Source: Saccostrea cucullata
Lineage: Eukaryota
DNA length: 64,000 nt
Reading direction: 5' to 3'
Assembly (NCBI RefSeq): GCF_032062105.1
Contig: NW_026933409.1
Span: 434,001 to 498,000, forward strand
A program made the translations under genes and the position numbers. This document shows positions 1-64,000 of this stretch, in pieces (the first letter of the stretch is position 1; every line of letters begins with the position of its first letter). Below the pieces are notes generated by a model, which did no database searches, was not told the DNA's origin, and saw only the letters and a program-made list of their open reading frames with translations.

Positions 1-12745: not shown

Positions 12746-14167
12746 TAAAAAAAACATAAAAACAAAAATTGTATATCCGAAATATACAAATTATAGGAAG
12801 TTCATAAATGTCAGTAACAGACATTTCTGTCAAATACAATAAATTTACAACAATCGATATATGTAAGCTCTACATCAGACAATTTTCTGAAGGATACTTC
12901 TTGGAACTTAGTGTCAACAACTGAACTTGTAACGCTTTGTTCTTCTTAGAATGGCCAGCTGGGCGTGTAATATGAAATCTCAACTTCACATCGGTAAATC
13001 GGTCCTTTCTCTCATATCTCCTATTATATAATCTCAAAATTAATTGTTTAAAAACATTCATTTTTCATTTTCAAGTAATAATTTTTTGTTGACCCTTGAA
13101 CTTCAATTGATATGACATTGGATCTATTCGTCACCAAGACAATGAAAATTTGATCAAGTTCTCCTCGCAATAAGATCTCAAGGCATACTATGTATAGTTT
13201 ATTTCTTCATACAAATAAAAAAAAGTGCAATAGTTCACTTTTCTCCACTGCAAAATATGATTCTAGTAGAGTACCTTTTAGGGACAATGACATGCGTTTG
13301 GTTTAATGTTGCACATTTTCTGTGAATATCAATTATCTCCACGTAATCTGATTTCCAGACTACCTGCGTCAATAGACTCATGTTTATTATGCCCTTAAAC
13401 CTGAGAATAAGCAATAAGAAGCAATCTTATTTCAGGTGATAATGCAAATTATGCCTTTATTTGTTCAGCATAAAATTATTTGTGGCAACCTTGTATTATA
13501 ATTTTGTTTTCCTTCATATAAAGTATATCACAGAGAAGTAAACATTGATTTCAATAACTTTTATACCTTTAAAAATACTATGATAACCTTTCTTTAAAAT
13601 TAAATTTGGGGGTTTTAAATGCTTGAAAAATTTCCTGAAATGTAGTGTTACAATTTTATTGAGTCTGGAAACCTGAACTCAAGGCCTTTGTTCCCTAAGG
13701 TACTAGTTATTCTTGTGAAGCAACGTCAAAATAAAACAGAAAAAACCAGCAGAATGGTATACAATTATCATAGTTGGTAAAAACATATACATTTTGAGTA
13801 TCTACAGACAACTTACTTCGTTCAGTAAAACCAGGTCACAGTAAAATTGCTGAAAATCCCAGACAAATATTACATTTTTACTATCCCTTGCAATATTTTG
13901 AGGTTTTAACAAAAGTTGGTTATACAGTGTATAACAAAATGCTTTTTTGAGTCCTCTAGAAGTGAAAAAAATGAAAAATTCTCATTTTTTATGTATTGAA
14001 CTGACATAAATTTTGTTAGTATTTATATTCAATCTTTTGGACTCTAAGGTAGATTTGTATTCAATACTTTCCTTATAAAATTTGGTAGTTAAACTTGAAG
14101 GGAAAAATCTTTATTGCTATTTCGCTTTGTATACTCACAATTAACGAATTGCGTACATAGTAAGAAA

Positions 14168-14800
14168 GATATGGAGATAACGAACAGTATTCAATATAAA
14201 AGTCCATAAAACAATACAAAATAGGAGCAGAGCAAACACGGACCTCCGAAACATCAGAGGTGGGATCAGGTGCCATGGAAGAACCGCCGTGTGCTCCTTG
14301 TCATGATCGGATATAACGGAAAAAATAAAACACAAATCCTCGGAAATTCAAGAAATCGTGTGAGTTGCGTAGCAGGAGGAGGAGTAAGAGTTCCCATCGC
14401 CTGGTCACCTAACAATTGATTAGGTAGAGGGAATATTCCGAAATCAGTTTTTTCGAAAAACGAAGGTTTTACTATTGGTTAGATACACGTCAGCGAAATA
14501 ACACCTAATGACAGTTACAATATGCGATTATATTTGCTAATAAGATCTTTATATCGACCTCTGAATCTAAGAAACACTGAACAAAGAGGTTGTTAAAATC
14601 CCTGTGAAATCAATTTCTCTGACAGTAGTATGCCTTGGTATAAAAAGGATCATACTCAGAGCATGCTCTTGAATATCGAATAAGTTAGAAGACTTAAATC
14701 ACAAACACATGTGATATATATATAAATGAAAAGTTGACGTTTAAGATGGAATCTTCTCATTTGTCAAACAATTAAGTTGTTAATTGATAACATTCCCGAA
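14168..14800 (-). mobile_element. Penelope-like 3' end and decayed RT-end fragment
   Basis: Near-consensus 3' motif at 14168-14320. AGAGCATGCTCTTGAATATCGAAT near 14660. Confidence 0.7.
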
Positions 14801-16992
14801 TAAAAGGAGTAGAACCACCACTTTATCCCATGAAAGATAGTCGAAATAAACCAAATAGATAAAGCACATATTACGCCGTCTACACGTACATATAAGAAGA
14901 TAATGCAAGCCACAGAGAAAAATATTTTACATGAAACCAGCTGAAATTTATCTCCTTTTTTTTTTTTTATTTTATTAAAAACTATTTTTGCAAACCCAAT
15001 TGCAAATTGAATCTGTATTATAGATTGAAAATATAACAACAGGTTTCTTGTTGTGTCTTCCCAAAGGCTTTAATTTCTACATATATCGACGCTGTGACGA
15101 AGTTTATGGTTGACATTGGTTTATTTTAATAGGACATGCGCCAGTATCTAGAATTTACAAGATCTAACTAATTAAGGTGACCTTTATATTTTTGTTATCC
15201 TGTCTTGACACCATGAAGGATTAGGTTGTGTCTTTGAAGTAAAGCTATAAATAGGAGATTAATTGTCAATAACTGTGGAGAAATTCTCTTTTTATTATGA
15301 TAGAATTTCGATCAGAACGTGCTGGTGAACTCTCGTTTTGAACATTTTATAGTAAAAAAAAAAAAACAATGAACACCACTGGTCAATTTTTATTCGGACA
15401 AAATGGTACGCAGTAGACATAAACAAATATATTTTAAATAAAGAAAAAAAAAAAAAAATCAGAGAAAAAAATTGGTTCGTTTAAGTTAATGTCAAATGAC
15501 AAGATTTTTATAATTCTCGTAGTTTAAATTTAAAGACAGTTTAAATGAGCAAGTGATTTTCGCTTCTCCTTTTCAAAGGGTTGTGTGTTTAAAGCAAAGC
15601 TTTAAAAGCCATTGTTATTAACAACAATTGTCCACTTCTTTTAGAATGATGTCAATTTTTTCCGGATTATATCTAGACCTTTTACTCACTTGTACTATTA
15701 ATACAGCTGATGTAATGTTATACCACATGAGAACATTTCTGAAACGAAGGATCCAAAATATATCATAGCTTTATTTACGTTAATTTCTGTTTACCATTGT
15801 GATTCAAGTACGGTACTCGATGTCCGATCTGACAACGATTTCCCCGTCACTATGTTTGTCGGTAATAGCCTTTTAGCTAATTTGCCATCAGTGCTGTCCC
15901 ATTCTATTAAAATGCCCTAAACCTAAATCAATAACTGTTTTTCATCTTTTGCTTTACATAATAACTAAAAAAATACAAGACCATATGCTCAAAATCACTT
16001 TTGCAGAAATAGCCCATTAAAAGAGAAAAAAATACTTGCGTTTAGTTTTCATTTGGCTTTGGTATTGATGAGGTAAACACTCTTTGTCGCAGGGCGTGCA
16101 GTTTCCTTTTCGTATTAATATGGTTGATTTCTCCATCAATTCATGGCGTCATATTAGCGCTCATATTTTGCCCTTTATATCTTTAATGGTTTCATTTATC
16201 TACTAGTATTATGATGATTATTGGTACTGATCATACTAAACATTACAAGAAACATTTTGATCATGGTAATTTCTTCTCTGTGTTGCAAAAACCCTTCTTC
16301 CACAGGAAATTTAAACTTAATTGTAACAATTAAAAAAATCCATAAACGTTTCTTAAGGACTTTATACTTGACAGTAATAATTAAAGAAAATCATTAATCT
16401 TTTTGGTAATTTGAAAATAATTCGAATTCAAACAGTATTGGAGGTTCATACAAGAACAGACTGTCTAAAATTTTTAACCTTGTCCTAGATACGTGTCATA
16501 GAGACCTGATTGTAGTCGAATTGGCCCAGGCCCGTTGTGATGCTGTAACTCGATCTTTATGTATGAACTGTGTAAGAAGTAGAGTAGTTCCTTAATCACT
16601 GATGATATTTTCATCCGTAGCTTTTCTTCTACAAAGGTTGAAATTTGAAAATCGAACATAAAACACCTGGGCAAAATACATAAAGTACTTGTGATAGAAA
16701 AATTCTTTAAAATAAGTTCACATGTATTGACATTTGTAAAAGCCAAAAAATCATAATCTATTATTGTTTAAAGGAAAATTGTCAATCAAGTTTAATCTTA
16801 CAAATAACGGTAACCCCTCAACCTCCTCGCCCTCAAATCTGGGTTAAAGATGTAAGAAGTTGTTAATGAGTCACTTTTTTTAATACTTTAAGATATATCA
16901 GACAAGGTATTGTATTTGTTTGAAACCATCCAAGTTCTAGCTAAATAGAATGGAATGATCCCATCGCTTTTAATGGATATGTATAAAGCACC

Positions 16993-17264
16993 TTGTTCCT
17001 TTCATCTGATAGATAGAACATGTATAATAATATAAATATTGCAAGAAATGTTGATACCTCTTTCTTTTCTTACAATCGTTAAATCCTTTTCCGTTTTCGG
17101 AGAATGTAATTTTCGTTTAAGTGGTCAAATTTTTATCAAAATTAAGTATTTTGTTCCTTTCATCTGATAGATAGAACATGTATAATAATATAAATATTGC
17201 AAGAAATGTTGATACCTCTTTCTTTTCTTACAATCGTTAAATCCTTTTCCGTTTTCGGAGAATG
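16993..17264 (+). repeat. 114-bp direct duplication (16993-17106 and 17151-17264)
   Basis: Two apparently identical copies TTGTTCCTTTCATCTG...TTCGGAGAATG separated by 44 nt. Confidence 0.9.
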
Positions 17265-17674
17265 ACAAATTAAGTTTTGATTCGGTTTAACATACATATG
17301 TAAAAGAAGCAATATTTTCCCTGCAGAATTTAATAATTTGATTTAGTACATTTTATTAGATATATACAGTGTAATTTTAGATGATGATATTTATATCTAT
17401 CAATTTTATTCGTTAAAAACGTATAGGATAATGTGCAATTTCAGTAGATGTAGTACACTGCACACAGGCATTGTTGTACAGTAACAGCATTTCTTTGGTG
17501 GATTACGTCTCGTTGAATTTTAACAAGCAAATTCAAAGAATTGTGGTCCCCCGCTTTTGGTGTCTTTGTGGGTGAGATGTTATTTTTTATGACATATTGT
17601 GTGTAATATGAACATCCTGTCATATGTCATTTATTTAGAAAGTAACATTGAAGTTGATTTTTTTTTGAAGGATG

Positions 17675-18835
17675 AAAAACCCTAATCCTGACCGTTAAAA
17701 AGTTATGGCCAAAGTAAAAAGTTTTTTAAAAGTAGGTCCAAGGTCAAGATCAAAGGGTCAAATTTTTTGATATCCAATGAAAGATTTTCTCACAAGGATT
17801 ACATATGTGAAGTATGAAAGCCCTAGCCCTTACTGTTCAAAAGTTATGGCCAAGGTTAAAGTTTTTTCATAAGTACGTAAATCTTTAAGGTCAAGGTCAA
17901 AATTGTTGATATCCAATGAAAGGACTTGCCACATAGAATACATATGTGAAATATAAAAGTCCTAGTATCTTCCGTTCAAAAGTTGTGACCAAAGTTAAAG
18001 TTTTTTTAAAAAAGTAGTTAAAACTCCAATGTCAAGGTCAAAGGGTAAAAGTTGTTGGTATCCAATGAAAGGTCTTCTCAAAAGGATTACATCTTTGAAG
18101 TACGAAAGCTCTAGCCCTCACCGTTCAAAAGTTATGGTCAAGGTTAAAGTTTTTTCATAAGTACGTAAATCTCCAAGTCAAGGCCAAAAGGTCAAGGTTG
18201 TTGGTATCCAATGAAATGTCTTGCCACAAGAAATACATATGTGAAATATAAAAGTCCTAGTTTCCACTGTTAAAAAGTTGTGACCAAGGTTAAAGTTTTT
18301 TAAAAGTAGTTAAAACTCTAGGGTGAAGGTCAAAGGGTAAAAGTTATTGGTATCCAATGAAAGGTCTTCTCACAAGGATTACATAAGTGAAGTACGAAAG
18401 CATTAGTCCTCCCCGTTCAAAAATTATGGTCAAGGTTAAAGTTTTTTTTATAAGTATGTAAATCTCTAAGGTCAAGGTCAAAAGGTCAAGATTGTTGTTA
18501 TCCACTGAAAGGTTTTGCCACAAACAATACATATGTGAAATATAAAAGTCCTAGTACCTATTATTCAAAAGTTATGGCCAAAGTAAAAGTTTGGAATTTT
18601 GGGTCAAACTCCAAGGTCAAGGTCAAAAGGTCAAATTTGGTGGTACCCAAAGAAAGGTCTTGTCACAAGGAATACACATGTGAAATATGAAAGTCATAGC
18701 TCCACTAAATCAAAAATTATGGGCAAGGTTAAAGTTTTTGTGACGGACAGACTGACAGACTGACAGACGGACAGACTGACGGACAGACGAATGAGATTTA
18801 ATGTCCCCTCGCTTTCGCGAAAGCGGGGGACAAAA
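17675..18835. mobile_element. Helentron-associated non-autonomous element (HINE; CvA/pearl-like) carrying a satellite array of about 146-bp units
   Basis: About 7 units with AAGGTCAAGGTCA motifs, followed by a (GACA/GACG/GACT)n microsatellite at 18742-18789 and a terminal hairpin TGTCCCCTCGCTTTCGCGAAAGCGGGGGACA at 18802-18832, then an A run. Confidence 0.88.
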
Positions 18836-19382
18836 ATACAGAATACATGTATATTGCTATCAGTGCTTTCAGTTCTTTGATTTTGTTGCCTCAAAGGCAT
18901 CCTCTATTTCAGCTATATTTTTTGTTTTTAAACAGAATTTGAATAGATGAATAAGTTTGCACTTATCCAAACTTACCGGTTAATATTCTAAAATTACACT
19001 AACACATATACTCACATAATAATATTATAACGTTTCCTTGAAACTACTTGGAAATCCTCATGCTTAAAATCAGCTGTACATTAAGTAAACATATTGAAGC
19101 TGCGTTTATGTAATTCCTCTTAGCATTCTACTGGTATTTACCGGCTTACTAAAAACCTGGTTTGAAAAATTTGTCCGGAATAAAGTTGCTCAGACACATT
19201 GTTCAAACATTATTTTACAAATGTGACAAGATCTTGCAACTGATTTGAATCAAAATAATGATTCGTTTTAACAAATTGTCTTTGGCTTCCGATTTTCTAA
19301 AAAAAAAGTTTGGTATATACATAATGATTGCATTCCAAATCTTTAATATAAAATCCTTTCAAACAAAGTTACATTGCCGGGT

Positions 19383-19472
19383 CACAGGAACTTGATAATA
19401 ATTTAACCCTTAATATAATAATTACAATTTATACTATGGGTTAAATAAATTATGACAGAATCAAGAGTCAGG
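19383..19472. mobile_element. decayed short MITE related to 51027-51120
   Basis: Shares the CACAGGAACTTG terminus and internal TATACTATGGGT with the 51027-51120 element. Confidence 0.45.
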
Positions 19473-20137
19473 TCCCGCAAATGTGTTACAAAGCCTTTAT
19501 CTTAACTCCTGACAAAGTATTATTTAATATAAAGGAGAAACTTCAGAGATACTGTGATACATTATATCCAGAAGTGAGGTTTATAATACTAGGTAGATTC
19601 TCAAAAACTCGAAGAAGCCTTCAGAAAATTTAAATTTACCTACATTATCTTAAGTCCTTATGATCAACATGAGAACGTACGATTTTTCTACACTTTCCAC
19701 AATCTTTCCTCGATAAGTGAAAAACTAGGCTTTTTTGACAGACAACTGCTTCTTTACTAAGAATGGAACTCTTGAAATTATTCATCTACAAAATTACCTT
19801 TTAAAATTCTCTGATTCTTCAGAAAAGTACTATGAAATTAATGATGAATGGGAAGTTGGAGACACCACTTTATCTGCCAATTTGTTTTTCTTATTCCGAT
19901 ATAGCAGGATGTATTCTAAAACTTCTACAATAAAGTACTGAAAGCACTCATGGGAGTTGAACATGGTGTAAAATAAAATCTTTGATCGGGGGGTTAAGTG
20001 AGTGAACAATATTATTATTTCAAATACAGACAACTGTTTCAGATTTTTTGAGTTGCAACAATTTTGAGAAAGACATTCAGAGACACTGAATAGCAAAAAA
20101 TGCATGGGCCATAATTCTTGCCTGCCCACAGTGGTCC

Positions 20138-20300
20138 ATTTTATGCCCCCTGTTTGAAAAGTGGGAGGGTATTTATTAATCGATATTTCCGTCCATCTGT
20201 TTGTTACGCTTTAGGTACATTCATCTCTTATCCGCAACTCCTCTTACACCCTGAACGAAATTTTCATAGAATCTTTATTAGATATTGCCTTTGTGCATCT
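20138..20300. mobile_element. HINE/Helentron-like terminal fragment, opposite orientation to 17675-18835
   Basis: TTTTATGCCCCC..GGGAGGG hairpin remnant, TCCGTCCATCTG microsatellite remnant, CCGCAACTCCTC. Confidence 0.5.
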
Positions 20301-21239
20301 TTTATTACTTTTTCATTCTACATATATTTTGGGTTTCCCATTGCAAAACATGGACACTGCCATTATATTCATATTATATTCATATTATGTATATGTGAGA
20401 GTTTGTGTGCGTAGAAATTATCTGGTATGTAAATGAGGTTTTCCTTTTATTAATAAAAATTATACTTCATTTTGTTGTTTTTAATCGCGATTTTACGAAA
20501 ACATCGGTGTCCGTTTTTGGTTTTAACATTTATAACAGAGTACTAAATTTACCGCTTTTGGTAGGTGATACTGCTGATTTAGTAATAAATACGCATGTTT
20601 CCTAAAGTTTTTATGCATTAATGAATTCATTTAAAGCAAGAAAATTTTCATGAAAAGTTTGAATAAATTTTGTGCACCGGTAAAAAAGAAATTGCTAAAA
20701 ATCAGGGACCGTCGGGCGTCGGAAAGACTAGTTTTACCGCTTGCCGTTAGTCTGTAGAGTTGTCGTTGGTATCTGTTTCAGTGTATGACGCTATACTAAA
20801 AATGAGTTCCATTACGAAAAACTTTTGAGGTTCTTTATAATTTAGTTTTACTTTGAACGAAATCTAAGATTCAAAGTAAGATGACTTTATCATTACATTT
20901 ACTTACATTTCAAATTATGAAAATTAGATAAATTCAGGAGGAAATGACATGAACTATTTGTGGCGGATGTTTATGCATGTTTTCTGTTGAATATCATCGG
21001 AGTAAATCGATCGACACAGTAGCCTCGCTTTCGGCTCTATATAATCAACAAAAATTACTGCGCACGTTAAATGCGTGATGACCATGGGAGATTGAACATA
21101 GTTCAACTCCCAAAAATAAACAATTGGTTATTTCCATTCATATACCGATCAATCCATCCTGATGACTTAAAATAAAAGACAGCTCAGAGTCTCCAAATCT
21201 GTTTCATTCTATGTAGTTTTACTGACTACAGTTGATAAA

Positions 21240-21590
21240 GGCCAACAAACAACTTAATTTATGGCTAGCAAGATGACATCACCTTTCATAATATAGAAAA
21301 CTCTGTACAAGACACATTTACATATTATTTCCAAAACACCTATCCAAATGCAAATCATATTCTATCCTACGAGTTTACATCTTTGATTCAATAAGCAAAA
21401 GCATGCTCTATGTATGCTCGATTTCTAAAACGGGGTAAGTTATTGATAAGTTATTGATAAACATGTTGATGAAACAAGAATATCAGCAGTCTCGTTTAAA
21501 ATAATTTGATTGAAACGTACTAAGAAGTACATATCGATAATACTATACAATTAGTTCTATGGTCAATACATTGACCTTGTCAGCAATAAT
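21240..21590 (+). mobile_element. decayed Penelope-like RT C-terminal fragment
   Basis: TTGATTCAATAAGCAAAAGCATGCTC...GTTGATGAAACAAGAATATCAGCAGTCTCGTTTAAA...GACCTTGTCAGCAA is the reverse complement of 7245-7380-like sequence. Confidence 0.7.
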
Positions 21591-23049
21591 TGTTTTATTA
21601 TATGATTCACTAATAAAATGATAAAACCCATTACTTGTTTGCATTTGATTAAGTCCAAATACAATGCAGAATTAAAATGTTAATAAACCTTACAGGTCGT
21701 ATTTATTTTTTTGTTAAGTTTTTTTTTCAATTTTAGTTGCCATGAAAAAAAATTATACTTTTTTTTGTTTTAAAGGAAGGAGTATTATCAGGGAAAACTG
21801 ACTGCCAAAAAGTAAAAATTGTTTTTCAGTAAAAGTGTTACACACTCACCCTCACCCGAAAATATATATCACATGAAAAAAAGTTATAGTAGTTTAAATA
21901 GCTTTCCAAATTCAATTTGTATCAAGAATATGGCTATTTTTAGATCAATGTCAAGGAAATAAATCCTTGTATTGACCTGGAACGTCACGTGCAGGAAGTA
22001 CATCAGCCAATCAGAGAGATGAAAACTATTCAATCATATAATAAAATAATTTATCTTTTTAATCCTACTTTAAATGATTAGTTATACAGATATAAATATA
22101 AACAATAAAACATAATATTATTTATTTGGTTGTTAGTATGGGAAATGAATGTCGCAGCTATTGCAGAAAAAAATTATATAACCCACCGCTTACGCGGGTT
22201 ATTTATTTTTTTCAGCAACAGCTGCGACATATATTTCCGTACTAACAAAGAAAGCATTTTAATGTTTAAATGATAGACTATCAGATGCGCAGCAAATGTA
22301 TGAGGAAACGGATAATCTGTAAAAATTATCAAAAAATAGTTAGTAACGTCCAGGAAAAAAAACATAGGATCTTGACAGTTGCTGATCTGCTAAAGTCCAG
22401 TTAGGAGGAAAAAATGCAAATATTGACAACGATAACATACTTCTGCCTTAACAAATTATACATCAGGTGGTAAAGAAACATTTTAATGAGTACTTGAGTA
22501 CATACAAAAAGTCAGTAAAGAAGAGCGGAGACCACAGCATTACTGAAAACAGTTTTAAGAGGCTTGATTAGATATCATTAGTGATACTATAAGGACATCC
22601 AGTCGAGCCAGATTTCAATCTATGCCCTACAGCTTGGCGCTCTCCCAGAGTTTTTAACAGCGATAACAGATTTCACATGTATCACGTGCCACGAGATATC
22701 TTCACATCAAAATGAAAATATTTCCGGGTTTATTATTTACTAAAAGGTGGATATTTTACATAAGTTAGATTTCCTTGTTTTTCTTCTTAATGATAGGACT
22801 TTCTCTAGGAATATGATTGTGATTATTTATTGATTCATTAATTGTCAAAGGAATTACACATACATTGTGAGAAACGAAACAACGCTATAGTAAGTGGTCT
22901 ACTTTTCTAATTGAGACATTTACTTCAGCTAAGTTTTTCTAAAGTGACGCTGAAGAATGATTCTCCTTTCCTGAAGTATCTACTTATGTGCTAATTGTGG
23001 AATATACATTGTGACGTCTCTGTTTTCAGGTTGAGGCTAACGGACAGAC

Positions 23050-26000
23050 ATGTTGACAGTCTACCACCTTCTGCGGGCCTGTCTCTGGACGATTCCGGTG
23101 TTTACCTTCTTGTGGTCTGTGCCTGCTTTCTTCATCACGTAAGTTATTAACCGTTGACTCAGTCCATCGTCCGTATTCCAAGCACGTTACTGAAAATCTG
23201 GAGACAAGTGCACAAATGGCATGATTTCATTGATTGTAGTACATAATAACGAAGGTTAAATCTTTGGTAGGAACTTCATGTTAAATCCCTATTCTCGTCT
23301 GCTGGTGTGTATTATTTCCTACATAATAAAGTAAATAAAAATTGAAATGATTAAACATTTGAGCGTTGATAAAGGAAAAATTTCCAATCGCAAATGTTTG
23401 CTAATTGATTATGTTTACTGGGAAGTATTTCTTCGGCTTGTGAAGAGTTATATATTATTCAAAATTTTAACTTAAAGAAAATATATCGAAATATCTGTAT
23501 TAATTTTATTTCAAATTTTTAGAACGATTATTCATTTTTTCTTATATAAATTCTTTACAGATTTCAAACTATTTGTTTGTGTTTTTCATTATTGTTTATG
23601 ATAGAGTAAATTTGCAATTCTCTGTATTGATAATCCATCTTGAAGATTGCACTCAGATTCATTTAATACGGAATTAAGGCTTGATTATATTAAATACAAA
23701 TATTAAATTCATCTATCTTTATATCACTCATAATATTACCTACAAGAATAATTTTGATTAATTATACATAGTTAGGGCTTGATAGGTTCTTTAAAATATT
23801 ATAATTTGTTAATATCTTAAAGCATATTTCTCTGATGTTCTGTTCTTACCAGAGGTACATTGTGAGGTAAAATGTGCCTAGTTTCCAGTATTCTCGGATT
23901 ATTTTTGTATTAAGGTTGATCTCTTTATAACAGGGTTTATTTATTCTTGTTGTGACTGTGCAAGGTAAAAAAAAATAAAATTCACCCCACTCTGTAATAA
24001 AATGATAAACATAAAACTGCTGTATGAATTATTTGGACACATTCACTCCACTAGAGACGTAACAAGTGAAAGTAACTTCGTACAGTTATTTCTTGTGCAA
24101 TGTTTCTATAGTCTGTATGTCTGCACTCAGACAAACATTCAAAAACGTGGTAATCAAAATTATACTAGTTCCGAGGAACATGATCTGTCAGAAAAAAAAA
24201 ATTCATTAATTTCAGAAGTGAAGATAAAGAGTAAATTAAAGCTTGAAAATTAAAATTGACGACATTAAAGGTAAACAATTTAGAATAATAATACAGATAT
24301 TCTGTATTTTCATTGATAAAACTTAACTTTAAGGTCGAAATTTAACCTGGAGTTTAAGACTGCTTTATGATCCTGTGGCTAGACTTGAGTTTCTTTCTGA
24401 TAGCTGGTGTCGTCTGCTGCCTGTCTATGTCGTCTGCTCTTGGCATGAGTCGCCTGCTGCTGGTGCCGTTGTCTGCAGATGTCGTCTTGCATTTGTGAAT
24501 GTTCCTCATAATCAGGAAATTAGCGACTCCTCTTTTGCTTGGAGTTCAAGAACTTTTTCTATTAAGGCACAACAGGTACTTTATCCCTTATAAACCATTT
24601 TCCCTAGCAGCGAGGCACAGACTCAGTGGCAGTTATCCATCTAAAATATCCGGATTTGGCACAAGATGAAATGGACTTGCTATTACAGAGTTTAATCATG
24701 GCATTTTCTTTGTTACGTTAATCTCACAAACATGATTTTTCTGATAAAGTAATTTGTCTTCGAAGACACAATAAGAGAAAGCTGAGGTTTGAGTATTATG
24801 GTTAATAAAAAATAAATGTAATGTAAGATTTAGTGGCAAGAGAGAAAAAAGTAGTTCTTTTTGAATAGGAGACAATGTATCGCTGGCCATGATCAATAAT
24901 CAACGTGGGGGAAATTATTAATTTACAATAATGATTATACCCAACATATCCACGAGGCTTAAACTAAAGAACAAAGGTCATTCAAGACTAGAATAGAGAA
25001 AACTAATTCCATTTTTTCTTTATGAAAAACATAAAGATAATAAGCTAGGTTTAGAATCCTTTTCGGTCACCTCCCTCTGGGATGTCATTTAGAATCCTTT
25101 TCGGTCACCTCCCTCTGGGATGTCATTTAGAATCCTTTTCGGTCACCTCCCTCTGGGATGTCATTTAGAATCCTTTTCGGTCACCTCCCTCTGGGATGTC
25201 ATTTAGAATCTGCATGTTTCAAACACAATTCAGATTTACCTCCTATGATTAATGTCAAGAATATGTTTTATTTTCTAAATGACTTTTCGAACATTTTATT
25301 TTTTTTTTCAAATACTTTAGAAATCACTGACACTAAAAAATACAGATGCCACATTACATGCGCTTGTATTATTTATACTGTATTACAAAAAAAGTTTCAA
25401 GAAGGCAATTTTGCTACATGTGTTCATCAAGTACTATTTTTATTTAATATTTGAGAAAAGCCTCCATATGCGAATCCTTTGGAAACAAAATGTGTTTAAT
25501 ATAAAATATGAAATATGCATCAATTACATCATCAATTCCATCAGTTAGGTCTTAATTACTGTGTTGAACTAATCTTTTTATTGGGCATCAACTGGATTGT
25601 CCGCAAGCTGTATTTGTTGAAGACGAATTCATAGACGACAGGATTATTTCTACATTATATACAATTCAACATAAGAAATGATAAAGATGACTAAGTACAG
25701 TCTCTTCAATTATATCTGCCTTTTAAACCACAAACAATTCTAAATTTATCATGTTATGCTCAGTTTTAGAATAATACACCTATGTTTTCAGTAACATTGT
25801 TTTCCTTCAAGGCCTTGACACTCAGTACAAAAATTGTTACAAATCTGAAAACATATAATTTCTTCTATAAAAAGCATTTCTGAAACAGATGTTGATGTGA
25901 AGAAAGCAGCGATATTAACAATCGTTTTTATGCTCTGCACGTTAATGTGTGCTGGGGACACTGCGTTCTCGGCTTCTTTATCATGTCTGACAAAAACAGA

Positions 26001-29000
26001 TGAGATTTAGCCCTAGTTTGTCTCTGCTGGACCCGATCATTAATATATTGAAACTGACATCGGCAAGGTCTAGGAAATATGGAAATTTATCCCTGTAAAC
26101 TAGTCCGATTGAGTGGCTATGGTAATTAAGAGATGCTGAATTACCGGCCGGAAGTTGCATTAATGATCGACTCCAGCTAGGATCTGAAAGGAGAATTCTC
26201 CATGTATCTAATAATGTACGTTTTATTACAGATATGGTATTTCACAGGCGTTAAACCACACGTCCAACGTTTTTCCATACATAAGGTACGTGTATCACAT
26301 TTCATAGAAAGATGAAATCTCATTTATGATTACATTGATAAGAAGTTGCACTGACATTCGTAAAATGTTTAATTGAAACACAATTGCACTTAAACAGTCA
26401 CATTCATTATTTAACACTGATGCTGTTAAAATTTAAAAAAAATCAACGAACAATTTTGAGTTGTGATACGTTAAGATTCAATAACCAGTGCGAGGTAGCT
26501 ATGAGGCTTATCTCGATCTCAAAGGCTAATTATTTTTTAAATGAAGCAGACTCGAGGTTTGCTCATTGTCCCCTTACCTTTCCCTAGTTAATAAAGGACC
26601 CGTTTCTCCTATAATACAGACATGGATTGGGTTGTCTCCATTACTGAGGTGTCAGAGCGTTTGTTAACGAGTCGCGGAATAAGATCTCGATCTTTACGTT
26701 GCCAGTTTGAATCCACGGTGTCACGTGTGTTTCTTAGTCACTCGAAAAAGATTCCAAACTGCGGAAGGCTATAAGTATCGAGCACAGGTTAAAATTTGCA
26801 GCCCTCTTTTTTCAATTTAAGATTAAAGTTCAGATGATTGCATTTTAAGCCTAAAATGACAGTAAACTATAACATTCAATCCGCTTACCATCTAGAAGAA
26901 AGGGCAATTTAACATCATCTAAAATTAAATGAATGCTAATAACCCCCTTCCCTAAAAATGACATATCTCAATTATTTCAATTATTCAATACTATATAAGA
27001 TCCCTACAGATATTTATAATGCAAAATGTGTTTTTAATGATTTAAAAGAATTTTTAAAAAACACATCCCTTTACCTTGAAGTAGAATTTGAAAAGACATA
27101 GGGAAACAATCAAAACTGAAAAGATCTTGCCAGACACTATTCACTAAATCGTATGTACATTTTGTTATTTCAGTAAAACAGGAACAGAAGTTCCAGAGAA
27201 AGGGCTGTTCTCTTTGGCAATCTTTGTCTGCAGTATTGCTCGTAAGTACTAGTAGTACTGAATACTTCGGTAGTATGATGGTTGGGTATCACTTAGTCTA
27301 GGTAAGACTACATAAGGGTTAGACTAAGTCTTCTGACATCAGCAATGATTAATTGTCAGATCAACAAAAGTGTGGCAGGGTGCAGCCTTAGCTTATTGAC
27401 AAAGCATACTGGAAGAAAAGCTTCCCGTGTAACATGTCTGATGTTTTGCTTTTTTCGCCTAATACAAGGGAAAATTGAAAACGTAGTGAATTCAACAGAA
27501 TAAAAGTTATACATCTTTTAAATATTGGGCGAAAAAAAGTGTATGATTTTTTGTCGCAATTGTCGAATGGCGAAAATGATTCAGCACATAGTACCTATAC
27601 TATCTAAACAAATTACCAAGGCCCTTGCAAAACAATCTTTATATTTCGTGCTACACAATAATTAGTTTGGTGTAATACAAATTGGAAAAAAATATTCTGG
27701 TGCAACATAAAATTTATGTTGTGTGATTAATATTCACACGCTCAGTAAATGTTTTCTATCAAGCCTTGGTTTTTTTTCCGCCGCTGATTCACAATGATTT
27801 ACAAGATGTACCAGCAAAATAATAGATTCCTCACCTCTAGATAGATAGGTTTCTGTGTAAATATCAAAATTGATATACTAGTAGATATTAATAGATAATA
27901 ATTCATTTTTCTGTTTATATTTCTTTGCAGGCTACCTGTCCTTTCCTTGCTCTCCTTGTATACCTAAAGCTATATAATAAAAAAAGAAAGGAATGATTTT
28001 GATTGATTTACAGTCACTAAGTAATTATTATACCTTAAAAATTGCTTTGAAGACAGTTTTTTTCAATCACTTTGAGTTTCATTGTTCTGTAGCAAACATG
28101 CCATGTTGCAACTAATGAAGATTAGATTATTATCTTTGTTTTTTCCTATTCTGTTAATTACTAAAATTATTTTTGAAATAGGAGCATCACCCTGCTTATA
28201 TTACAGACAAATGACTACCTTTTTAAAGGAGAAAAGGTGAAGTGCCTCATGTTCTTTACACAATGACTGTGAAATTTACGTTTACTTGACGTTATTTTGA
28301 TTATCATTTCGTTTAGAATTTATAATTCTATATCCCGTATATCACCGGTTTCATTACAGCATGGATTGCGCTCACCTGCTCTTATAGATTTACATTAATA
28401 ACACTCCTATCTAGAGAGCTTCCGTTCTGATATTAATTTTCTGTTTCAGTGGCCCTTAATGCAGAGATACGATTCCAATATGTCCGCCTTATGATGACAC
28501 AGATGTCCTTGACCCCGGCGGAGAAATCACGCTGGATCACTCTTAATAAATTGTCCTTAGCCATGGGCCTCGTGGCATGCTTTGGGCTAGTGTTTGTGGC
28601 TAGTTTTCAGGTAATAGACACAGCTTAAGTGAAATGTATCACTAGAGACTTTCATCAGTTACTTTTATAAAACTTATAAAACTTGAATTTGAATTTTCCA
28701 TACTTATGCTGGATTCCTTAACTTAAAAAAAATCCGTTCATGACAAACAAAAAGGCATTGTATGTTATATTAAATGTTCTAGCAAGCCTGTTTCTTTACT
28801 CCTTACTCAAATATTCACACGGGGAAACACACTGTACAACAATTTATTCAAGAAATGGTTTAAATCAGATAAACAAGAAACGGAAAACTCAAGAATTCCA
28901 ATTAAATTTAAGAAAGTTTGAAATCACAAAATTTTACCTTAAAAACAAAATTTCAAAACATAGGACTTTTTAACACTTTATTACGCAAGATAAGTTTAAG

Positions 29001-32000
29001 GTCAGAAGACACGTTCCTCAAATGTATGTTTTGTATCTCTTGGCATTAAATAAAAAATTATTCATATTTGTCATTCTCTTCTGATATCTACACTGTTTTC
29101 AAAATGTTTTAAATATAAGTAAACCAAAAATTGTGATATAGGCCATTCACAAGATTACGCATAAGGGTTATATAAGAAATAAGACCCTGTGGTATCTTGT
29201 CCAAATGCCTTGTAAGGTACCTTAATTTTTTGTGAGGAAACTTCTTTTAGTACATATTCTTCATTGACAAATTCTTGGGAAAAATTATAATTTTTAGGAA
29301 CGTGTCATCTGACCTTAAATTCAGGCTTCTCTCATTAATAAAGTTGAAATCGTCAATTTATTACGCTGTCACTGTTAATTAGTATATAATTATGTTGTTA
29401 AAACATTCTAGATTATTATTGTAAACATAACTACTATAACGTGATATCTAAATTGCTTGAGTTTTTGATTGACAATTGTCATGTATTAAGAGATGATATC
29501 TTCCAACAATATATCGGAATATGCAGTGGGTACCACTTACTTCCCTTTATTCTTTCTGTATTCATATGAACAAGAATTTATTCAAAATCTGTTATATGAG
29601 AAGGGAAAATTTGTTTTAATCATAATAAGAATGCGTTGTCCATTTATTTAAATGTCGAGTTGGCCCTAATTGTATTCGTATTATTAATTAGCGATATAGT
29701 TACTTCTATTCATATGTCGACTCAATGTATACATGTGAGCTTGAAAAAAAAAATGATAGTATAACATCTGAAAAATATTATTTCATATTTTACAAGAAAA
29801 GGACGTTAACCCTAAGATTTTTTTTGATAAATCTGATTTCTTCAACTTTTCAATCATCGTCTCCCCTTACTTATGAAGCAATACACTCATATCACCTCTC
29901 TCAGTTGATTCGATACACAAGAGTATGCTGTACGTACGAACAATATCTGAAACGATGTTAGTCTTTGACAAACAAGTTGATGAGACAAGGATATCAACAG
30001 ACTCATTTAAAGTCTTAATTTTGCAGGTTTTATGGTTGATATAATGAGCTTCGATATATATATTTGAGAGATTTATGTGTTAAGATACAATTTTCATAGG
30101 TTTTTATATTGAGGGAGACGCAAAAAGCTTTTTGTCAGCGACAATATTTTACAACTATCTAAGTTTACTTAAAAAGAAGGAATGCATTGCTTCATTTTTT
30201 TCAAAGCTATTTTATGTTTTTAACGCATACATATATAGAATCTCCCACGATTTGTAGTTGAATATAATTTTTATCCAACAAGTTTTGTGATTTTTATCCC
30301 CGAGCCTTTGCGAGGGTATAATAACACACAACGAATTAGATAAAAATCATTTCCAACTACAAATCATCGGAGATTTTTTAATATTTTGTTTTATACATCA
30401 CTTTCAATGTTTTACACTATCTTTTTTTGTAAATCTCCACTTCAATTTTCATCACATCACTCTGACGCAAAACCCATTGTGACCTCACAACAGTTACTGT
30501 AGTGTATGAAAAAAATGTCCATTGAGACAATATCCACGGGATAAAGGGGTAAACACTGGATAAAAGATTTTACTACATGTATATTGAAAATAAAGAAGAA
30601 CGTTGTTCTACGGCATACCAAAACATAAAATATTCTGCAACTGAAAAATCATTTTTTTCCTTCATTTTTTGTGTTCACATTATGTTGAACTAATAGATGT
30701 AAATGAAAGAAATGCTGAGGTATCACTGTACATGTATTTCAAATGTGACACTATTTTTGTGTCTGATTTTTTCTTTATAACGCCATCACTACTGGTTTCT
30801 GTAGTCAAGGAAGATTGAATTAATACTGAATATCTAAGCCATGAAATAATTAATTCTCACTGGGGACACTTTTACATCACAGTCTGTCATTAGATGTAGA
30901 CGTAACGAGAAAGTACTGTTTAACGAGGCCCTAAAACGGCTTATCATTATATATGACTAAGGAAGAAAAGCAATGTCTAGGTTTAATTATAAATATTAAT
31001 CTAATACAAAGAATGGAGTTAGCAAAATGGACACACCNNNNNNNNNNNNNNNNNNNNNNNNNNNNNNNNNNNNNNNNNNNNNNNNNNNNNNNNNNNNNNN
31101 NNNNNNNNNNNNNNNNNNNNNNNNNNNNNNNNNNNNNNNNNNNNNNNNNNNNNNNNNNNNNNNNNTAAAACTGATAGCTCTTTTTATATATATATTCTTT
31201 TATCCTTGGTGGTGCATATGTTTTCATTCACTTCAGTTAAATTTTACAATGGTACTAGCTTAAATGGTTGTCTTTCGCTATATTATGTTTGGACAAAACC
31301 TTCAGGATTTGAAATGAAATGACATAACAAAATTTTTCGGCCAATGAGAACTTAAAATTTTAATACTCTATTGAGTATTCATAGTTATGATGTACAGACC
31401 ATATGCAGGTGTTAGGGGCTTATAACAAAATAAATAAGGAAATTTAACGATGGGAAAGTTGACGTCTACTTTAATTGTTAATTGGCCCTTTTTGTCCATA
31501 GTCCGTAAAATATTCAAATATGAATCAGTAGATGTGACAGACATTGCGATGTATTTATTTTCGAATTCTTTTGGATATATCGATTCGACGTATGAAGATA
31601 TAATTAATGTAAACCTTGTGACTGCATAATGTATAAAAATTATGCATTTAATCACATGTTTGATTATGTAATGTACTAATTGCTAATGTACTAATGCAAT
31701 TAGATATCCTAACCAATAATGACACACATCTTTTTCCAGGTAGATACACTTCCGGTGCCTCATTATATGGGAGCCTTTGCGACCTTTGGTCTCTCGCTCG
31801 TTTGTTGTTGGATCCATGCTGCCATTACATACAAACTCTACAAAGAGGAGAGAAAGTCGGGGCTTAGATACACATTTATTGTACAGATTATAGTTAGTCT
31901 TGCCATCACCATCAGTTTTCTTACCTGTATCCTTTAACAACACGTGTACCTGACTGGAAAGGCCACTACCTGTGATCATATTCAATAGTTTGTCACCCTT

Positions 32001-35000
32001 CTCGTTTGCTCTGCTCCTATTTTATATTGTTTAATGACCATTTGAGCTTGAATACTTATCCCTTATGTTTCGTCCACACTCTCCTCACTAGATAAATATG
32101 ATGTGTAAAATCTCACCAGATAAATATCATGTGTAAAATCTCACCAGATAAATATCATGTGTAAAAGCTCACCACTTAAATATGATGTGTAGGGTTCATT
32201 AGATATCATGTCTAAAATTTCACCTGATAAATATCATGTGTACAAGCTTACCAGACGAATATAAGTATTTTATGATCATGAAAGTTTAAGGAGCACACTG
32301 CGGGTGTGACCGATCAGCCGGGATGCTCACTTCTCCATGGCACCTGATCCTACCTCTAATGATTTATTGATCGTGTTTGCTCCGCTCCTATTTTGTACTG
32401 TTTGATGGACTTTTGAGCTTGAATGATGTTCATTTTCTCCATATATATCATCTGTTAATACTCTTGATAATATTCATTAATTTGAATATAAAAGGTCGCC
32501 ATTTAACAAGCAAGGATAACTTTATACAGTAACATATGAAAATCATATCTGAAAAAAGAAATTTCTTTAGATTATCAACAATTCTTCAGATATGTCCCCG
32601 TTGTTAAGTATGATTAAGTTCGGTTACAGTGTGATTACCATAGGTATTTGTATATATATCGAGAACATAATATTTACTTGTGATTCAATATATAATCAGT
32701 AGTAACATCAGTAAATGTAACTGATATGCAAGCGTCCTTCACTGCAAGCTCAGACTGTGAAACAAACCTTTACTAATACAAATTCATTCAGGATTATGCA
32801 ATTGAGAAATTCATTACTATGGATATTTATCGCCATTCAACCCTCTCCTAAACAAATTAATGTCAATTTTTTCCCTTTTTTTACAATGACGTTCGTTCAT
32901 CAGTGACTTCAATGTCGTACGACTCGCCTGTGTTGCTCCGTGGTTAGAACTTTCGCACTTTATATAGTTAGGCGCTATCCTTACGTCGCAGGTGCTAATC
33001 CATTGTGAGACTTTTAGACTGGTTATTTTAATGAGACCACAGAAAGCGATTTTCCATGCAGCAGAGGATAGTGACAAATTAAAAAGATCTCACATTGCTC
33101 AAAAGCCGTAGGTACTGAGTACTGTTCTAAATCTCCAGCTCTTCACAGAAAAGTAGTAGCATCTCAAGATGAGTGAAAATTTCTAAAAGGGACTTCGGAC
33201 AAAAAAGATTTATTGATTGTATATTGTTTAACGTTCCTCTCGAGAATGTTTCAATCATATCGAGACGCCACCACTTGCCGGTGGAGAGCTACAAATTTCG
33301 TCCTGCGCTGGTCACTCAGGGCTACTGAGCAGTAAGGGATCTTTTTCGTGACAGCACCTACTACGACACGGAACCTCGGTTTATACGGTCTCATCCGAAG
33401 GACCGGTCTCCACGTCCCACGGTGGGATTTGAACCCGCGACGAGAGGATTGACTCCTTACTTTGGGACTGTAGAGCAGACGCTTTAACAACTGCGCCAGG
33501 CGGGCGACGTGGACAAAAAGAAGAAGAAAAAACAACGATAAAAGCAGTATCTCATATTTATTTTAATACAAAAATTGATCTTAGGGAGGAATCAAATGTT
33601 ATGCAGAGATCGTATTGAAAAACTTTTCTTTTCCATAAAGCATTAGTTATAAATTTTTTTTCAAAACTAAAAGCTTTATGAAAAATTGGTTTTCTTAAAG
33701 AAAAGTAAAGTGCGCCAAATATCTTAAAGAAATTGTTAAATAAAAGCTACGAATTATCACTTTTAGTATTTCATTTATAAATGCTCCGAGTTAAAATCAG
33801 ATATTTCTTTTGTTGAGAGAGTTGTTCTTCTGAAGGATGAGGCTACAAATAAACTACGAACGACCTACTGATGACAGATTTTGCTTCAAGGTCTAATGAA
33901 ACTTTTAATTTTAACAACCAAATCTTCTTACAGTGACATCTCGGAGACCATTGAACTTTGATACACCGTTCAACTTGCCAAGTTGATTGCAAATCGTGAT
34001 TGTGTGCAATTGAGAGTGATTTTCTCCTCGCTGTGATAATGAACGGCCTTCGGTTTTATTAATTAAAATGATTTCATTCTAAGCGACTTTACAGCTACTT
34101 TGGGAAGCCTTATAGTGGAATTTGTCCGACACATTCATGCTCTATTAGCCCATCGATAAACTAAGATTTAGAGAGATAAATTTAATTAATGAATTTTTTC
34201 GTAAGAAGAGGGATAGAACATTATCGTGAGGATTTCGTTTCGGTAAAAACTAATCCCTTTTTCTTCATTTCAAAATTGCATTATGGAGTTCTGTTTATCA
34301 CATCATTTTTTTGGTTAAGCAAAGGTTATGGCATTTGTGTTTGTTTACTTTCACCTATGCATATTCTTTTTACACCAATTCTTTTCTGTTATAAACATCC
34401 TTAATAAAAGACAGTTATCATCAGTTTTGCTTCTTATAGATATCAGAAGAGCAAAGGAAAAGGCACAAAAGAGGTAATATTTAATACAAAGTGCACTACG
34501 TGGAATTGAAATACGTACATGCCACAGGTTTCCCCAAACACTCTCGCTGTCAATTAAAAGATTAACATCTAGCTTCTGGCCTTTCTGACAGAACAGAAAA
34601 GAGTATATTCCCTAATTGCCGGCAAAAGTCCCCCAAAAAATCAAATTTCGTTGGAGAAATCTATAAAAATGTTTTTAAACAAAGGGGGTCATCTGATAAT
34701 GTCAAAGCAAATTAAATAGTTTCATTATATTTGCATAGTCATGACGCCATATGTGGACGTGACCTAAGAAAAAGTTATGCCAATTAAAAACTCCATGATT
34801 TATATAAAATAAAATACCACGTCGATATTTGAGTGTAAATCCCCCAACACAACTGCTCAATCTCAGTGTGTAGAATGATAGCAATATACTCTTATCACTT
34901 GCATATAGGGTTTTATGCTTCTCCCATTTAACTTGGTACTCAAGAGTATACTCTACGTAAGAACAATTTTGTTTACACAAAGCAAGCTATAGTAACAAAA

Positions 35001-35787
35001 AAGAATTTTGAATCCAGGGTAGCAACAATATCGTTCAAAATCACCATTGCATGCTTTATGCTCGATGCAATGATCTTTATAAGCAAAAAAAATTATCAGG
35101 AAGCCAATTGCGAATCGCATTTTCATATTGATATTTTGGAGCCAAATGCTGCATGACTGGTATTTTTAGTAATTATCCGCACACTGAATTGTTTACTGAG
35201 TTTTCCATTTGCTCGACCATGACAAGGAGCAAACGGCGGGAGAAACCAGTTAAAAGGAGATGTTTACTTCCCAATGGCTCCTGATGATGCCACCTCTGAT
35301 TTGTTTGCGTTGACTAAGATTTCTTGTTTCCGTATTCTTTTGAGTTTGATTGTTATTTGTTTCCTCCATATTCAGTTTTATAAAAAAACTTAATTTTTGA
35401 TATAAAAGTAACCTTTAATCTTTTTTTCAGAATGAGTTACGGGACATATTTCAGTCTGCCTCGGGTTCAGAATGGGTGCTAGCCATTACAACAATATCCT
35501 TTGTACTTACTTTTATACCAGGCTTCCGAACGATAGAGTTCGACGGATTCAGCGTAAAATTCAAACCACCAGCTACAAATAGTAAAACGGTGAGTTTGTT
35601 TGAACAATAAGACTACCTATAGTATCCAACAACATTTAAAATTATAAGTTTGTATAAGCAATAAGACAGCTAAACTCTCCCTAATCTGGAAAGTTAAACT
35701 TTCTCTAGTCTTCGTTTTTAAACACATTAAATGTATTATTTTTTTCTGCAGAGCTTTTGCCTGAGGTTTTGTGATTGTTGTGCTTGA
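23050..35787 (+). CDS. DRAM/TMEM150 family (Frag1/DRAM/Sfk1 domain) multi-pass membrane protein, paralogue 1, 270 aa, 8 coding exons
   Basis: Hand-spliced exons 23050-23138, 26232-26285, 27174-27241, 28450-28610, 31740-31926, 34415-34473, 35431-35589, 35752-35787 total 813 nt, are phase-consistent and are flanked by GT/AG. Translation: MLTVYHLLRACLWTIPVFTFLWSVPAFFIT-YGISQALNHTSNVFPYIS-KTGTEVPEKGLFS...IRFQYV...LNKLSLAMGLVACFGLVFVASFQ-VDTLPVPHYMGAFATFG...SEWVLAITTISFVLTFIPGFR...FCDCCA*. FPYISxTGxxxPE, FQ, H-x-x-GA and EW are family hallmarks. Confidence 0.92.
25050..25210 (+). repeat. perfect 38-bp minisatellite, 4.2 copies
   Basis: Unit TTTAGAATCCTTTTCGGTCACCTCCCTCTGGGATGTCA, head to tail with no spacers. 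Confidence 0.95.
26630..26810 (+). mobile_element. decayed tRNA-derived SINE
   Basis: B-box-like GTTTGAATCC and body AAAAGATTCC...GAGCACAGGTTAAAATTTGCAGCCCT, similar to the SINE at 33210-33505. Confidence 0.55.
28780..30050 (+). mobile_element. decayed Penelope-like RT fragments in intron 4 of paralogue 1
   Basis: HCTTIYSRNGLNQI (28740 ORF) and SQLIRYTRVCCTYEQYLKRC (29725 ORF) match the Naiad-type fragments. Confidence 0.7.
30234..30593 (+). mobile_element. non-autonomous terminal-hairpin element (Crypton-like or unclassified)
   Basis: About 140-nt hairpin at 30238-30376 with tip CCC-GA-GC-CTTT-GC-GA-GGG. TATACAT after the hairpin is inverted to ATGTATA near 30580. The right boundary is approximate. 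Confidence 0.6.
31368..31610 (-). mobile_element. decayed Penelope-like RT fragment
   Basis: YVESIYPKEFE...SYLNIL...NFPIVKFPYL...PAYGLY. Confidence 0.7.
32087..32256 (+). repeat. about 28-bp minisatellite, about 6 diverging copies
   Basis: Unit CACCAGATAAATATCATGTGTAAAATCT. Confidence 0.85.
32270..32445 (+). mobile_element. solo 3' end of Penelope-like element
   Basis: GGAGCACACTGCGGGTGTGACCGATCAGCCGGGATGCTCACTTCTCCATGGCACCTGATCCTACC. Confidence 0.8.
32930..33205 (+). mobile_element. old diverged copy of the V-domain tRNA-SINE
   Basis: A-box-like TTGCTCCGTGGTTAGA, ATGAGACC, AAAAGATCTC and 3' ATGAGTGAAAATTTCT. Collinear with the inverse of 33210-33505. Confidence 0.55.
33208..33505 (-). mobile_element. 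tRNA-derived SINE with V-domain (BivaV-like)
   Basis: Minus strand: A-box TGGCGCAGTTG, B-box GGTTCAAATCC, then GGTCCTTCGGATGAGACCGTATAAACCGAGG (V-domain-like) and an (AATC)n-like tail. Confidence 0.85.
35213..35372 (+). mobile_element. solo 3' end of Penelope-like element
   Basis: CATGACAAGGAGCAAACGGCGGG...GGAGATGTTTACTTCCCAATGGCTCCTGAT...CCACCTCTGAT. Confidence 0.7.
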
Positions 35788-37518
35788 AGAATAGGGACGT
35801 TTCCTGTCAACTTGTAACAGAGATAATAATGAATTCAGACAAAGATGCACGCAAAAGATACATATTATCACGGATAAGACATTCTCGTTTTCAGATATAG
35901 AAAAAGAAACATTCTTCCGATGATAAAACATATTCAAGTGGAAGAGTTTAAGTGATCTCAAATGAGCTTCTGGTGCAAATTACTTCATAATGTTGTACAT
36001 TTTTTTTTAATTTTTCATACCAACAAACTTACAAATGAATAATTAACCTCCTTTTTTTCAATGTTTTGACAGAGATATTGTTCTTATGTTAATTACTTGG
36101 GTGCTCTTGCATTTGCATGAAAAGGATATTGATGCTTGAGTCAAAACGAGTAGAAAACTAAAATATGGTTTGAAGCCATAAAAATTCATAGAAATATTGC
36201 AAATTTCTTTGCTTATTTACAAATTCTGCATCGTTTTCAGGTCCTTGATGTTTGGTTAGTGTCGTTCAACTGACACTAATATTCATATCCACATCTGATC
36301 ATGGTTATGATTTTATTGGGAGGGGGTTGAGTCATTGTCTCACTTGTTTAATTTTCAAGACAAAATTGTCTTTTTGCTTAATTTTTTTTTAATTTTGTTA
36401 AAAATGAGAACATTTGTACAATCGTTAATTTTTTGACACTGTTTTTGTTATTAAATTCTGATGTTTATTGTGTTTAATGTATACGTACTTTTTTTTTCGG
36501 TATTCCAATTTTCTGTGCAGTTTGCAGGTAGAAAATTAAGCATGCATGCGCTGTGTAAATTCAGCGGAATGGAAAAGTATATTAACAGAATTTGAATCTC
36601 ATCAAATTTTGTTCAGATTTGACTAGTGTGTCTTTGTGGAATAAAACATTTATTATTTTTGTCATTATTTTATTTTTTTCAGTAGCCAAACCAATTATAT
36701 GTTCTTTATTGCCAGCCATTCAACAAAATATCTAAATGAAATCGTACATTCAAAGAGTGTATTGATTTATGATGTGACGACATCAGCAAGAGGATAAAAA
36801 CCCCTGTATTGCGAGTCGTTATCAGACATATATCTCGGGACTTTAAGAGCAGTCCGTGCTTTCTACTCCAATCCCTTTTATTCTACGTCGTAAAACAAAA
36901 CTAAAAATCGGTCAGTCTTTGAATGAAACATATAGAGATAACGAACATTATTCAAGATCAAAAGTCCATAAAACAATACAAAATAGGAGCAGAGAAAACA
37001 CGGATCTCCAAAACATCAGAGTTAGGATCAGGTGTCATGGAGGAGTGAACATCTCCTGCTGACCAGTCACACCGCCGTGTGCTCCTTGTCATGATCGGAA
37101 AATAACGGTAAAATCCGTCGCCAATTTAATGAATAAATAATGGACTAACAATAAGTATGAAAATATCTGTCAGCATTTGACTCAATGATGAATTATATTT
37201 GCTGACAAGGTCATTGTATCGACCATAGAACTTAAGAAATGATGACTTTTAAAGAGACTGCTGAAATTGCTGTTTTATCAACTTGTTTGTCAATGATTTA
37301 AATCGTTTTAGAAATTGTTTATATGTAGAACATGCTCTTGCGTATCGAATCAACTGAGATATATAAACTCTGTATGCAGGTGATGAAGGTCTATTGTTGC
37401 ATAAGTAAGGGAAGTTGAAGATAAAAAAGTTAAACGTGTATCATAGAGCTTGGTTGTAAGATTACCATTATCTTCTTCTTCAAGTGAAATATCCATATAT
37501 GAAACAGATGTGTCCAAC

Positions 37519-51120: not shown

Positions 51121-52423
51121 CTCCCAAACTCTTTTTTCCTGCTTTAAGAAAATACTCGCTGCAGGATTGAAGATGAAATGTAATATAGAATTGACGATCT
51201 TGGTACATATGATCGAGCGTCCATTAAGTTGAATTTTCCTTTGTTCTGGGGGCACTGACAGACTCTGGGGTTAATTTGGTGCTCCTCCCAGAAGCTGTGT
51301 CCTGACTTCTAATGGTCTGCCGCGGTGTCAGATCGAGAGAACAGCTGGCCTGTAAACTTCATAAACCATTACACTATATATGTTCGATGAGCTAGAAAAT
51401 CATGGATTGTACATGTGTTCCATTTATTTATTGATAATAGTATAGTTGATTTCTTTTCTAATTGAATTTCAAATTGTTGTGTTTTCAATATGTTCAGTTT
51501 CCGAATTTGTATTGGTCACTTTAGTGTACAGAGTTCCGTTTTATGGATATTTTTACCGTAACGGAAACTGTTGATGGGTTCTATATGCAGAATAAAATAT
51601 TCCTTTTAGTAGGGCAGAATAAATTGGACACTTATTGGTAATTATTGCTGTCTTTTCTTGCCGGTGGCTCGGAAAAAACGGGACACGTGATCGTCAGGTA
51701 TACTGCCAGACGCGACAACGTTCACGTCTTATTGGCCGTGTTTTTGAATTTCAATCGATGAATGTATTCTTAAGCACAAATTGATTTTATAAAATAAATA
51801 ATAATGATATTTTCAATATTTATATATGGTGTACATAGTGGTAAAAATTCACCATGAGAGAGATCAATATTTTGGGGGTTCTGACGGATTTTATATCACA
51901 ATAGATTTGTCTGGTTCCTAAAGTTGAAATATACATGTATATGTTTTTAAAAAGATTTTATTTAACAGCATTATGCAAATATTTTGCAATGAAGACCATT
52001 TTTAGCTTTGTCTTGCTAAAATACAGGGGTACTTAGCAAAGTAAAACGAGTTTTTAACGCGTGAATGTAAAATTGTTTGAAGTGCACTTTATTCTGCTAA
52101 AGGGTTTCATTTTTCATCATGAAAATAAGAAAAAAGCATAGAGAATAAGAATTAGGTCATATAAAGGAAATAAATATTTTTATATTATCAGACAAATAAA
52201 TGGTTTCTTAATCACTTTACTATTGTCAGCAAGAGCAATAAAAAGTTTGAGAGAAAGCCTTTGCATTTTAAATATTTTGTATGTGTATGTATTGTATGGC
52301 TAGGGGGCAAGGGCGCTTTTCGCCGATTTAACAAACTAAGAAATAATTTCTGTTTTCAGAGCCACGGAGGAGAGCTCCACTCCCGACACGTCCGCGCCTG
52401 ACCCCCCTCGGCTACCCGGCGTG

Positions 52424-55400
52424 ATGAGTCTCGCGTGCCTGGTCTTCCTTAGGCGCCGCCTATATCTGCTGCCTCTAATCACCGCACTCTGGATCATCAT
52501 GGCTTTCTTCATATCGTAAGGCAGATGTTAACAAAGTTCAATTGTTTAATTCAAGTATTTTACAACCTAAACGTGCTTCTGCCAAATTACTCTTATATAA
52601 ACCATCAAGGAGAAGCTGACATTTTGAATTTTATTGATATCTTCAGTTAACCCTGACAATAGCATCTTGTTGTTTGAAATTCTCTGTTAAAGTTTAGGAG
52701 GAATTTTACTCCAAATATTGCACATGAGTAGATTGATACACGACCAGAGTATTTTATTACATCTTTGGTATCTTTTATAATTTAAAGGTACGGCATCTCC
52801 ATTAAGAGCGGCTCTGTGAAACCAAATGATTTCCCCTACATCAGGTAGGAACCTTAACAAACGATGCAAGAGGGAATAAATAAATCTGAGATAGTTATCA
52901 TATTTTTTCCTCCAAGCACTGTGTAGTATTTGTGTATTTGTTAGATATGATTATGAGTAAAGTTATGGTTTGAGAAAAATCAAATAAATTAGGTTAGTCA
53001 ATCAAACTTGAAGTTGAATTTCTTGAATCTGTACTTTCTGAACCTGTACACTAAGTTCGGTCGTTCATGTTTTAACACAGAACCAACAAGTTAATGATGC
53101 ATCGAATTACCACCTTCCGATTGTGTAGGTTAATTAAATGTGAAAATGTAGGTGTCTTAGTATCAATCAAACAATTCTAAATTAAAACACATGGTTCTTG
53201 CTTTATTCTTTAATTAATCCCTAGGTGACGACTGGACAAGGTTCATTTCGTGTGTAGAAATATCTGACTTTACCTTTTTTTTTTTTTAAAGCTTGTTTTG
53301 TCCTGTAAATAAGTGAATTTTAACATAATAACCAGCAAATTGATTTTCAACAACATTTCAATTAACCATAACATATTTTTCAGTCAGAACCCCAAACTGT
53401 GCATACATTTCTACATGTAGTTAAAATTTCTGAAGTAACAATAGAAAAGAGAAATGCATGAGGTTTCAGAATATTTTTAAATAGAATTTTGTTTAAATTA
53501 TAGGAAATTTCACTTCGTTCTCAAACATTTTAAAAAATATATAATAAAATTACATGTATTATATTTTTTTTTAAACCAAAATTGTGTTAGGGATATAAAT
53601 AATTAAATCTAAGCCTTGTATGTATAACATGTATAAATGTATGGGAAAGAAATTGGATTTTTGGTTGTATTTGTTTTTTTCTAATTATTTAAGTTGTGGT
53701 CTGAAACATTTAAATAACAAGTTTTGTTTTTATACCAAAAAAAAAAAAAAGATTTTGAAATGATCATATTTTTTTCCCTCTTACTTTGTTGCACCCCTGA
53801 TATTTGATATGCTTTTACTGAACAAACAATATCTCATTCAAAGTTTTTGTAGCTTATCACAGTTTCATTGGGGGGGGGGGGATAAATTATGGTTAAATTT
53901 TTTTTCTTGAAAAGGATATTATAATAGACTATTTTCTTATGTAATATATAATAAGATTTTTTACTTAGTAATAAAAACTGTTCTTGAATTTACTGTAAAA
54001 CATCTGTAATTTAATGATATAAATTATATTTTCAATTACAAATAGAATCAATTTTTTTCTGCGATTTCTATCACAGAGAGATGAAGTTAATCAAAAATTT
54101 TGAAGCAATTTTGTTTTTCCAGTTGTAACGACTTTATGTATAATATAAAAAATAGGGGAAAGTGTTGATATTTCGGACACTTCAGAATGCTTTTTCGGAT
54201 ATACTTGGCATTTACGTAATGGATATATGCCGAATACTGTTCTATATGTAAAATTATCAGACTGTTTGAGGCCCGTTAGGGCCGAAAACTGTCTGATAAT
54301 TTTACATATAGAATAGTATGAGGCATATATCTTACTTAAAACATTGCCATTTAAATGTCCAAAAGTTACCTGGAGGAGTCCGATAATAACACAATGGGAG
54401 TTTAGGCATCAATTGTTTTTTACCCGTCTAATAAGTAGACAAAAGAAAAGAGACAGTAAAAACAGTGGGTGAACTCTTGTTTCATTCCATTCATTCAATG
54501 GCAGTCGTTTAGATAAGCAAGACAGGGGTCCGGTGGGGAAGGATTTCCTTTTTATTTTGGAACATTTTTATTATTTTGTGCATTAAATTGACCTGATACA
54601 GATTTTTTTTTGGTGGAATTATTACCGTCACCATGGAAAGTAAAAATGCGGATTTTCATCCTAGAGTTTTAGTTTATATAATGGAAATTCTCAGGTTTTA
54701 CAAGTGCAGCCATTTAGAAACATCCTTATAAAATAAATAGATTTGCCGATTATTTCTCAGAAATGGATTTAAATTCGCTTATTCAAAGTGCTGTATCAAA
54801 AACACTTTAAGATGGGAAGTATTAATTTTGAGGATGGTTTAAACTCGATTTTTTCATGGATTTGCTACTTTGTAGCAACTAAATTTCCTTGCGATTGCTT
54901 TCCCTGATTTTTTTCCTTTTTTTTTGGTGGGGGTGGGGATGGGGGTTAGGAGGGTGGACATATTTAGTTTATTCCACTCTTCTTTTGGTTTTTAAATACC
55001 GTCCGATTTTGTTATCATTGCCATCCGATAATATATTATCAGACTGGTAATTATTATTATCGGACGGCTACAGGTAAATTTTTAGACCGCAAGAACAAAG
55101 GCATGACGTCACAGCAATGTTTTAACGCTAAATATAGGCATGCTATACACCGTTCGATGCAGAAAAGGTTCCGCTACTTATTTTCGTGGTACATCAGCTC
55201 TTTTCTTGAGATAATATCATTAGTAAACGCATTTAAACAGTACCAGGTAGGAGGTTGTAACTTCGGACAGTGGTGTTGTAACTTCAGACACACGGTGTTA
55301 CAAAGTCGGACAGTGGGTAAAAGAGGTATTACTTGCTGCTGTGTCACACAGATTACACGATGGTCGTGCTAATTACAGCAGGGAACTTTGACTAGCTTTT

Positions 55401-56326
55401 GTCGGGATGTATGAAATAAAATATAAACACTTTTCAGTAGAAAATATTGTATTTGCCGCAAAAATTATAAGTAGCATGAACAATATGTAGGATAAATATG
55501 TGTAGCAAACACATATATGATATGCAGATATATAATAAAATTATTTCATTTATTACTTTCTTCACATTTGTNNNNNNNNNNNNNNNNNNNNNNNNNNNNN
55601 NNNNNNNNNNNNNNNNNNNNNNNNNNNNNNNNNNNNNNNNNNNNNNNNNNNNNNNNNNNNNNNNNNNNNNNNNNNNNNNNNNNNNNNNNNNNNNNNNNNN
55701 NNNNNTATCGTAGTCTGGTAAAAAAAAAATTCTAAGGTTTTAAAATAAAAAAAAGACATTTAAATGAATGATATAAATCATGCTTCAGATGCTAAGTATG
55801 TATATTCTCAATGTCAGATATTGCTTGATATTGGGGAATAAAAAATGATAATAAAGTGTTTGAAAAGAAAAAAACCCATCTGAATATCTTTTGCCAGGTA
55901 GACTAGCCCTACCAAGTACATGTGTATATAACATCTACAGAACCTTGTGGTTAGGTAAATTTATACATGTATAACCATGGGTCAAAGTACGTTTTCAATT
56001 TATATTTAATTCCAAACGACTTTTTTTCAAATTTAATTTGGGGGTGGGGGGCATTTTTATTTTTGTGGAACTGTAATACATAAAAAAAAATGTATAGTGT
56101 CTGAGAAACCCATTGCAAATGAACATCTAAATGACGTTACGTTGCATGTTTGTTTATTTTTTTAAAACAATAAATTGAATGGCATAATTAAAGAGGATAC
56201 TTTCATTTATTTATTTTTTTGTTTATATTAAATGATGTGAACTTTGTAAGTAGAAGGCTTTAAAAATATTAAGCACTGAACACCTGTACAGGTATGTTAC
56301 ACTGGCAGATTTAGAGTCGATCTTCC

Positions 56327-56357
<31 letters not shown>

Positions 56358-59300
56358 ATAATCATCCCCCCCCCCACTTTAAAAAAAATGAAAAAATAAC
56401 ACAATCATTTTAAAAGTTCGTTTTGAATATTTTTAAATAAAAAAAAAACCCAAGCTATGGTCAGTAATGCAAGTTTATCAAAATATATAAAAGGCCTAAT
56501 GCCAGTAATGGGTCAAATTTTAGTCATGTTTTCCGTCTCTCAGCGAGGTGTTGTAATTCCGGACACCTCAATTTCGGTTAATTATTTTCTTCAATATTTC
56601 ATAAAGAATTATCTTGTAAATGGAAATAATTATTTAAATGGAATTTATTCACATTTATAATTTATATAAATAATTTTTAGCAGAAAACCAATTATCTCAA
56701 CCGTGCACCATTTTGCCTGTCAAACTGAAAGTAGACGGATAGTAGCGTCATCCACAGCAATGTCGGTGAAGGTCATTTATTTATGGCAACAAGTCGGACC
56801 TGAGTTGACAACACGCAAAGATTTTTTTTATAAACCATTTTGTAAATGTATTATCTACAGAAGTAAGTTTTAATATCATAATAAATAACAAAAGAGAAAA
56901 AGTTGTAAAGCTCTTTATTGACTGTCCGAAATAACACCCCCGTCCGAAATATTAACACTTACTGGCGAAAAGACATAAAATTATCTAAAAATTAGGCTTG
57001 AAATCTTGAATTGTTCAATATTCGTGACACAAACTTAGTAGAAAATAAGAATATAATATTTTCCTAAATGTTGCAGCATTTTCACAATCTCGAATAAAGT
57101 CTGTATTTGGTAATTCTGTGGTCGTAATATTGACCTTGTTAACAAATATAACCTGTCCTTGGGTCGTAATTTGGCTGACTTGTTTCATACCAATTGTAAT
57201 GCCTTTGTTCTTTTAAAAAAACTGAATTTGACTACTGAATTGTTCATTCTACTTATGATCAATACATAAGACACACGGCAGGTGAGACCGGTCAACCGGT
57301 CAACAGGTGATACTCACTTGATTCCACCTCTGGAATATTCAGGGTCCATATGCTATGCCCTTTTTCAATATTTGTATTGTGTGTAGGTATGTTGAGATCG
57401 ATCCCTGTGTTATCTTAAATGTCTGTTACTTTATCATTATATTTCCAGCTATACTGCAATAGAGGCACCTGAACGATGTGTTTTCGGACAACTCATCAAC
57501 ATAGGCGCCGTTCTATGTAAGTAACAACGTACAATTCTACAGGTCAGGGAGATTTAGGAATTTCAAAATATCTCTTAAGATGCAAAACTTGATATTATTT
57601 TCAGTTATTAATGTGATTTATTTGATAACCTTTAAGGTTATCCCCGAGAAACTGCAGGCAAGTGTATTTCAAAATCTGCAGAATTCAAAACATCAGCTCC
57701 AGTTAATAAATTAATGTAGCCATAATTATGAAGAAGCAAAACAAAGCATGAGGAAAAAGACTGTGTTCAAAATTATTGAGGTAGATTTAGAAAGGGTTGA
57801 AAAAGATTACAGTGTTGTCAATGAGGAATTCCATTATCCATTCAATATCAACCCACTTTCGTAAAAATTCAAAGTGAATTTTGTGGAATCAATAATCCAC
57901 TGGATAACAAATCAAAAGATAAGACATTTTCCAAGTTGCATTTTCATTAAAGTGACAGTTGTTACTGATATCAAAAAAGCACATTTCTTTAATCAATGGT
58001 GAAGAATTGTTGTACGAGGGTTGTTCGAAAAGTTCATGTCCTTTGGTAGAAATAAATATTCTAACAATAAATTCTATTGATTTGATTTTAAAAAATTAAA
58101 AGTATCAGGATTTATTTAAAATTTATCCAGAATTAAAAAAAAATGTATTAAGTGTCAGTCATACGTATTGACGTACCCCGTCTCCTATGCCGTCTCCCTT
58201 CAATTTCAACATCATCATGGCCATTGCCGTATGGAAAAAAATATTAGAATGTATTTCAAAGCTTCGTCCAGCCTAAAATTCACATTGTTGCGCAAACATA
58301 AAAGTCATTTTATGTGTAATCACTGTGGTTTAATAAAATCATACCATGCTGTTTTTGAATGAATTGTTAAATCTTGTCCCATTATATTTCCCGATTAATT
58401 TTATTAAACAAACTTAATGACTGTTTTTCTCTCTGAATGATGGACATCTGTTACAGTGGGTATGAATGTGTGGGTGAGGTACCTCTTCGTGAAGGAAATC
58501 TTTCTGAAAAGGAAGGTCCAGGATGCTGCAAGATGGCAGAAAGTGAACATCGCTGGAATCATCCTAGGATTTCTGTCTGCCTTGGGAATCAGCATGGTTG
58601 CCAACTTCCAGGTAATTTGGATTTTTTAAGGATCCTAAGTAATTTACTTTTTTTTTACGTTTTTTATGTGAAATAACTCGTAGATTTTTTGTTTTAATAC
58701 AGACTGTTGTTCAAAGAGGACCACACTACGTGGGGGCTGGCCTCGCCTTTGGCCTCGGTCTAGCCTACTGTTGGTTGCAAACTCGATTGTCGTGGAAGCT
58801 ACGCAGTGAAAAGTACGGGAACCGAACTGTAGCGATGTATCAGCTAGTCAACAGCATAGCACTCTCCGTGTTCTTACTTTTATGTATCCTTATACTTGGC
58901 TTTAAGATAACTTGGTCAGTCCTTTATCCTACTTTTTGATTGTTTCATGTTACGTGAAAGTCTTACGATAAGTTTAGATCAGTTTAGAATAACATTTCAT
59001 ACAGTGTCAAAAATATCTAAATCATCAATACACAAATAGTGGTGAGAAATTTTTATTAAAAAATCGCCAGTTATACAGTATATATATTTCCTCATGGAAG
59101 CTGGTAGATATCTATTCTTGATCATTTTATAAAGAAAACGATTATGTCATCAATAAAGATATTCCGAGTCTTAATTTGACCCATCAATTATAGATGTCAA
59201 CATGTATGCCAAATGATTTGTAAGATCGACCCAATTAAGTCACAAGTAGATACCGATATCCTTAACATGTCAACAGTTTCTATTACAAAAATAATCTACA

Positions 59301-60969
59301 AGGTCAACGAAGCCAAAGACTTACAGAAAGGACTGGTGGACACAAAATTTGTAAGTTATATATTAATCAACATAGAACATACAATATCTGTGAAAGGGAG
59401 ATATAATGCGAAATCTGAACTGAGCTTGAGCCAATCTTGATTAATTGATTGAATGTTGTCCTTTTGGGAATTTTCCACCCATGAACAGTAAAATGAGGAA
59501 TATCTCTTTATTGTAAAAAATTGCAAAAACTGTTTATGTGACTAATGAATTGATTTGAAACAACTTCTATTCTGTCAGAATGCTCTGTGATACTTTATCA
59601 ATTTAACATTTCTACTAAGAATCGTAAAACTTGTAGAACGTAAACAAGTTAATTGGTTTGACTTGACTTCTATCTCATGTTATTTTATAAATTTCATCTT
59701 GGTCTTTCAAATCAAAACATCTTTTTTTCAAAAATTAATCTCTAGAAAATTGCTTGAATTCTTGGTCTTCTCTTCTCAAAGACTTGAATTTAGTATTTAA
59801 TCAAGTATTTATCAATATCAAGATGATTAGACCACAGAAATGGTAAGATACCCTGACATGTGCTGAACAAAACATACAAAGGCTTCTATAATAGAAAACA
59901 ATGTCGAGAAAGATCATATATACATTACAGATATGCTAGTAAGATTACATAATTACACTGAATCAAGATCTCTTCATTTCATACAGACATCTCTACGAGG
60001 AGTGTATCTAGCGTCGACGATCTCAGAATGGCTAGTGGCGACATCTGTCCTCACGTTCGCCCTCACCTTTATGTGGGACTTCCGGGCCCTCGTCATGGAA
60101 ACGCCTCGTGTCAACGTCAATTTCAACATGATTGAGGTTTGTTGGTTAATATTCAATTTGACATACACACTATGTGCAAAAGAAATATGAATTTATCATG
60201 TATGATATGGTTGAAATTATTTGTAGTAGTAAAGTTTCTTTTATACATAAATGATCTTTATTTAGTATTGAATACATACATGCTATCATTTAAGACAGAC
60301 AGACTGTATATTTTGGACCTTCTCCTTACAATAGTATTAATAATCAGTTAATAGAAAAAATGGGCAGACCTACATATTCCCAAAGGCCACTGTAAATATT
60401 CAATTAAGGTACACAGTTTTACCTTGGAACTTACAGGACTTCTTATATTTAACTGCAAAGGGAATTCAAAAATCAGAAAGACATAACTTAAAGGAATAAT
60501 TAAATCTGCAATTTACATGCAAGGTTCAACAACGAAACGATAATGCAACTGAATTTAAAATAAGTTCAACTTCTTTAAAATGAATTATTTTCCATTTAAG
60601 AAAATCTTTGGCAATTGAATAGTTTGAATGGAAATATGTTGGGAAAAAAATGAAAATGGAATTGTCAAATTTCCATAAAACGACAGATTTCCAAACCATT
60701 TTACCATTCATCTTGAAAAATCCAAGTTTGAATTTTGTAGTGAACATCTCTTATCTGCACATTTGCTTTATACTAACATTGATGCAATCATTACCTTTTC
60801 ATGAACTAGCGAATCTACTTTTGTCACACTGTTTTTTTGACGTAATAGTGCTTGTTAAAAGTTTGTATATTTCATATTTAAATAGGTAGAAGTTAAAGTT
60901 ACTGCAGATAAAGAAAAGGAAAGTAGTGATGATACAAACATGAATAACATCAGTGTTAAAGTAGTGTGA
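52424..60969 (+). CDS. DRAM/TMEM150 family membrane protein, paralogue 2, 286 aa (321 aa if the upstream exon 48648-48688 is used)
   Basis: Exons 52424-52515, 52788-52844, 57449-57516, 58457-58611, 58703-58883, 59277-59350, 59987-60136, 60886-60969 total 861 nt with the same phases as paralogue 1. Translation: MSLACLVFLRRRLYLLPLITALWIIMAFFIS-YGISIKSGSVKPNDFPYIS-YTAIEAPERCVFGQLINIGAVL-LGMNVWVRY...ISMVANFQ-TVVQRGPHYVGAGLAFG...ASTISEWLVATSVLTFALTFMWDFR. The last exon is the least certain; read-through to a stop at 60190 is an alternative. Confidence 0.9.
54212..55125 (+). mobile_element. non-autonomous terminal-hairpin element (Crypton-like or unclassified)
   Basis: 110-nt near-perfect hairpin at 54222-54331. 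TTAAAACATTGC (54336-54347) is perfectly inverted to terminal GCAATGTTTTAA (55114-55125). Homologous fragments at 63533-63660 and 63925-64000. Confidence 0.8.
56325..56357 (+). repeat. (CT)n microsatellite
   Basis: Direct reading. Confidence 0.9.
57255..57420 (+). mobile_element. solo 3' end of Penelope-like element
   Basis: ACACACGGCAGGTGAGACCGGTCAAC...TGATTCCACCTCTGG...GGGTCC. Confidence 0.65.
58884..59276 (+). other. U12-type GT-AG intron, paralogue 2 intron 5
   Basis: 5' site GTATCCTTA. Consensus branch site TCCTTAAC at 59259-59266, AG at 59275-59276. Same position and phase (1) as in paralogue 1. Confidence 0.92.
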
Positions 60970-61273
60970 TCATATCAAGCCTCTCAGAATGCAGGGGACA
61001 ATATTCACAGCATTATGCCAAACCTGTTCTGAGGACACAGTCCAAAAACATGGATATTTCACATAAAACTCAGCATAACTTACCCTTAAGGGAAGCTCAA
61101 GAATGTGGAATCTCTCGAAGAAGAAAAACATTGAGGAAAGTGTTGAGAAACATTCACTTCAATATATAAAACCAGGGTACTGGAGGAGACAAATTATTCA
61201 AAGAAAAATAAAGTGAGACAGACAGCAGAGCAAAAGATAATGGAAAATAATTGCAGTAGAACTCTCATCAATG

Positions 61274-61275
<2 letters not shown>

Positions 61276-61307
<32 letters not shown>

Positions 61308-61318
61308 TGAGAGAGGGG
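61276..61318 (+). repeat. (GA)n microsatellite
   Basis: Direct reading. Confidence 0.9.
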
Positions 61319-63157
61319 AATTACTTTTGTAAATTAAATGTTTGTGACAGCATAAGTGCTTATCCACCATTTTCATTTATTACACAGAATTAAAAGTTTA
61401 TATATAAATGCATGGTAAATTATACTGTATACCATAAGCTTTAATTTTCAAAGTGAAACATAAATTCCTGTTTTCCATTTTCCAGAGCACTATTGTTACT
61501 TCAAAACATATGCATCCTACCTGTTACATTTAGTTTGTTTATATTATGTGAAAGATCAAAGTTAATGAAAATATTCAAATGATCTGAAGTTTTATTTGTT
61601 TTTATTTTTTATTCACATTAAGATTAGGAGAAACATTTTTATTAGTTTTATTTCCTACCCATCCAAATTAAATCATTTGCTATCCTTTTTAAAAATTTAT
61701 TTTTAAATTTTGTTTCAAATGATTATTGTCTCGTCAGTCTAAATATTGACACTTTGAAGATGACTTATTAAGGGGAAAACATTCTTCTCTTTTTTATCCA
61801 TGGATCAAAAAGAGATTTGGTGAAAAATATAACCAGACATTCAACATCAGATATCGATGTTGGCTATTCCAAATTTCATTTAATTTTCGGAATATTTGTA
61901 TTATTGGATTGAACAGCAGACATAAGTGCCTATGATCGTTATCTCCTTATCTAAATATTTAATTAAATTGAAAAGATTTCAACAAAGGATAAACGTGAGT
62001 TTAGAAGTGAAAAAATAAATAACTAACATTTAAAAATAAATGTAATAAATTTAATCTTCTAAAGAAACAACAGCCTTATTATCTATTAATGGCTTTCGGT
62101 CTAATAAAAAAATCTGATACGTAAAAAGTGTTTCACTCTCTCATCTAATGGTCAAAATGTTTTGTTTTTGAATCATTTTGTATCATCTTATGACTACTTC
62201 AACATCTGGAAAAAATAAAAATGACATTAAATATACAACATATGAAATACATAAAAACATCTAGATTACTTTGAAATATTTATTTCATTTGATAGTATTA
62301 TTTGATAAACCTTGCGTTATAAAACCCTTTTATGATTTTAGGAAATTTTACTTTTTTTTTTTTTTTATTATTTTACAACTTTTACTCTTTTGAACTTGAA
62401 TTTGGCATCAAATGATTGGCAGCATTAACGTTTAAATCTCAATATCAAGCTGACCATGTATCTAAAACAAAACGGCCAAATTCAATTTACTTGAAACCAT
62501 CACTTACTGATACTCTCTTCTAGAATCTGTGAAAAAATCATTAATTTTTTAATACAATTAAAAAAAAATCCCTTCATTTTTTTTTTAAAATATTCAGATA
62601 GCTGAAAGCAGTCTTATAGTATATAAATACAACGTTTGGGCAATATACTAAGAGACATAAACACTTTATTTCTACTGATTTTTTGCTAAAAACTTTCTTT
62701 TTTAGTATCTATTCTTCAAAAAGCCAGCAAGATTGTAGTTTGTTTGGAAAATCAAATAGTATTTTAAAAAATTCATACAAAAAAAACCCAAACTTTTGTA
62801 CACAACTGTTAGTTCAATTTTATATCAAAATTTCTTAGAATTATCGTTAATTTATTAATACATACTAATATTAATTGCTTGGCCATTGTTTTACACTTAT
62901 TACGGATTTTTCCGTTTAAACTGTCAATACAGGGAGATGACGGTGAGTGTGAACAATTGAGAGGAGCTGCCTAGTCCTTCAGCTACTTGATGTTTCTAGG
63001 TCAATAAGGAGTCCGCGATTTTGCCCTTTTCGCGATTTCTATTTGTTTAAAGGATTTAAGAGGTCGGTATCAACCTTTTCATTAGAGCTATGCTAAATCT
63101 TCATTTAAGTCAATAAACGTCATTTCATTTTTTTTATCGGCTGGCCATTTTGATAAT

Positions 63158-63497
63158 ATATATGGAGATAACGAACAATAATTGAGCTAAAAAGTCCATT
63201 TAACAATACAAATTATGGAGCAGAGTAAACACGGATCTCTAAAACATCATATTCATGTGGGATCAGGGGCCATGGAGGAGTGAACATCCCTGCCGATCAC
63301 ACCGCCTTGTGCTCCTTGTTTATGGAAAATAACGGAAAAATCCATCGACAATTCAGACAGAAAAAAATAAGTTTGAAAACGTTAGTGAGCATTTGATGAC
63401 TTAATAATAAACTGTATGTGCTAAAAGGTTATCGTATCGACCAAAGAACTTACGAAATGATGACTTTAAACGAAACTGTTGATATTTTTGTTTCATT
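63158..63497 (-). mobile_element. 3' end of Penelope-like (Naiad-type) element
   Basis: Collinear with 2140-2490 (ATATGGAGATAACGAACA ... GAACTTACGAAATGATGACTTTAAA). Confidence 0.85.
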
Positions 63498-63532
63498 TTG
63501 AGAAGAATTATCAATGATTATTATTTTTAATT

Positions 63533-64000
63533 TAAAACATTGCTGTCATGTCATTCCTTTGATCTTGCAGTCTAAAATTTTACCTGTGGCAGTCCGATAT
63601 TAGTGAGCAGTCTGATATTAATCGTAATATCAGACTGTCTCAGTACTGATATCCTTCAAAATTGGACTGCTACTGAACAAAAGAAATAAAAGGAGTGATA
63701 ATTTAACAAACAGCAGTTTAAATTTCTCACATTGAAGAATTGCAAAATTAAAAAAAAAATATTAAATTTTCAATTACACCGAATTTACTGTAACAGGAAG
63801 AAGAACATGTGGCAGACCAAATATTGCAAATAAAAAAAAAACCCACAAAAAACGGGTAAACTTCTAATAAACTTATTAAAATTGGAGAAGTATTTCAACC
63901 CCTTTCTCTGGTGTTTGAAAAAGAGTTTGGGCCGAACATGCACTGTCTGATATTTTTAATACAGAATTGTATGAGGCATATATCGTACTTAAAATATTGC
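63533..64000. mobile_element. fragments of the 54212-55125 hairpin-element family
   Basis: 63533-63610 is the reverse complement of the terminus at 55055-55125. 63925-64000 matches the distal hairpin arm plus IR (54279-54347) on the + strand. Confidence 0.7.

Follow-up and report, generated by a model that had tools for sequence, protein, structure and literature searches.

Hairpin-ended elements in the analysed region

The analysed region (referred to below as the window) is a 64,000-nt stretch of contig NW_026933409.1 of the Saccostrea cucullata genome (positions 434,001 to 498,000; assembly GCF_032062105.1), with a G+C content of 32%. The assembly comprises 1.17 Gb in 23,869 contigs. The window contains three non-coding elements, representing families 1, 2 and 3, each of which begins with a long imperfect hairpin followed by a short box complementary to the opposite terminus of the element (Table 1). 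In the family 1 element, 47 of the 53 positions of the hairpin arms form Watson-Crick pairs. The six exceptions are two 5'-GA/5'-GA tandem mismatches, one G-T wobble and one T-T mismatch. A search of the window against Rfam gave no match.

Table 1. Features of the three hairpin-ended elements (positions are those of the window)
Family	Position	Strand	Feature	Details
1	54213..54215	+	TA-rich flank motif next to the hairpin end	TAC here, TAN in the family; present in integrated copies, absent from the joined-end form
1	54216..54221	+	Left end proper	First four bases pair with the TTAC spacer at 54332-54335
1	54222..54331	+	Terminal hairpin (110 nt)	53-nt arms 54222-54274 and 54279-54331; GTTA loop at 54275-54278; GA/GA tandems at 54232-33 x 54320-21 and 54268-69 x 54284-85
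1	54336..54347	+	12-nt box	Exact reverse complement of the far terminus
1	54348..55113	+	Non-coding internal region	Carries all the subfamily-diagnostic variation
1	55114..55125	+	Far (right) terminus	Pairs with the box
2	2499..2501	+	TTA flank motif	Invariant in 21 of 21 copies; absent from 10 of the 11 joined-end junctions
2	2502..2653	+	Terminal hairpin	Window copy of the apex-deletion subfamily; GA/GA tandems at 2540-41 x 2608-09 and 2546-47 x 2602-03; apex GA at 2574-75
2	2654..2668	+	Box	Complementary to the far terminus that ends at 3199
2	3182..3199	+	Far terminus
3	30231..30237	+	(TA)n flank motif
3	30238..30380	+	Terminal hairpin	Old, decayed window copy; apex GA/GA at 30302-03 x 30312-13; outer tandem lost on the left arm (G to A at 30280), kept on the right arm at 30333-34
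3	30554..30565	+	Far terminus	Decayed in this copy

The initial annotation of this sequence had described the family 1 hairpin, its two GA/GA tandems and the 12-bp inverted repeat formed with the far end, and had reported the same layout at 2501-3199 and 30234-30593. These observations were confirmed, and the coordinates given for the family 1 element were exact. However, the third element ends near position 30565 and not at 30593. In addition, the three families, which the annotation considered to lack any sequence similarity, do share an apex theme: GA, a short G+C stem, and a loop that is GTTA in two of the families.

The mismatches are features of the family consensus

Searches of the genome revealed at least 925, 4379 and 987 candidate copies of families 1, 2 and 3, respectively. 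For each family, 22, 27 and 20 independent copies were aligned. The alignable sequence stops sharply at both ends, and the flanks are unrelated.

It had been proposed beforehand that perfectly paired consensus hairpins would identify the GA/GA mismatches as copy-specific decay. This was not the case. The consensus hairpins of families 1, 2 and 3 carry two, three and two GA/GA tandems, respectively. The family 1 consensus equals the window copy, whereas the consensus hairpins of the other two families hold more tandems than their window copies. In family 2, the innermost of the three tandems flanks a GTTA loop, and the window copy belongs to a subfamily that has lost 12 nt of this apex. The window copy of family 3 has lost one of its two tandems by CpG decay.

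In all fourteen arms, GA is preceded by a pyrimidine and followed by a purine, which is the context in which tandem G-A pairs adopt the stable sheared form. Only one other tandem mismatch (GC against AA) occurs in the three consensus stems. If tandem mismatches were drawn evenly from about one hundred possible kinds, the presence of GA/GA in three independent families would, by our rough estimate, be about a one-in-a-million event. Given the copy numbers and the consensus status of the mismatches, a chance origin is excluded.

The hairpins and their mismatches are under selection

To examine whether the hairpins are constrained, the distribution of variants was compared between the hairpin plus box and the interior of the elements. 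The copies of family 1 differ by 2-12% overall. However, variants shared at the subfamily level occupy 0 of 126 hairpin-plus-box sites and 0 of 33 far-end sites, compared to 127 of 745 internal sites (hairpin plus box against internal sites, Fisher p=7e-10), while private post-insertion variants are equally dense (0.30 against 0.27). The propagating lineages therefore kept the hairpin letter for letter, including its mismatches, while dead copies decay evenly. A similar constraint was found in family 3 (6 of 152 sites against 38 of 153; 1.4e-7), but family 2 shows no overall difference once the apex deletion is counted.

Families 2 and 3 each show a compensatory double change in the stem (positions 35 with 136 and 8 with 132, respectively), while the GA tandems stay unpaired. 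Thus, pairing is selected where there is pairing, and non-pairing is kept at the GA sites. Copies in which one arm changed from GA to TC, giving perfect pairs, are single cases (the copies at fetched loci L011 and L067).

The mismatches have a fixed polarity

The initial annotation stated that the GA tandems always lie on the strand where the hairpin is 5'. This holds for five families, one of which has a 6% flipped minority. All 69 aligned copies of families 1-3 carry the GA form on the strand that reads hairpin, then box, then body. Two more hairpin-plus-box elements were found by chance in the fetched loci. One of these, at L051:3083-3247, has a GAA apex and G-T wobbles on that same strand. 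The other, at L019:742-880, appeared to be a counter-example, with pyrimidine mismatches and a TTC loop on that strand. To resolve this, both forms of the latter family (family 4) were counted throughout the genome with two plain sequence patterns. The purine form followed by the box was found in 195 copies, compared to 13 copies of the L019 form, in which a further GA site is also made perfect. The rule therefore holds in five families, with occasional apex inversion in one. Even with generic DNA parameters, the plus strand is predicted to fold 1.5-3.4 kcal/mol better than the minus strand.

It is also possible, although we consider it unlikely, that the mismatches act in double-stranded DNA. 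Each GA/GA is a 2-nt direct-repeat island (often CGAG) within an inverted repeat, so that in the duplex both arms read the same short motif in the same direction. In this view, the islands would give a symmetric palindrome a direction for a DNA-binding protein and would also keep the long palindrome from extruding and being deleted. Long perfect palindromes are unstable, and the rare copies that became perfectly paired are single copies or a small minority. However, any mismatch would break a palindrome, yet all seven GA/GA consensus tandems occur in the one context that gives stable sheared pairs, and the G-T wobbles and the loops favour the same strand. The one-sided target motif and the missing target duplication described below also point to single-strand chemistry.

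Insertion sites and joined ends

Six paralogous uninterrupted sites were available for the family 2 copy of the window. They show a T-run target with nothing duplicated, and no target duplication was visible in the flanks of the aligned copies of the three families. Upstream of the hairpin end, each of these families has a conserved TA-rich stretch: TAN in family 1, TTA in family 2, preceded by a weaker T-A-W, and (TA)n in family 3. The other border has no adjoining motif, and only family 2 shows a T-A at +7/+8. The possibility that the 3-nt motif is a target duplication was rejected, since the right border is not variable and not matched. It should be noted that in family 1 the third base of TAN follows subfamily, which suggests inheritance rather than target choice.

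End-to-end junctions are rare: exact pattern searches for a far end abutting a hairpin end identified 1, 11 and 2 loci for families 1, 2 and 3, respectively. All but one of these junctions lack the TA-rich stretch. The junctions carry far-end-type letters and are therefore true end-to-end joints, which may represent tandem dimers or integrated circle junctions. They equal the reverse complement of the hairpin foot plus box, exactly in family 2 and save a 2-nt bulge or a G-T wobble in families 1 and 3. In the joined form, the helix therefore runs on through the junction into the box.

These results exclude ordinary cut-and-paste (DDE) MITEs with neutrally decayed mismatches. The copies are short, non-coding and numerous, and they have an inverted repeat, as would be expected of MITEs. 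However, symmetric terminal inverted repeats flanked by a target duplication are absent: the repeats are asymmetric, with one terminal and one internal, the paralogous sites show no duplication, and the mismatches are in the consensus and under constraint.

Relationship to Helitron2/Helentron elements and Cryptons

The layout of the elements corresponds to that published for Helitron2/Helentron (HLE2) elements and their non-autonomous derivatives (HINE, DINE-1, Cg_HINE), which have 8-16-nt asymmetric terminal inverted repeats, one at the very end and one internal beside a stem-loop, show no target duplication and orientation-specific insertion, reach high copy number and have joined-end forms (PMC3627910, PMC4067079, PMC7492417, PMC11417382, PMC5148889). 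In the five families found here, the box and the far end are complementary over 12-17 nt, and the stem-loop lies between the subterminal repeat and the element end. A 'reverse' form (FoHeli3-5 and proto-Helentron), with the stem-loop 5' of the left repeat (PMC11417382), matches the present elements when they are oriented by their target motif. Rep transposons of the HUH class insert in one orientation at short motifs without duplication and use hairpins (PMC10288648). However, the stems described here are 53-78 bp long, compared to 5-20 bp for HINE palindromes, and carry conserved GA/GA tandems, which are not mentioned in the cited Helitron/Helentron reports. The insertion of HLE2 elements is reported to occur between T and T. 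The site of the family 2 window copy is a T run, while the flank conserved across copies is TTA, TAN or (TA)n and lies only on the hairpin side. No description of GA mismatches in Helitron, Helentron or Crypton ends was found in the literature searched.

To identify an autonomous partner, the genome was searched for Helitron Rep domains, which gave at least 150 scored hits, many located inside open frames of 2000-2800 aa. The three frames scanned carry the DUF6570 and Rep domains, and the nearest Helentron proteins are from mussels and oysters, at 69% identity or less. Three Helentron loci, one from this genome (L093 plus L094), one from a related ENA contig and one from Mytilus, have only 12-13-bp perfect hairpins with ACGAAG loops downstream of the ORF and no long GA hairpin within 6-10 kb. 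The ends of the Helentron from this genome remained undefined after a search for inverted 11-mers and a coordinate-only copy search, since an abundant unrelated repeat dominated the results. Pfam searches with the ten longest of the 34 open frames of 130 aa or more found, besides the two Helentron pieces, in about 300 kb of sequence (leaving out 24 frames of 130-170 aa) identified MACPF, Harbinger DDE, reverse transcriptase, esterase, ankyrin and C1q, and no recombinase. Among the sequences examined, no autonomous copy sharing the ends of these families was found.

Alternatively, the elements may be non-autonomous Cryptons, a reading that we regard as possible but less likely. In this case, a tyrosine recombinase would recognize the joined ends, with the hairpin plus box providing an inverted copy of that junction. 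In a folded strand or an extruded cruciform, the two recombinase-binding arms would come together, and the GA tandems would fix the strand or orientation used, as extrahelical bases do in integron attC sites. Crypton-type DUF3504 domains are abundant in the genome (at least 150 scored hits among 500 candidates, many in open frames of 250-520 aa), and the Helentrons examined lack long hairpins. On the other hand, published descriptions report no terminal inverted repeats or hairpins for Cryptons, and none at all for animal Cryptons (PMC3212892, PMC13465315), while inverted repeats are present here. A crossover in a shared overlap predicts the same short sequence (4-6 bp) at both element borders and once in the junction. 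This fits family 1 loosely (TAA) but fails for families 2 and 3, which argues mildly against the crossover model. None of the first 100 listed copies of family 1 or family 4 lay within 15 kb of a listed recombinase hit, and none of the copies compared lay within this distance of a listed Rep hit.

A model of the transposon end

We propose that each of the three elements is a non-autonomous, orientation-specific DNA transposon whose cis-acting end is one long hairpin followed by a 12-17-nt box that is the reverse complement of the opposite terminus. On the purine (GA) strand, the order is TA-rich target motif, hairpin, box, body and far end. When this strand is single-stranded, the hairpin would fold and the far end would pair with the box. 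The 3' end would then lie next to the 5' end on a continuous helix (a self-splint), so that the ends could be cut and joined into a circle that leaves the target motif behind. The tandem GA/GA mismatches, the G-T wobbles and the GTTA or GAA loops would keep the helix intact on this strand, but would give pyrimidine bubbles and A-C mismatches on the complement, and would thus mark which strand is the substrate.

The anatomy of the elements, the selection on the hairpin and its mismatches, the fixed polarity, the lack of a target duplication, the one-sided target motif and the joined ends that mirror the box were all demonstrated by the sequence analysis, while the folding of single-stranded DNA, the role in strand selection and the identity of the enzyme are inferences. 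We hold with high confidence that the GA/GA tandems are selected, strand-fixed parts of a self-splinting transposon end. That they mark the strand which is folded and processed is probable, and a reasonable but unproven inference. As for the enzyme, we favour an HUH Rep-helicase of the Helitron2/Helentron group acting on a 'reverse' layout (probability about 0.45-0.5), since the footprints fit an HUH enzyme better than a tyrosine recombinase.

The interpretation offered in the initial annotation, i.e. movement through a folded single-stranded or cruciform intermediate with strand selection by the GA tandems, possibly driven by Crypton-type tyrosine recombinases, is thus partly supported. The tandems are indeed selected and strand-fixed, the elements are not cut-and-paste MITEs, and the footprints fit a folded single strand or an ends-joined intermediate. 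However, the layout itself is already described for Helitron2/Helentron elements, and an HUH Rep is at least as likely as a Crypton recombinase.

The mechanism by which Helitron2/Helentron-type elements (and Cryptons, if they are involved) recognize their ends is barely understood, and no strand-marking code is known to have been described for any eukaryotic transposon. In the present case, thousands of copies in at least four or five unrelated families share one simple structural rule (GA/GA tandems in a pyrimidine-GA-purine context, purine loops, one fixed strand, and a box mirroring the far end) with measurable selection, which makes the question directly testable. The rule can also be used to annotate such elements in mollusc genomes, where they are easily mistaken for MITEs.

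Comparison with other hairpin-dependent systems

The footprints resemble those of the bacterial IS200/IS605 family (IS608), which has strand-specific imperfect hairpins at the ends, inserts just 3' of a short motif that is not duplicated, and forms a circle junction that leaves the motif out. Insertion 3' of a short motif that is not duplicated and is left out of the joined ends was also observed here. However, the IS200/IS605 family is prokaryotic and uses a Y1 HUH enzyme (TnpA) with no helicase, which is not known in animals. It also has a hairpin at both ends and 4-nt guide pairing, whereas here one hairpin plus a 12-17-nt box would serve both ends.

In integron attC sites and CTX-phi attP, imperfections of the stem of a folded single strand decide which strand is recombined. 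These are bacterial tyrosine-recombinase substrates, and their markers are extrahelical bases or a central bubble, not sheared GA tandems. A more speculative and, in our view, doubtful extension of the model is that a eukaryotic transposase, either a Crypton tyrosine recombinase or an HUH Rep, reads a folded single DNA strand whose identity is encoded by sheared GA/GA tandems and purine loops, with the transposon end acting as its own splint. This would be an animal counterpart of integron attC and CTX-phi recombination.

DIRS elements also have an internal sequence complementary to the joined ends and a circular intermediate (PMC13465315), but they are retroelements. Finally, in the left-end hairpin of the parvovirus minute virus of mice, an HUH nickase reads a hairpin whose small purine mismatch bubble makes the two arms unequal. 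That hairpin is a viral rolling-hairpin replication origin with flip-flop inversion, whereas the polarity of the elements described here is fixed apart from the 6% minority in one family.

Additional features of the hairpin families and other repeats

A fourth hairpin-plus-box family was found to exist genome-wide in two apex orientations, with 195 copies in the purine form and 13 flipped. In the flipped minority a neighboring GA site is also converted to perfect pairs, which suggests rare inversion or hairpin-templated repair of the inner palindrome. In addition, single copies were identified in family 1 (locus L011) and family 2 (locus L067) in which one arm reads TC instead of GA at one or both tandem sites, so that the stem becomes perfectly paired there.

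Analysis of the flanks of 21 family 2 copies showed that, besides the invariant TTA, there is a T-A at -6/-5 and another T-A at +7/+8 around the insertion point. The two TA steps would lie about one helical turn apart in the empty site. In the case of family 1, the 26-mer comprising the hairpin foot plus box occurs exactly 176 times in the genome. Two of these 26-mers lie on the same strand of one contig (C441) only 819 nt apart, less than the 913-nt unit, suggesting a tandem pair with a shortened unit.

A very abundant repeat (16,426 first-look candidates) starts downstream of the Helentron ORF in L093 plus L094, the Helentron locus read from this genome, and opens with 12-13-bp perfect hairpins carrying ACGAAG loops on the ORF-sense strand. 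The same hairpins are present in the related ENA contig L095, where they are followed by arrays of TGACC-type half-site palindromes, which probably correspond to estrogen-response-like arrays. Within the window, an imperfect palindrome with arms of 48-65 nt, rich in G-T pairs, recurs about eight times. It is located in the repeat that also provided the empty site for the family 2 copy, and probably belongs to the Penelope-like elements. Finally, a family 1 copy (locus L014) sits inside a tandemly repeated ankyrin-repeat coding region.

Coordinates of the additional features
Feature	Sequence	Position	Strand
Fourth-family hairpin plus box	L019	742-880	
Abundant repeat downstream of Helentron ORF	L093	3500-5330	minus
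ACGAAG-loop hairpins	L095	12285-12650	
Paired family 1 26-mers	G000 (this genome), C441	12004-12848	
G-T-rich palindrome	window	37603-37764	
Family 1 copy in ankyrin-repeat region, and its flanks	L014	2398-3900
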